From a virus (Duplodnaviria > Caudoviricetes): a DNA stretch of 64,000 nucleotides. A program made the translations under genes and the position numbers. Positions 1 to 64,000 of the stretch are shown here, piece by piece. Position 1 is the first letter of the stretch. Each line of letters opens with the position of its first letter. Under the pieces are notes generated by a model, which saw only the letters and a program-made list of their open reading frames with translations, searched no databases and was not told where the DNA came from. The stretch covers positions 1 through 64,000 of IMG/VR virus record IMGVR_UViG_3300010163_000012. One strand, given 5' to 3'.

Positions 1-307
1 CCCGAAGAAACATCTCGGCACGTATCAGGTCTTTACATGGCTTTGTGGATGATGTTTTTTTCGCCTTGAACCATGCAATCGCAGTCGTGGAGTCAGTATA
101 AATAATTCGAGGCTGGAAGTCATTCTCAATGATGAACTTCACAGCCTCGACAACCGCAAGAAATTCTCCTATATTAGTGGTCTGATTTCCTAAATCCTTA
201 TAAAATATCTGTTCTTTGGTCGCTAAATTTATACCTTGATACTCCGTCTTTCCATTCTTCATCGAATGGGCTGCATCAGCGGCGATTCCTTCTACCGGCC
301 TTCTCAT
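1..307 (-). CDS. rnhA: Ribonuclease HI (runs off the left edge)
   Basis: Manual translation from ATG at 307: MRRPVEGIAADAAHS...NQTTNIGEFLAVVEA...IIYTDSTTAIAW, with RNase H acidic residues (D, NxGE, TDS). Not in the ORF track because it is truncated. Confidence 0.8.
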   Translation of the reverse strand, partial: MRRPVEGIAADAAHSMKNGKTEYQGINLATKEQIFYKDLGNQTTNIGEFLAVVEAVKFIIENDFQPRIIYTDSTTAIAWFKAKKTSSTKPCKDLIRAEMFLR

Positions 308-896
308 TTTTACCTTTCTTGCTATGGATTTCACGCATATCCTGCTTCATCTGTTCTATCAGCTCAACAGCGGCAGTATTGAAGCTTTCCACGATATACA
401 TTAAATCCTTTACGTCACAACGCTTTTCCAAAACGGCCATACAAGCCGGCAAGGATTTGACGCTTTCCTTTTGCCCGTGAAATGGGTCAAACCTTATAAT
501 TTTATTGCCGAAGCTAACTTCTACCTGGTACATGGAGCCACGAACATATTTAGTGGTTACTGTAGCCTTAAACTGGACGGCATTTGCCTCAATTGCAATA
601 TAACCAGGAATGTACTCTTCTCCGGTCTTTTTGTTTTGAGCCTTGGTCATCGGTATAAGAGTACAATCATACAATACATTGGGCAATATATTGTTGGACA
701 GTTCCCGATCTATGATGACGATTTTCTTTGGGTATGGAGAATCTTGACGGACTCCGCATACTACGCCGTTTACAGGATTCTGAGAAACGAAGCTGATGAG
801 CGCTCCGTTCTTTTCAGATTTGATGAATTTGAGCTTGGTGTGAATCTTTTCTACACCTGCTCCTGTTGTTTCAATTTTATTGGTGTCTTGTTCCAT
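276..896 (-). CDS. Hypothetical protein (206 aa)
   Basis: Long ORF downstream of a TAACTTTG promoter; overlaps the RNase H start. Confidence 0.7.
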   Translation of the reverse strand: MEQDTNKIETTGAGVEKIHTKLKFIKSEKNGALISFVSQNPVNGVVCGVRQDSPYPKKIVIIDRELSNNILPNVLYDCTLIPMTKAQNKKTGEEYIPGYIAIEANAVQFKATVTTKYVRGSMYQVEVSFGNKIIRFDPFHGQKESVKSLPACMAVLEKRCDVKDLMYIVESFNTAAVELIEQMKQDMREIHSKKGKNEKAGRRNRR

Positions 897-959
897 TGCG
901 GTTGCTATGATTATTCAAAATAAAAAACACCGAGCCGCAAATGATGCAACCCAGTGGTA

Positions 960-967
960 CAAAGTTA
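960..967 (-). promoter_or_regulatory. Bacteroidota sigma-70 type -7 element (TAACTTTG)
   Basis: Matches the TAnnTTTG consensus ~65 bp upstream of the 896 start. Confidence 0.55.
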
Positions 968-1139
968 GCTTATAAATATTGAACTCAAGCGATTTTTAAC
1001 AACGAAATTATGTTGTAAATAACTGATATTCAGCCATTTTGTATTAAGAATAAAATAGCATTTAAGTAAAGGTTATTCGCTTTAATTCAACACATTAAAC
1101 AGATAACGATAATATCATTTCCTGTTAATACTAAAAAAT

Positions 1140-1445
1140 TTAATAATCCATTTCCTTTTCTGCTTTTATACGTTCTATATCTGGCAAATCAAGTATTCCT
1201 TTTTCATTTTGGTAATCAATAATACATACTTCAGTACCATCTTTCCCTAACAGAGATAAAAGTGACAAACTATCAGGCATAACACCTACGCCAGACTCTA
1301 ACACACGAATGATTGATAACGATTTTAGCGCCTGATTAACGTCATCTCCCAGAACCATATATTGCCCTGGAATATGATAAAGAATGAGCGCTTTAGGGTG
1401 CAATGCTTTATAATAGTCATGCACTTCAATTTGTTTTGCGTTCAT
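1140..1445 (-). CDS. Small protein, weakly MutS domain-I-like
   Basis: YYKALHPKALILYHIPGQYMVLGDD resembles the MutS N-terminal pattern (K..HPD.LLL...GDFY...DD). Confidence 0.4.
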   Translation of the reverse strand: MNAKQIEVHDYYKALHPKALILYHIPGQYMVLGDDVNQALKSLSIIRVLESGVGVMPDSLSLLSLLGKDGTEVCIIDYQNEKGILDLPDIERIKAEKEMDY

Positions 1446-1456
1446 ATCGATAATAA

Positions 1457-1819
1457 TTATAGTTTAATACTATCTACAGCACATTTTTCACATAGACCAT
1501 TGAACCTCTTGCGTTCACTTTGAGAGATCTCTTTATTGCATTTTGAGCAATAGTACACTGGTCGCTTCCGATGAAATAAAAAACCCCTCACTTTCTGAGG
1601 GGTTAATCCATATTTGTTTGCGATAGCCTGGAGAATGAGCTTCGGTAATGCTTTTGTCGTTTTTCGCTGAGTGTGATATTCGTATTCCAAAACCATACGA
1701 ATTGCGACATCATTAGCAAGCAATCCTAAAGCATCAAGCTTCTGAAGGTCAACCGCAGGAAATCCGGTTACGGCAGAAAGCTTATTGTACTCATCGTCTG
1801 AAAATTGGAAACGTCTCAT
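1457..1819 (-). CDS. HTH plus Zn-ribbon protein
   Basis: IANKYGLTPQKV helix-turn-helix-like segment; C-terminal CxxC...CxxC. Confidence 0.5.
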   Translation of the reverse strand: MRRFQFSDDEYNKLSAVTGFPAVDLQKLDALGLLANDVAIRMVLEYEYHTQRKTTKALPKLILQAIANKYGLTPQKVRGFLFHRKRPVYYCSKCNKEISQSERKRFNGLCEKCAVDSIKL

Positions 1820-2078
1820 CTTTGTTTAGCTTTAGTCTTTTTTTCTTAGGTCGAGCAAATGTTTCAATTTCGTTCCGCACCTTATCAATAGAGTCAGAAA
1901 ATTCGTCAAGGGCGTCCATTGCTTCCTGCATGGCTAACCCCCTGGAAGACTCTTGAAGTCCTTCTGGGAGCGAATATAACGAATCCTCTTCATCGTTTCT
2001 GATTTCACCAATCCTGTCGATTGCTTCATCCAATAGTTCTGTGACTTCCAGTAATTCTTCTCTTCGTTCTTTATTCAT
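1791..2078 (-). CDS. Hypothetical acidic coiled-coil phage protein
   Basis: Operon-like overlap with neighbours; LPEGLQES motif. Confidence 0.6.
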   Translation of the reverse strand: MNKERREELLEVTELLDEAIDRIGEIRNDEEDSLYSLPEGLQESSRGLAMQEAMDALDEFSDSIDKVRNEIETFARPKKKRLKLNKDETFPIFRR

Positions 2079-2089
2079 TACATTGCAAC

Positions 2090-2533
2090 TTAATCAAATG
2101 AAATTTCAATATTCAAGGTATCAGTTATGTCCAAGAAACTGTCTATTCTCAATCCGCCATCTCTCTTTTCAAAGGCTTCTATAACTACGATAGGCACCTT
2201 TACACTTCGAGCCAATTGCCTTATAGACACATTAGCCATTTCACGCTCCCGCATAAAGCATTCACGTAATTCATCTACAGTTCTAATTATCCAATCTTCC
2301 CAACCGATTAAATGTATATATGAATTACACATGTTGATATATAACATCATGTCATTCACATTAAAGCCGCTGAATCCACGTTCAATAGCTTCTATTTTTT
2401 TACTGGATAACTGTAAGATGTATGGCAAACTGTCTTTTAGACGCACTTGTGCTTCATCTTTCTGCTTTACAAGCAGCTCGCATAATGTTTTGCAATCCAT
2501 ATCAATTTTTTTTATTTTTCGATTTTGCATCAC
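2090..2533 (-). CDS. XRE-family HTH regulator (tandem HTH)
   Basis: REMANVSIRQLARSVKVPIVVIEAFEK pattern, plus a degenerate N-terminal copy (IEAIERG). Confidence 0.6.
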   Translation of the reverse strand: MMQNRKIKKIDMDCKTLCELLVKQKDEAQVRLKDSLPYILQLSSKKIEAIERGFSGFNVNDMMLYINMCNSYIHLIGWEDWIIRTVDELRECFMREREMANVSIRQLARSVKVPIVVIEAFEKRDGGLRIDSFLDITDTLNIEISFD

Positions 2534-3017
2534 GATAATATTGCCATCCGAACCATATCAACCATCCAAAGATTAGTAGTCCGAATGTTGCAATTGCAGT
2601 TACCTCAATATATATGAAATAGTAATATATTCCGACAACGAGCAACATAAGCAGATTAAACACTATTATGATTGCCAGTGCGTAAAACGCTATCTTGAAC
2701 ATCGCCGGACTTGTACATTCCGTTGTATTTTCTGTCCCATTATCTTGTCTGTATTTTGCCATAATGCAAATCGCTACACCAATAGCCATGATAATTAGAA
2801 AAGGCCACCAATATAGTACAGCCCTATTTCCTATATCCATCACAAGTGTCCAATCAGGTATTAACGTTAGAAAACATATTGGTGGATAAGTATAAATTGG
2901 AACGCCTAATAATTCGCTAATCCAATAAATTGCTGCAACTATCAGTGAAATAGGAACAGGCCATAGTAAGCCTGTTGTAACTAATCCTTTACCTATTGCC
3001 ATCAAAGTCTTTTTCAT
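2502..3017 (-). CDS. Multi-pass membrane protein
   Basis: About four hydrophobic segments. Confidence 0.65.
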   Translation of the reverse strand: MKKTLMAIGKGLVTTGLLWPVPISLIVAAIYWISELLGVPIYTYPPICFLTLIPDWTLVMDIGNRAVLYWWPFLIIMAIGVAICIMAKYRQDNGTENTTECTSPAMFKIAFYALAIIIVFNLLMLLVVGIYYYFIYIEVTAIATFGLLIFGWLIWFGWQYYRDAKSKNKKN

Positions 3018-3026
3018 TAGCTGAAA

Positions 3027-3434
3027 TTAATTTAGAATGATGGACATATAAAAATTGACACCAATCACTAACGCAGACAGGAACGACAGAAATGCAAACA
3101 AGCACCCAAAACCTGTTAATGCGGGATTTAATACACCGGTCTTATGAGGAACAAGCCACCAATATAAAAAACCTATTCCGCAAATTCCTGCACTAATGAC
3201 TATCAGTCCAAGACTTGCAGCAAAAGATCGCCACCAGTCCTTGTAGCCGTCAAATGCTTCTATAAGAGTACCAATCGTACCAGTTAAGACACCATCAAAT
3301 AAGAAGCCAAAAGCAAAACCAGCGAACATCATGCTTGGGATGTCAACGTATGTTTTCTTTATATCTTCGCTCGGCCTGGTATGGCCTATTTTTGCTATGC
3401 CAAGCCATTTCTTTATCAAACTTTTATTTCTCAT
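3027..3434 (-). CDS. Membrane protein
   Basis: Three hydrophobic segments. Confidence 0.65.
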   Translation of the reverse strand: MRNKSLIKKWLGIAKIGHTRPSEDIKKTYVDIPSMMFAGFAFGFLFDGVLTGTIGTLIEAFDGYKDWWRSFAASLGLIVISAGICGIGFLYWWLVPHKTGVLNPALTGFGCLFAFLSFLSALVIGVNFYMSIILN

Positions 3435-3492
3435 TTCTTACTCCATCCTCCGTGACATCCAAACAGAGATTCTTAATTTTTGGGCAAGAAAA

Positions 3493-3630
3493 GTGGGCTG
3501 CCATCCATGCAAATCTGTGGGCATCGCCAAACGCCTATATGTACACACGGATAGGCAGCCCACGTATATGAGCTGTCTCCGTGCCTCGTACATATTTGTT
3601 TAATTTGGCGATTTAACAGATTTGAGGCAC
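3493..3630 (-). ncRNA. Structured leader with mutually exclusive pairings (c4/CI antisense-like)
   Basis: GTGGGCTGCC/GGCAGCCCAC and GTGCCTC/GAGGCAC stems. Three blocks inside one stem (AAATCTGT, ATCGCCAAA, ATATGTAC) are complementary to blocks inside the other. Promoter TAATTTTG at 3668-3675. Confidence 0.5.
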
Positions 3631-3738
3631 TTTTCTAATATGTCCTATTGTGACTAAAAAGTCGTTGCAAAATTACTAAATTTCGTTAGATTTTCAATAA
3701 TCTGAGTACAATGATTAACTATTTTCTGTTATTATGGC

Positions 3739-3975
3739 TCAGATTGTTACGGTTATAGCCTTACGAAGTTCGCCGGCATAGCCATGAGAACGCAATGCTT
3801 TTATTAGAAGGTCAACTGGAACCAATTTAGCAGTTTCGTCATCTTCTAAAACCAGTGACGCCTTGAACGCAGAATAATCCGGACACATATATTTGTTTGC
3901 CATTGGACATCTATTCCTGCCAACCATCTGTTTATAAGGACATTGCTTACAGAATTGTTTAAGCCTGTCGTTCAT
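3739..3975 (-). CDS. Small Cys-rich protein with C-terminal LRxxGYxGEL motif
   Basis: ORF track; motif shared with 3972-4151 and 24919-25170. Confidence 0.6.
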   Translation of the reverse strand: MNDRLKQFCKQCPYKQMVGRNRCPMANKYMCPDYSAFKASLVLEDDETAKLVPVDLLIKALRSHGYAGELRKAITVTI

Positions 3976-4151
3976 ACGTTTACCACTTTTATCAATCTAA
4001 GCTCTCCATTATAACCACGACGACGGAGTTCTCCAAATAGATTGTCGTCACTAAAATCCGCCAAGCTCAAAATAGCTTTGTTACCAGGCTGAGGCTGGTA
4101 TTCTATGGGACGTACTTTATTTTCAGGTGTTTTCTTACTTGTTTTTGCCAT
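3972..4151 (-). CDS. 59-aa protein with ELRRRGYNGEL motif (below track cutoff)
   Basis: Manual translation MAKTSKKTPENK...FSDDNLFGELRRRGYNGELRLIKVVNV; ATGA overlap with the next gene. Confidence 0.6.
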   Translation of the reverse strand: MAKTSKKTPENKVRPIEYQPQPGNKAILSLADFSDDNLFGELRRRGYNGELRLIKVVNV

Positions 4152-4259
4152 TTTTCTGTTGTTTTATGAAGTTAATTTTATAATTTTGCAAAAAGATGAG
4201 GATCAGAATATGCCAGTACCCCAACCCTCATCAGTACACAATGAGTTGACCTACGTCTA

Positions 4260-4472
4260 TTATACCGGCTGTAAGTCTGAATCGCAAGCAATCCCCTTTA
4301 GAACGGTACCATCAACTTCAACGCGATAGAAGAAATCTCGTTCATCCGCATCGTTCTCGCTGAAAGAGCAGTAAACCTTCTTAATCTTTCCCACTTTCCC
4401 ATTATACTGGGGTTGAAGTGTGTTGCTTACAATCGTTACTCGATCGTTTGTTTTGAATTTTGCTGTTGCCAT
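4260..4472 (-). CDS. Small SH3/KOW-like protein
   Basis: KFKTNDRVTIV...GKVGKI...YRVEVDG pattern. Confidence 0.5.
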   Translation of the reverse strand: MATAKFKTNDRVTIVSNTLQPQYNGKVGKIKKVYCSFSENDADERDFFYRVEVDGTVLKGIACDSDLQPV

Positions 4473-4477
4473 TGCTG

Positions 4478-5333
4478 TTACGCGTTAAATTTTGCCATCC
4501 ATGCCAAATAGTCCTCACGAGCTTGCGCCAAAGTATCAGGTACTTTAGTTTTTAAGTCGTCCACCCTTACAATAGGAACCCCTTCGTAAGAAATATACAC
4601 ACGACCATTAAACTCGGTGACGTTGATACTCTTACAACTTATGTTTTCAAGCTGTTTGATACGACGTTCCTGACATGCGGCTTTAGAGCGCTCATTGATA
4701 CGCTTCAGCCAATTGCTAATAGCATTAATGAATTTCATTTACATAACTGTTAAATGATTTAAGTGAATTATTGTGGCCGAGGCCACCGTATCAATTTATT
4801 TTAATGTTTACGAGCCTATTTGACGAATCCTAAAATTTTCACATCATCTGAATATACTGGATGAAAGATCCAATTTTTAGACTGAAACATTGTGCATCCT
4901 TTTTTACGGAATTTTGTATTAGCAGGAAATCTAAAAATTGCTGTAACTAATTCTATTGAACCATCGGATAGCTGCACATACATTCCACGTTTCAGGCGTT
5001 TTGGCGGGAGTTTATTGCATTGTTTAATCATAGTTTTTGTCTCCATTTGTTATACTCGTCAATCCATTTCTCGTAACTTTGTAACATGATGGCGTTTGGC
5101 TTATCGGTGCTCCTAAAACAATCATCACACACTATATTTTTGTTGAGATTGTCAAGTTCATGCCAACCATGATGTTTGGCATATTGCTTAACAAATGCCG
5201 TCCAAGAAAAGATTCCCCATTGCTTTTGTAACTCCTTTGGTGGTTCCGGGATATACAATTCTTTGCCGCATCGTTTACATTTTGGGTGCTCAATATCATA
5301 ACGCTGTTTGTTACGAAATTCCGTTATATCCAT
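4478..5333 (-). CDS. Three small hypothetical genes (4478-4738, 4816-5046, 5028-5333)
   Basis: Co-oriented, closely packed ORFs; the last has CxxC pairs. Confidence 0.55.
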
Positions 5334-5365
5334 ATCATTTCTATTCCTTTAATTCTGTAATTAGA

Positions 5366-6178
5366 TTATGTATCACCCCATAATATATGACATACGTGCT
5401 TTTCCTGCTCAGTCATCGGATTCTGAAGGTGCCATTTGTATGAATCACAGCCACCACACGGACGGAAACCAAATAGCTTTTGATTAATACGAGATACTGG
5501 TTCGGAGATATTCGCGATAATCTTGCATTGCTCAGATTCTCCCAAACGAATACTGCCATCCCAACTAACAATAGGGAGGCAGAAACGCTGGTAATGCTCC
5601 ATAAGGGTACCTACGCCAATTCTCTGAACGGCTTTTACTTGTGCCAATATTAACGACGAATTGATACATGAAGGAAAACCATTCACACGCTTAGCTTCAT
5701 CGTACCATTTACCGTTGCAAGCACGACCCAACGGTTTCATTCGGATGTCGCTGTCTTTATCGCACAATGCGACCTTATTGCCAAACATACGCAGGGCCTT
5801 CAGATTAGGTTTATGTATTTCATCATAGTTGGCATACAAACCTTTGAATGAAGAAATCTGCAAAAAGAATCCTTGCCGCTTTTCCACCATTTGAGCAAAT
5901 TTCTCAGTGAAAGTATGGTCTTTGATAAAGGTACCATTAGACAAGACCGATACGAATGAAAAGTCGCTATTCACCAGTTCTTCCAAAAAGTCAAAGAAAT
6001 CTGGATGGGAAGTTGGCTCCCCTCCAGAAATCATTACCACACTGGATCCAATGTTTTTCGCAAAACGCAAAGCTTGGTGAAAAACATTTTTATCCATCAT
6101 TTCCTTACGCTCAGGTCCGGCGTTCTGCATACAATGCGGACAACACAGTGTGCAATGTTGTGTTATATTGATAATCAT
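5366..6178 (-). CDS. Radical SAM protein
   Basis: CTLCCPHC (CxxxCxxC), SGGEP and SNG motifs; extra C-terminal cysteines. Confidence 0.9.
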   Translation of the reverse strand: MIINITQHCTLCCPHCMQNAGPERKEMMDKNVFHQALRFAKNIGSSVVMISGGEPTSHPDFFDFLEELVNSDFSFVSVLSNGTFIKDHTFTEKFAQMVEKRQGFFLQISSFKGLYANYDEIHKPNLKALRMFGNKVALCDKDSDIRMKPLGRACNGKWYDEAKRVNGFPSCINSSLILAQVKAVQRIGVGTLMEHYQRFCLPIVSWDGSIRLGESEQCKIIANISEPVSRINQKLFGFRPCGGCDSYKWHLQNPMTEQEKHVCHILWGDT

Positions 6179-6664
6179 ACACTATCGTCAATTTTATATT
6201 GAATTATGACATAAACATATAGCCAATTTGAATACTGTCCGCTTCTTCCTTAGAATTGAACATTAACGTACTCTCACACTCATGCCCATAACAAACAGCT
6301 TTCACCTTGAGCCACCATTTGAAATTGCCACTGCCATAATCATGGTAATATGGTTTTCCTATGATCTCAGTTACATAATGCTCTAATACATTCATGGCCA
6401 TGTACATTTATATCTCCGAATAATCGTTTCAAGAATGTTTTTATCCTTGTATGAATACCCTCCCCATTGGTTTTCGTAATCATGCTCAGCACTATGGAAC
6501 TCAGTCCATAAATCTTTGGGATAGCGAAAGTTCCATGTCAATAAAATAATATAGTACAACACAATTACGGCTCCCTCTAAAAGAGTAAAAGCTACTACAA
6601 TTATAAACCATAGTAGCTTGTGAATCCTTAAATACTTCATGCTTTATATAATAATTTCAATATA

Positions 6665-7866
6665 TTACTCTTTTGCCTTGAAATTATAAATAGGACGAAT
6701 AATCTTCTGAACTTCTACTGTCTCTTGAATTGCATCTATAATAGACTGCATAGGCTTATATGCCATTGGAGCTTCGTCTAAAGTTGCTTCGCAAACAGAA
6801 GAAGAATATACATCACTCATCTCTTCTGCAAAATGTTCTATGGATAATGATTCTTTTGCCTTTTTGCGTGACATCAAACGACCTGCTCCATGAGGAGCGG
6901 AGAAATTCCAGTCTGGATTACCCTTACCCACACAAATCAAAGAACCATCACGCATATTCATTGGTATAATGAGTTTTTCGCCCAAATTAGCTCTAACGGC
7001 ACCTTTGCGAAGTACAACTCCAAATGGAGTGAAGTCGATGTAGTTGTGGACCGTATGGAAAGCACGAATAGGAACTCTCGTCTGCAACCCAAGTTCTGAA
7101 AGTATCAGATTCGCTATGGTTTCACGGTTTAATCGGGCATACATCTGAGTGATTTGCATATCATGTAGGTAGTCATCCTTTACCTCTCCGGTAATATACG
7201 CTAACCCATTAGGTACAGGTTCGGGCTTTATCTTTTTCAACTCGGTTTGAATATCTTTTGCGCGTCCTTCACTTTTCAAACGCTGGATAATTTCATTCCT
7301 ATCAGCAAATCCTTGACGACACAGTGATTTTGCAATTTTTTGGTAATACTGGCAAACACGGACACCAAGGTTGCGGCTTCCAGAATGAATAACAAGATAC
7401 TTACAGCCATTTTCATCCTCATTGAGTTCGATAAAATGATTACCACCACCGAGAGATCCCAATGCGTTATTTGCCTTATGTATGTCTATTGCCTGGACAC
7501 ATTTCAACGCTCTTAAACTGCCAAATTCAAAAACAGGAGAATTGTGAATATTGTGTCCTGAGGTACGTTTCTATTCACTATATCATCGAACTGTTCAAGG
7601 TTTATATTAACATTGCCCAATATTACTACGAACATACCACATCCGATGTCAACGCCAACGAGATTAGGAGTAACCGCCTCGTCTATGTACATCGTGGTAC
7701 CGATTGTACAACCCTTACCAGCATGAACATCCGGCATCACACGAATATGAGAGTTCTGATACGGTCTAAAATCAGCCAAACGTTGTATTTGTGTCATCGC
7801 TTCGCCTTCCAGAATATCTCCGAATATTTTCACATCTGCTCCAATTATATTTTTATGAATTTTCAT
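6665..7866 (-). pseudogene. rtcB: RtcB RNA ligase split by an apparent 1-bp deletion near 7560 (ORFs 7513-7866 and 6665-7507)
   Basis: MPDVHAGKGCTIG and VGVDIGCG in the first ORF; SLGGGNHFIE, HSGSR, HNYI, RKGA, SAPHGAGR and DEAPMAYK in the second. Inserting one T (CCT TCA GGA CAC) restores a continuous frame. Confidence 0.85.
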
Positions 7867-7981
7867 TTTATCAAAATTTATGGTATTGCTCGTTTTTAGA
7901 ATTACTATATGATTTTATTGATTCTACTAAAATCACTGAACAATTAATGGGATGTTGGCAACACGAACCTCCCATTAATAA

Positions 7982-8692
7982 CTATTTTTCTATTACAACC
8001 TCCCAGTCATCAGCAAAAACGTCACTAATAGACGGAACCCATGAATCTGCACGTCCAGTATTTTCATTATAGATGAGGCACTGGGCAGTGTAATCAATAA
8101 AACCAAGACCCCTCAAAATAAGATCTTTTGCAGACTGCGGAAGAGATTGCATCTTGGGGATAATTTCTTCAGTAATATGGGCCGGTACTTGCTTGATAAC
8201 CCAGATACCCTTGCCGTTCCAACCACTTCTGCGAACAGGATAACCCGCTTTGAGAGCCTTGATAGCCATACCAAAATTCATCTTCTGTACTTCCACACTG
8301 TCAGAGCCTTGCATCCTTTGTATGCGAGTGTCAACAAGGCGTATATAGTCGAACATCGTACTGCATTGTATTTCCATCAAACATTTATTGTACTTGTCAT
8401 CGACAATTTCGTCCATTTTGCCAGAATCTATAAAAGCCGATAATTTTACATATCTGTCATTAAGTTCACAGGCTTCTATTTGCATACGGTCAATTGGCGT
8501 TTCTGCAATCTTGTATGCCTTTTCAAATACCTCTTTTGGAGACCAGCTTTCATAGCCGTCCTCATAAACAACTTTGTAGCCATCTTCACGATTCATTGAA
8601 CGAGGCACTTCTCCTTCTTTAGGATATACCTTGCCATCTACTCGCCACGCTGGAGTGGCACTTACCGTTTTTGTTCCAATATACTTTTTCAT
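7982..8692 (-). CDS. Multi-domain protein with C-terminal DUF2829/Tad2-like domain
   Basis: C-terminal MNFGMAIKALKAGYPVRRSGWNGKGIW...SWVPSISDVFADDW is the DUF2829 pattern. N-terminal YIGTK...GYKVVYEDGYESWSPKEVFEKAY domain and a central helical domain. Confidence 0.7.
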   Translation of the reverse strand: MKKYIGTKTVSATPAWRVDGKVYPKEGEVPRSMNREDGYKVVYEDGYESWSPKEVFEKAYKIAETPIDRMQIEACELNDRYVKLSAFIDSGKMDEIVDDKYNKCLMEIQCSTMFDYIRLVDTRIQRMQGSDSVEVQKMNFGMAIKALKAGYPVRRSGWNGKGIWVIKQVPAHITEEIIPKMQSLPQSAKDLILRGLGFIDYTAQCLIYNENTGRADSWVPSISDVFADDWEVVIEK

Positions 8693-8708
8693 TATTATTG
8701 TTTTATTG

Positions 8709-9421
8709 TTAATCGAAAATAGAACCGTAAATACTATCGTTTTTTAATAGTTTTCGCCCAGAATAGTCTTGTCTGCTACAAGCATCTACAAGCAAATCAG
8801 CTTTATTGGGATCTCTGATCGCAATTCTCAACATTGCAATCATTTTGGCCAAATCACGTTGGCAGATGTCATTCCAAAAAACATATATGTCAGTTCCATA
8901 TATCCCAAGTGTATCGAGAGCTTTAATATACTCAACGCCATTAATGTATGGGTAAACGGAGTGTCCTTCTTTTATTATCAGACAACAAGCGTTTATAGCA
9001 CCTGGGTTTCCTTCGCTTAATTTAGAAACAGCGTTTTTTAAATCGTCCATTATTGTTATTTTTCCCATAATTTCTTATTGATCTATGTTTTAATACGTAT
9101 TTAATTAAACCAATCTTCGTTACTCTCCTTCAACACTTCAACCAATTCTTCATCAATAAGCAAAAGGTCTGCTTCGTCTGTAAAATGAAAGATCTCATCA
9201 TAGATATTTTCTGCTTCTTTACTGGCGAATCCCTCATTCTCATCGTTAAAGTTTCCAGGTTGTAACGCATCCAAAAACTTTGTACTTGCAATAACAAGGT
9301 CGTTTCCTTCCTTATCTATTACGATGCGGCATCTATATGTCGTACCATTAAATTCGTAATCTTGAAATCTCATGTTTATTGTTTTTTTACTTTTAATGTA
9401 TTGCACTACATAAAGCTTCAC
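8709..9421 (-). CDS. Two hypothetical genes (8709-9068, 9101-9421)
   Basis: Co-oriented ORFs in a dense operon. Confidence 0.6.
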
Positions 9422-10955
9422 ATAAAACTCTTGCCATATTCACTTCTACGGCATTGCCTATATATTTTTTCTGCTCCGCCTTGGTTCCAACGAGAATATA
9501 ATCTTTAGGGAAACCCATTATCAACTTCAGCTCGTCAATCTTCAGCATACGCATTTTGATGTCGATGATGTTGTAGAGAGCCATAAATTCCTTAATCTTT
9601 ACAGTCATGGGGCTGTCAGTCTCATAAACTTCAATACAAATATCACCAGTTTCCGTTGTAATTAGATATGGGGGCCGTTTATCCATTTTGGCGATTAGAG
9701 TAAAGCACGGGTCTTCAACTGAACGACCAACAGAAGCAAACTGAGGGTTCATCAGAAATCTGTCGCAAGTAACGAGATTCTGTTTTGGGTTAGTGGTAAT
9801 GGAACCTGCAACAGAATCAACAGAAGTAGGTCTGCCATTTCCATATTGGTTATCAAGAAAATGACAGTGAACAAGAGTCAGTCTATCCTTACAAGTCAAT
9901 GTTGGGGCAGGATCATCTATGCTTCGATTATACCCATGCCCATAGTGTACTGACACAAACGCATGGTGATCCACACACGTTATTGTTCCTGCCGGTTCCT
10001 CTATTGAAACATTCTTGCTTTCTGGATGACCGCTAAATTGCTTAGACAGAAACGATACATGAGCAATACCGAGTCGATTCTGAGTAGTTACCACAGGGCA
10101 TGGATCGTCAAGTCCAGGAGCCTTATAACGACCATTGGCGCCCATAGAATTGTATTTGATAAGGAAAGCATCTTTGCCACCAGCCACAAACTTTATAAGG
10201 CCGGCATAAATTCGTTCAAGAGTTCTTTCAGCAAGAGGTTTCTCTCTGAAGATTGATTTGCCATAATCGTCAAGGTCAAGCACATCCTTAACCGGCATCA
10301 ACGGCTTCATAGAGGCATCAGATTTGCTATGTGTAGGCTTCGGGAATACAATCGGCAACCCAATCTTGGCGAATATGCCGAAAAAACGTTTGCGACTTGT
10401 ATATGCCCCATAATTGGCCGAATTGAAGATGCGATGCTGGAAGTTGTAACCGTAAGCCTTTACGCTGTTGACCCAGCGGAGATAACTCTTTCCCTTGTCT
10501 GTTAAAATGGGATGACCGTTTTCATCGATTTCTCCCCAACTCATAAACTCTTCGACATTCTCAATCTGAATGTAATCGGGGTTAAGAGTCTCAATATATC
10601 GGAATAGATGTTCAGCCAAAGTTCTACTATCTGCATCTCGTGGTTGCCCACCTTTAGCTTTAGAGAAGTTAGTACATTCCAGTGATGCCCACAACACAAC
10701 CAAAGCATTAGGATATTGCTCTTTATAGTATGCCAGATGAGCTTTCAAAGGAGCCAATTCCAATGTCCGAATATCTTCAGTAAAATGAAGAGCATCTGGA
10801 TGATTAGAAGAGTGAGAAGCAATCGCATTTTTATCATGGTTGACACACGCAATTACTTTCGCACATTTCCTTCCATTTATTCGTGCTTTCTCAACGCCTG
10901 TACTTGTGCCTCCAGCTCCACAGAATAAGTCAATATATAACAGTTGAATATTCAT
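9393..10955 (-). CDS. C5 cytosine DNA methyltransferase (orphan)
   Basis: DLFCGAGG (motif I), SLECTNFS (motif IV variant), IENV (VI), TSRKRFF (VIII), IGNAV (X). Confidence 0.9.
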   Translation of the reverse strand: MNIQLLYIDLFCGAGGTSTGVEKARINGRKCAKVIACVNHDKNAIASHSSNHPDALHFTEDIRTLELAPLKAHLAYYKEQYPNALVVLWASLECTNFSKAKGGQPRDADSRTLAEHLFRYIETLNPDYIQIENVEEFMSWGEIDENGHPILTDKGKSYLRWVNSVKAYGYNFQHRIFNSANYGAYTSRKRFFGIFAKIGLPIVFPKPTHSKSDASMKPLMPVKDVLDLDDYGKSIFREKPLAERTLERIYAGLIKFVAGGKDAFLIKYNSMGANGRYKAPGLDDPCPVVTTQNRLGIAHVSFLSKQFSGHPESKNVSIEEPAGTITCVDHHAFVSVHYGHGYNRSIDDPAPTLTCKDRLTLVHCHFLDNQYGNGRPTSVDSVAGSITTNPKQNLVTCDRFLMNPQFASVGRSVEDPCFTLIAKMDKRPPYLITTETGDICIEVYETDSPMTVKIKEFMALYNIIDIKMRMLKIDELKLIMGFPKDYILVGTKAEQKKYIGNAVEVNMARVLCEALCSAIH

Positions 10956-10968
10956 CTTTTACACCTTT

Positions 10969-11316
10969 CTAATCAAAATCCATCTCATTCAGACAAGTTT
11001 CAGGATAACACCAATCAAGCTCATTAAATAAGTCATCGCAGATTTTATGGTTATATTCACATAACCTTAGCAAGTCATTGTGGGAATACCAATCACATTT
11101 GTCTTTAGAACCACCGCACTCGTATTCAATGCCATCTATAACAATCGCATTATCTTCAGCGGCGTATTCCGGCACATAACACGGTGCATCCCAATCATTT
11201 TTGTAGGCTTCCTCATCTTTGAAGATGAAACCGTTATCACTTTGCCCGAATAGGAAATATGGCAGATCTTCATGCCAATGTACTTCTCCTATATCAGCTA
11301 TTTTTTTCGTGTCCAT
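10969..11316 (-). CDS. Acidic hypothetical protein
   Basis: ORF track. Confidence 0.6.
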   Translation of the reverse strand: MDTKKIADIGEVHWHEDLPYFLFGQSDNGFIFKDEEAYKNDWDAPCYVPEYAAEDNAIVIDGIEYECGGSKDKCDWYSHNDLLRLCEYNHKICDDLFNELDWCYPETCLNEMDFD

Positions 11317-11379
11317 ATTCTGAGAGTTTAGTAATGGAGCTCATCAAACACTTAAATGTATGGTGAGCTCCAATCCATA

Positions 11380-12477
11380 TTATTTACTTCTCCACTCGTT
11401 CATCTTAGCCTCGATGTCAATGCCATTGTTGGAAATAAGTTCCTTCATGGCGCCGAACATACGCCATCCTTCTCTGTTTTTATAAGCTTCAGCGAGTTTG
11501 TCAAGCTCACGGAGAGACGATGATTCAACCAAAGGATTGCCTTTTGCACTGAGCATCTTACAACCGTGAAACATAATAAGGTTCCGCATGGTAAAATAAC
11601 CGCCAGCACCTTTATATGCGTCTTTAAACGCCGGACTCATCGTCAAGCAATAGGGGGAATAATATTCTTTCACGATTCTATAGAATCCAATAACAGCATG
11701 GTAGAGATCGGCCATGTTTTTGGCACGTTTGACCATGTTCTCGTACTTTTCCAAAGGAGCGAACACTTTCTTTCGTAAATCGGAAACGAAAATATCATTA
11801 CCGCTAAGTGTAATGTAAGGATTTCCTTTACAGCGTTTACACTTCTTTTTCTTCAACTCAACGTGTTCATTGAGTTGTTTTAGATAATCAGCCGCCATAT
11901 CACCGACAACCTTCTTATTAAACCAACGATTGCGTTGGATGAAGTTCTCTTGGTCGAGCATTTCCAGCTTAGCCTGTACACGGATTTCTTCGATGAGCAT
12001 TTCCCAACTGTAACGGAAACCTTTGCGCTGAAGAGCAGTAAGAAATCCGATTGGTCGATTAGAACCCCATTCTTTCTGAGTGAGCATGTGGAATACCTGA
12101 GCCATCACCCATCGACGGAACAGACGACGGTTAGGAATCGTTCCACCTTTGATGATAGCGATGATGATTGGATCATCATCAGTCAGGAACGTTGTGTTTC
12201 CATTCTCAATACGAGCGATAGTTTCAACACCTTCAGCGTTAGTAACTGCAAAGAGGTTGGTCACGTCGATACCAGCGGCTTTCATAGCCTGAATTTTCTT
12301 TGATGCTTTCATTTTGGTTTTGTTTTTATAATTTGATTCACTCTCTGATGCAAGAGGGAGCGCAACCGTACCAAGATCACTGTCTTTGCCAATAGCTATA
12401 CCGGCAACAAACGATTCATGTTCTGGGATTGCGATTTCAGAGCCACATTTAGGGCATACAACTTTTGTTTCTTTCAT
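11380..12477 (-). CDS. Hypothetical protein (365 aa, N-terminal CPKC Zn knuckle)
   Basis: Long ORF; second gene downstream of the RT-associated array. Confidence 0.75.
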   Translation of the reverse strand: MKETKVVCPKCGSEIAIPEHESFVAGIAIGKDSDLGTVALPLASESESNYKNKTKMKASKKIQAMKAAGIDVTNLFAVTNAEGVETIARIENGNTTFLTDDDPIIIAIIKGGTIPNRRLFRRWVMAQVFHMLTQKEWGSNRPIGFLTALQRKGFRYSWEMLIEEIRVQAKLEMLDQENFIQRNRWFNKKVVGDMAADYLKQLNEHVELKKKKCKRCKGNPYITLSGNDIFVSDLRKKVFAPLEKYENMVKRAKNMADLYHAVIGFYRIVKEYYSPYCLTMSPAFKDAYKGAGGYFTMRNLIMFHGCKMLSAKGNPLVESSSLRELDKLAEAYKNREGWRMFGAMKELISNNGIDIEAKMNEWRSK

Positions 12478-12491
12478 TGTGATACGTTTTA

Positions 12492-12956
12492 TTATTTGTT
12501 GTTAATTTCTATCCATTGTTTGAGAATGATAAGTGAAGGGTGCTTCTGGGACTGCCAGAACCACTTGCCTTTAGCAAAATCATCCCAATTCAAATGCTTA
12601 TTCAGTATTGCGATGAGGAGATACAACTCCAAACGCAACTGAGAAAGTTCTCGACTTTCCCCATAGAGCATGTCGTTTTCAGAAAGTTCATGCTCCGGCA
12701 ATGCACGGAAGTAGCGTTTGTGCTTAGCTTCGCTACGTGCAGACGGGACACTGTGGAGATACTGCCAGTAATATCCCTCAATTGTTGTGAGAATGTCATT
12801 TACTGGAATGTTTGTATCTTGTCCAAGATCACCTTCATATTCACCTTCCTTGATAATGTATTTCTTATCAATTAAGAGATTACGCTTTTCCAAATTAATT
12901 CTGAAGGTGGAACCATTATGGATTTTTTCTTGCGCTTCGTTCCAAATATTTTCCAT
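12492..12956 (-). CDS. Hypothetical protein (154 aa), first gene after the RT-associated array
   Basis: Starts ~33 bp from the end of the array. Confidence 0.75.
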   Translation of the reverse strand: MENIWNEAQEKIHNGSTFRINLEKRNLLIDKKYIIKEGEYEGDLGQDTNIPVNDILTTIEGYYWQYLHSVPSARSEAKHKRYFRALPEHELSENDMLYGESRELSQLRLELYLLIAILNKHLNWDDFAKGKWFWQSQKHPSLIILKQWIEINNK

Positions 12957-12988
12957 TGAGAGTTGATTAAAAAGATGTATTCAAAATT

Positions 12989-14336
12989 TGTGACGTAGTT
13001 CTTTAATCGAATCGATAGACAACAGGTTGTTTGAATCCGGACGAAATCAGGATATAATCCTGACTGAGTCCGGATGATTATCACCTGTTGATTAAATCAA
13101 ATTCCTTATACATCAGATGTTACGTTACATGTTTAATTGCGCTCAGATCTTTGACACATAACTATACCGCTTTGATGTGGTGAGCGGGTCGGCACGCGTT
13201 CAAGCATCCGCAGATGCTGTCAGAACGCGTGCTTACACCCGCAGCACTGAATAATAGTCACTTGCGTAATTGATACTGTGTTGTATTTGTTGTCAGCCTC
13301 ATCAGCTTGGCACATTTCTTTATGCGTTTCGATTTGAGAGCTGGTACCGAAGGCGAGTAAATCCAGGTTTCTAACCTGGATTGGATAGCCTTCGTTTGAA
13401 CCAGCTCTTATAAAGGTGCTGCCTTGACTAACAAAGTTGTGCTTGAATATTATGGTTCTCAAAACTGTGATGCTTCACTTTATTAGTTTCGATGTGTGCG
13501 GCCAGACAAGCGGTGAAGCGCCGGCGCAAACAGTTGATAAACTGTTTTGCCGGCTCGAACGGCGAGTTTTGGCCGCCAGACTAAATGTTAGTTTCTTGAA
13601 CCAAGCCAGCTGCATTGCTGAGATTTCTAAGATATGAGTTGCACATAACTATATTGGAGCCGATATAAAGAAGACTCGCCAGATCCGACGAGTTGGAGGT
13701 GAGACGAAAGGATCTCCTCTCTACCCGTCGGATCTGGTTAAAGTCTTCTATATTAAAATTTCATATCCTATAATCTATCCTGTGCGGATGCCCAAATATT
13801 TGTGATTGTCAGGAGTTTTGTATGGTTCTATAATAGTTTCGATGAATATGATCTGCTTCATCGATAAACGGTCCAGTAAGATAATTACTCGGACCTTATC
13901 GAATGAAGGAGATCATATCTGAAATAATCACCATTCAATCACACATTCTGCATACTCAGATTAAGAAGTCAAACTTTCTTGTGTATATCTTCAAAAGTAT
14001 CGATATTTGAAATATGTGCTTTTGACTTCGATCGGTCTTGGGGGCACATAGTGTCTCTCAAGACTGGAGAGAGTCGAAATGCTAAGTATTTCAGTATTAA
14101 ATTGAAAGATATTCTTCTTATGCCATACACTTGGATATTTTCACTGAAAGTCGATGCTGTGGTGCATTTCTATAATTGTTTCGATATTAAGACGTATTCA
14201 TACGTGTCTGTGAGCGTCATCTCGGTACAGGATTCAGAAGTCTCTTCTGAATACAAAGCTGAGATGATGCGTAACTGGACAGCATTGAAGACGTCTAATT
14301 TGAATTGAGCATCCTCCTTTTCAGTATATTGCACTA
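12989..14336. repeat. Tandem array of 8 structured non-coding units (conserved motif, unique long hairpin, closing inverted repeat) adjacent to an RT
   Basis: Motif CTWTAWNNGWWTCGAT starts at 13001, 13162, 13318, 13478, 13649, 13828, 13989 and 14170. Hairpins at 13020-13090, 13180-13247, 13335-13410, 13498-13576, 13669-13749, 13846-13918, 14008-14093 and 14190-14296. No credible ORF. Confidence 0.85.
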
Positions 14337-15617
14337 TTAAAGTTCTTCGACTAATGTTGCATAAGCCTCACGACTTGTCAAGAGTGCGTTCCTCATACAA
14401 CAAATGGTTAAATATCCAGGTATTTCTTTAGCTGTCTTAATGCGATTTGCCGTTACATTTCTCCCTTGTCCTCGTTGAATACAACCGTCAACTTTGGTTG
14501 CTACATAGCCGAGACCGCCAATTTTCTTCTTGCCAGTTTTTACAGCTCTTAGGCAATCCATTACGAATTTATTCAATTCGTTGATGTCACAGATAACATT
14601 ACAGATTGGAAGTATTTGTGTTGCCCAACTAAACTTGCCATTCCCCTTATACAAGTAACTGTTTATAGAATTGATGGCTTTAGTTAGCGTAACACCTTTC
14701 TTCTTAATTGTACGTTGCTCAATCTCCTTCTGGAAAGTTTTAATTCGAGACCCGCTTAGAGAAATAAATTCGCCTTTAATGGAAAAGCCAAGAAACTTAA
14801 ACCATTTCGTATGTGTAAGATATTCCACTTTCTTCGGATTAAGTTTCATTTCCATTTTAGCAAGTTCTTCCGTAAGCACATTCATAGCAGTGGCATATCC
14901 AGTTCCAATAAAAAGCATATCATCAGAATATCGAACATAAAAGCCGCCAATATTCGCCAATTTCTCATCTATATGATAAAGAAGAACATCGGCCAACCAT
15001 GAAGCAACAGCACAGCCTTGTTTAAGAGACTGATACATTTGGAGTAAAATCCCTTTCATATCAAAATAGTAATCACTATGATAATACTTCCTCAGTACAT
15101 CTATCAATGCAGAGTGTCCATATTTTTGCTCAACTGCATCAAACGCCCCATCAATAAATTTGATAGGCACGCTATCAAAGTATTTACTAAGGTCAGACTT
15201 CCAACCGATGATTTCACCTTTAGTCTCGCAAATTTTCCTTGAAACATCCTGAACAATCTTGCCACACCCAGTGCCTTTTTGATAGGATTTGCAACTCGGA
15301 TGGACCATTTCTGGAGTCAGTTCAAAAAGCAAGTCATTGGCAATACTCAAAAGTATTCGGTCCATCGGCTCATTGACATAGACCGTTCTAAACTCACCGT
15401 TGTCTTTGGGAATTTGAGCCGTATGAGGCGGTGCTATCTCATATTTACCACTTTTGATGGCGTGGTACATTCGAGCCCTCATCTCTGGCTTTGCCAATTG
15501 ATAAAGGTCTCGGCGGCTTATATCTTTGCCAACACCTTTATCAATGGCATATTCCCATCGTTCAAGTTCAAAGAACTTTTCTAATATAATATCTGCCATT
15601 TCATTTTCGTTTTTCAA
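14337..15617 (-). CDS. Reverse transcriptase (426 aa), unclassified lineage
   Basis: IPKDNGEFRTV, SDLSKYFDSV, LKQGCAVAS, YVRYSDD (YxDD), LNPKK and FLGF motifs; ~140-aa C-terminal thumb/extension. The start could be TTG 15617 or ATG 15599. Confidence 0.95.
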   Translation of the reverse strand: MKNENEMADIILEKFFELERWEYAIDKGVGKDISRRDLYQLAKPEMRARMYHAIKSGKYEIAPPHTAQIPKDNGEFRTVYVNEPMDRILLSIANDLLFELTPEMVHPSCKSYQKGTGCGKIVQDVSRKICETKGEIIGWKSDLSKYFDSVPIKFIDGAFDAVEQKYGHSALIDVLRKYYHSDYYFDMKGILLQMYQSLKQGCAVASWLADVLLYHIDEKLANIGGFYVRYSDDMLFIGTGYATAMNVLTEELAKMEMKLNPKKVEYLTHTKWFKFLGFSIKGEFISLSGSRIKTFQKEIEQRTIKKKGVTLTKAINSINSYLYKGNGKFSWATQILPICNVICDINELNKFVMDCLRAVKTGKKKIGGLGYVATKVDGCIQRGQGRNVTANRIKTAKEIPGYLTICCMRNALLTSREAYATLVEEL

Positions 15618-15848
15618 TTAAAACCACCGCAAAAGTCTGGGTGTTTCCCAATAATAGTATTTCTCCGGGCAAAAGTCTCTCAACGCAGTGACCACCTTGT
15701 TTTTCAAATTAGTCTTTTTCAAGTATAATTGTCCTTTACTTAAAGTATAGTCACGAGTCTTCTTTAATCCTAATAAAGAAAGTATTGTTGGAACACACTG
15801 TTCAAATTCAGCGACTGCTTTTTCTGCTGATTTCGACATGATTACCAA
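15618..15848 (-). CDS. Small basic protein abutting the RT start
   Basis: Stop codon directly adjacent to the RT TTG. Confidence 0.6.
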   Translation of the reverse strand: MVIMSKSAEKAVAEFEQCVPTILSLLGLKKTRDYTLSKGQLYLKKTNLKNKVVTALRDFCPEKYYYWETPRLLRWF

Positions 15849-16656
15849 TGATAATCTAATACACTATTGATATAAAATACGGTGCCGGGCTTTGCATCGT
15901 TTAGAAGCTCCAGAAATTCTCTTGGATAACACGATGAATTACCACTCCAATCAGAAAGACAGAAAAGAGTATAGCCCGCAAAGGATTGGTTAATGGTTTT
16001 TCTCAATTGATATGTATTGCACTCCCTATTTTCGATAAGTGATTGGAGTGCTTTTTGTAACTCTTGGTACCACTTATCCTTTATAGTTTCAATATTACCG
16101 TTATACACAATGGTGTCAGGCTTTTCACCACGAGAAAACAAATCTGAAAACCAACTTGAACTATATAAATCTTCAATGGCTTCTGTGCGCTCTTGACCAC
16201 TCAACAATGTCGTGTAGTCCACATGATTGTCTTCATAAAAATTGCTTTCTACGGCCCAATCATCAGGATCCATCTGATTTTGGGTTATTTCATAAATTGT
16301 ACTGTGCATAATTATAAATTTAAATTGTCCAACAAATCGTCATGCAAATTATTAGGGCATCGCTCGTCAAACCAATGCCAAACATCAAACTTAGAAACAC
16401 CTGCTGAAAAGCAGATGAAGTCAGATGTGATGTTATCATCTTCATCCACATCCACATCTGCAAAATCTTCCCACAACTCCAGCAATGATTTTGCTTGTAT
16501 ATGTTGTTCGCAATCGCAACACCAATCTGTTTCGTTATCTGTGTCATTATAGTTCCACCGTTTAAAATAACGAGTGTTCGAGTCCAACCAAGCTAAACTT
16601 TCAATTCTTGTATGTCCACATATAGGACAATATAATGTGTTTAAAGTATGCTCCAT
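15842..16656 (-). CDS. Two acidic hypothetical genes (15842-16309, 16312-16656)
   Basis: Closely packed ORFs; the second has CxxC pairs. Confidence 0.6.
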
Positions 16657-16858
16657 ATCCTCATTTTAGTTTATATATCGTTTACCCCGCAGATTTGTAC
16701 ATTATCTATCTTGCAACGACTGTCTTCCGAAAGCCTCACATTTACTTGTGCAAAGTCATCCGCTATTTCAGAATCTAACAGTGCATAATTGTCTGGTACG
16801 TCTAAATCTATACGCACCGTTATATACATAGTTCTATTTCCCATGTTATTAATATTTA

Positions 16859-16883
16859 GCCGGGCCAGAAAAACTGGCCCGGC
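16859..16883. other. GC-rich hairpin downstream of a DGR-type variable region
   Basis: GCCGGGCCAG-AAAAA-CTGGCCCGGC, a perfect 10-bp stem 15 nt past the stop codon of 16899-17567. Confidence 0.7.
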
Positions 16884-16898
16884 AATGAAGAATAAAGA

Positions 16899-17567
16899 TT
16901 AAACTGATAAGGCTACAGCAGGGCGAACAACGATAGCGCCGTACTTGCCGTAGTTGAGGCTGTAACCACTGTAGAAATACACGTTCCACGAGCTGTGGGC
17001 CGAGTTCTCAGCGGATGACCAGTACCAAACTTTTCTCATCGGGGAACCTCCAACAGCCTCCAGCGCTTGATTCACCTCTTTAATATTCAAGAGGATAAGA
17101 TGAAGCTGAGCGAGAGACGGGATGTACTGTCCTTCTTCCAAGCCGATTTCGGGATTGAGAGCTTCACCATAATCTTTGGTATTGGCTTCGCCATCCCAGT
17201 CTGTGATAGCATCATAAAAATCTGGACGGAAAAACTTCGATGTTCCACATGATTCGCCATTAATGAGTGCTACATCTTCACCACCTGCGGCATCGTGAAG
17301 AGCAACTGTAGCGATTTTGTCGCCCATCTTAACAGCCACGCCAATCACTTGCTCGGCTATTGAATCCGAGTCATCAGTCGTTGTAAGATGTCCATCCTTC
17401 AGGACATAATAAATACCGTCAGACCAGAACTGCTGCATTGGCTGAATTGATACCGGCTCATCACCGGTTACGAAGTCGAATACTTTCTTTGCTTTGTCAA
17501 CATCGAAATTGAGATTTGCCACGATGGACATTCTGAGCTTTTGAATTTCTGTAAGATTTACTTCCAT
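16899..17567 (-). CDS. C-type-lectin-fold (DUF1566-like) protein, probable DGR target
   Basis: YIPSLAQL...WYWSSAE...WNVYF..G......K......VRP pattern. The C-terminal ~16917-17028 is rich in NNC/NNT codons, as expected from AAY mutagenesis. Confidence 0.75.
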   Translation of the reverse strand: MEVNLTEIQKLRMSIVANLNFDVDKAKKVFDFVTGDEPVSIQPMQQFWSDGIYYVLKDGHLTTTDDSDSIAEQVIGVAVKMGDKIATVALHDAAGGEDVALINGESCGTSKFFRPDFYDAITDWDGEANTKDYGEALNPEIGLEEGQYIPSLAQLHLILLNIKEVNQALEAVGGSPMRKVWYWSSAENSAHSSWNVYFYSGYSLNYGKYGAIVVRPAVALSV

Positions 17568-17604
17568 TGTAATTTAATTTTGTTTATAAAATAGGGTTAT
17601 TCTT

Positions 17605-20600
17605 TTAATCATTTTCGAGCGCCGGAATATTCAAATAATTGCACGCCTCTCTAACATTGTCAAGAAACTGAGAAAAGAAATCCTGCCATTCCAGATATTT
17701 GCCAATTCGATTGGCGATTTGCTGCAATTCATTATCTGTGACATCTGGAGAATAGCCAACATCTTCGAGGTCTGCCCGGCATAGACTAACTACTGAAATC
17801 TCGCTTACATGCGGTTCAATAGTAGCATCTTGAATTTCATTGGTCTCTATTTCTGGCAAATATTCAAGTATATCAAGAACGCTGCTTAATGCAATATGAT
17901 CAAGTTGAATAGTGTCTGTGAGGTCTAAGCTATTTTGCTCATCAATACCATAAAATTCAAGACCGCTGTCTCCCAAAATGATTGCTGTTACATAAAAAGA
18001 GCCTTGCTGTCCTTTATAGTATGTGTAAGCATCAACAATGGGAAGACACAATTCACTCAAGTCATCATTTTCATTGACGAAATAATAAGCACCGCCATTT
18101 GCCTTGATTGCATCCAGCAGTGCTTTGTTTGCATCGTCCTTTAACGAGGACCAACGCTCATTCAGGTTATCTATATTCATATTGAAATATTTGGTTAATT
18201 ATCAGGTTGCCAATCTGTATTAAGTTCGTAATCTCCCATTGGCTCAAATGTATAACTGGGAAGCATACCTTTTTCCATCATCTCATTGACAGTAGCAATC
18301 GCTTCGTCTTCTGATGCAGCTATAACTTGAATTGACCTGGCAAAATCCCAATGAATATCGACGTTTATATAAGTCGGAGGCAACGGACATTCGCCACTAT
18401 AGCAGCCATACCATGCTTCTAACGTCTCTTCGTTGTCGTAATATTGATAAGAAAGTTCCAAGTAAGCATCATTGACATCTGAGTATTTCCGGGGATTTGT
18501 TGAAGGCTGGGATTCATAGAGCGTTACTGCCTTTTCTAACAAGCCATCCTTTTTAGCAAGTTCTTCACAATAGCTATCCCAAAAAGAAGTAAAGAACTCA
18601 CAAACTTTCTTAGGATTGATTCCAAAGCTATTATTGTAATCAGAAATGTATATGCTCCCAAGTACAATTTCTTTGCGAAGTAGCCATAAATACTCAGGCT
18701 TGAACCACCCGTCTTCATCAAAATAGTCTTGTGTTTTCATCTTCTTGCAAATGTTATTAATGCCTGATACATTTGTTCAGCAAGATCATCCCAACTAATC
18801 ATTTGCTGGAGGTCTTCATCGTAGTTAGCTGTTTCACCAGCGAAAAAGTACGCTTGGTCACGGATTTCATCGGAAATGTGAAGACGACGCTGCTTATCAG
18901 ACTCATGTTTATACTCTTCAAGTAGCTTTGATATGGGAGTTTCAAACTCACCACATACCAGGCAGATATATTCCATACCGTCTGGTCCATCGCTTAACAG
19001 GTCAAGTTCTTCTCCGTTAGGCAGAGGAAATAAAAGTTTCATTAGTCAAATAATCCAGGAATTACAGGCTCCGCAGCAAGCGCAGCCTTACGTTGTTGTT
19101 CTTTTTTGTATTCTTCAATATGTTCAGAGAAAGCTTCCTTAAACTCATCCCAATCAAGATCGTAACGATATTTATTATCCTCTGGCCAATCATATTTATT
19201 GGGATTAATGTGATCTTGCCGATATTCTTTAAGAAAGCTAATATAGATGTCACGATACTCAAGGTAAAGTTCCCATTCTTCTTTGGCTTCATCAGTTTCA
19301 GGCTGTACCAAATGATAATCAGTAGATTCTATTACACAACTGTACACTAATTCATTGTTGTCTCGTAAACACCCAGCGTTTATTACATTAGCGAGATAGC
19401 CTATGAAATAACTGAGATAGCCATTATCAGGATCCCGTAAGAAATCATCGCACCATTCTTCTAAATCATTGCTCATAAACGATATGAAGCCGGAGCAACT
19501 GGAATGATTACGGCGGATTGTTTCCACCATATCATCGCGATTCTCAGGGGCATTTGCGAGTTTAATGAGTTTATTTACCAGCTCATCATAGTCTCCGATT
19601 TCTACATTGCAGAAAATCCGGTCTGTAGTAAAGTTGTACTCACGAGGGGAACTGATAGACTGAGCCACGAGCTTCAAATTCAAATCAAGCGTATCATTAA
19701 GCAGATCGATGTAAAATTCTGCAAATAGTTTAGCTATTTTATCACGATAGTCTGGACCAAATCCCCAATCATCAATGAATTGCAGAAATTCAATGTCCTC
19801 GTAATCGTCATATTTCATTTGTTGTATTTCGTCATACTCGTTTTCACTTTGTTCCCAATATCCTTGGTAAAATCCAGTAAAACCAAGTGCTTCAAGTTCT
19901 ATTTTCATATTTATTTATTATTAAAATGTTTCCGGGAATAGTGCTCGACCAATCTGATAGCCAAGCTCTTCGTAGCACAGCCAGCACATGAAAGTATAAT
20001 GAGGGACGCCATGCCGATTGTGAATTGGCCCACACTCATCTTCTATTTGCCTCTTATACTCTTCCATGTCGTCTATATGTTTAATATATATATGTTTGCA
20101 ATCAAAATTGTATATTAACATACCAATCATACCGGAAACGCAACCATGTTGAAGATCTTTGAAAAATCCAAGCGGAGTTTCGTAGTGCTGGGCATGATAC
20201 GCCATATCCAGCACAAAACCTTCAGCAAAGCTGGGTAGTGACGAATTGTCTGAGCCATCAAACCAACCGGCACAATCCCGGAACATATTAGTCAAAAACG
20301 TTTCAGTATCAGGCAGATTGTCGTAGCAGCCGTTTCCTTTGATACCGAAGAATGTTTTGTAAATTTGCTCGGCATCGTCCTGGAGGGCAAGCCACTCACG
20401 ACAATTTTCCGCTTCACAATTTGGGGATGGAATATAATCATCTATCCCCACTTCATCGCCTATGAACTCATTCTCCATGATAGCTCTGGCGGTTTCCTCA
20501 GTGGCATTTTCAAGGTATTCTTTCCACCACGAGAGGACATATTCATTAAAAGTTTTCATCGTTTGGGGTATTACAAGGTTATGTTCGGCTGACACAGATT

Positions 20601-23345
20601 ATTTTGCTACCTACTTGATATTTATTGTAGCTTCCATTCCATGAGTTGAGAATATTTGCCCAACCGTCTCTGTCAATAACCCATTTGCACCACTCTTTCA
20701 GACCCATTTCGGTTTGTTCTGCTCTTACGGCTTCACGCCACACATCATCGTAGCTGCCATCATCCATGTAGTCTTGGGCAACCTCTTCCAGTTCGTCATA
20801 AGTGCCCAGATAATATTCTGTTCCGTTAGCCTCATAAAGATTTCGCTTTTCGTCTGACACTTCAAAAGTAGCATCTAAGTCACCGAATGTATAACCGAGG
20901 TGCATACCGAGAGCGATAAACCTCTCAGCCTCTCGCTTGGTACAGCATCTGAGTTCCATAACCTTATTGATGATTTCAGTAGTTGCCTTGAAATTTTCAT
21001 CTGCCATATCAAAGACAGGATTGAGACTTTCAGTGAGTTCTGCCTCCTCTGCTTCTATTTCATCAAAGAGATCATTGATGATTTGCTGCATATCTTTTGG
21101 AAGCGGTTCGTGTAGCCAGCCCTTACCATAGCAATATCCTCTATCACTATAAAGTCCCTTCATGGCGAGGAACAGGCATCTTACATAGTAGTCAGTATGA
21201 TTGTGAGTGTCGTTGTAGAACCGTTTCTTCTCACCATCACCAAGGATATACAGAATTGGGTTGCCGTTCATCATGTCACTCACTACTTTGCGAACCCACG
21301 GCTCTACCATAATGTCGTACTGGAATATGTTATGGAGGATTTTCCACGCTACCACATCAAAATGCTTACGGAAATTTTTGTCATAACCACTAAAAGCCTC
21401 TACGAACTTATCATAGTCCTCTTTATACAGAGGACCACGCAGATATTCTTCTTGCTTGTCAGTACCTCCGCTCATACCACATAAATGATAACGATTCCAT
21501 AGGTCGAGCAGTTTCCTTTGGCCATCGGAACGTGGTTTGATGTGATTGTCTGTTTGTCCACAGCAATTTGGTCCATTACCACAGAATGAAGCCTCAAATG
21601 TTTCGTGATAATTCTCCAGAGTAAAACGGTTTCGGCGCTCATAATCAATAGAGCGTAACTCAAATTCAACCGTCCATGCGTTCTGCTCGGCATCACGGAA
21701 CCGAACCGAACGAGAAAATATTATGTTATTCATTTGATTTGTCTTTAAATTTCTTAGTCATCATTTCATCACGAAAATCTTCCAGTGTAGGAATCACTCC
21801 GTTTGTTACGTCGTTACCGATATTGTCTGCAAAAATTGAATGGAAAATCATTTGATTGTCATGGATTTCTGCAAGTAAATCATAATTATCTTCACTGTAT
21901 TCTGGATTATCTTCAACTTCACTGTAATAATCAAAACACCCATAGGCAATATCACCCAAAAGATTATATGATTTCTCATCGCCATTAGCTTTCAACTCAT
22001 CAATGAGATTATGAAACCACTCATCACAGTATTCTATCAATTCATCGTCATCGATGTAATTGGGGTCATGCTTGCGAGTGAAGTCTTGCTCATTTTCATA
22101 TCCGAGATGTCGGGCCACAGTGTCGAAATCAAACCAGAAAAGATCGTTTATTTCACTATCGCTGGGAAGCTTATCAGGCCATAATTCATCTATTAGGCTC
22201 TCACAAGCATCCAGCTCGTCAGATGAAAGCATACACGCACGGTCCTCGCCGCCACTCCAAAATTTGAAGTTGCTAAGGTTGTCTTCTACATAATATTTCA
22301 TAATATCAATAGTCTGTGATTAAATATTGAAATGAACTTTATTAGCATAGTCAATGGCTACTTGGCACGCTTTTCGTGTAAGATATTTGCCATGACACAA
22401 GTAAGTACTCCAACAATGACGTAGAGTATCAAAAACGCACCACCATTGTTTTCCGTCAATGGCAATGCGTTTTTCAGGGATAAATCTGGGAGTGCTCATG
22501 TGCTATGCGACTTCTTTTAGATTATGTTCGGAAACCACTTCTTCTATCAATTCTTCTGTTGCCATATAATATCCCCAACAAGAATCAATTTCTTCCCATT
22601 CAAAACTTTCTTCATCCTTTCGCTCTTCGTCTTTATATTTCTTAATGAATGGCACTTTCTTTTCCAAAACAAAGCCCTTAACATCGCCCCACATCCACAT
22701 ACCGATAAATACAACCTCACCATCAATTAATGTGTCAATTTTTGTCTTCCAATCTGTAGTATCAGTGTTAACCATTTTGGCGTATCGTTCCTTTGTACAG
22801 AAAGCCACACCTTCAACATAATCGCCCTGACAATAACCACTCGTTGACCATTCCTTGACGAATATGTCTTTGCCTAATTCGTTGAGAATCTGAACAACCT
22901 CTTCTCTGTCCATATTCTCAATAAACTCATCGGTATGATCGTAAGTATAAAGTTCTGAAGGGGCTACGCTAAAAATTTCTACATACCGTGAGTTATCACG
23001 CCATTCAAGGTGCCACATGTTTTCACTTCTATCGTAGCGCATACGATAGCCAACCAATTTTCCTTTCTTAATATAATTAAGCAGATCTTTCCACTCAACA
23101 TAGTCGGACACAAGAACTGCCAAAGCATCATCCAACGAATGATTGCTATTACCGTGCTTTCCGAACACTTCTGACCAATTACAAACATTGCTCAAACGAT
23201 GGTGATACCTGTCATTGTATTCAAACAAGAAACACGCTGCCATGTCCCAGCTTGTACATGGGCAATCGGTATCAGTATCGTAGTAAATGCAAATACGATA
23301 ATCGTCTATTACTTTTTCTGTTATTAATAAATCGTTCATAATCAA
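17605..23345 (-). CDS. Cluster of acidic, aromatic-rich hypothetical genes (17605-18180, 18195-18740, 18737-19042, 19042-19908, 19921-20595, 20579-21733, 21726-22301, 22503-23345)
   Basis: Overlapping or abutting co-oriented ORFs with visibly high D/E and Y/F/W content; no recognisable catalytic motif. Confidence 0.7.
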
Positions 23346-23433
23346 TTATATGTTTTAGACTGTTGTGGGTAAATACAAAACACCGCAGCCCAAAAATCAG
23401 ACTGCGGTGCCCAGCAAAACCTTCAACATATAT

Positions 23434-26400
23434 CTATTTATTACTCATTCGCGTCAAAATCTCTGCATGATAAATCATAGCGTCGTCCATTTTCCCACGC
23501 ATCAAGCTCTCCAAATATTCGTTCAACAATTTTGCATGGGTTAAATGCTTTGCTTTATACTGCGGAGTGGCCCGACGTCTAATCTCTTTGGTTTCTTCTT
23601 CCGATAAGACTCTCACTGGAGCATTACCATGTAGTTCAATCACTCTACCTTTGATTTCTATAAACCTATGCTTTCCCATAAAGATCATTCTTCAAATGGT
23701 TCTCCGGTAATCATCGACAGAACTAATTTATGTGCTCGCATAAGTCCTTCACGATAACCTCTTGCATAGCCTTCACGATTACTCAGCCAACATGGATAAT
23801 TCTCAGCCCACTCACGAATTTTCGCTAAGATTTGCGCTTCAGAACGTTCTTTTGTTTCTTCTTGGCTGAATATTTTCCGTTCATCGTGATAATTTTCCAT
23901 CACCCACTTTAAAAGTAACCGGCAATTTTCAGAGCCAAGTTCCGCATAGAACCTGACAAGGTATGAGTGTGAGTCTGCATCATGTGTAGCTAAGTGCCAC
24001 TTGGAAAGGATATGGTCAAAATTACATGTCCACTCAATTTCAACAAGAAATCGAGGCAGAACCTCAATTTGTTTTTCACCATGAACATTTATCCATTCAT
24101 GCTCTATACATGGATAATTCCAGCCAAAGAATACCCACTTATTTATGGCATTAATAGCCATTTGCATTTGTTCTGTCATATACTTTCAATTTAAGTGTGT
24201 GATGACCAGCCATACTGAGGTGTAAGTTGGACGGAATTATTGGTTTGATAGCCCGTTTCCGGCCATCCATGAAATATAATACAACCATAAAGTTTAGATT
24301 CGCCATTAACAAACTCGCAGAATGAAAACTCATTGCGATACTCATTATACCTCACGAAAATTTTATGCTCCTTGGCAATTTGACGGTATCTTCGGAAACG
24401 TTTCAAACACTCCATTAAACTATCGTTCCCATGATTTCGACAATCTTGAATAAGTCTTTTCAAATGACTCAAAGATATGTTCTCTATTTTTACCACAATT
24501 TTAGACACAGTAGGTATCTTTTCATGCTTTTGTTCCCACTCAACAACCACAGGGCTGATAATATCTCGAATGATTTCACGAGCTTGTTCAACGCTTACTT
24601 CACGTAATCCGTCCAATGTCACATAATAAATTGTCTCTTTGACTTCACCGCAACTGGGATAAAGATATGCGTGAAACCAGCTATTTTTCTGAGCTATGTC
24701 ATATCTCAGCGTCTCGTTCTCGAAATACTGCTTTTTGAAATCAGCCAGTTTGAGGAGATAAGTATGCGTCGGAGCCACCATCCACAAAAAAGGGAAAGCT
24801 TTCACGCCTTCCATGGAAATATACCTTGCATCATACTTTTCAAAATCTGACTGGAATGAGGTCATGGTTGCTGCTACAACCTCAGCCATTTTGTTTAATA
24901 CAGTCGTTACCATGTTGTTCAAATGCTGATTATTTTACGATACGACAACTCTCCGGTAAAACCTCGTCTGCGAAGTTCTCCACATAAGGCTTCATCAGAT
25001 AATTCTGACACATCAACAACATTGCGTCTCGATGTTGTTGTTTTGGTAAGTCCATGCTTCTTGCATGTATTACACCGGTATGAGAGGCCATCTGCTGCGT
25101 TTTTATTCTTGCTAAACTCAGATAATGGCAATGTCTTCCCACACACACCACATACTTTTGTTTGTTCCATGTTACTTGTCTTCTATTATATTAATGGCTT
25201 TTATGGTTTTGAAACCACACCGAGAACCCCATCGGCCCACAGTGCTTCTTTCGACATTCAGGTTAGGATGCTCACATGCCCAAGCTATAATCTCGCCAAA
25301 CAGCCCATCCTTCAGCCACTTTTCGTTAGAATACTTTTCTATTACTTTCTCAACCTCTTTTCTTTTGTCTCCATCAATAATGAGAAACATTACACCGACC
25401 CCGTCAGCACCTTTTAGAACCACTGCGGTTTCGTGCATATCTCTTGCATAACTGATATAGCCGGAGCCAAGGTCAAGAATGGTGTTATGGGCAAAAATCC
25501 TTATGCCGCAAACATCAATTGGCTTTTGCGTTTCAAACTTATGTTCCATATTGTTTCATTAAAATGTTCGATGAGCCATATCAAGTTTCTTTTGCATACT
25601 CACAGCATGTGCTTTCCACCACAGTTTGTACACTGGGGTTTCAATGTTAAAGTAACGCTTCCAGAAGTGTTTTGCAATCCACAGCAAAGACCTCATAATT
25701 ACACAGCAAAGAGCCATGAGCAGGTCATTTGTAAGGGATAATATACGTAGCGTGAGGCTTTCTGAGTTTTGATTGTTGTTTGTCATAATGCTATAAATTT
25801 GGAACAAATGTGAAGACCGGCTGACAATGACATGAAAGACTGTCGTTTAATACGAGAGAGCCTACCATTCTCCTGCCAGATTTTATTGACTCTATCACGT
25901 TTTCATACGTTGAGTGGTCAACGAAAATCTCAGCATCAAATAGATTGGCATCAGCATCGTCATAACGGATACAATACGCATCGTCATACTCGTATTCTTC
26001 CGTAACATATTCTGAACTGAAGAACATTCCAGATATAGGCTTGTTCTCATCCAAATATATTTTTTCAACTTCGGACTTTCCAAAAATGTCATTGCTTTCA
26101 ATGTAGGCAGAAATAAGTAGTACCCCCACAGCTATCACCATGAGAGCACAGAACATTGTTAACGCTTTCATTTCCTTTTACGCTGGGTATAAATATAATT
26201 AGTGTACACGCCATTGCTTGTGCAAGTGGCAACTTTCACTGCTTTGTGAGGCTTTCCCCACAGGGTATAAATTGTTGTTTTCATTACTTTTCGTGTATAA
26301 AAATAGCCGCAACCAGATTGCTCCGATTGCGGCTATTGACATGATTATGAACTATGTTTATAACGCTTCTAAAATTCTTCTCGCTCTCGCTTCCACACGA

Positions 26401-26978
26401 CACTCAAACATAAGTTTCTCAGATTTAATTCTCTGGGCGTTGGCTTCCTCAAAAGAAATACGACACCGACCGCTTTTTTTGCTTCGGATAGGTCGAGCAA
26501 GGTCATAAAATTCTTGCTCTTTCCGTCTTGCGGTTTTGATGGCGTGGTATTGCGCTTTTGACATAGGGGTGTCATACTCTTGCGTACAAAGTGGCTTCGT
26601 GAGTGCGCTATACACACTCTTCCAGTTGTCCCAAGTCACCATAGTGGCGCTTTTTCCAATCCAAGCAATAGAATATCCGCTTTTGAGCATCAGACCGAGG
26701 TGTTTGGCATAACAGACCTGACGCATTACAGGCTCAATAAGTGTTTCCTTTTTACCTCTCATGCACACCATGACTTCCGAGTTTGTCTGTATGCTCGTAT
26801 CGAGCATTTGCCAGAACTTTGGCGACAACTTTTGTCCGAGATTTGCCGCCATATCGTAAAGCATTTCCCACGCTTTTTCGCTTACGTGGGACGTGTATTT
26901 TTCTGCATCTGTCTGGGCAGTTGCTATGCTTTTAAGCGCAGATATTTGCGCATCCGAGAATATATTTCCAAGTGTCAT
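23434..26978 (-). CDS. Cluster of small hypothetical genes (23434-23688, 23685-24179, 24191-24922, 24919-25170, 25172-25549, 25559-25807, 25791-26171, 26358-26978)
   Basis: Co-oriented and tightly packed. 24919-25170 has CxxC...CxxC; 25791-26171 has an N-terminal TM/signal segment. Confidence 0.6.
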
Positions 26979-27237
26979 TTTGCTTTTGATTGACCGGCTC
27001 CTTTGACCGGGGGAAAATCTGAAAAACTTACGCGTTTAGGGCTTTTCATTACGTTACAACGCATTATATGTGGATGTCTAATGTGATGCACGACAAGCGT
27101 ATGTGTACGTTGTGCGAGTGGACGCATTGCCTACGTGGACGCAATATGCAAGCGTGTGCATTGTGGATGCGCATACTTGCATAAGAAAACCACCCAACCC
27201 CGAAGGGCTGAGTGGCAGTCGTATTGCGGTCGGTAGG

Positions 27238-27876
27238 TTATGCGGCCTTGTCGGTTTCGGTCGCTTGTACGGGCGCCGGTTCGGCTGCATTGCCCACAGC
27301 GGCGTTGTACATGTTCTCAGCTTTGGCGAGGATAGCACTGCGAAGGTTGGCTTGCTTTGCAATAGCCTTTGCCGTTGTTTTGAGCAGTTCGGAGAGTGCT
27401 TCTCCCTCAGCCGTGAGCAGAGGCGAGGTTTTCTTGACGTTCAGGTTGGTGTGTCGTAGCAACAAGCCGTCGTCGAGCGTGAGGGCGTTTTTGAGTTTTC
27501 CGTCGCTATCGGTCTTGTACACCACGTTACCTGCAAGCCAACGTGTGAACGTGCTCTTGGCGGTTAGTTTCGTTTCGATTTTTTCACCATTCACGACGAC
27601 GATTTTGAAAGCCGTTGCGAAGCCGTTACGCTCTTGTGCGTCTGCCACCATGAGAGCGAGCAGGGGAAGCAGGATGCCGTCACCAGATGTGCGACGCACG
27701 CCCTCAACTGCCATGAACTCGGTTACTTCTTGCATCTCTCCGTCGATGCGCTTTTTTGCGTTACGCAGGAGCACCGCTGCATTTGCGGGCATTGTGTTCA
27801 CGTTGAGTTCACCAAAAGTTACGTTGAACTTGATTTCGTTTGCGCTGTTTGACTTGTTAGTTTTAGCCATAATCAT
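27238..27876 (-). CDS. Ala/Lys-rich hypothetical protein (likely start 27876 or 27870, MAKTNK)
   Basis: Protein-like composition begins at MIMAKT; followed by a terminator-like stem at ~27186-27216; promoter TATATTTG at 28241-28248. Confidence 0.65.
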   Translation of the reverse strand: MIMAKTNKSNSANEIKFNVTFGELNVNTMPANAAVLLRNAKKRIDGEMQEVTEFMAVEGVRRTSGDGILLPLLALMVADAQERNGFATAFKIVVVNGEKIETKLTAKSTFTRWLAGNVVYKTDSDGKLKNALTLDDGLLLRHTNLNVKKTSPLLTAEGEALSELLKTTAKAIAKQANLRSAILAKAENMYNAAVGNAAEPAPVQATETDKAA

Positions 27877-28349
27877 GTCGGCTCGGTCCTTGTGCCTATG
27901 TGTAGCCCACACACCGCCTTCCGTGTGTCGGGTGATTAAAAATTTACGCTTGACTCTGCCTGTTGCATTGCTACCAAATGCAATTTTCGCCTTGTCACGA
28001 GCGGACATAGTACGAGCCTATGTTCGGGGGCATTAAGCGTGTCAGCATGATATGCAGTTTAGTCCTGTTACCCTACACGTACTCAGTGCGTCAAACGCAA
28101 ATTTCCGTCACTCTCCGAGGGCTATCTTGTGCTCACGTTATGCGCCATAAGGCTCACACAACGCTTTTCGCATATCAATCATTTCAAAGAACTTAATTGC
28201 CGTACTTTCAAACACCTGCCGATGTTGATTTCGGACGTTGCAAATATATGGCTGTAAGTGATTGATTTCCAAATATTTTTGCGAAAAATTTTGAGAAATT
28301 TGGCGCGTGAGTCGAAGACGGCGCGTGAAAAATTTAGTGGGCAAGGAGG

Positions 28350-29260
28350 CGCAAAAATGGGCGTTCCCACGTGACCTGGGTATGGGCGCCTCATAGTGGG
28401 CGCACCCATTTTGCACGCTCATCCCCACGTGCCGTTGGCACCCACGATATATGGCCACGCTCGCACACGGAAGCCCAAAATCGCATCATATTTGGACACC
28501 AACGCACGTGCCATATCGGACACCCATAAGTGCCCATCAATTGCATCCACTCGCCCACGTAAATTTGGTCGTGCAGATGTCCCCAAACACGCTCATATTT
28601 GTCCACGCAAGTCCACGAATTTCGCACCCCAAACAGCAGGCGGTCTCCCACGTTTCAGGCACAATTTGGACGGCCATGAATTGTTATGGACGGTCATCCG
28701 AAATTTTGAGCATCCATAGCCGTCCACGAAATTGGACCGCCACACACGTTATTGGGTGCCCAATGATTGTCGGCTATTGGTCGTCCATGTCACGCGAATG
28801 TTCGTCCACAAGTTTTTATGGACAGCCACACGATATGTTTGGGCATCCAGCACACAACAAATGCGCGTCCACATATTGTTTACGGGCTCCCACATATTAC
28901 AGCTGGGAGCCAACGTGATACGCGTGGACGCACACATACTATATATGGGCACTCACGCATTATATGCGGGCATCCAGCACGCATCGTATGGCCACCCAAA
29001 CATGAAGCGAACTTCACGCATTTTTGGGCTACCACACATTGCCGATGGACAGCCACGATGTTTTGCGGACATCCACGAATATGGCTGGCAGCTCACACAT
29101 TTAAGTGGGCGACCATGATTTTTCGTTGCTGCCCATATCACCAGCATGGCCACCCACGAAAAATTTGGAGCCTCATGCGTTTTGCTGGGCTACCACGTGA
29201 ACTCTCTTGGGCACCCATGTGCATGTAGTGGGCGCGTATGTTAGGCACCCATGCACGTAC
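28350..29260. repeat. Degenerate ~21-bp-period array of TGG-N4-CCA palindromes
   Basis: Examples: tggacagcca 28819, tgggcatcca 28840, cgggctccca 28883, cgggcatcca 28967, tggccaccca 28989, tgggctacca 29025, tggacagcca 29046, tgggcgacca 29106, tggccaccca 29147, tgggctacca 29186, tgggcaccca 29208. Confidence 0.7.
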
Positions 29261-29445
29261 ACGGCGCACGCACTGTGCAAGTGTGGGCATGAGTGAGCGC
29301 ACACGTGTACAGATGGGCGCGTATATGTACGCATACACGCGAATGTGGGTACGCATATACGCATTGTGGGCGCACACGTAAGGAACGGCAACAACCCCCT
29401 ACCCAGAGGGTAGGAGGCTGCATGGCGACCGGTTTGAGCGGTGTT

Positions 29446-29934
29446 TTATAGCTTTGCTATAACGGCTTGAATGAGCGACTTTGCCTGTTTCGGTTCTGCC
29501 TTGCCGACAAGTTTGTCGAAGTCACCCGAAGGGTGAAGGCTGAGGAACACTGTCTTTGCGACCTCTTCGAGGTCGAGGTTGCCGAGTGCGGTGTCTTTTG
29601 CGTGCTTGTAGCCCTTGCGACTGGCGAAGCCAGCAAGCAGCGAGTACGAGTAAGGGCGGATGTTCGGTTGCAACTTCGTTGCAAGTTTTTGGGTTTTGCC
29701 GTTTTTGTCCGTTGTTTTGCCAAAGGCAAAGCCTTCGTTTTCGTCTTTCCCAAAGGCTTCGCCTTTGACTGCCATTGCAAGCAGGGTTGCCGTGTGGTTG
29801 AAAACCACAGCCCACATATCTCTGGTCTCCACTACACGTAGTGTAGTGCTTTTTTGTGCATTAGCGGTTTCAGACTTGGTAACAACTACGTTGTTAGCGA
29901 CTACGTTTGCGGATGTTTTTGCAGTTTTTGCCAT
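29446..29934 (-). CDS. Basic Ala/Lys-rich hypothetical protein (MAKTAK...)
   Basis: Own promoter (TACCTTTG, 29996-30003) and a downstream stem CCTACCC/GGGTAGG at ~29398-29414. Confidence 0.7.
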   Translation of the reverse strand: MAKTAKTSANVVANNVVVTKSETANAQKSTTLRVVETRDMWAVVFNHTATLLAMAVKGEAFGKDENEGFAFGKTTDKNGKTQKLATKLQPNIRPYSYSLLAGFASRKGYKHAKDTALGNLDLEEVAKTVFLSLHPSGDFDKLVGKAEPKQAKSLIQAVIAKL

Positions 29935-30049
29935 GATGTTGAAAATTTTGATTTTACCGAAACCCGTCGGCGGCGGTTTGTCGTGATTGACGGTGCAAAG
30001 GTAGGGTCGAAACTGTGGGTGCTACGTGCCTGTCTCTTCGCCTGTTTCC

Positions 30050-30830
30050 GCAAGCATAATGCGCAGGAGAAAGAGCGCGTGAGAGTCTTAGCGCGTCCAG
30101 CGCGAGTTTCCCTGCGTGCGTGGTGGGTCATGTGCGCACCCATTATGCGGGATTGTCTATTGCGCACTTGGGCGCACACGGTAATGCGCACCGGCATACT
30201 TGGGTGTGCGTCCGGACGCAACATGGGCGTACTTGGGCGCATTATGGGCGTGCATGATTGCGAGTGGGCGCAAGTGGGCACACACTTACGCATCTGGGCA
30301 TACACGCACGTTATCGTGGGCGCACACTACACGCGCCCATACACGACCGCTCACACGTTTCGCACACGGTCTCACGCACAAGGCAAAGCCTTCACGCACA
30401 AGACCGTACAGGGGCATGACAGGGCGTGAATGGGCGCACGTTATGCAACACGCTGATGCTCAGGCACTACCATGCGCACATTATGGGCGCACAGTAGTCG
30501 CAACCGCACACACTTAGGCGCAAACGTGGGCACGGGAGGGAGTCCGTGTGTGAGTAGCAATTTCTTACAGAAATTGGGGTGCTGGGAGGGTCGGACGGAC
30601 GCCCACATGCTTGCGTGCGCACCCACCTACACGCACATGGGCGTAAACCCGAAGGGTTTCACTTTTGCACAAAGTGAAAGTTGGAAAGCGTTGATTTTCA
30701 AGCATTTGCAGCTTATTATGCGCACACGCCCACGCAGGATTGTAACCATGCGCCCACTCGCGGTTGTTAATCGCGCACGCACGCAAAAATACGCGGGTGG
30801 GTGTGCCCAATGGTGGGGGTTCCATATATA
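30050..30830. repeat. GC-rich low-complexity tract of TGGGCG/CGCAC/ACACG motifs
   Basis: Numerous TGGGCRY copies; only spurious overlapping ORFs. Confidence 0.55.
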
Positions 30831-31160
30831 TACTCCGCCCCATTTTTTCAAATCCGTTTTTCTTAACAGCATTACTGGATGTCTAAGTAATGTTGCTTTA
30901 TCTTTTATTCATGTTAAGACGAAACTCTTCCAGTAGCACATTATTATATATAGGCTTCTTCATCTCCAAACCTGTTGTTTCCAATTTCTCATATCTGTCA
31001 CATAAGGTTCTATAATATATCAATCTCAAATTTTTCCCAGAGCCCATTTTTCAAATCCGTTTTTAGTAATATAACATTGAATTTCCGATTGATATTTGCA
31101 CACTTACCAAAATTATGCGTACTTTTGCAGAAAAATTGATATATTCATAATCCCATCGCA

Positions 31161-32138
31161 ATGAAATCACAATTTCAGACCCTATCTTTTCTCTCTAATT
31201 ATGTCCCAAAAACATCATTAGATTCTGAATTTATAAATTCCTTTTTGATACAACGCTTCCAGATTACCCCCAAAACGCCTGTATTCACCCCAAATTCCGA
31301 CGCAAATCCAATGGATGTGCAATCTTTCGTCTCGTGGTTTGAAAGTGGCTTAAACGCGCTCAAAATGGCTTGTTTCCAAAATGAGGTTGTTTTACTTGGT
31401 AATTTCACTCTTGAAACCTGTGAAATCATCGGTTCTCTACTTGATGATGGCTCAGTAAACACCGAAGTCCGTACCGTAGCCAGTGAAGAACTGTCTGAAG
31501 CCACAGAAGAAGACATCCAGAAATTCTATGAAGCACTCTTCAGCAATAATCTCCAACCGGATCCAAACAAACTGAGGCTTGTTCCCAAATATATTCCTAA
31601 TCCGGGTGATCGTGTGATCTTTTATGATTATTCACTGGAAGTTCAAGGCGTGGGAGTAGTCCGCCATATTGATTCTGAGCATGATGTGATGTTTTACTGC
31701 TACTTTACTTATCCTACACCCGGCCATCCAAAACAAATCGGCTACTCTCTTGCTGAAACTCCGGGATATGACATCAGGACAATGGTGTTCGAGAACATTG
31801 ACCAGGACAATATACCTACTACACTGGGTAATTCCACCAGTTGTTTCAGACGTCTTGGGAAAGAGTTAGAAAAAGTGGGAAAGGTATGGAAAAATAAAAC
31901 ACTAAGAATTGAACCACTAAATGCAAAAGTACCGATTGGAGATAAGTATTTTTACATCTCAGACAAAATGGTAGTTAGGGAAGAAATCGAAAAGGGAACC
32001 CCGACCTCGCAATTCCGTTATCTGGCCGGTAACTATTTCACGACACATCAAGCTGCCATGCAAATGCTTGGAAGGTTCAACGACGAACTGAGAGATTATC
32101 TTGCCTCTGACAAATGGCCCGAAGTAGATAAAGACTAA
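31161..32138 (+). CDS. Hypothetical protein (325 aa)
   Basis: Only long plus-strand ORF in the left half; promoter TACTTTTG at 31120-31127. Confidence 0.75.
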   Translation: MKSQFQTLSFLSNYVPKTSLDSEFINSFLIQRFQITPKTPVFTPNSDANPMDVQSFVSWFESGLNALKMACFQNEVVLLGNFTLETCEIIGSLLDDGSVNTEVRTVASEELSEATEEDIQKFYEALFSNNLQPDPNKLRLVPKYIPNPGDRVIFYDYSLEVQGVGVVRHIDSEHDVMFYCYFTYPTPGHPKQIGYSLAETPGYDIRTMVFENIDQDNIPTTLGNSTSCFRRLGKELEKVGKVWKNKTLRIEPLNAKVPIGDKYFYISDKMVVREEIEKGTPTSQFRYLAGNYFTTHQAAMQMLGRFNDELRDYLASDKWPEVDKD

Positions 32139-32199
32139 AAAAATAATGTCCGACAAGACTTAAAGACATCATGCCGGGCATTATTGTATATCGGGCATG

Positions 32200-34179
32200 T
32201 TACTGGAGTGCTTGATGTGCTACTGTGTCCATATAACCGTTTCGCTCATTCCATTCCACCACATTTTCCGCTGAGAATATATACGCTTTCTTATGAACTC
32301 CATCACAAGGCTTGTATTTACCACATAGAGCACCTGTGAACTCATTATATCCCACAGATGATAAATTATAGCACCAAGGCTTCAAAAGATGGTCTGGGAG
32401 CCCGCCACCACTTTCTAAGACTGTTCCTTTGCCATCAGTAAACTCATCAATTATGTTTTCATCACTTGAGACAACAAAATCACGGTAGAAAGCCTTGATT
32501 GCAATTTCCATCGGGGAAAGGCTGGAATCGTTAGCAGACAGAATGAGTCCTATCAGTTTTTTGTTCTGGAAGTTCTTAGTCTTCTTATCTCCCTTACTGG
32601 CAGTAAACACATCGTTCGCTTCTATATCATAGAACCGGTCAATCGCAATTTTCAATGCCGGCACCGACTTGTCTTGCATAGTACATGGACTCCACTGGAA
32701 GATTTCGTATGGGTTAAAGTCCTGGAACGTTTTGAATCCGAACTTAACTTCCCATTCGTTATTGTCTCCATAAACATACCGCCCCTGTTCAATCGCTCCC
32801 AGCATATCGTCATAGACATTCTTAGCAAGAGAATAAACCTCATCCTGTGGCAATGCAGCTCCAATCATCTCCTTCCAATCTGTTAGCTGAGGTTCATCTT
32901 CTATTTCGCCTTCTTCGTTGATTCTGCTGGAAGAATGATAATGTTCACAGTAAAGGTCGAAGATGCCCCACCAGAATTGATACAAGAAAAAATCAACTGG
33001 AGATTTCACAACCTCGTCGAGACAGTCAACAATCTCTTTAATCCTTTCCATCCTTATGAAAGGCTTTTTTCGGTAAGGATTCCTTGCCCTCATAGACCGT
33101 TCCGCTCTTTTTAGCGTTTGCTGGGAAATATTCTCAATCTCCATGAAATCCTCATTAATCTCTTCTGAAGGTTTATCGAAATCTATAACCTCAACCTTTC
33201 CAAACCCTTCAAACCCTTTTTTAATATCCTTCTGGAAGTTTTCGTTTTCTTGTTCTGTTTGAACCTCGTTTTTTAGAGGGTCGTCTCCCTTATTATTATT
33301 TTTATTATTATATATTATTACTGTATTGCAGAAGTGCAACACTTTTGAGGCTAAAAGTTGCAGAAGTGCAACATTCGATATTGCAGAAGTGCAACATTTT
33401 CCAAGGTCAAAAATAGAGTTTTCGGGGAAGAATCCAGTTTCAAAAGCTACTTTTATGGCTTCAATTACCTCATGTTGCAAAAGTGCAACATCTAACGTCT
33501 CAGAAAACATTGCAAAAGTGCAATATGTGTTGCATAAGTGCAATGTTTTTGCTATCTCTTGTGCGAAATGTTGCACTTCTGCAACATTGAACCCCAATTC
33601 CTCTATGTTGCACTTTTGCAACATTTCTTGGTTGCGTTGGTCGGAATATTGCACTTCTGCAATATTTTCAACTTCTGAACTTGAATATGTTGCAGAAGTG
33701 CAACACTGCATCGAAATAGAACTGCCGGAAACTCCAACCAACTCAGAACGACATTGCACTTGTGCAACAATTCCGTACTTTTCTAATACCTGTATGCCAT
33801 TTTGGGAAAATTCTTCAGCGAATTTTTCCTTGTCTGACTTGTTGAGCAATTCGTAGTATTGCACAAGTGCAACATATTTGTCGCACATCATAGATATTCC
33901 GTTCTTGTACCTTTTAATCAGACCAAGTGCTTCCAATCGTTCAAGTGAAGCAGGAACCGTTCGATACACATTAAGTCCGGACATATACCCCAATTGTCTT
34001 TGAGATAAGATGATGGTTTGGTTGTCAAGCGAAATAGCCAATTGCTTCCTGACAATATCAAGCAAGCATTGAAACAGCAATCGATCTGATGTGTTTTGTA
34101 TCAGCTGATTGTTCGCATAATAATGCAATCCATATCCGGCGACCTGTACTTTCTCTGCATGATTAGTTGACTTTGACAT
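32200..34179 (-). CDS. Putative replication initiator (N-terminal winged HTH, internal iterons)
   Basis: LSQRQLGYMSGLNVYRTVPASLERLEALGLIKR wHTH; internal DNA repeats as in lambda O-type initiators. Confidence 0.55.
   Translation of the reverse strand: MSKSTNHAEKVQVAGYGLHYYANNQLIQNTSDRLLFQCLLDIVRKQLAISLDNQTIILSQRQLGYMSGLNVYRTVPASLERLEALGLIKRYKNGISMMCDKYVALVQYYELLNKSDKEKFAEEFSQNGIQVLEKYGIVAQVQCRSELVGVSGSSISMQCCTSATYSSSEVENIAEVQYSDQRNQEMLQKCNIEELGFNVAEVQHFAQEIAKTLHLCNTYCTFAMFSETLDVALLQHEVIEAIKVAFETGFFPENSIFDLGKCCTSAISNVALLQLLASKVLHFCNTVIIYNNKNNNKGDDPLKNEVQTEQENENFQKDIKKGFEGFGKVEVIDFDKPSEEINEDFMEIENISQQTLKRAERSMRARNPYRKKPFIRMERIKEIVDCLDEVVKSPVDFFLYQFWWGIFDLYCEHYHSSSRINEEGEIEDEPQLTDWKEMIGAALPQDEVYSLAKNVYDDMLGAIEQGRYVYGDNNEWEVKFGFKTFQDFNPYEIFQWSPCTMQDKSVPALKIAIDRFYDIEANDVFTASKGDKKTKNFQNKKLIGLILSANDSSLSPMEIAIKAFYRDFVVSSDENIIDEFTDGKGTVLESGGGLPDHLLKPWCYNLSSVGYNEFTGALCGKYKPCDGVHKKAYIFSAENVVEWNERNGYMDTVAHQALQ
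33290..33875. repeat. About 12 TTGCA-N3-TGCAA quasi-palindromes plus an AT-rich tract (candidate origin)
   Basis: Copies near 33326, 33358, 33381, 33475, 33510, 33530, 33571, 33608, 33649, 33690, 33754 and 33859; AT-only stretch ~33291-33321. Confidence 0.75.
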
Positions 34180-35652
34180 ACTTCATCGTGATTACACCGT
34201 TTATCATTTGTTGAACTCTCATGTATCCGTTTCTTTTTGCGTATCGTCCGACATTGGCTTTGTTTGGGACGAGCCAAGGTTGTTCCTCTAAGAGGGCTTC
34301 GGCCATCTCGTCGAAGGTCATGGTGTTTTTGAATTTTTGCTCCATATTATTTTATTATTTTATGTTGTTTTTGAAGAATAGTGAATTTTGAATTGGTATA
34401 GGTGATTTTTACGATTTTTATGATATAGAATCACCTTAGAAGCCAAGCATATCCTTATCACGAAAAGGCATCATACGCTCTCGGTGGCACGGTGGCACAA
34501 AGCCTTTATCCTTCTCATGCTTTAGACAATCTTGATGATGTGGACACTCGTTCTCGCAAAAGTACATGTGAGCAGCGATTATAAATGCGCACATTACGAT
34601 TAGGAAGATCAAGAAAATGATGATTCCCAGTATAATTAATATTTCACTCATGGTTTGTATGGTTTACGATTTGTTGAAGATTCTTGAGTATTATCATACA
34701 TTCGTGTGCTTTCTCGTAATTCTCGTTTTCAATTGCACGCTTTTTAATGTCATCAATAAACGGAATCATACATGCCACGATGTTTGCCAACGCAAATGCT
34801 GACCGGTTCATATAGTCTGATTGTGTGTCGTATGATTTGTTGAGCACTTCGCACATTTCGTTGATGGCTCGAATAGTGTTAGCTTCTTTTTCGTTACTGT
34901 GATCAACGTATGCCGCAACTTCTTTGAGAGTATTGGTTACGATATTGAGGACTTTTGCTGTTGTCCGTTGTTCGCGTCTCATGTCAAGCACATTCCAGAG
35001 TATTGCCATAAGAATGGCGAAAATTATAATGTCAGTCATTGTTGTTGAATCCATATTTGTTTATGAAGCTTGGGCAGCATTCGCCACCAATTTGATAATT
35101 TTTGGGAACTATATTCCACGGTTCTACCGGTTCTGCGATGTCGGCCCGGTACCATAGACAATGGTACCGGTCAAAGCATCCTTTGGATAAACACATTTCG
35201 GCATTAAACCCGATGACTCTTCGATATTCGTCTCTTGTGATAAACTTATATTGATCCGGAACCAGTTGTGAAAGCCTTTGTGGAATTGCCCCTCGAAGTA
35301 CCATATTTGTGACAGCATATACTTCTTTAGTGCCCTTCTTAACAACAAACTGTAAAGTCTTGGCTCTGGTTTTGCTGAGTGGCAGTTGCTTCAATGGTGT
35401 GGTCAATTTATACAATTTGCCACTGATAACAATTGTGTCCGGCTCCGGATTATCTAATCGATACCTCCAGTAGGCACAGTCAAAGCATATCTGCTCATTT
35501 CTCATTTTGGAAACCAGCGGATTCTTTATTGAGCGGAAGGCTTCAAGATCTTCCCGCTTGCCACAACATGAACAAGTGATAAATGTATGTGCCATGCCCT
35601 TATGGGTAAATAACCCGAAATGTGTGAGTGGAATATGATTATGCAAGGGCAC
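34163..35652 (-). CDS. Small hypothetical genes (34163-34345, 34436-34651, 34644-35054, 35032-35652)
   Basis: Overlapping co-oriented ORFs; two have N-terminal TM segments and the last is Cys-rich. Confidence 0.55.
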
Positions 35653-35683
35653 AACAGAGTGTGCATCAATTAGGATACCTTAA

Positions 35684-36271
35684 TTAAAGGCTGATAGAGG
35701 CGTAAATGCTGGCAACCTCTTCTTGTGTAATTCCGATGTAGGTTTTTGTAACCTGGATGGAACTGTGGTTGAGAATTTTGTTAAGAAGAATCAAGCTCTC
35801 AGCACTATGTCCGCTTTTGTCATAGACATATCGTCCAAAAGTTTTGCGGAAAGTGTGAGTCGAGAAGTTGTTGATGCGCAATCTGTATTTGTATTTGAAC
35901 TCTTTGAGCTTCATGTTTACATACTGGATGGTCATAGGCTTATCGCCTTGCGGAGACGCCATGATGTAGTCTTTTTTGTCCGGACACCCCAGTAGGTTCC
36001 ATAATTCATTGAATTTTTTTTGAACTGAAGGATTGAATGGAATTTGACGTGTCTTCTTCGTCTTCTGCTCAATAATAGTCACTGACGAAACTCCTAAAAT
36101 GTCTTTCCATCTGAAGCGGAGGGTGTCGGATGCTCGACAAGCCGTGCAAAATGACAGACGTGCATACATTTCCCATCGATAATCCTCATCCTTGTGGAGG
36201 CAATTGAGGAATCTTGTGAACTCATCATAGGGCAGATGGTCACTGGTTGTAATTTGATTTTTCTTTCCCAT
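35684..36271 (-). CDS. Tyrosine recombinase (catalytic domain only)
   Basis: CRASD, EQKTKKTR, THTFRKTF, LNHSS...TKTYI (R-K-HxxR-H-Y). The start is likely ATG 36271, since the track's TTG lies within a TAACTTTG promoter element (36299-36306). Confidence 0.88.
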   Translation of the reverse strand: MGKKNQITTSDHLPYDEFTRFLNCLHKDEDYRWEMYARLSFCTACRASDTLRFRWKDILGVSSVTIIEQKTKKTRQIPFNPSVQKKFNELWNLLGCPDKKDYIMASPQGDKPMTIQYVNMKLKEFKYKYRLRINNFSTHTFRKTFGRYVYDKSGHSAESLILLNKILNHSSIQVTKTYIGITQEEVASIYASISL

Positions 36272-36436
36272 AATAACTGTACTTTCATTTTTGTTCTGCA
36301 AAGTTACAAAGTGAAAAATGGAAATACAAAAAGATTTATAGAAAAATCATCTTTTTGCTGCAATAATTTTTAGATACATAAAAATCCACTGGCTAAAAAT
36401 TACATAATAGCCAGTGGATAAATTATTTATTGATTA

Positions 36437-38383
36437 TTATAGCTGCTTAAACGTTTCAATAGTGTATATTGGAATATTAAGCGATTTTGCTTTTATGGCT
36501 TTGCTTGAAGATGAATTGGTATCTGCTACAATCAAATGGGTAGTATGTTTAGAAACCCCGCTAACCACTTCTCCTCCTTGAGCTGCAATTTCCGCTTCAA
36601 GGTCTTTATCACGCACACCTGTAAAGCATACCTTCATCCCTGCATATTTATCGCCAATTGGCTTTTGGGGCTCTTCCATTGGAAGAATCTTCAGCCTGTT
36701 ACGGGCAACAAAATCATAAAATGGCATGATGCCTTTGAGGAATGATTGCATCGTCTTGTTTAGAGCGAGGAATTGAGGTGTCTTGTCAAAGCCTTCTTTG
36801 GTGAATACATAGCCATGTGTAAATGCGAACCTGTCATTTTCAGATAGATTTGAAACGATACTTTTGGCTTTGACCTGTCCTATGCCCAAGAAACAATCGC
36901 TGGCGTGCATAAGTTTAATAATATCAACGCCATCACGAATTTTTTTGTTTGCGGCCAAAATTATATTGGCTATCGATTCGCCAAAACCATCAATAAGCAT
37001 GAGTTCGTCGAAGGTAATGTCAAGGATTCGTTGGAGTGTGTCATATCCAGCTTTGAACATTTTAGCGATAGTTTCTTCGCCCATTTGCTCAGCTTCCAAT
37101 GTCACATAGAAGTGAACAACTTTTGCGAGACGTATGCCGGGACATTCTGGGTTGGTACAGATAAGTTCAACTTTTGTATCATTCCATTTTGTTGGTTGTC
37201 CGCAATCTGGACAATACAAAAGGTTATCACGCTGCTGTATCATGGTTTCGGCTGTTGCTTCTTCCATGACATTAAGGATTTTGGGGATAATGCCACCTGA
37301 ACGAGTAACTGCGATACGAGCACCTGGTCCGATGCCATTTTCAAAAACATATTTGGCATTGTAGCCAGTAGGGTTTTCCATCATACAGTCTCCGGTATCA
37401 ACTGCATCTATATTGACAACTGGTTTCAGCGCACCAGCTTTACTTATCTTCCAGTCAATGCCTTTGACGGTTGTTTCAAATACATCGGTAAAATCCGGGT
37501 GCTTGTAAGCGATGGCATAGAATGGATTGCCGGTTGTTTGCTGTCGTCCGATGATTTTCCAAAAGTTAATATCATCTAAATAGATTACAAGTCCGTCGAT
37601 GTAATAATCTTTACGCCATGCTTTGAACAGCTCTGCCATTTTTGATTCATCCAGTTCTGCAACGGTTATAACGGTCCCGTAAATGTGCTGATGATATTTT
37701 TCACAAAGAGTTTGAAGTAGTTGTGTGTAGGTCTGGAAGTTTACAAGATCTGACTCGCCTACTCCATACCGATAGAATGTTGTGTATTTTAGAATCTCTG
37801 ACGGTTCATCACGATTAATGAGGCCAGCTACTGTATTACGCGGAGATTTAAGTCTTTCTCCTGTTGCATCTGAGACTCTTCCTGCCAATTCTTGTTCCCA
37901 TGTTCTACAGTCGAACACTAATTCCCCAAAAGTGTAATGAAGGCTGCTGGAACCATCTTGCTTATAAGAAGTCAGCAAGTCGTAGTGTGGAGAACAGTCT
38001 TGACCTTCATTGTCGGCTCCACCTCTTGAATATGTTTTTTTAGCTAACTCATCCCTTAGCCAAGACACTCCGTCGAATTTTGGAGTGATTACTAATTTTG
38101 CTATCTCTGGTATAGCCATTGAAGTCAGCCATTGCTTAATTTCAGCAACAGATTTTACCTTATTCAATGACTTCATTGGTATAGGGAGTTTCATTTTACG
38201 ACCTTTGCTTACAATAGATGGTTCCACACGCTGAAGCCATGCGTTGTTCGGGTCAATACGCCTTAGCTCATTAATCAGTTCGTCATACTGTGTGTCTGAG
38301 ATTTGTGGTTCTCCTTTACGATACGCTTCGTTGTGTTTGGCTATTTGCGCAACAAGGTCTTCGATATATTTTTGAGTATTCAT
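36437..38383 (-). CDS. ligA: NAD-dependent DNA ligase
   Basis: ISDTQYD, KFDG adenylation motif, SPRN, IDGLVI, AIAYK, RSGGIIP, Zn finger, HhH and C-terminal BRCT. Confidence 0.95.
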   Translation of the reverse strand: MNTQKYIEDLVAQIAKHNEAYRKGEPQISDTQYDELINELRRIDPNNAWLQRVEPSIVSKGRKMKLPIPMKSLNKVKSVAEIKQWLTSMAIPEIAKLVITPKFDGVSWLRDELAKKTYSRGGADNEGQDCSPHYDLLTSYKQDGSSSLHYTFGELVFDCRTWEQELAGRVSDATGERLKSPRNTVAGLINRDEPSEILKYTTFYRYGVGESDLVNFQTYTQLLQTLCEKYHQHIYGTVITVAELDESKMAELFKAWRKDYYIDGLVIYLDDINFWKIIGRQQTTGNPFYAIAYKHPDFTDVFETTVKGIDWKISKAGALKPVVNIDAVDTGDCMMENPTGYNAKYVFENGIGPGARIAVTRSGGIIPKILNVMEEATAETMIQQRDNLLYCPDCGQPTKWNDTKVELICTNPECPGIRLAKVVHFYVTLEAEQMGEETIAKMFKAGYDTLQRILDITFDELMLIDGFGESIANIILAANKKIRDGVDIIKLMHASDCFLGIGQVKAKSIVSNLSENDRFAFTHGYVFTKEGFDKTPQFLALNKTMQSFLKGIMPFYDFVARNRLKILPMEEPQKPIGDKYAGMKVCFTGVRDKDLEAEIAAQGGEVVSGVSKHTTHLIVADTNSSSSKAIKAKSLNIPIYTIETFKQL

Positions 38384-38437
38384 ATTAGATATAGTTAAGG
38401 GAGAGCCGATTGGCCCTCCCTAAGTTGTTGTTAATGA

Positions 38438-38881
38438 TTATTTAATACCGGTGGAATTAAAACCGCCTTCGCCACGCTCGGTTGAATCAAGGGAATCTGC
38501 CTCCTCCCATTCAATCTTTACGTATTCTTTGGCGACAATCTGACAGATACGGTCGCCATTGTTGATGATGAAAGGTTCTGTGCCGAGGTTGTGAACTATG
38601 GCGCCTACATCACCACGGTAATCTGCATCCACTGTGCCGGGAGCGTTAGTTAGAGTGATGCCATGTTTGAGCGCAAGACCAGATCGAGGTCGGACTTGGA
38701 GTTCGTAACCTTCAGGAAGCTGGATGTTGATTCCAGAATGAACAAGCTTGTGTTCACCAGGCATAATGGTAATCGGTTCGTTGGTAAATGCACGTAGATC
38801 TAAACCGGCAGACATAGGAGTTGCATACTGAGGTAGCTCGTTGTTCGAGTGATTGATGACTTTTACTTTGATGGTTTTCAT
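38438..38881 (-). CDS. dut: dUTP diphosphatase
   Basis: SAGLDL, RPRSGLA, GTVDADYRG, GDRICQ, RGEGGFNSTG. Confidence 0.97.
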   Translation of the reverse strand: MKTIKVKVINHSNNELPQYATPMSAGLDLRAFTNEPITIMPGEHKLVHSGINIQLPEGYELQVRPRSGLALKHGITLTNAPGTVDADYRGDVGAIVHNLGTEPFIINNGDRICQIVAKEYVKIEWEEADSLDSTERGEGGFNSTGIK

Positions 38882-39225
38882 TTTTTATTACTTTTAGAAT
38901 ATTGTTTATATTTCATTCCTTTACGAGACATACTGGCCGTTGGATAGTATGTTCGTGTGACTCCGCACATTTCGTCATACTCTTCCAGTTTCAAAGTACC
39001 GTAATCGCTTTCTTCTATTTCGATGTCTTTGGCAAGAAACCGAAAATAAAGTCCGCAACTGGATATACTGTTGCCAACACATGCCTGATAAATTGTCGAG
39101 TTGGACGTCTTAAAGGCTGTACCAGCAGCAGTTAATGAATGAAAGTAGCCAATAAATCTTTTAAGGGGACTAAAGACCAAAACCGGATTACTGGTCTTAT
39201 TATTGAGATTTTTCTTCACAGCCAC
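38878..39225 (-). CDS. Putative NUMOD1-like DNA-binding protein
   Basis: FHSLTAAG...STIYQACVG...GLYFRF pattern. Confidence 0.45.
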   Translation of the reverse strand: MAVKKNLNNKTSNPVLVFSPLKRFIGYFHSLTAAGTAFKTSNSTIYQACVGNSISSCGLYFRFLAKDIEIEESDYGTLKLEEYDEMCGVTRTYYPTASMSRKGMKYKQYSKSNKK

Positions 39226-39655
39226 TCATCGCTAAAAGGACTTTGTTGGATAGCCGAGTTTGCGCAGCTGATACGAGATATGTATCAGACACTGCAACCC
39301 CATGCGCAAATAGCTCAAAAATCCTATCGCACATATAAGCCAAAAAGTCAGGTTCGACAAATGCTATGAACAAGAACAGAAATGTTCCATCAATTAGATA
39401 ATGCCCTTCTCCGTTTATAAGACATACTTGGTCGTCTTTGAGCTCGTATGTATCACAAAGTGATTTGATTTGATAGCGATACTGGCTGAAGAATGGCTGT
39501 ATGGGCATAGGTTCTGTCATTTTTGACAGATAGTGTGTTGCATCAAAGTATGACCGCCCAGATTCACTTTGACCAAAGAGCAAGTTGGGAAATTCAGGAA
39601 AGGATTGCTCTTTACACTGGAGTTTGATTTCGCCTTTCCCTGTCTGGCCCAACAT
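39200..39655 (-). CDS. Hypothetical protein, possibly KilA-N-like
   Basis: YFDATHYL; FIAFVEPDF. Confidence 0.4.
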   Translation of the reverse strand: MLGQTGKGEIKLQCKEQSFPEFPNLLFGQSESGRSYFDATHYLSKMTEPMPIQPFFSQYRYQIKSLCDTYELKDDQVCLINGEGHYLIDGTFLFLFIAFVEPDFLAYMCDRIFELFAHGVAVSDTYLVSAAQTRLSNKVLLAMSGCEEKSQ

Positions 39656-40200
39656 CAGCTAAGGGTGAAATTCTCAACCTTATTCTTATGTACGTCAAGT
39701 GGCCAGTAAATAGCTTCTGTCTTGTCAAATTTAATGTCTCGGATTACAAAATCCGACATGGTTTCACCCAAGTATCTGTTGATCTTCTCATGCGCATCAG
39801 CATTGGAGAGTGCCGGCACGTAAAAATCTTCGATTGTTTTCTTTTCTTTGCCAGTTTTTTCATCGAGGGATAAGAACATAACTTTGACCATGTAAAGGCC
39901 AACGCCAGAGGTTTCATCCTCTTCAAAAAAGTTGCAACAAAAGTCTTTTACAGTTTGCTCTTGAGCAAAGGTGTCGTTAAATAATACATCAGAAATCTTG
40001 GTTTTGATGATTTCGTAGTGAACGCTTCCGAATTGAGTGCGATTCAAAGAAGAAATAATTTCATTAACCAGCATTTCGGCTTCAGTGTAGCTCGTTGCCA
40101 GTATCAGTTCTTCAATCTTCTTTTTCGCTAAAGCACCGTTAGGAAGCTCTACTGTACATTCCGTTTTTACTCGGAAATAGCTGCGTTCTTTTTCTTCCAT
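39655..40200 (-). CDS. DUF4494-like protein
   Basis: KKKIEELILATSYTEAE and DEKTGKEKK motifs; promoter TACCTTTG at 40238-40245. Confidence 0.6.
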   Translation of the reverse strand: MEEKERSYFRVKTECTVELPNGALAKKKIEELILATSYTEAEMLVNEIISSLNRTQFGSVHYEIIKTKISDVLFNDTFAQEQTVKDFCCNFFEEDETSGVGLYMVKVMFLSLDEKTGKEKKTIEDFYVPALSNADAHEKINRYLGETMSDFVIRDIKFDKTEAIYWPLDVHKNKVENFTLS

Positions 40201-40417
40201 AATGATTTGAATTGAAGTGAAACTTAATTTGTCGGTGCAAAGGTATATAAAAAATCAATATAACAATAATGAAAATAATCTTTTTAGCATAATTTGTTTT
40301 TGTATTATCTGATTTACAGCATTTTATATATTATGTGATAGAAGATGAATTGCATATTTGACTAATTGTATAAGATAATTGTTAGTTTAGTCTTAAAACA
40401 AAATAGCCAGGAAATTT

Positions 40418-40425
40418 CTATTCTT
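40418..40425 (+). promoter_or_regulatory. Candidate phage late-promoter motif CTATTCTT (also at 43938, 48719, 49399)
   Basis: Same octamer 19-31 bp upstream of the portal, protease, tail chaperone and tape-measure starts. Confidence 0.6.
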
Positions 40426-40447
40426 CAGAAAGTAAACATAGTTACAA

Positions 40448-41779
40448 ATGGCTAACGCAGAATTATCAGATAAAGAACACATCACACAAAAGCTGGAAAG
40501 CATATTTATGACCAGCAAGAAAAGTGTCCATGAATATGTTAGGGAAATCGAGCGCAGATGTCGATTTCAGTCTTCATATCGCCACCTACAGAACGGTACG
40601 GTATTAGATGATCGTAGCCGTTTGATTGACATATATGATGCCTGCGTACAACAAGACGCTCATCTGCGTGGTGTCATGGAAACACTGTTTTCTCAGATTG
40701 TTGGAGAACGGTTTATGATGGCTAAGCAAAATGAGAAAGGGAAATATACAAAAGACATAGCTGCCACTCGAAAAATCCAAAACACGGAATTTTTGAAAGT
40801 GATACATGGTATCGCAGAATCTAAATTGTATGGTTATACTGGGCTGGAATTTTTGGTTGATCCAGAAGTAGAACGTGGTGGGCTTAAAGTCAATTTTGTG
40901 GAGCGTCGTAACATTTTGGCAGACCAACGGAAAATTGTGCAACGTCAAGGTATATGGATGCCACAGTGGAGTTTTGATGACCCTAAATATGCTGATAACT
41001 ATGTGCTCATCAACAGTGGGGAGTTGGGGCTATTCTCAGCTGTTGCCCCTTTAATTCTTGCAAAGAAATTCACCTTTGCTAATTATGTCAATTTCTCTCA
41101 CACATACGGACAGCCTATTATTCATGGCAAAACTGAATCTGAGAATACCGTTGACCGTAAGCGAATGGCAAATGATATAGCGAGTGCTGCTCAAAACAAG
41201 GTGATTGTTACCGGCCTTAATGATGAGGTTGATATAAAGACATTCACCATGTCGAACTCTGAGCATGTGTTTACCGGGCTTATTGCTATTGTGGATAAAG
41301 ATGTCTCCAATCTTATTTTGGGCTCAGAATCAATGGCTGGAGCGACACAATCGTATGTTGGCGCAACGAGAGCACATGAGAATATATTTCGTGACCGTAT
41401 AGAGGTCTATCGTGATTACATAGAGCTTGTAATGAACGAGACCGTAATACCTCGCTTAGTTCGGCTTGGCTATCTCCCGGATGGGTTAGAGTTCAAATAT
41501 GCTAAACGTATTGAAATGTCTGATGAAGATCGCATACGCCTTTTCCAAAATTTAACGACATCTTGGGAGATGGATCCTGAAACTATTGAACAGGAATTTG
41601 GTGTTAAGGTAAAACGGCAATTAAATGTAGTGCAAGAAGGCGCAGGGGGCATTGGTCCCACAGGTGGCGGAGGTGGCTATAGCCATACTGCAACCCGGCA
41701 TTTAACCGATGAAGAGTATTTCCGGAGATACGGCCATGCCCGTGAAACGCAAAATTTTCTTCGGGAGAGAGGGGAGTAG
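40448..41779 (+). CDS. Portal protein (DUF935/Mu gp29-like)
   Basis: First gene of the head module; QQDAHLRG, YGQP, SNLILG and HENI patterns. Confidence 0.8.
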   Translation: MANAELSDKEHITQKLESIFMTSKKSVHEYVREIERRCRFQSSYRHLQNGTVLDDRSRLIDIYDACVQQDAHLRGVMETLFSQIVGERFMMAKQNEKGKYTKDIAATRKIQNTEFLKVIHGIAESKLYGYTGLEFLVDPEVERGGLKVNFVERRNILADQRKIVQRQGIWMPQWSFDDPKYADNYVLINSGELGLFSAVAPLILAKKFTFANYVNFSHTYGQPIIHGKTESENTVDRKRMANDIASAAQNKVIVTGLNDEVDIKTFTMSNSEHVFTGLIAIVDKDVSNLILGSESMAGATQSYVGATRAHENIFRDRIEVYRDYIELVMNETVIPRLVRLGYLPDGLEFKYAKRIEMSDEDRIRLFQNLTTSWEMDPETIEQEFGVKVKRQLNVVQEGAGGIGPTGGGGGYSHTATRHLTDEEYFRRYGHARETQNFLRERGE

Positions 41780-41796
41780 GTCCATCCCCTCTCTCC
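41752..41796 (+). other. Predicted -1 programmed ribosomal frameshift signal (portal to MuF)
   Basis: In-frame A_AAT_TTT heptamer, 5-nt spacer, then a 12-bp stem GGAGAGAGGGGA/TCCCCTCTCTCC. Confidence 0.7.
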
Positions 41797-41934
41797 AATG
41801 TAGTAGCCTTACGGCAACCCGATGATAATAAGGACCAGCACGAAGAGGAAGTAGCAATACTTCTTCCTCTATTCCATGATTTCGTTATTAGCGTTGCCCA
41901 CCATGAAAACGAATGGAATTTATTAGAAGCGTTA

Positions 41935-42669
41935 ATGGAGGCTCGTGCTGATATTGCCATTAGAAGAGCGTGTGCCGGTTTTGGTGTTGATTTCGAGGAA
42001 GCATTACGTCTCATACGAAACGCCGAAGGTCTTGATAATGAACAGATAGTTCAGCGCAACATCGTTTTATCCGCAGTTGACAATCTTGTTGACTTTGCTG
42101 TAGCAGAAGAATACCAGATGGCTGATGATATGGCAGAGTTAGAAGATTCGCTTACAGAAGAGGAAGCAGAAGAAATGGCAGATGAAGACTGGTCCAATTT
42201 TTATCTGCCGGTCTTTTCTAAATTCCATGACCTGTATATGCGTACTGAGAACATGGATATAGAATATTCCATGATTATCGCAGCTTATTTGTCAACGATT
42301 AAAGACGACACGACTTTGATGTATATGACGCAAGGTGATGAAAGAGTGCGTCCGTGGCATCTTCAGTATGAAGGGTTCACAGCTCCCAAATCAAGGTTCC
42401 CTGCGTGGCTTATCCCACCAATTGAGCATAATTGTCGTTGCTATTTGGTAGAAGACACTGCAACAGTTATAGCTTCTATGCAAGCGTCCGCAATTCCAGA
42501 AATGCCAGATTGGTTTAACCGTACATTCAAAGAAAGTGTAGCACTTGGAGGGCGCATTTTCTCTGACGAACACCCATATTTTCAAGTTGATGAGCGGCAT
42601 GTGGGCCGTCTCAATGTCATAGCAAAGCGTATCAAAGAAAAATATCTGGAAGACGATGAGGACGAATAG
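41935..42669 (+). CDS. MuF-like minor head protein (frame open from 41746)
   Basis: TQGDERVRPWH...PPIEHNCRC motif. Confidence 0.85.
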   Translation: MEARADIAIRRACAGFGVDFEEALRLIRNAEGLDNEQIVQRNIVLSAVDNLVDFAVAEEYQMADDMAELEDSLTEEEAEEMADEDWSNFYLPVFSKFHDLYMRTENMDIEYSMIIAAYLSTIKDDTTLMYMTQGDERVRPWHLQYEGFTAPKSRFPAWLIPPIEHNCRCYLVEDTATVIASMQASAIPEMPDWFNRTFKESVALGGRIFSDEHPYFQVDERHVGRLNVIAKRIKEKYLEDDEDE

Positions 42670-43186
42670 GGGTATCCCTTTAACACCACAGCAATTCCGA
42701 AGTCAATGGGAACCGTTACCGCACCTGTTTGATTTGAATCTTTGGGATTTTCAAGTATCGGTGGGGAAATCCGCTGTCGATATTTTCCAAAAGTCCTTTG
42801 ATATGAAACGCTTCAACTCACGAGGTAGTATGGTTTGGAGACACAGACCTAAGCGCAATAAAGGTGGCTTCACTGTCGGTGGATTGGTGGAATCTCGGTC
42901 ATTGAGAAATTCTATCACCTATGAAACAGAATCTTATAATCGCTCCAAAGGAAAGGTCAAAGTGTTTACTGATCCTAAAGCATTTAGTGGTACCTATAGT
43001 CACAAAGGATTTTGTTTTGCCGCAGTGCATAATTCTGATGACCCATCTATACGAACTGGACGAGTCTCCAATATGCCTCAACGCCAATTCATGCCGACGG
43101 AGAAGCGAGATTCATCTGTTATGAACGACAAATTGAGAGAATTGGAAAGAATCATTTTTAGAACATTCCCAGGTGTAAGACGATGA
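42656..43186 (+). CDS. Virion morphogenesis protein (Mu gpG-like)
   Basis: LRNSI, AAVHN and MPQRQFM motifs. Confidence 0.65.
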   Translation: MRTNRGIPLTPQQFRSQWEPLPHLFDLNLWDFQVSVGKSAVDIFQKSFDMKRFNSRGSMVWRHRPKRNKGGFTVGGLVESRSLRNSITYETESYNRSKGKVKVFTDPKAFSGTYSHKGFCFAAVHNSDDPSIRTGRVSNMPQRQFMPTEKRDSSVMNDKLRELERIIFRTFPGVRR

Positions 43187-43911
43187 TAATTGACAAGCAT
43201 AAACCAGTACGCCCGACAGAACCGGAAGAGATTCCTGTTGTATCTGATCCTGTCATTGATGAAATACAGGAAGTAGTGGAAACCAATCCAATGATTGAAG
43301 CCTATAAGGCTGTAAGAAAGATTTTAGAGTCTATTCCCAAAGACCCCAAAGATCCAGATAGTCCTCCTTTGTTTAAAACTATTAAGCTGGACAATGGGCA
43401 ATTGAACCGCATTAAATATAATGAACACAACAAGGAGTATGGGGTTGTGTTCCCAGCGGTGTTTATTCACTTTATCAACATTTATTACAATGTTGGAACT
43501 GCTAATATTGCTGAGGGGAAAGGCACTATGCGCATCCACTATGTGCTTAATCGGCTAAATAATAGTGATGATGAAGTCGAGTGTGAGGGCATGGAGGTTT
43601 ATCAGCGCATTGTGTCTGCTATAGAAGCACGTAAGGGGGATTTTCCCGCACTTGTTTCCAGGTTCCAGTTAGAGTATTGGGACCAACCATTGACTTTTGA
43701 CGACGCATTACAACCTTATTGGATTGATTATCAAATTTGGTTTCAAGATTTCACGGCATACGCCTATAAGAATTATCAGGATGTGTACGTTACTGTGCCT
43801 CCGTTTACTCAGCCGAGCGATCAGAATGAAATTGCTAACCCTGATCATCTTCCAAATCACGAATATCCGAAGTTTGAGGACATTGCTGGATTTAGAGATA
43901 AAATAGAGTGA
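43183..43911 (+). CDS. Putative neck/tail-completion protein
   Basis: Position in the module; FPAVFIHF pattern. Confidence 0.45.
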   Translation: MIIDKHKPVRPTEPEEIPVVSDPVIDEIQEVVETNPMIEAYKAVRKILESIPKDPKDPDSPPLFKTIKLDNGQLNRIKYNEHNKEYGVVFPAVFIHFINIYYNVGTANIAEGKGTMRIHYVLNRLNNSDDEVECEGMEVYQRIVSAIEARKGDFPALVSRFQLEYWDQPLTFDDALQPYWIDYQIWFQDFTAYAYKNYQDVYVTVPPFTQPSDQNEIANPDHLPNHEYPKFEDIAGFRDKIE

Positions 43912-43964
43912 TTTCACCCAACTCAATTTGCAATCTTCTATTCTTGGGAAAAGAGTAATCAATT

Positions 43965-45230
43965 ATGGATGCAGAAAATTTGAAATATGTAGTTGGTAAG
44001 GCTGAAGAGGGTCAACCGGCTATCATTCGCTTTTTTTCAGCCGTAGATGAGTATAGTGTTCGTTGCTTCAATGATGAGTTTTTGTGGTTGCAAGACTACG
44101 TGAAGCCTTCAAAGATTATCGTAATGATCAATTCTGAAGGTGGCTCTGTATTGTATGGAATGAGCACATTCTCAGTTATTCGCTCTTGTCCGATTGAAGT
44201 TGATTGTGTGATAGAGGGAATTGCTGCTTCAATGGCCAGTGTTATTTGGGCCGCTGGCGACAATCTTTACATGCACGATTATTCATTACTGATGATTCAC
44301 AATCCTTTCAACTCGAACGTTGATGATGCCGATCCATCAGTAAAGCAAACCGTTGAAGCGTTCCGTTCACAACTGGAAACCATTTATACTAAACGGTTTG
44401 GTCTTTCCAAAGACAAGGTTGCAGAAATTATGAACGGTGAAGGTGACGCAGATGGCACTTTCTTTAGCGCAAAAGATGCCGTGAAGGCTGGATTTCTCCC
44501 GTCTGAGAATGTCATAAAGACCTCTAAGAAGGTGCGTGACAAAGTAAAAAACGAGATGATAGGTATTGATAACGCTGCCGAAATGCGCAATATCATGTCT
44601 GCCGTGTCTGCTGAAGTGGACGAAAATAAACTTATCGAGGCTATTACTGCTATTCGTAATCAGAAAGATAATTATTCACTAATCCAAGAAAACAAAATGG
44701 ACAACAACGAAAAAAACATTTTCGACGCCATTTCAGCACAACTTGGGCTCGCGAAGGACACTCAGGCCGCAGCGATTGAAGCTCGTATTGCTGAGTTGAT
44801 CAATGCAGAAGCAGCACTCAAGGAAACTAAGAGTGAGCTTACTTCAACGAAGATCAAACTCGAAGGCAAAGAAGCCGCACTCGCTAACATCAACAGCGAA
44901 CTGACCGAGACTAAGGCAAAGCTTCAGGCGTACAAGGATGCAGAGCAAGCTGCTCGCACAGCTGAGATTGAATCCGTTATTGATGACGCAATCAAAGCAG
45001 GTAAAATTGAGGCTTCTGCAAAAGATGCTTGGACGAAGATGGCGGAGTCTGACTTTGCCACTGTCAAGAGCACTCTTGCATCAATCCAGGCTCGTGAAGT
45101 AATCACAGAGGTAATCGCCGGCGACCCAGCGAATGTTGGCAAAATCGAGGAAACATTGAAAGATGTTGATGCTCAGATGCAAGCCAAAATCAAGGAAAAG
45201 CTTGGTGATGTAGAATTTGAAAAATTTTAA
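43965..45230 (+). CDS. ClpP-type prohead protease with C-terminal scaffold
   Basis: INSEGGSV, GIAASMAS, LMIHNP; coiled-coil C-terminus. Confidence 0.9.
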   Translation: MDAENLKYVVGKAEEGQPAIIRFFSAVDEYSVRCFNDEFLWLQDYVKPSKIIVMINSEGGSVLYGMSTFSVIRSCPIEVDCVIEGIAASMASVIWAAGDNLYMHDYSLLMIHNPFNSNVDDADPSVKQTVEAFRSQLETIYTKRFGLSKDKVAEIMNGEGDADGTFFSAKDAVKAGFLPSENVIKTSKKVRDKVKNEMIGIDNAAEMRNIMSAVSAEVDENKLIEAITAIRNQKDNYSLIQENKMDNNEKNIFDAISAQLGLAKDTQAAAIEARIAELINAEAALKETKSELTSTKIKLEGKEAALANINSELTETKAKLQAYKDAEQAARTAEIESVIDDAIKAGKIEASAKDAWTKMAESDFATVKSTLASIQAREVITEVIAGDPANVGKIEETLKDVDAQMQAKIKEKLGDVEFEKF

Positions 45231-45248
45231 TCTCCCTACTTTATAAAA

Positions 45249-46343
45249 ATGGCTACAATCAATTTTGCCGGTAACACTTATGCGGGTGAGGTACTTGAAG
45301 ACCTCCTTGTTTACACCGCGAAGGGGAATGAGACCTATGAGGCCGGTCTTGTTCATGTGAAGCCCGGTATTCAGAAACGTTACGTTTTGCCTCACATTCA
45401 GTTGGGCTCAATCATTCAGGATAACAAACCTACGCCGACCTCTTCCGAAGGCGCTGCTGATGATGCAACCGGCTTCAACCAGTATAAACTGTCAGAGCGT
45501 TACCTCGACCCGCAGGATTTCATGGTTTACTTGGAATTTAACCCGCGTGATTTCGAGGAGTATTGGCGCTTTGCTCAGCCTGAAGGTCCGCTTGTCTTCC
45601 GTGAGCTTGACCCCGCTGTTCAAAAGACGATGCTGCGTCTGCTTCTCGACAAGAAAGACCAGTACATCAACGACTGTATCTGGTGTGGCAAGAAGGGTGG
45701 CGTAGATGCTAAAATCACAACTCCTTCTGGCGGTACTGACCTTGGTGGTGCTTCTGCTGCTGGACCGATGAAGTATTTTGACGGCGCACTTGCCCGTATT
45801 CTTGCTAACCTCAAGGCTCAGGCCGTTGTTGCTGCTGGCACTGGTGTTACTGATGCTGACAAAAATGAGGTTGCTTCTGGTAAGGTCGTATTGGCCGGTT
45901 CTACCGTTTTCACAACTGGTAAGGATGTTGAGGACGCCCTTTACGCGATTTGGAAGAAGACCCCTGCAAATATCCGTAAGTCCAAAAAGCTCAAGTTCGT
46001 CATGGGCTGGGACACATGGGATCTGTACGACCAGTATCTGACCACTCAGAAGGACTACAAGTATGTTGAGAACCCCGATGTCAACAAGAGAACTTTCAAA
46101 GGCAAGACGATTGTTGTCATTGATGGTATTCCTGAATCGACGATCTTCTTCGGTAAGTTCTCCACTGACCAGGATTCTTGCCTCTGGATGGCCATCGACT
46201 ACAGTACCGATGAAGAGTCTGTAAAGGTTGAGCGCCTTCAGGCCAATTCTGAGATGTACTTCTTCCAGATGAGGATCAAGATGGACATCAACCTTGTACT
46301 TCCGGGCGAAATCGTTGTGTGGACTCCATACCAAAACGCCTAA
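45249..46343 (+). CDS. Major capsid protein
   Basis: 364 aa after the protease, strongly biased codons, followed by a terminator. Confidence 0.75.
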   Translation: MATINFAGNTYAGEVLEDLLVYTAKGNETYEAGLVHVKPGIQKRYVLPHIQLGSIIQDNKPTPTSSEGAADDATGFNQYKLSERYLDPQDFMVYLEFNPRDFEEYWRFAQPEGPLVFRELDPAVQKTMLRLLLDKKDQYINDCIWCGKKGGVDAKITTPSGGTDLGGASAAGPMKYFDGALARILANLKAQAVVAAGTGVTDADKNEVASGKVVLAGSTVFTTGKDVEDALYAIWKKTPANIRKSKKLKFVMGWDTWDLYDQYLTTQKDYKYVENPDVNKRTFKGKTIVVIDGIPESTIFFGKFSTDQDSCLWMAIDYSTDEESVKVERLQANSEMYFFQMRIKMDINLVLPGEIVVWTPYQNA

Positions 46344-46366
46344 TTGAGTATTCATAAGTTTCAACT

Positions 46367-46406
46367 AAAAGAGGAGTGGAGACACCGAAACTCCACTCCT
46401 CTTTTT
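46367..46406 (+). terminator. Intrinsic terminator
   Basis: AAAAGAGGAGTGGAG / CTCCACTCCTCTTTTT. Confidence 0.85.
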
Positions 46407-46429
46407 AATAATCAATAAATAATAATCTT

Positions 46430-46798
46430 ATGGCTAAGAAGAAACAGACCGAAGAAGTTGCACCTGTAGCTGAACAGACAGATGCACAAGAGGTTAAGGC
46501 GCAAACAGAAAATATAGGTGGCGCTGATGCTGAAAAGCATCAATCTGAAGAGGTCACGCAAGTTGAGGAACCCACTAATGAGGAGCAGCCTAAAGAGGGC
46601 TGCGATAGAGCTCAACCCAAGACAGATGTGCAGGCGCCTGTACAAGCTCCAGTTCCGGATGAGATACTTGCTTATCTGAAGCGGCATCCAGAGGAAGAGG
46701 CTGTGTACATTGACAAGTTGGGAGGTGTTTTCTCCGCAAAAACTCCGCAGGCATTTTTGAAGGATGCAGTCCTTTATCAAAATCCGTTTTTCAAATAA
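46430..46798 (+). CDS. Hypothetical acidic protein
   Basis: Between capsid and sheath genes. Confidence 0.7.
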   Translation: MAKKKQTEEVAPVAEQTDAQEVKAQTENIGGADAEKHQSEEVTQVEEPTNEEQPKEGCDRAQPKTDVQAPVQAPVPDEILAYLKRHPEEEAVYIDKLGGVFSAKTPQAFLKDAVLYQNPFFK

Positions 46799-46813
46799 TA
46801 AAACTATCATACA

Positions 46814-48148
46814 ATGGCATTAGGAAATGTTTTTATGAGAGACACGGACGGCAATATCCCTGTATTGCGCTCCAACACCATTGAAAATGTGTGTGGTCTC
46901 ATTTTCGACATCTCTGGTCAGACTAACTTCTGGACTACCGGCGGTGGTGCAAATATCGCAGATACATGGAAGGACAAGGTGATAGAGTTGAATAGCCTCA
47001 ATGATGCAATTGAAGCTGGAATTACCGCTTATACTGGAGAAGTTGACAGCGAAACCGGTGCCAGCACCGATGTATTGGCAGGTATTCCTTACTATCACAT
47101 TCGTCAGTTCTTTAATATGGCTGGTGGAAGTGGTCGTCTGTTCGTGATGTTTGCAGATTGTTCTAATGACTGGAACGCTATCATTGAGATGCAGCGTGCA
47201 GCCAGCGGTTCAATCTTCCAGATTGGCGTATGGACAGAGCAGCAACTTTGGACTAAGCCCGATGAAAGTGCTAACGCTTACTCTATCGGTCTTGTCGCCG
47301 ATATTAACCGTGCAGCAGTGGAATTGGCTGATGAGTATTTTGCTCCGGCTTCAATTCTGCTTTGTGCAAACACTTCAAAGGTTAAGGTCGGTACCACAAC
47401 CACCAATCAGGTTGCGATCAGTCAGATTCCTTCTTGTGTTGTGGACGCTCGCTATGTAACTGTGCTTTTGTCTCAGTCTATGGAAGAGGATGTCCGCCGT
47501 ATGCAGGCATCGCTTAAATCTACAACTCCTGTCGGCGTTGTGGGACTTGCTCTTGGAACTCTTACACAGGCTGGTGTTGGTGAGTCTATCGGGTGGGTTC
47601 GCCAGTTTGATCTTGTGAACTATGTTCCGGCAATCGAAATGGGATTCGGTGATTCTACTGTTACCGATGGTCTTATCGCCAATGGTTTGAGCTATTCTGC
47701 ATTGAGCAAGTCTCAGCTCAACGCACTGGAAGAAGCTGGATATGTGTTTGTTCGCTCTTTCGAGGGCCTGGAGGGGCACACTTACTTTGCTAACGACCAT
47801 ACTTGTTCTGCCGGTGATTTCTGCACCATTTCACGCAACAGAACAATTAACAAGTCTCGCCGACTCATTCGTATCGCATTGCTTCCTTACGTGAACTCAC
47901 CTATCAAAGTTGACCCCTCTAACGGAAACCTGTCTTCTTCTCAGGTCACTGTTTTTGAGAATCTCCTCAAAGACATCCTGAACGAGATGGAAAGCGCAGA
48001 GGAAATTAGTGGAACTGCTTTCGTAACAGTGCCCGCTGAACAGAATATTCTTGTCACCAAAAAGCTGACCCTCTCGTATGGTATTGTTCCGATGGGCTGT
48101 GCAGAGTCTATTGAGGTTACAGAAGGTCTTTACGTTAGTCAGCAGTAA
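46814..48148 (+). CDS. Tail sheath protein (DUF2586-like)
   Basis: ESIGWV, GYVF, ISRNRTINKSRR patterns; precedes the tube gene. Confidence 0.8.
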   Translation: MALGNVFMRDTDGNIPVLRSNTIENVCGLIFDISGQTNFWTTGGGANIADTWKDKVIELNSLNDAIEAGITAYTGEVDSETGASTDVLAGIPYYHIRQFFNMAGGSGRLFVMFADCSNDWNAIIEMQRAASGSIFQIGVWTEQQLWTKPDESANAYSIGLVADINRAAVELADEYFAPASILLCANTSKVKVGTTTTNQVAISQIPSCVVDARYVTVLLSQSMEEDVRRMQASLKSTTPVGVVGLALGTLTQAGVGESIGWVRQFDLVNYVPAIEMGFGDSTVTDGLIANGLSYSALSKSQLNALEEAGYVFVRSFEGLEGHTYFANDHTCSAGDFCTISRNRTINKSRRLIRIALLPYVNSPIKVDPSNGNLSSSQVTVFENLLKDILNEMESAEEISGTAFVTVPAEQNILVTKKLTLSYGIVPMGCAESIEVTEGLYVSQQ

Positions 48149-48165
48149 TAAAATTACATACGACA

Positions 48166-48615
48166 ATGATTATAAACAACGTAGCCTATTCGTGGGCAAT
48201 GGTTCAGCTGACCTCTTTGGCTCTTACTGGGTCAGCAAATCCCAACCCCATTATTCTTCAGGGCGTGACCGCTATTAAGTGGAACAAGAAGAAGAAGGTT
48301 GAGACCAACTATGGTCTTGGAGGAGAGCCGGTCAACCGTGGTTTTGGTAACACTGAGTACACCGCTCAGATTACGATGGACTATAATACCCAGGTTCAGT
48401 TGCGAGCACTCAAAGGTTCTTTGATGGCTCTTGGTGAATTTGATCTTGTATTGTCCTTCGCAAACGAGTACAACACTCAGGACTTCTCTACGGAAACCGT
48501 TACTCTGAAGGGTTGTCTTTTTAATGAGGACGGCATGGAGGTGTCTCAGGATGATACCAACATCACGAAAGAGTTCGAGCTTAACCCCTTCAAGATTGAA
48601 CTGAGCACTAAATAA
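48166..48615 (+). CDS. Tail tube protein
   Basis: 149 aa; YSWA, NYGLGGEPVNRGFG; follows the sheath gene. Confidence 0.8.
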   Translation: MIINNVAYSWAMVQLTSLALTGSANPNPIILQGVTAIKWNKKKKVETNYGLGGEPVNRGFGNTEYTAQITMDYNTQVQLRALKGSLMALGEFDLVLSFANEYNTQDFSTETVTLKGCLFNEDGMEVSQDDTNITKEFELNPFKIELSTK

Positions 48616-48646
48616 TTTTCTTCCATAGGATTTATTAGAGTGAATG

Positions 48647-48684
48647 GATGCGGCATCAGTAATAATTCTGGTGTCGCATTTTTC
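48647..48684 (+). terminator. Intrinsic terminator
   Basis: GATGCGGCATCAG / CTGGTGTCGCATT followed by a T-run. Confidence 0.65.
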
Positions 48685-48757
48685 TTAAAGATTTTCACTC
48701 CTTTGAATAAGTGATGCCCTATTCTTTACTGAAGATAACTTTAATTACAAATAAATT

Positions 48758-49320
48758 ATGGAAGAGAAAGAAACTTTTGAGCTTCAGACAATCGAAGAAA
48801 TCGATCCTAAGCTCCGTGCTGCTGTCGAGAAGAAGGTTGCAGAATTGAAAGCAAACAACCCCAAGGCAAAGATTTTCCCGCTCATGGTGGACGGTGATCA
48901 GGATGATGAGAAGGAAGTATATGTTGGCTATTTTTGTCAGCCTTCGTTCATTACGTTCTCCAAGTACATGACTTTCGCACAGAAAGACCAGGCATCTGCA
49001 ATGCGTCAGCTTGCACGCGACTGTTTCTTGGATGGCGACAAGGAACTTATTGATGACGACTCTCTGTTCCTTTTCGGTCTTATGGGCCAGTTGAACAACA
49101 TCATCCAGATGCGTGGTGGTCGTGTCATAAATTTATCGAAACCTGGGAAGTAAGAGAGGACGATTATTTTCGTCAAAAGATAATCCTCTTGCGACATTAC
49201 TTTCCAGGCGTTAATATCGACGATCTTGACGAAGAAGAATTTGCCAGACTTGTCTGTGATGCAGAATGGATGCACAGCCAAATGGTCATAACAAGACATG
49301 CAAATGCTTTAGGATTGTAA
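48758..49320 (+). CDS. Tail assembly chaperone (48758-49153) with -1 frameshift extension to 49320
   Basis: Between tube and tape measure; A_AAT_TTA at 49129-49135; the -1 frame is open to TAA at 49320. Confidence 0.75.
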
Positions 49321-49426
49321 TTAGATAACTCGTTAAAAACCCCGTTACAAATATCGCGTAACGGGGTTCATCTTTTCCCCATGTTCCACCTCCTATCTCT
49401 ATTCTTTGTAAAAGACTGATTCGATT

Positions 49427-52400
49427 ATGACCGGACAAACATATCAAGTCAATTACATAGTTAACGTTGACGCAGCCAACGCTCAATCCGCGATAAATTC
49501 ATTTAAGCGTGCTGTTTCGTCAATGGATAAGGCTACGAAACCCATTACTGACTTACAGCGTAAAGTTCGTGGCCTCGTAGATACTATGAGTGCGCTTAAT
49601 CGGGGAAAATACTCGGTAAAGTTAGACACTCGTCCAGCAACTCAAAAGATTGGTAAGCTGATTCGGGCTTTGCAAATGGCCAGAGCCGAAGTACAGCAAT
49701 TAAATGCAATGGGAGTAACTTTAGGCAGCACTGGTAGCAAGAAGAAAACAGCGTCTCATACTGCTACTTCCGCCGCCCCTGTTGGTGGCTCACGTACAAG
49801 AACAACGTCATCACGTTCATCTGGCACGACCACGGCGGCTTCCAGACGTTATGCTACTTCTGTGATGCGACATCCAACCAATCTTGGGTATAAGCTTTGG
49901 GGACCAACGCCGCTTCCTAACAATGGAGGTATGGCCATTGATATGCTCAAAGGTATGGGCATCGCTTATGGTATTTCTGGAGCCGGTATGCTCATTTCTG
50001 ATGTTGTCAACCAAGCTTCGGAGTACGATAATGCGATGAAGACTGTTGAAAATATCTTAAAGTCACACGATAATGCTGAAAATTTTGCTGGCAGATTTGC
50101 ACAAATGACTCAGGTTGTCCGCAATGTTGGTATGAAGACTAAGTTCAAGGTAACGGAAGTTGCTGATGCAGCTAAGTTCCTTGCTATGGCCGGTTTCAAT
50201 GTAGATGCCATCCAGCAAGCCATTAGTCCTATTGCTGATATTGCATTGGTTGGTGATACAGAACTTGGTAAAACCGCTGATTTGGTCACAAATATTATGA
50301 CTGCTTATAATATCGCGCCCAGTAAAATGCGTAATGCAGCAGATATTATGACCAATACATTTACGATGTCCAATACGACTTTGACAGAAATTGCCGAAGC
50401 TTATAAATATGCGGCTTCACTTCTATCTGCTGGTAATGTATCTTTTGAAGAAGCTACGGCTGCTATTGGTGTACTGGGAGATGCTGGTATTAAAGGTTCC
50501 CAAGCTGGTACCACCATGCGTACCATTATGGCAAACATAGCGAATCCAACAAAAAAGCAACGGGCTGGGTGGGAAGATATAGGAATTAGTCTTACAGATA
50601 AAAATGGGCAAAGAAAAGATATACTTCAGATATTTCAGGAACTTCACGATAAGAATCTGGATGTCGATGCTTATTATCGTATTTTCCATAAAACAGCTGC
50701 TTCTGGAGCAGTAGCTCTCGCGGCTCATGCAGATAAATGGGAAGAAGTTTATTTAGAGAACTTCTTGGCTGGAGGTATGACTCGTCGATTAGCCGAAGAA
50801 AAGCAAAATACATTCCAGGGTTTGTTGGCACAGTTGGAGTCTGTATTTATAGACCAAGGAGTGACTGCATTTAATGGTGTACAAGGTGCTTTACGTGGAT
50901 GGATAAAGTCAGCAATCAATTGGATGGATCCAAACAAAAGCCCCGATGCGCAGAAGGTATTCAAAGAAATAGCCAATAGCTTGATGGAGTTCATCCAAAT
51001 TTTAATTGATGCTTCCAAATGGTTCGTTTGGTTTTTTGATAAATTTGGTGGAATCGTTAAAATATGGGCTAAGTTTCAGTTGATGATTTGGCCAGTAGTC
51101 AAGGCTGTAACTGCTTTTAGAAGTGTATTTCTTGGACTTTTAGGGTTAAGAAAGGTTGGCAGCGTACTTATAGGTTTTTCCAGCATTTTGGGCAATCTCA
51201 ACAAAAAATTTCTCGTTTTGGGCGCCACGTTAAGACAAGGAGGATGGTTTAAGCAAGGGATAGGTCGCATAGTAACTTTTCTTGGTAACACGACTCCTGT
51301 AGCAGCACCAGGAAGTGCGTCAAGTGTTATCCAAGCATCTCCATTTGGTTTTTCGGCAGGTATGGCCGGATTCGCTCCGTTGTCATATAAACAATATATC
51401 AAAGCAGCTAAAGGGTTGGATTTGTCCAGACCTCATGCTTCGACCAGTGGCTATTACCTTAATAGAATAGACAATCTTGGAAGAGAGGCTGAAGTAGCTG
51501 CTTGGAACTCCGGTGTATATGCCAATCGACAGGCTGAAGACAAAGCCGCACTTGACCGATATAAGCAGAATCAGAGGACGTTCAATAAGCGTGTTCGTAA
51601 CATGCAAATAAAAAATGGTCTTATCGGTTTTGGTAAAATGGGTATTGGTGCTGCCAGTATGATGCTTGGTATGCACCAGATGACTAAAGAAAATGCAAAT
51701 AGCTTGGATGTCGCCTCAGGTGGGCTTTTCGGTGCAGCTGGAATGGCTGCAATGGTCGGAGGCCCAGTTGGATGGATAGCTGCTGCTGGTTTAGCCTTGG
51801 GTGGATTGGGAACTGCTTTAGGTAGCTTTATACAAAATCTCAATGCACTTTCAGGATTTGTTGATAAATTCTCAAGTAGTCATCAGCTCCTTGATGGCGT
51901 TCTTTTGAATGGGAATACTCGTACAGAGCGTTACCTTGAGTTTGTATGGCGTAAGAACTACGATATAAATGGCCTCATTCACCGTCGTATCGAGCTGATG
52001 AAGGAGCTTCTTGGTATTGAGACGCCAAATGCTACTACTACAAAAGATGTAGGTAATGAAGTGTATAAAACTATGTATGAAAAGTTTTATGCAGCTGATT
52101 CCATCTGGGGTAGTAGTGGTGCTGCATCTCGTGCCGCAGAACTCTTTAATAAATATGGGAAAGAATTTGGTTTGTCTATTGACAATCATCAAGAAATATA
52201 TAGCTATGATTCGCATGGCAACCCAATCACTCGTAGTTATTGGGCATATAAAGACGCTGATGGGAATATAATTAAGTTCAATAATCCTGATGGTACATCA
52301 GATACCAATGATGCTGTAATGTATGACGTTGCCGCTGCAATGGAGATGTTGCATGGCCAATATCGTTCTAAGATTATTGATGAAAATCAGCATCGTTTAG

Positions 52401-53734
52401 CTCAAATTCTTTACGGCAAAGCAACTGCCGAAGACGCTAAGAATTGGCGCGACACATTTGCTGCCACATACGGCCCCTCTTCATGGGCGGCTTTAATTCG
52501 TCCAGACCAATGGAATGAAGATACAGATGTCGCTAAATACTGGTCAGGAGAAGATATAGCCAAATCATACATGGGTGCTCAACTTCTTTGGAAGTCTATG
52601 TACCAAATGGTTGAAGCTCAAAATGCTATAGCAGATTTCAAGGCGAAGATGGAATCTGGAAATCTCACTGAGAACGATATTGTAAGAGCCCTTAGATGGG
52701 GCGACTATGATATTCTCGGACAGACACTTGCCGATTATAATCCGAATGACATTTACGGGTGGTATCGTAATCTTGGATATTATGGAAATGGTGTTTGGAG
52801 AGATCCATCAGGCCGTGAGACCCCGGAAGTTATGGCTCAGACCGCAGCCGGACAAATGCAGCGTTTGTTGGAATCCATACAAAAGTTAGGATTAGAGTCT
52901 GATCCTTCCGCCGAAGCACTTCAGACATACGCAAACACTCTTTTGACCCTCGCCCAGTCATTTATCGGTCAGAATGAGGCAATATCCGGTGCGTATGAAG
53001 GTGAAATAAAAGAACTTAATGGTCAGAAATGGCGTTGGAACGCAAAAACAAAATCATGGGAGTTGATAGACGACAATAATCAGCCTGCCCAGATTTCGCA
53101 AGGTTTGGTCGATATGTCAAACAATATGAATACATTGTTGACCACTCTCCAAAACGCCAATGAGCAGTGGCCTACTTTATGGCCGGTAGTATCTCAGGAC
53201 AGCAATGGGTCTGGATATATATATAATTCGAGTAGCCCGTTTGATTGGGGTGCTTCTACTGGAAGTGGACCGGTTACAACAAATGCAATGTTATGGAATC
53301 CATTATCAGTGTCTTCTACCGGAAATAATTCTCCTTGGATGTTTCCGTGGGCAACCGGGAAGAATTTATTAACTCCAACCATGAATTACACTACTACTGG
53401 TGTAACAATGACGCCTCAGCAGATGGGCAATGCCGTTGTAAAACCTAATACGACAGGCGTGCATGCTCCGACCAAAAACAATCATAACAGATACACGGGT
53501 AATAATAGGCATAATGGTACAAGAACATCTGATTACAAGTCTCATCAAAGGGAACGTGCAATTCCTAAACAGATCAACATCAATATTCAAAATTTGATGA
53601 AGGTAGATTCAATTGATTTGACCAACGCCGATAACGTTGCCATAATTGATAGAATGAAACGTGAAGTTGCCTATGCACTCTATGAAGCCGCTGCTGACGG
53701 CACCATGATGCTGAATGGCCTTTCAAATACATAA
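49427..53734 (+). CDS. Tail tape measure protein (TP901-type core)
   Basis: 1435 aa; FLAMAGF, AGIKGSQAGT motifs. Confidence 0.9.
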   Translation: MTGQTYQVNYIVNVDAANAQSAINSFKRAVSSMDKATKPITDLQRKVRGLVDTMSALNRGKYSVKLDTRPATQKIGKLIRALQMARAEVQQLNAMGVTLGSTGSKKKTASHTATSAAPVGGSRTRTTSSRSSGTTTAASRRYATSVMRHPTNLGYKLWGPTPLPNNGGMAIDMLKGMGIAYGISGAGMLISDVVNQASEYDNAMKTVENILKSHDNAENFAGRFAQMTQVVRNVGMKTKFKVTEVADAAKFLAMAGFNVDAIQQAISPIADIALVGDTELGKTADLVTNIMTAYNIAPSKMRNAADIMTNTFTMSNTTLTEIAEAYKYAASLLSAGNVSFEEATAAIGVLGDAGIKGSQAGTTMRTIMANIANPTKKQRAGWEDIGISLTDKNGQRKDILQIFQELHDKNLDVDAYYRIFHKTAASGAVALAAHADKWEEVYLENFLAGGMTRRLAEEKQNTFQGLLAQLESVFIDQGVTAFNGVQGALRGWIKSAINWMDPNKSPDAQKVFKEIANSLMEFIQILIDASKWFVWFFDKFGGIVKIWAKFQLMIWPVVKAVTAFRSVFLGLLGLRKVGSVLIGFSSILGNLNKKFLVLGATLRQGGWFKQGIGRIVTFLGNTTPVAAPGSASSVIQASPFGFSAGMAGFAPLSYKQYIKAAKGLDLSRPHASTSGYYLNRIDNLGREAEVAAWNSGVYANRQAEDKAALDRYKQNQRTFNKRVRNMQIKNGLIGFGKMGIGAASMMLGMHQMTKENANSLDVASGGLFGAAGMAAMVGGPVGWIAAAGLALGGLGTALGSFIQNLNALSGFVDKFSSSHQLLDGVLLNGNTRTERYLEFVWRKNYDINGLIHRRIELMKELLGIETPNATTTKDVGNEVYKTMYEKFYAADSIWGSSGAASRAAELFNKYGKEFGLSIDNHQEIYSYDSHGNPITRSYWAYKDADGNIIKFNNPDGTSDTNDAVMYDVAAAMEMLHGQYRSKIIDENQHRLAQILYGKATAEDAKNWRDTFAATYGPSSWAALIRPDQWNEDTDVAKYWSGEDIAKSYMGAQLLWKSMYQMVEAQNAIADFKAKMESGNLTENDIVRALRWGDYDILGQTLADYNPNDIYGWYRNLGYYGNGVWRDPSGRETPEVMAQTAAGQMQRLLESIQKLGLESDPSAEALQTYANTLLTLAQSFIGQNEAISGAYEGEIKELNGQKWRWNAKTKSWELIDDNNQPAQISQGLVDMSNNMNTLLTTLQNANEQWPTLWPVVSQDSNGSGYIYNSSSPFDWGASTGSGPVTTNAMLWNPLSVSSTGNNSPWMFPWATGKNLLTPTMNYTTTGVTMTPQQMGNAVVKPNTTGVHAPTKNNHNRYTGNNRHNGTRTSDYKSHQRERAIPKQININIQNLMKVDSIDLTNADNVAIIDRMKREVAYALYEAAADGTMMLNGLSNT

Positions 53735-53737
53735 TAT

Positions 53738-54853
53738 ATGGGGTACTTTGATAGTGTATGGTCTAATCTTGCTTTTAATGCAGGAAATGCGACCTCTGAA
53801 TTGGTAAGCAGCCTTAATTGGCGTTATCAGAAAACACAAGGCGGCATTAAATATGTTTCCAGATCCGCGTATAAAAGTGCTTTGGTTCATGTAGCCAAAC
53901 AGCTTGCCATGTCAACCTTAGAGGGGGAATTGAATAGTCTTCTTCCAAGATATGAAAAGTATGCACGAGATAAGATGAGAGATACGGTGCGTGTTCAGCA
54001 AGACGCCAATCGTAAAGTGCTTATCAATAATGGCAAAAAGTCCACAGAGGGTTTCGGGTTTATTATATGCGAAGGTGGTCATAAACTTATCGCTAAAACC
54101 AAATATGGGACTCCAGTTCCTGAAGCTCTCATATTGTCTTTCGATGACCAAGAAAAAGTACATTATGATGATGTGCTTTGGGATGAAAACTCGGTAGAAT
54201 CTTATACCATTAAGAAGAAAAGTACACTTGAAAAACTGTGGAATCCTGGTAACGAAATTGAGCACAATCTTCAGTCTCATAAAGCAGACCCTTTTGATAC
54301 AAAGACAGTATTCCATATTGACCTTGCGCCAAAGGTGTCAATGAGCAGTGGTAAAAATATCATTTTGACTCAAGTACAAGGCAGAGATTTTACCAGAAAA
54401 GAGCTTGTTTCTGGCGGCGATATGACATATAACATAAGTGGTTCTATTGTATCAGACGATGAAGGCGTGTACCCCACTGAAGCGGTTAAACGCTTTGTAA
54501 AAATCATGCAATACAATGGGATTGTGAATGTGAATTTTATCACATTCGGATTGCTTGGTGTAACTCGTGTGATTATTAAAGATTTCTCGTTGGATGCTAT
54601 AGAATACAAAAACATTCAACCTTATAGCTTTACGTGCGTTGCAGTTGAACCTGATGACGCTATCACTATCAAGGCTGATACAATTGCTGCAATCAATAGA
54701 GACCTTGCTGAATCCCAATGGGACACTTGGTATAAGGCCATTCTTGACAATAAATTGGCCCAAATGGCAGCTAAGACTGTTTTGAATGTCGCTACCAGTA
54801 CAACATCCTCATTAACCGGTGCCGGTCTCGACGCATTACTTCCTAATATCTAA
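53738..54853 (+). CDS. Baseplate/tail-tube initiator-like protein
   Basis: Follows the tape measure gene; TQVQGRDFTRKELVSGGD. Confidence 0.55.
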   Translation: MGYFDSVWSNLAFNAGNATSELVSSLNWRYQKTQGGIKYVSRSAYKSALVHVAKQLAMSTLEGELNSLLPRYEKYARDKMRDTVRVQQDANRKVLINNGKKSTEGFGFIICEGGHKLIAKTKYGTPVPEALILSFDDQEKVHYDDVLWDENSVESYTIKKKSTLEKLWNPGNEIEHNLQSHKADPFDTKTVFHIDLAPKVSMSSGKNIILTQVQGRDFTRKELVSGGDMTYNISGSIVSDDEGVYPTEAVKRFVKIMQYNGIVNVNFITFGLLGVTRVIIKDFSLDAIEYKNIQPYSFTCVAVEPDDAITIKADTIAAINRDLAESQWDTWYKAILDNKLAQMAAKTVLNVATSTTSSLTGAGLDALLPNI

Positions 54854-54857
54854 AATT

Positions 54858-56351
54858 ATGGCGGATTTCGATACAAATAAACAACCTGGCTATCACATCC
54901 TAATTTCTTTAATTGAGGTATGGACACCGAAAGATAAGAAAAAGCCCAATGGTGAGGCTAACGGAGATATTATGCGTATTTGTGAAGTTGAGGAGGTGCA
55001 AATTGAGGAATCATTCAAGAAACTGATCGGCACTGCTTCGGTGCGATTTCCGCGAGGTACCATTATTCGCAAGACCGTCACTGCCAGAACAGCGGAGAAG
55101 GAGAAAGACTTTCAGAAAATTAGCGTTAGCCTTTCAAATAGTGGTGTGGTTGAAGAAACTCGCACGGAAACTTCAGTAGCATCTGTTGATACTTTCAAAG
55201 TGGGACAGCGTATCAAGATTTATCTTGGATACACTACGGACCCGCTTGTAGCAGAAATGGCTAAAACTGGGAACACCGGTAAAACCATTTATAATGATAA
55301 CGACACCTACAAAGAGTATTTATCTAACTTCAAGAACACTGGTCCGGACTCAAAGAAGTATATGAGCCTCATGTTTGATGGGTATATTACAAAAGTTAGT
55401 TTGGACACCCCTATTGAACTGGATTGTGAAAACCTTGCCAGTTATCTGAAGACAATCACTTGTCCGAAAGTCAAGTTAAAAAAATGTGAAGTTAAAGATT
55501 TTCTGGGCGACAAGGGACGATACAAGATGCTTCAGAATACCGGATTGATTTTACATCCAGATACAGCTGGTATGGACTTTGATCTTGGAGCTGTAGAGTT
55601 AAGCACAGAGCTGACTGTTGCTGATGTTTTAACAGAATGGGCAAAATATGGCTTATTTTGTTATGTCAGCGATTACAATGGTCAACCAGCAATTCAGATT
55701 GGAAGGGCTTACTTTTCTAATCCAGGGAAAGACTCGTTGCTGAACGCTACCACAACCCCAGGTGTGGTGCCTATTCATTTTGATTATCATGTAGCGGACA
55801 ATGGACTCACATTAACATCCTCCGATAAAGATTTTTTGGCTGTTCAGGCAAAGGGTATATCATCAGATGATAAGTTTATCAACATTACCATATTGAGAAA
55901 TACCAAATATGACCCGGCAAAGCCTGAGTCTAAGAGCAATTCGCGTTATCGATATGTCAATGAAACTAAGCTGAGCAAGAAAGCTTTGAAAGCCGGTAAG
56001 CGATATTTAACAGACGCCCCTAATGATAAAGTTGACATGAAACTTTACACTCAAATTGCTTTTGTATCTAAAACTATTCCAACCACTATTGAGAAGTTGG
56101 CAAAAGAAGCGATTAAGTATTTTGAAGGTTACAATATGACTGGTATAGAGGGTACATTAACATTGTTTGGCGATTTATGTATTCGTACCGCCCAACAAGT
56201 TAAGTTGATTGACAATAGATACCCTGGAAAGAATGGCACTTACTTAGTTGAAGAAGTCACCACGACTTTTGGCACAAAGGATGGGTTCCGTCAAAAAATC
56301 ACATTGCCGTATTGTATTAAGCGAGAAGGCAATAATAATCAGAAGCAATAA
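54858..56351 (+). CDS. Baseplate hub protein (gpD/gp27-like)
   Basis: FDGYIT, GTLTLFG, GTYLVEEVTTTFG patterns; ATG at 54858. Confidence 0.65.
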   Translation: MADFDTNKQPGYHILISLIEVWTPKDKKKPNGEANGDIMRICEVEEVQIEESFKKLIGTASVRFPRGTIIRKTVTARTAEKEKDFQKISVSLSNSGVVEETRTETSVASVDTFKVGQRIKIYLGYTTDPLVAEMAKTGNTGKTIYNDNDTYKEYLSNFKNTGPDSKKYMSLMFDGYITKVSLDTPIELDCENLASYLKTITCPKVKLKKCEVKDFLGDKGRYKMLQNTGLILHPDTAGMDFDLGAVELSTELTVADVLTEWAKYGLFCYVSDYNGQPAIQIGRAYFSNPGKDSLLNATTTPGVVPIHFDYHVADNGLTLTSSDKDFLAVQAKGISSDDKFINITILRNTKYDPAKPESKSNSRYRYVNETKLSKKALKAGKRYLTDAPNDKVDMKLYTQIAFVSKTIPTTIEKLAKEAIKYFEGYNMTGIEGTLTLFGDLCIRTAQQVKLIDNRYPGKNGTYLVEEVTTTFGTKDGFRQKITLPYCIKREGNNNQKQ

Positions 56352-56353
56352 CT

Positions 56354-57331
56354 ATGAGCAACAATAATAAAAAGCATTTGACAGACCATTCATCAAATGA
56401 GATGATACGCGAAGCTATACGTTCTATAGCCTTGAAGGGTATTGTCAATCGTCAAACTGGTGCTGTTAGAGGTACTTCTAAAGTAACAGGGTTCGTTGCT
56501 AAAATACACACCGATGAAAGCGATGAACTATTTGGAACGATAGATGTACAAGAATATGCAGATTGGTCTATTGCAGAGTCCGAGGATGCAAAAATAGGTT
56601 ATCACGAGGGAGTGCTATTGACAGCCATTCAGAAAGACAATCAAGGATATATTATTATTCCCAAACTGTACTCTGATGTACTTGTTAGTAAAGACTCTGA
56701 GACCAACAATGAATATGTTACCATGTTCTCTCATGTTGACCTTATTCAGCTTGATTCGCATGAAAAGATTTCGATTGGCGTTAGAGAACGCGAGGAATAC
56801 AAGCCTGATGATGAAGACGCTCCTGATATTCATGAATTGGAATTGACCGGCATCCAGACAAATACTACATACGAAAAAGACAAAATTCAAACCACTGTAC
56901 AAGGTGAAGAAGACAAGAATAAGGTTTCCCAGACAATTGATAGCACTCAGATAGCTCAGGTTGTAGGAGATGATAAAACATCTTCAACTATGACTCAGGA
57001 TGGATTGAATATCACACACGATAAAACGAAGCTTGACTTAAATGACGATGAAGCTACTTTGACTATGGGTAAATCGAAAGTCAAGGTAGAAGACGGCACT
57101 GTTTACGTGGGCAGTGATAGTGAAACGGATGATGCGGTGCTTGGTCAGCAGTTAGCAACTATTTTATCAGACCTTGTGGGCTATCTTGGACAAATGATGA
57201 CTCCGACAATGATGGGGCCGCAACCTCCGGCAAACGTTCTTGGGAGTTTTATTGCACTGAAGGCTAAGATCCAATCGTTTGCTTCCAGTCATAGTGGGTT
57301 CTTAACAAAGAAAGTTCAAATTCAGAAATAG
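56354..57331 (+). CDS. Baseplate spike protein (gpV/gp5-like)
   Basis: OB-like N-terminus, beta-repeat middle, AVLG...TMMGP C-terminus. Confidence 0.55.
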   Translation: MSNNNKKHLTDHSSNEMIREAIRSIALKGIVNRQTGAVRGTSKVTGFVAKIHTDESDELFGTIDVQEYADWSIAESEDAKIGYHEGVLLTAIQKDNQGYIIIPKLYSDVLVSKDSETNNEYVTMFSHVDLIQLDSHEKISIGVREREEYKPDDEDAPDIHELELTGIQTNTTYEKDKIQTTVQGEEDKNKVSQTIDSTQIAQVVGDDKTSSTMTQDGLNITHDKTKLDLNDDEATLTMGKSKVKVEDGTVYVGSDSETDDAVLGQQLATILSDLVGYLGQMMTPTMMGPQPPANVLGSFIALKAKIQSFASSHSGFLTKKVQIQK

Positions 57332-57333
57332 TT

Positions 57334-59166
57334 ATGGCAGACGCACAGCTCAATTTTAATGAGGAAGAACTTGATAAAGCAAGTGATTTGTATCATTTGT
57401 ATGACAGGCTTTATCAAGGGATGGTAAAGGCAAATGAGATTGCTCCTCCATCTTTTCCGTCTTCAGAAGATTTATTGGTTTTAGATGGCGATGGTAATCC
57501 AGTGTTTGATGCGAATGGAGAGCCTGTGCTTGACCAAAATAAAAAGGCAGAAGTAGATAAGGTAGCATCAAGTTATTCTACAATTCTGATGAAGAACTCG
57601 GCATACCTTTTTGCTAACTCTATTTTATCCGTTATTAGCGGCGATGGTGATGGTGGTGATGGCTCTGGTACCACAGGTTTTGTATCTCGTGCTGGCGATT
57701 CAATGAAGGGCGCACTATCCGCATGGTATGGGTTTGATGCTGGAGTAAACGGGCAAAAAATCTTTGAGGTATCAATTGATGCGGATGAGAAGAAATGGGC
57801 TATTGTTCATGGAGGCTTGCAAGTCGAAGGCGATGCTTATGTTGCCGGTGTGCTGAATTTTGGAAACGGTATTGCGTTTGACGGAAATAAAACAATTTAT
57901 TTGGATAATGGATCGCTTGTTATAGAACATCAAAGCATATCTATGAAAGGTGATGTTGTAATTGACGGCACTTTCAAATTGGGAGACATTATCATCAATA
58001 AAGCTGGCATTTTCTGGGACAAATACGAGTTCTATCATTCCGGTAACTCTAATAAATCTGATGTGGACTGGACTATGAAAGATGCTAATGTGCATGGTAG
58101 TCTTTCAGTCAAGCAAAATGCGTCAATAGATGGTACACTTGCTGTTGATGGCGGTTTCTCTTTGGGAGCTATACAGAAGAAATTGCTTTACTCCGAAACA
58201 ATAGATCAAATCGAAGAAAATGGTAGTGTGACTTCAATAGCCCGTACTGTTCTTGATTCTGATTTGCGTATCATTAATGGTCATGGTATTAAATTCGATG
58301 AGGACTATATCATTAATGTGCGTAATAGCCAAGTAGTGTCGTTTTCTGCTCCTGGAATGATAATGAACCTTGGGGACAGTGATAACGGCAAACAGACCAG
58401 TAAAATATCGTTGCAGTCTGATATTTGGGATTATTCCAACAACTTCAAGCTCGTTTCTAAAGAAGGCGCTGGAAACTTTATAAATGGATTGAGAGCACAG
58501 TGCGCAGTGAATGGTTCTTCGGTATTGGAAACATTCCGCACTGATGCTGATAATTTGGGCGTTTTATTCCCTAAGCAGATTCGTTTCGGTACCATCGAGG
58601 GACCGGCAATTTATCAAGATGCTACTACTGGTAAATTAAACATCCAGATGCCTTATGTTAATGGTGAGGTAGAAGGACATCCGACAGAGCAATTAAAGTT
58701 TAATACGTTCTTCGCTCAGACAACTTCTCCGTTTAGAAACAAGGCGTTAGACTGGTCAGCGACACTTCATTTTGATACTGATGGAGAGTTTTTCTCTTTT
58801 GACAAGCCGATAGAGGCAGATTATTTTGCAATAAAAAGCGATCAATATCACACCCGACTAATTGAAGACGCTCTATTCTTTGATGACGGAAAGTTCATTG
58901 AAGGCATAACCGATGGCTTGCGATACGCGGGCAATGGGTACTTTGATGGTAACATTTCATCGCCAAGCTTTGCCAGTGGCTTTGCCGGGTATGGTTGGGC
59001 TGTGAAAGATGAAATGACCAACGGAGGCTTCCACGCTACTTTCGACTCACTCACAGTCCGTAAAAAGATGAGAGTGTATGAGCTTGAAGTTCAGAAAATA
59101 TCAGTAACTAACGGATCTCTATGGGTAAGTGATTATTGCTCAGGAGACGAAGCGATAAAATTATAG
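57334..59166 (+). CDS. Tail/baseplate structural protein
   Basis: Gly-rich beta repeats; FASGFAGYGW...LTVRKKMRVYEL motif. Confidence 0.55.
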   Translation: MADAQLNFNEEELDKASDLYHLYDRLYQGMVKANEIAPPSFPSSEDLLVLDGDGNPVFDANGEPVLDQNKKAEVDKVASSYSTILMKNSAYLFANSILSVISGDGDGGDGSGTTGFVSRAGDSMKGALSAWYGFDAGVNGQKIFEVSIDADEKKWAIVHGGLQVEGDAYVAGVLNFGNGIAFDGNKTIYLDNGSLVIEHQSISMKGDVVIDGTFKLGDIIINKAGIFWDKYEFYHSGNSNKSDVDWTMKDANVHGSLSVKQNASIDGTLAVDGGFSLGAIQKKLLYSETIDQIEENGSVTSIARTVLDSDLRIINGHGIKFDEDYIINVRNSQVVSFSAPGMIMNLGDSDNGKQTSKISLQSDIWDYSNNFKLVSKEGAGNFINGLRAQCAVNGSSVLETFRTDADNLGVLFPKQIRFGTIEGPAIYQDATTGKLNIQMPYVNGEVEGHPTEQLKFNTFFAQTTSPFRNKALDWSATLHFDTDGEFFSFDKPIEADYFAIKSDQYHTRLIEDALFFDDGKFIEGITDGLRYAGNGYFDGNISSPSFASGFAGYGWAVKDEMTNGGFHATFDSLTVRKKMRVYELEVQKISVTNGSLWVSDYCSGDEAIKL

Positions 59167-59167
59167 T

Positions 59168-61699
59168 ATGGCAACGCCGGTTAAACTGGAGAAATACCAA
59201 ATACTCATAGCTCCTGATTCCAAGAAAATTCAGGGACTTAGAACAGGTGACATAGTACGTCGCCAATATTTTGACGGCATTAATGTCATCTATTCGCTTA
59301 TGTGCGTACTTGCTTACGGCACAACTAAGCGGTTTTCTACTGAAGCGCAATATGATTCAAACGATCAGCCTATATTGGATGCCAACGGTAAGATAGTCAC
59401 TCAGGATATAGAGCGTGATGTGCCGTATTTTATAGGTGCGTTACTGGAAGGCAATGCACCGCAGACTAAGGAGTTGCTTGATTTTGCACGTATTACTAAC
59501 CTCTTTGACGCTGACCGTTCAGGCGCACTTTATCTAACCGCTTCCGATTCCAATGCGCCGTTTATGGACGTGATAGACGGTGTAGGCCGCAATAAGAGTT
59601 TATGTTGGCCTGAGAATATCGCGAGTGAGGCATTTGAAGATTCGCACTCTCAATATATAGTTAGAGGTATTGGACTCTCCCAGCTATATAAAGGTAGTGT
59701 AGATGATAATAACCGTGTCATTCGCCTTACCCGAAATGTGGCAACAAATGATTTCAGTGGTCTCTGTCAAGATTTTTACGAATTGGTAGCGGCACAAAAG
59801 CGCGTGCTTATTTCTTATAAGGCTCGTGCAAACAAGAATGTGTCGGTAAATGCTGAGGTTGCTTACACCAATGGCGGTAATATAAAGGATGCAGAGTGGA
59901 CGGAGGATTTTACGGAAGATTGGCAATACATCTTCCAGTCTGTTACGGTAATCAATTCAGGTAGGCACCTTCGTACATTCAAGCTTGACCTCAAAAGTCT
60001 TGGGGTAAATGATTGGGTGGAGATTGCAGACTTTAATATTATATTGCTTGATAGCATTTCCAACTTCGGAGATGCTACATCAATGCGTATAGGCAAACTG
60101 GATGGGGTGGCTGACCCGGTATTTGGTAATTTGTCGGGCTATGGCGCATATATCCAAAAGCTATACGCCTCTCAGACCGCTCATATATCAGGAACGTTGA
60201 CTGCCGGTGATGAAAATGGGTTTGCTTCCACGTTCTATGCAGGTAAGATTCATCGGAACTGCTTCAAAAACTCTTGCGATGTCCGCTTTTTGACATCGAT
60301 ACAGATAGACAACACATCGCTCATTAATCCGACCGGAATGGGCAATGTGTACAAGACAATCACTTCCAGTGAGCTGATAATGTCGGTACAAGAGCGGGGT
60401 TGGCTCAACGCTCACATCGACAAGCGATACTGTTTTTCATTCTGGGCGTATGCTAAGAAGCCTTGCCAAATTGGCATTAAGCAGAATGGCAAGGTCATAG
60501 GTACGATTCAGATTGCTTCAGACCAGACACATGAATGGCGACGTTTACATCTTTTCTTTGATTTGTTGAAGCCTGATGCGGATAACGAAGAAATGCGAAT
60601 GAGCATTGTTCCAACGTTCTCCAATTCTCTCTATCAATCTGTTGCTGGTAGTGTTGATCCTGATGAGCAAGAATTATATATTACAGCTCCACAATTGGAA
60701 TCTGGCGAATATTGTACTCAGTATCAGCCAACTGATGACATACTGGATGAGACTGATGATTATGGTGCTTGGTTCGCTCGTGGTGGTATCGGTGGCACTA
60801 TTCAAAACCCTTTGCTTCGATTGAATTATGATGGTACCGGTGCGATAGACACGCGCACAAACTCTTTTAGGCTTAACCAGGATGGGTCTGGATATTTAGC
60901 CAATGAAAATATCAAATGGAATCAGGATGGCAAAGTGACATTTGGTAAAGATGTTACTCTCAACTGGGACAACCTCGGAAAGGACGCTCAGGATGAGATG
61001 GCGAACCGATATATGAGAATTGTTGGCGAGGATATGTTTACAATCATTGGTCAGGAAGATTCTGTTAACGGTAAGACGTGCAGTCCATCTTCAATAAAAC
61101 TTGAACTTGAAGAAGTTGGTTTCCAGTCCACATCAAGCCAACGTAAATGGTATTTGCTTATAGGCGATAACTGGGTTGAGATACCCGGAGCAAACGGAGC
61201 TTCGTTAGAGGTGTTCCCGGATTCATGTTATTGGTTAGGTTATGTTACAGACCCACCTAAGCAAGATGCGGACGGCAATACTATTACACATCACGGAGAA
61301 AGTCGCGTGACGTTCCGCTGTGTCATCAAACTCAACGATGCTCGAACTTATGCTGACACTTTTAATATCAGCAAGCAATACGTTCAGGGTTATACAGTGC
61401 AAGTAACATCCTCACAAGGTAATGCGTTCCAGAACGGAATATGCTCTACTATATTGACAGCCACGGTGTATTATCAAGGTCAGCCTGTCAATATAGAGTA
61501 TGCGTTGGAGCATTTCACATTTACTTGGCATCGGTATAAGAAAGATAACCTTACAACGGACCTTGGTTTTGAAGACCTTGATGTAACCGACGGGGATAAT
61601 GTGTTGACTTTGAATTATGATATGGATGGAACCGATGTCTTTGTCTGCGAGCTGGGTCTGGCTGACCATTTTGATTACTCATTTCCTATAATATTCTGA
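59168..61699 (+). CDS. Tail protein with carbohydrate-binding-like domains
   Basis: 843 aa; APQLESGEYCTQYQP and similar CBM-like signatures. Confidence 0.55.
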   Translation: MATPVKLEKYQILIAPDSKKIQGLRTGDIVRRQYFDGINVIYSLMCVLAYGTTKRFSTEAQYDSNDQPILDANGKIVTQDIERDVPYFIGALLEGNAPQTKELLDFARITNLFDADRSGALYLTASDSNAPFMDVIDGVGRNKSLCWPENIASEAFEDSHSQYIVRGIGLSQLYKGSVDDNNRVIRLTRNVATNDFSGLCQDFYELVAAQKRVLISYKARANKNVSVNAEVAYTNGGNIKDAEWTEDFTEDWQYIFQSVTVINSGRHLRTFKLDLKSLGVNDWVEIADFNIILLDSISNFGDATSMRIGKLDGVADPVFGNLSGYGAYIQKLYASQTAHISGTLTAGDENGFASTFYAGKIHRNCFKNSCDVRFLTSIQIDNTSLINPTGMGNVYKTITSSELIMSVQERGWLNAHIDKRYCFSFWAYAKKPCQIGIKQNGKVIGTIQIASDQTHEWRRLHLFFDLLKPDADNEEMRMSIVPTFSNSLYQSVAGSVDPDEQELYITAPQLESGEYCTQYQPTDDILDETDDYGAWFARGGIGGTIQNPLLRLNYDGTGAIDTRTNSFRLNQDGSGYLANENIKWNQDGKVTFGKDVTLNWDNLGKDAQDEMANRYMRIVGEDMFTIIGQEDSVNGKTCSPSSIKLELEEVGFQSTSSQRKWYLLIGDNWVEIPGANGASLEVFPDSCYWLGYVTDPPKQDADGNTITHHGESRVTFRCVIKLNDARTYADTFNISKQYVQGYTVQVTSSQGNAFQNGICSTILTATVYYQGQPVNIEYALEHFTFTWHRYKKDNLTTDLGFEDLDVTDGDNVLTLNYDMDGTDVFVCELGLADHFDYSFPIIF

Positions 61700-61700
61700 T

Positions 61701-61922
61701 ATGGCTATTTCAAATCTTCAAATAGGCGCAAAGACATCAAATCAAGGTGTCAACGCTTCAGGCAAATTGACCGCTGCGGAGTTTAATCAATTAATCATAA
61801 AGGTGAACGAAATGATTGATACTCTTAATAATACGGTTTATATCACTCAGGATGAATATGATGCACTGGTAACAGCCGATACTATAAATCCTGATGTGGA
61901 ATACAATATTTACGAAGAATGA
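61701..61922 (+). CDS. Small tail-fibre-associated protein
   Basis: LTAAEFN and ITQDEYDAL motifs. Confidence 0.6.
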   Translation: MAISNLQIGAKTSNQGVNASGKLTAAEFNQLIIKVNEMIDTLNNTVYITQDEYDALVTADTINPDVEYNIYEE

Positions 61923-62098
61923 TTACACGCAACGGCATTGATTTAACTGCCAGATATTATGGTAAGAAAGCTATTACAGCGGTTTATCGCGGTACTCGGT
62001 TGATATGGGAGGCTGTGAATAGCTGCTTTGGTAGCGGATATTGGGTGCGCGAGAAAGCGTGGAGTCAGACAGACGCATGGAGACATTTTAATAATTAA
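61919..62098 (+). CDS. 59-aa tail-associated protein (below track cutoff)
   Basis: Manual translation MITRNGIDLTARYYGKKAITAVYRGTRLIWEAVNSCFGSGYW...; ATGA overlap. Confidence 0.65.
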   Translation: MITRNGIDLTARYYGKKAITAVYRGTRLIWEAVNSCFGSGYWVREKAWSQTDAWRHFNN

Positions 62099-62103
62099 CT
62101 AAT

Positions 62104-64000
62104 ATGGCAAAAAGAATCATTATCAAAAGTGACATCCCGTCGATAGAAGTACCGTGGGATGACGGCACCAAAGCCTATGATGGTGCCGCAGTGGAGCGAT
62201 TCATCAAGAGCCAGCTGTCCTCGAAAATCGGGTATATCATTATTCCACAGGACAAAGACACCGATGGCTATTATCACATTTGGGGCTTTACAGACCAAGC
62301 GGCATATAACGATTATATGACCGATCCAGATGCGGAGGCTGCAAAACGACTGCTCAATGTCGCTATCCCTCTTCTTGAAGAGCAGGGCGGTGTCAGCAAT
62401 ATCGTAACGCTCACTCGTAATTCTGCGGCAACGCTTGTGACCAGTAAACCGATTGCAAGCGTGAATGTGTCGTATCTATGGCAACAGTACAACCCTATTA
62501 CGAAGGAAACGACTGATCAGGATGAAGATGCGACTATCGTTGTTTCGTGCCGGACACAAAACGCAAGTGGCGTTTGGGGGTCATGGGATTCCAGCAAGGA
62601 GTTCACGGTAAATATCCAGTCTGGTCAGACCAAGATTATTGACCTGAGTTCAATCCTTACATCTGATGCTACATACCAGGTTCGATTAGTGGCAACCGGT
62701 GAAACGAGCGGTATATCTGCCAGCCCAGTAACAATGTCAATCGTATATTCAAATGTGGAAGCCAATTACGAAGGTTCGATTGCAACCGCCTACAAGGGGA
62801 ATACCATCCAGCTCCCATTTCGTATCTCCGGCAGTGTGCAAAAACAGCTTCGTATAAAAATCAATGGTTACACGAAGAATTTTACGCTCGGCACTACTAC
62901 TTACACCGACAACACCTATGGAGCATCACTTACTCAGGCTGAGTTTGACCTGCTTCGTGGTGCGGTAAAAGCAGAGGCATGGGTTGCTTTTGGTGAAGGA
63001 TATTCCGCAGAAACAGAACGTCAGGAGTTCCAGTTCATCTATATCCCTGAAGGCGATACTAATATGTCGCCTATCCTCGCTGTTACGGATATTATGGATG
63101 AGTTTCAAAACTGGACTCGCGCAACTATCTTCCGTTATGCGATATTTAATCCGGCTGGGAATACCACTCCATTGCGTTTAACCCTTCAGGATCGTGATAC
63201 GGGTCAAGTTTATATTCAAAAGGAACAAGAGTGCATCAACGGAGAAAGTTATGCGTTTGACGAGAACTTCTCAATGGAATACGATGGTGATGAGCAGCCT
63301 AATATCATCAACGCTCAGGCTATATTTACCAATTTATCCGGTGTGCCCTATGGTAACAACATCAACTTTATAGTTGACAATTCAGAGAACTTTGCTCCGA
63401 CACGTGGGGCAAACGTCGTGCTGTCGGCTGAGACACGAAAAATCAATGTTAATGGCACAAGTTATCAGCTCAACGACTTGTTGACAAACCCTGATGATAC
63501 TAACACCGGCTGGAAGTATAATCAAGAAACCGATGCAACCGGGCGCGAAGTCAGTGTTCCGGTTCTCAGTATCGGAGCCGGAAATCGCTTGAAACTCCCT
63601 GAAGAACTATTCGATGACAATACCGGTCACAATATTGGAGGGCTGGAGGGGTCTATTACTATTGAGTTTGACCTCAAAGTGAAGAATATTGTAGGAGAAT
63701 CCGCTGTCATCGATGCTTCGGCACCGTTCAATGGCGTTTATACCGGTCTGAAGTTCTATCCTACTCGTGCCGTATGCCTTAGCCGTAACAACTTTACGGA
63801 GGATATTTGTGATGCGCACTTCCAGGAGGAGGTACGTGAACATATCGCAATCAACATCATCCGTAATCTCCGTGGCGAAGGGCTGAATCTTGTTCGTATC
63901 TACGTTAACGGTAAGGCTAACCGTGAGTTCATCTATACCGATGACGATTACTTTACTCCTATCGGCGCAAAGGGCGCACAAGAAATTATAATCGGTTCAG
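62104..64000 (+). CDS. Large tail fibre/structural protein (runs off the right edge)
   Basis: ATG 62104 MAKRIIIKSDIPSIEVPWDD...; appears open to the window end; LamG/ConA-like pattern near the end (ITIEFDLKV...RIYVNG). Confidence 0.7.
   Translation, partial: MAKRIIIKSDIPSIEVPWDDGTKAYDGAAVERFIKSQLSSKIGYIIIPQDKDTDGYYHIWGFTDQAAYNDYMTDPDAEAAKRLLNVAIPLLEEQGGVSNIVTLTRNSAATLVTSKPIASVNVSYLWQQYNPITKETTDQDEDATIVVSCRTQNASGVWGSWDSSKEFTVNIQSGQTKIIDLSSILTSDATYQVRLVATGETSGISASPVTMSIVYSNVEANYEGSIATAYKGNTIQLPFRISGSVQKQLRIKINGYTKNFTLGTTTYTDNTYGASLTQAEFDLLRGAVKAEAWVAFGEGYSAETERQEFQFIYIPEGDTNMSPILAVTDIMDEFQNWTRATIFRYAIFNPAGNTTPLRLTLQDRDTGQVYIQKEQECINGESYAFDENFSMEYDGDEQPNIINAQAIFTNLSGVPYGNNINFIVDNSENFAPTRGANVVLSAETRKINVNGTSYQLNDLLTNPDDTNTGWKYNQETDATGREVSVPVLSIGAGNRLKLPEELFDDNTGHNIGGLEGSITIEFDLKVKNIVGESAVIDASAPFNGVYTGLKFYPTRAVCLSRNNFTEDICDAHFQEEVREHIAINIIRNLRGEGLNLVRIYVNGKANREFIYTDDDYFTPIGAKGAQEIIIGS

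Follow-up and report, generated by a model that had tools for sequence, protein, structure and literature searches.

The window analysed here is a 64,000-nucleotide stretch of viral DNA (Duplodnaviria; Caudoviricetes), positions 1 to 64,000 of IMG/VR record IMGVR_UViG_3300010163_000012. Its portal gene and the MuF-like coding sequence next to it do not form one ORF: the portal gene ends at a TAG (41777-41779), and MuF lies in the -1 frame, whose first ATG, GTG or TTG is the ATG at 41935. The question raised by this locus is therefore how the MuF-like protein is translated. Our analysis indicates that the portal gene of this gut Bacteroides-type phage very likely ends in a programmed -1 frameshift cassette that extends the portal protein into a portal-MuF polypeptide, although slippage itself is inferred and there is no experimental evidence for it. 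The case for the cassette rests on an in-phase and conserved signal, on a start-less stretch that is coding, on the mutual exclusivity of the heptamer and a MuF ATG, and on the existence of in-frame fusions.

Anatomy of the portal-MuF junction

The features of the locus, all on the + strand, are as follows.

40448..41779, + strand: portal gene, zero frame, Mu-type (443 aa; PF06074 and phrog_113 portal matches)
41639..41677, + strand: Gly-rich stretch of the portal C-terminal tail (G398-G410), seen in the translation
41708..41734, + strand: conserved portal tail motif DEEYFRRYG, just 5' of the slip site
41752..41758, + strand: slippery heptamer A_AAT_TTT in the portal phase (P site AAT, A site TTT)
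41758..42669, + strand: -1 frame after the slip, MuF/gp7-like minor head protein (303 codons and a stop)
41759..41763, + strand: 5-nt spacer (the commonest spacer length among 44 distinct junctions)
41764..41796, + strand: predicted stimulatory hairpin (arms 41764-41775 / 41785-41796, perfect 12 bp)
41780..41934, + strand: start-less coding stretch, MuF N-terminal linker and first helix (from homology, codon pattern and AF2)
41935..41937, + strand: first -1 frame ATG, an internal Met of the LExLM..RAD motif and not a conserved start
42307..42447, + strand: MuF core motif region (GDERVRPWH ... PPIEHNCRC), the best Pfam/NCBIfam stretch, with invariant columns

The portal protein matched PF06074 Portal_Mu over the full length of the profile and above its cutoff (150.5 bits against 23.9, E 9.6e-44, profile positions 2-336 of 336), which places it in the Mu-type portal family (PF06074 Portal_Mu / DUF935). 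Its gene ends CAA AAT TTT CTT CGG GAG AGA GGG GAG TAG. The -1 frame is closed by a TGA at 41743-41745 and is then open from 41746 to 42669. The hairpin has a 9-nt loop (41776-41784) that contains the portal stop, and its predicted folding energy was -25.3 kcal/mol (z -3.75), with none of 200 dinucleotide shuffles as stable. A shift at the heptamer would join 437 portal residues to 303 MuF residues, giving a predicted transframe product of 740 aa with the junction ...ETQNF-SSGER. The original prediction, made without database searches, had described a heptamer, a 5-nt spacer, a 12-bp stem and an open, start-less -1 frame, and this anatomy held in every detail. Two criteria of a canonical -1 cassette, an X_XXY_YYZ heptamer in phase and a stable RNA structure about 5-9 nt downstream, are satisfied. 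The heptamer by itself is ordinary, since AAATTTT occurs 34 times in the window, where 38.6 occurrences are expected; its weight comes from phase, position, hairpin and, above all, conservation.

In the head module, the MuF gene directly follows the portal gene, as the positional criterion for a MuF protein requires, and a ClpP-like prohead protease is encoded downstream (43965-45230). The window protein fell below the family profile cutoffs (22.7 against 29.6 bits for PF04233; 25.1 against 39.65 for TIGR01641), leaving that criterion unmet, while PF04233 matched 12 of 14 family members at E values up to 0.01 (best 2.4e-07). The protein is best described as divergent MuF-like. Purifying selection acts along its entire length. 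A Foldseek search of the AF2 model of MuF against the PDB gave no match at E <= 0.001, so no solved MuF-like structure was available for comparison.

The start-less stretch that separates the portal stop from the first ATG evolves as -1 frame coding sequence: the differences among relatives fell 560/259/1368 on the three -1 frame codon positions. All relatives have a homologous stretch, which in those with a start codon of their own forms the N-terminus of MuF; these homologues begin at or just 5' of the portal stop, not at the 41935 Met. In the AF2 model, a helix spans residues 27-50 (encoded by 41830-41901), with block-mean pLDDT values of 91-98 over residues 21-50, and the first 19 transframe residues are disordered, which fits a linker role. 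The 41935 Met lies inside a second helix (residues 54-77), and its position is not Met in four relatives (L002, L034, L035 and L036).

Conservation of the heptamer and the hairpin

The comparison covered ~125 Bacteroidales loci (phage, prophage and metagenome), drawn from IMG/VR, GTDB genomes and the cultured Bacteroides phage BS-TP1. An in-phase NNA AAT TTT followed by MuF in the -1 frame was found in 63 distinct junctions (~125 loci), which span 20 lineages with less than 60% MuF identity between them and reach down to ~35% MuF identity; a further 38 metagenome loci showed the same arrangement. The distance from the heptamer to the end of the portal stop is 18 or 21 nt in every case, and in an alignment of 22 junctions the seven heptamer columns formed the sole invariant run. 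The codon 5' of AAT occurs in nine forms encoding different amino acids, all of them NNA. The heptamer is kept even where codon usage disfavours it, as in L036 (AAT 5/15, TTT 2/15, third-position A 9%) and L075 (AAT ~0.10, TTT ~0.08, third-position A ~0.11), and the product of the codon-usage probabilities over the 20 lineages was 10^-26.8. These results show that the constraint on the heptamer exceeds what the protein requires. Part of the conservation is nevertheless protein constraint, because the Asn-Phe residues are kept even in relatives without a frameshift.

In 27/63 junctions the -1 frame opens only 0-2 codons before AAA, and in BS-TP1 and L010 a -1 frame TAA stands directly 5' of AAA. 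Upstream, the portal tail motif reads DEEY[FY][KR]RYG in all relatives and is almost intact in the in-frame fusions. One prophage (L066-L070, matching MT835494) carries an identical junction in five species; its identification as Hankyphage was rejected, since the junction of Hankyphage p00 differs (T_TTT_TTC, with its own ATG). The metagenome contig L177 at first seemed divergent from the other junctions; it has 1.2x coverage and extra breaks, and it retains the heptamer and the hairpin.

The hairpin was assessed across the same junctions. Most have a stem of 9-12 bp about 5 nt 3' of the heptamer, and a hairpin folded in every heptamer junction, including all 44 distinct downstream sequences (median MFE -17.6, median z -3.1). 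The arms vary by lineage, for example GGGAGCGGAA/TTCCGCTCCC, GGAAGAGGAA/TTCCTCTTCC and GGGGAATGGAA/TTCCATTCCCC. After covariance-model realignment, 12 consensus pairs were recovered, 10 of them with compensatory changes, whereas RNAalifold on the plain MAFFT alignment gave just 7 pairs because bulges shift the register. The stem covariation score was 0.273 against 0.164 for shuffled data, but a control with the 3' arm slid by -1 scored 0.320, probably because many hairpins carry a bulge. Formal covariation is thus only moderate, the slide control weakens the test, and the evidence for the stem rests mainly on the per-sequence folds. The hairpin in the window is not followed by a U-run and is therefore not an intrinsic terminator.

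Relatives without the signal, in-frame fusions and alternative explanations

Nine loci (four junction types) lack the heptamer; all of them have their own MuF ATG, and none has a comparable hairpin, so that the heptamer and an own MuF ATG are mutually exclusive. In one such relative, L029, the Asn-Phe residues are kept as GCT AAT TTC, and in the in-frame fusion L137 they are kept as GCT AAT TTT; in both, the heptamer is disrupted just where it is dispensable. Among the 63 heptamer junction types, 26 resemble the window in having no ATG, GTG or TTG in the -1 frame before codon 27. Another 26 have a GTG, TTG or ATG within the linker codons, at about the chance rate, and in the remaining 11 a start codon overlaps a TGA portal stop (ten GTG, one ATG); free MuF synthesis could possibly also occur in phages with such codons. 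Where the portal stop is TAG or TAA, the overlapping codon is GTA, ATA, TTA or CTA, and the close relatives L017 (GTG) and L022 (GTA) differ at this codon while both have the heptamer. As a frameshift cassette requires, the downstream -1 ORF continues uninterrupted through the slip site and lacks a conserved start codon.

Portal and MuF also occur as single polypeptides in the same family. The proteins P0003-P0005 are in-frame portal-MuF fusions of 729-763 aa that align collinearly with the predicted 740-aa transframe product, and two more distant Bacteroidales genomes or prophages contain Portal_Mu-MuF-PBECR2 ORFs of 836 and 871 aa, verified at the DNA level. No in-frame portal-MuF ORF was present among the ~125 DNA loci of the window's clade, and scans of IMG/VR and metagenomes returned no DNA locus of the P0003-P0005 type, only frameshift-type relatives. 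Where the two domains join, the in-frame fusions L137 and L139 have A_AAA_AAA or A_AAA_AAG, followed 1-7 codons later by -1 stops, and a dnaX-like layout may apply to them. A Peternella_1 entry named 'Head morphogenesis protein / portal protein' was rejected as an in-frame fusion, being actually two ordinary-length genes.

Both checks that the original prediction had proposed in related genomes were thus positive, namely conservation of the heptamer and stem in all relatives without a MuF start codon (63 distinct junctions) and the existence of relatives with an in-frame fusion (P0003-P0005 and the 836- and 871-aa ORFs). It would have been refuted by an unconserved signal and by MuF homologues starting at the 41935 Met; the signal is conserved, and the start-bearing homologues begin elsewhere. 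Its central claim, a portal-MuF fusion of ~740 aa made by frameshifting, is supported by the comparative evidence. The fusion itself is still inferred, and so are the prediction's further claims of a minority product, of stoichiometry fixed by the shift and of a linker role for the Gly-rich tail.

Several alternatives to frameshifting were weighed. According to one, there is no fusion, MuF is translated separately by termination-reinitiation, coupling or a near-cognate start in the linker, and the heptamer is irrelevant. Support for this comes from L029/30/32, which have the same arrangement of frames and start MuF at an ATG that overlaps the portal stop, and from the overlapping GTG (ten types) or ATG (one type) at TGA stops; in addition, Bacteroidetes depend little on Shine-Dalgarno pairing. 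Against it stand the window and the 26 junction types without any canonical start before codon 27, the TAG and TAA stops, which offer only GTA, ATA, TTA or CTA as the overlap codon, and the L017/L022 pair, in which the heptamer persists whichever codon overlaps. Nor does separate translation explain why the in-phase heptamer stays invariant despite codon bias, why the NNA rule holds, or why heptamer and hairpin are both lost precisely where MuF has an ATG. We consider it very unlikely.

A second possibility, that MuF starts at the 41935 ATG, that the 155-nt gap is untranslated and that the heptamer and hairpin form some other RNA element (for example in mRNA stability or processing), is all but excluded. 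This ATG is the first canonical start and the likely choice of gene callers, and the MuF of BS-TP1 is likewise annotated from an internal ATG. However, the gap is coding in the -1 frame and aligns with the N-termini of start-bearing homologues, and a start at this Met (residue 62) would remove helix 27-50 and cut helix 54-77. Moreover, the Met is not conserved, the position of the first in-frame start codon is scattered among relatives, and the hairpin, without a U-run, is not an intrinsic terminator. Also remote is a frame change at the RNA or DNA level, whether by transcriptional slippage, sequencing or assembly error, or decay of a MuF pseudogene. Short A and T runs are present at the junction, and indel errors do exist in metagenome assemblies (for example L177 at 1.2x), but the 63 distinct junctions, independent assemblies, the cultured BS-TP1 and isolate genomes all agree, and the selection along the whole of MuF is not that of a pseudogene. 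The tracts known for transcriptional slippage are also far longer than the 3 A and 4 T present here. Stop-codon readthrough and an alternative genetic code were rejected as candidates: the portal stop varies between TAG, TAA and TGA, and a zero-frame stop follows seven codons on.

Proposed mechanism, meaning and comparison with known systems

In the programmed frameshift that we favour, most ribosomes would read AAT TTT and five more codons and terminate at TAG, yielding the 443-aa portal protein. A fraction would be stalled by the hairpin, which starts 5 nt beyond the heptamer, and the P-site tRNA-Asn and A-site tRNA-Phe would re-pair one base back (AAU to AAA, UUU to UUU). P-site re-pairing on A_AAU_UUU leaves a wobble mismatch, which is a point against this reading. 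The slipped ribosomes would read 303 further codons in the -1 frame to give the 740-aa portal-MuF polypeptide. Since MuF lacks its own start codon in the window phage, the shift is probably its main or only route of synthesis; that slippage occurs, and at what rate, is inferred. We also infer that a few of the twelve portal subunits would carry MuF at their C-termini, which in established portal structures such as those of SPP1 and P22 point into the capsid, and that this covalent tether would replace the non-covalent portal-gp7 docking known from SPP1. The Gly-rich stretch G398-G410 is a probable flexible linker, a role inferred from composition only, and the tether might later be cut by the ClpP-like prohead protease, a possibility that is likewise inferred.

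A bolder reading, which we consider less likely than not, makes the frameshift the sole route to MuF, gives a defined minority of the twelve portal subunits a tethered MuF and has the protease then cut the tether. The tether would consist of the Gly-rich tail, the DEEYFRRYG motif and the disordered first 19 transframe residues; MuF would be held covalently inside the procapsid, and cleavage would free it as an internal or ejected protein. The Mu portal gpH undergoes C-terminal processing, which offers a parallel for the proposed cleavage. If this reading is true, one phage family would have three interchangeable solutions to one dosing problem. MuF would be encoded by a separate, coupled gene in some members, added by a -1 frameshift in others, and in others again fused in frame to the portal, with a dnaX-like site as a possible escape.

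Tailed phages have few conserved programmed frameshifts, namely the G/GT pair and some capsid or tail-tube extensions. In the literature searched we found in-frame portal-MuF fusions and many tail-chaperone frameshifts but no published portal frameshift. If true, the portal-MuF frameshift would be a second deeply conserved tailed-phage frameshift, located in the head module and new to phage assembly biology; an internal protein of the MuF/gp7 type would be covalently tied to the portal, which would explain how MuF is dosed and targeted in these phages. Related MuF proteins can bear toxin domains such as PBECR2 nucleases (Jamet et al. 2017, cited in PMC7911831). The reading also bears on annotation, since hundreds of genomes of gut Bacteroidales phages and prophages currently carry a MuF gene shortened to an internal Met, as in BS-TP1. 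BS-TP1 and its host are available in culture (PMC12694917), so the claim can be tested directly.

One of the closest known systems is the -1 frameshift of the tail assembly chaperone G/GT, found in lambda and in most phages with long tails (Levin et al. 1993; Xu, Hendrix & Duda 2004, cited in PMC7911831, PMC6316719). The window phage provides an internal control, in which the tail-chaperone gene ends with an in-phase A_AAT_TTA (49129-49135, identical in BS-TP1) and its -1 frame runs 61 codons to the tape-measure gene. Both systems have a conserved -1 slip at an X_XXY_YYZ heptamer near the 3' end of a phage structural-module gene, a downstream ORF without its own start, and a short and a C-terminally extended protein, for the portal by prediction, in a fixed ratio. 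The predicted portal cassette differs in joining portal and MuF in the head module rather than lying between the major tail protein and the tape measure, in that both products are expected in the virion instead of serving as chaperones, and in having an extension that is a whole folded protein of 303 residues and a strong conserved hairpin.

In-frame portal-MuF fusion genes are known from Microbacterium phage clusters EA3/EA5/EA8 and EB (PMC7302621), and these, like P0003-P0005, place portal and then MuF on one polypeptide. In such fusions a single ORF gives every subunit a MuF unless it is truncated, whereas in the window phage the frames differ, recoding is needed and the fusion is presumably the minority product. 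In SPP1, the gene for the minor capsid protein gp7 also directly follows that for the portal protein gp6, but the two are separately translated and linked non-covalently (PMC6316719), while the portal-MuF link of the window phage would be covalent. The same or nearly the same heptamer with a downstream RNA structure is used by roniviruses, where AAAUUUU is the ORF1a/1b slippery site (PMC3169540), and by Rous sarcoma virus, whose gag-pol slippery site is A_AAU_UUA; those sites act on eukaryotic ribosomes in polymerase expression and share neither homology nor host with the window phage. Finally, the tau and gamma products of E. coli dnaX arise in a set ratio by -1 programmed frameshifting with a downstream hairpin, and the portal cassette resembles this bacterial-type arrangement with two products, except that the dnaX shift truncates its protein whereas the portal-MuF shift would extend it.

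Portal–MuF junction of the window phage

The IMG/VR virus record containing the window is 101,803 bp long, with an estimated completeness of 92%. Among cultured phages, the temperate Bacteroides phage BS-TP1, which infects B. salyersiae (PMC12694917), is closest to the window phage, with 81% nucleotide identity in the portal-MuF region.

Features of the head module and junction
40448-41779, + strand: portal gene (Portal_Mu PF06074, 150 bits)
41752-41758, + strand: slippery heptamer A_AAT_TTT, in phase with the portal frame
41764-75 / 41785-96, + strand: perfect 12-bp hairpin, 5 nt after the heptamer, with the TAG inside its loop
ending at 42669, + strand: MuF/gp7-like ORF, directly after the portal gene
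between the MuF ORF and the prohead protease: two small ORFs
43965-45230: ClpP-like prohead protease
after the protease: capsid-like gene

The portal frame ends CAA AAT TTT CTT CGG GAG AGA GGG GAG TAG, and the hairpin has an MFE of -25.3 kcal/mol (z-score -3.75). After a TGA stop at 41743-45, the -1 frame is uninterrupted through 42669, with no ATG, GTG or TTG upstream of 41935. The original prediction had described this heptamer, its phase, the spacer, the stem and the open -1 frame, and that description held in full. The word AAATTTT occurs at chance frequency in the window (34 copies versus 38.6 expected); therefore, the case depends on context and conservation. The anatomy is that of a canonical -1 programmed ribosomal frameshift cassette, and frameshifting is very likely; slippage itself is inferred, with no transframe protein shown.

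In the portal C-terminal tail (41639-41734), the motif DEEY[FY][KR]RYG comes after a Gly-rich stretch; this motif is present in all relatives and near-intact in the in-frame fusion proteins P0003-P0005. Its function is unknown; it might be a docking or cleavage determinant.

Conservation of the heptamer and hairpin

Relatives were gathered from a phage collection, IMG/VR, GTDB genomes and a metagenome collection, and the window was included. With the metagenome set excluded, 125 of ~134 loci (63 distinct 62-nt junction sequences) had NNA AAT TTT in the reading phase of a long portal ORF. Its distance to the end of the portal stop was always 18 or 21 nt, and the MuF ORF was in the -1 frame. The same arrangement was seen in all 38 complete metagenome loci. 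The records name as hosts Bacteroides, Phocaeicola, Prevotella, Segatella, Palleniella, Muribaculaceae, Alistipes and others. When 22 junctions were aligned, only the seven heptamer columns formed an invariant run. The codon preceding AAT took nine forms (GTA, AAA, GCA, CAA, ACA, GGA, TCA, GAA and CTA), every one NNA.

The heptamer was also retained in genomes with portal genes that avoid its component codons, such as L036 (AAT/AAC 5/15, TTT/TTC 2/15, third-position A 9%) and L002 (AAT/AAC 4/22). The codon-usage probability product for this spelling was 10^-26.8 across 20 lineages with <60% MuF identity; because this value assumes independent lineages, it bounds the significance from above. 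A -1 frame TAA lies directly 5' of AAA in BS-TP1 and the related locus L010, and the opening of the -1 frame falls 0-2 codons upstream of AAA in 27/63 junctions, which localizes the frame change to the heptamer.

One prophage junction, identical over the 72 nt compared, is shared by L066-L070, genomes labeled Bacteroides propionicigenes, B. ndongoniae, Alistipes sp., Phocaeicola coprophilus and B. gallinarum; between L066 and MT835494 (L002), identity is 99.5% across 2.3 kb. This pattern suggests a broadly distributed temperate phage other than Hankyphage.

A hairpin of 9-16 bp folds in every heptamer-bearing junction, usually starting 4-5 nt past the heptamer (median MFE -17.6 and z -3.1 over 44 distinct sequences), and the arm sequences diverge widely among lineages.

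Hairpin arms
Window: GGAGAGAGGGGA/TCCCCTCTCTCC
Another lineage: GGGAGCGGAA/TTCCGCTCCC
Another lineage: GGAAGAGGAA/TTCCTCTTCC
Another lineage: GGGGAATGGAA/TTCCATTCCCC
Another lineage: GGAAGGAGAA/TTCTCCTTCC

Compensatory change was found in 10 of 12 pairs in a covariance-model alignment, and the stem covariation score (0.273) exceeded all 500 shuffles (mean 0.164). A control with the 3' arm slid by -1 scored 0.320, above the stem itself, which we attribute, as the likely cause, to bulges in many members. The formal covariation test thus gives only moderate support for the stem. The prediction had named conservation of heptamer and stem in relatives as a check: the heptamer held, and the stem held as per-sequence folds with moderate formal covariation.

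Beyond the main hairpin, ~44 nt past the heptamer, several close relatives (L001 3055-3075, L007, L010 and L016) have another small one (e.g. GTTGCT...AGCAAC); it is weak in the window (41803-41818) and is not conserved across the family.

MuF N-terminus and in-frame fusions

Among 11 close sequences, differences over 41780-41934 by -1 frame codon position 1/2/3 numbered 560/259/1368, showing that this stretch is coding in the -1 frame. Its residues align with the N-termini of start-bearing homologues, and one column, F41, is invariant. The -1 frame product as modelled by AlphaFold2 (mean pLDDT 87, pTM 0.86) has residues 1-19 disordered and a helix at 27-50, coded wholly 5' of 41935 (block-mean pLDDT 91-98 for residues 21-50); Met62 lies within helix 54-77. 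The Met at 41935 is part of an internal motif, LExLM..RAD, and is non-Met in several relatives. Homologous MuF proteins starting at this Met were one part of the prediction's refuting condition; this was not the case, and homologues with a canonical start begin at the portal stop or slightly upstream of it. In BS-TP1, the annotated MuF start is an internal ATG.

Three longer proteins homologous to the -1 frame product were recovered, P0003-P0005, of 753, 763 and 729 aa, with a Portal_Mu domain followed by this MuF (46, 47 and 37% identity). They are collinear with the predicted transframe products, comprising DEEY.[KR]RYG, a charged linker and the MuF N-terminal helix. Their DNA loci were not found in the other collections scanned, and these fusions are known from their protein sequences. 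More distant single ORFs, carrying Portal_Mu, Phage_Mu_F and PBECR2 nuclease domains, were confirmed on DNA in Bacteroidales genomes:

L139 1315-3930, + strand: 871-aa ORF
L137 163-2673, - strand: 836-aa ORF

In-frame fusion in relatives, another proposed check, was positive, and in-frame portal-MuF genes have been published for Microbacterium phages (PMC7302621). The PBECR2 domain is a toxin-type nuclease. At their portal/MuF junction, the L137 and L139 ORFs have A_AAA_AAG or A_AAA_AAA, and the -1 frame stops 1-7 codons on; judging from the layout and by analogy with dnaX, slippage there could conceivably truncate the fusion.

Alternative explanations and known systems

The heptamer is absent from nine loci, which form four junction types. 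L029/30/32 have GCT AAT TTC; their -1 arrangement is the same, with an ATG that overlaps the portal stop (AAATGA). In L037/41, L038-40 and L074 the MuF ATG is in the other frame, slightly upstream of the portal stop. No comparable hairpin was found in the three of these types that were folded (L074 was left out). L029 and the distant fusion L137 retain Asn-Phe with T replacing A before AAT, so the heptamer is partly a protein constraint. The slippery spelling is retained only where MuF lacks a start.

In Hankyphage p00 (L141, BK010646; 13257-13310, minus strand), the portal end reads ...CGT TTT TTC GGG AAA GCC CCG GGG AGA GAC GGG ... TGG TGA. Read by hand, it contains an in-phase T_TTT_TTC, with a CCCCG/CGGGG stem starting 7 nt later. 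From there the -1 frame stays open as far as the annotated MuF ATG, and that ATG overlaps the portal stop. Possibly, this more distant lineage uses a second type of heptamer.

One alternative is that MuF initiates independently, either at the portal stop or at a near-cognate codon. First in-frame start codons in the -1 frame are scattered: 26 of 63 junction types have none before codon 27, 26 have one within linker codons 11-26 (approximately the chance rate) and 11 have a GTG or ATG overlapping a TGA portal stop. Free MuF may therefore also arise in some types, not obviously in the window phage. We consider this explanation very unlikely, and all but exclude both a MuF start at 41935 behind a non-coding gap and an error, pseudogene or transcriptional slippage. 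Each leaves unexplained an in-phase heptamer kept against codon bias, the rule that the preceding codon ends in A, and the pattern of either heptamer or ATG.

Under the preferred reading, ribosomal frameshifting, the mechanism is already known, and the gene pair and predicted product are new. No portal frameshift was described in the literature searched, and the BS-TP1 paper (PMC12694917) mentions none. In SPP1, gp7 is docked on portal gp6, and a few copies of it enter the procapsid (PMC6316719); in established structures portal C-termini point to the capsid interior. On this basis, a minority of portal subunits would carry MuF into the capsid interior, a covalent link replacing non-covalent docking as in SPP1. 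This role remains an inference from outside knowledge, as does the original proposal that a minority of portal subunits are made as the fusion; the frameshift signal itself is supported.

At the slip, tRNA-Phe would re-pair from UUU to UUU, and tRNA-Asn from AAU to AAA, leaving a wobble mismatch. Such AAU-to-AAA re-pairing also occurs at the RSV site A_AAU_UUA and at the ronivirus slippery site AAAUUUU (PMC3169540). The portal heptamer also resembles a site in the same phage: the G/GT-like tail assembly chaperone gene (48758-49153) has an in-phase A_AAT_TTA at 49129-49135, seven codons before its stop, and the -1 frame runs 61 codons after it to 49320, shortly before the tape-measure gene (49427). 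BS-TP1 has the identical site in an identical sequence context, and this class of motif is evidently the one that these phages use for the one well-established frameshift of tailed phages, G/GT.
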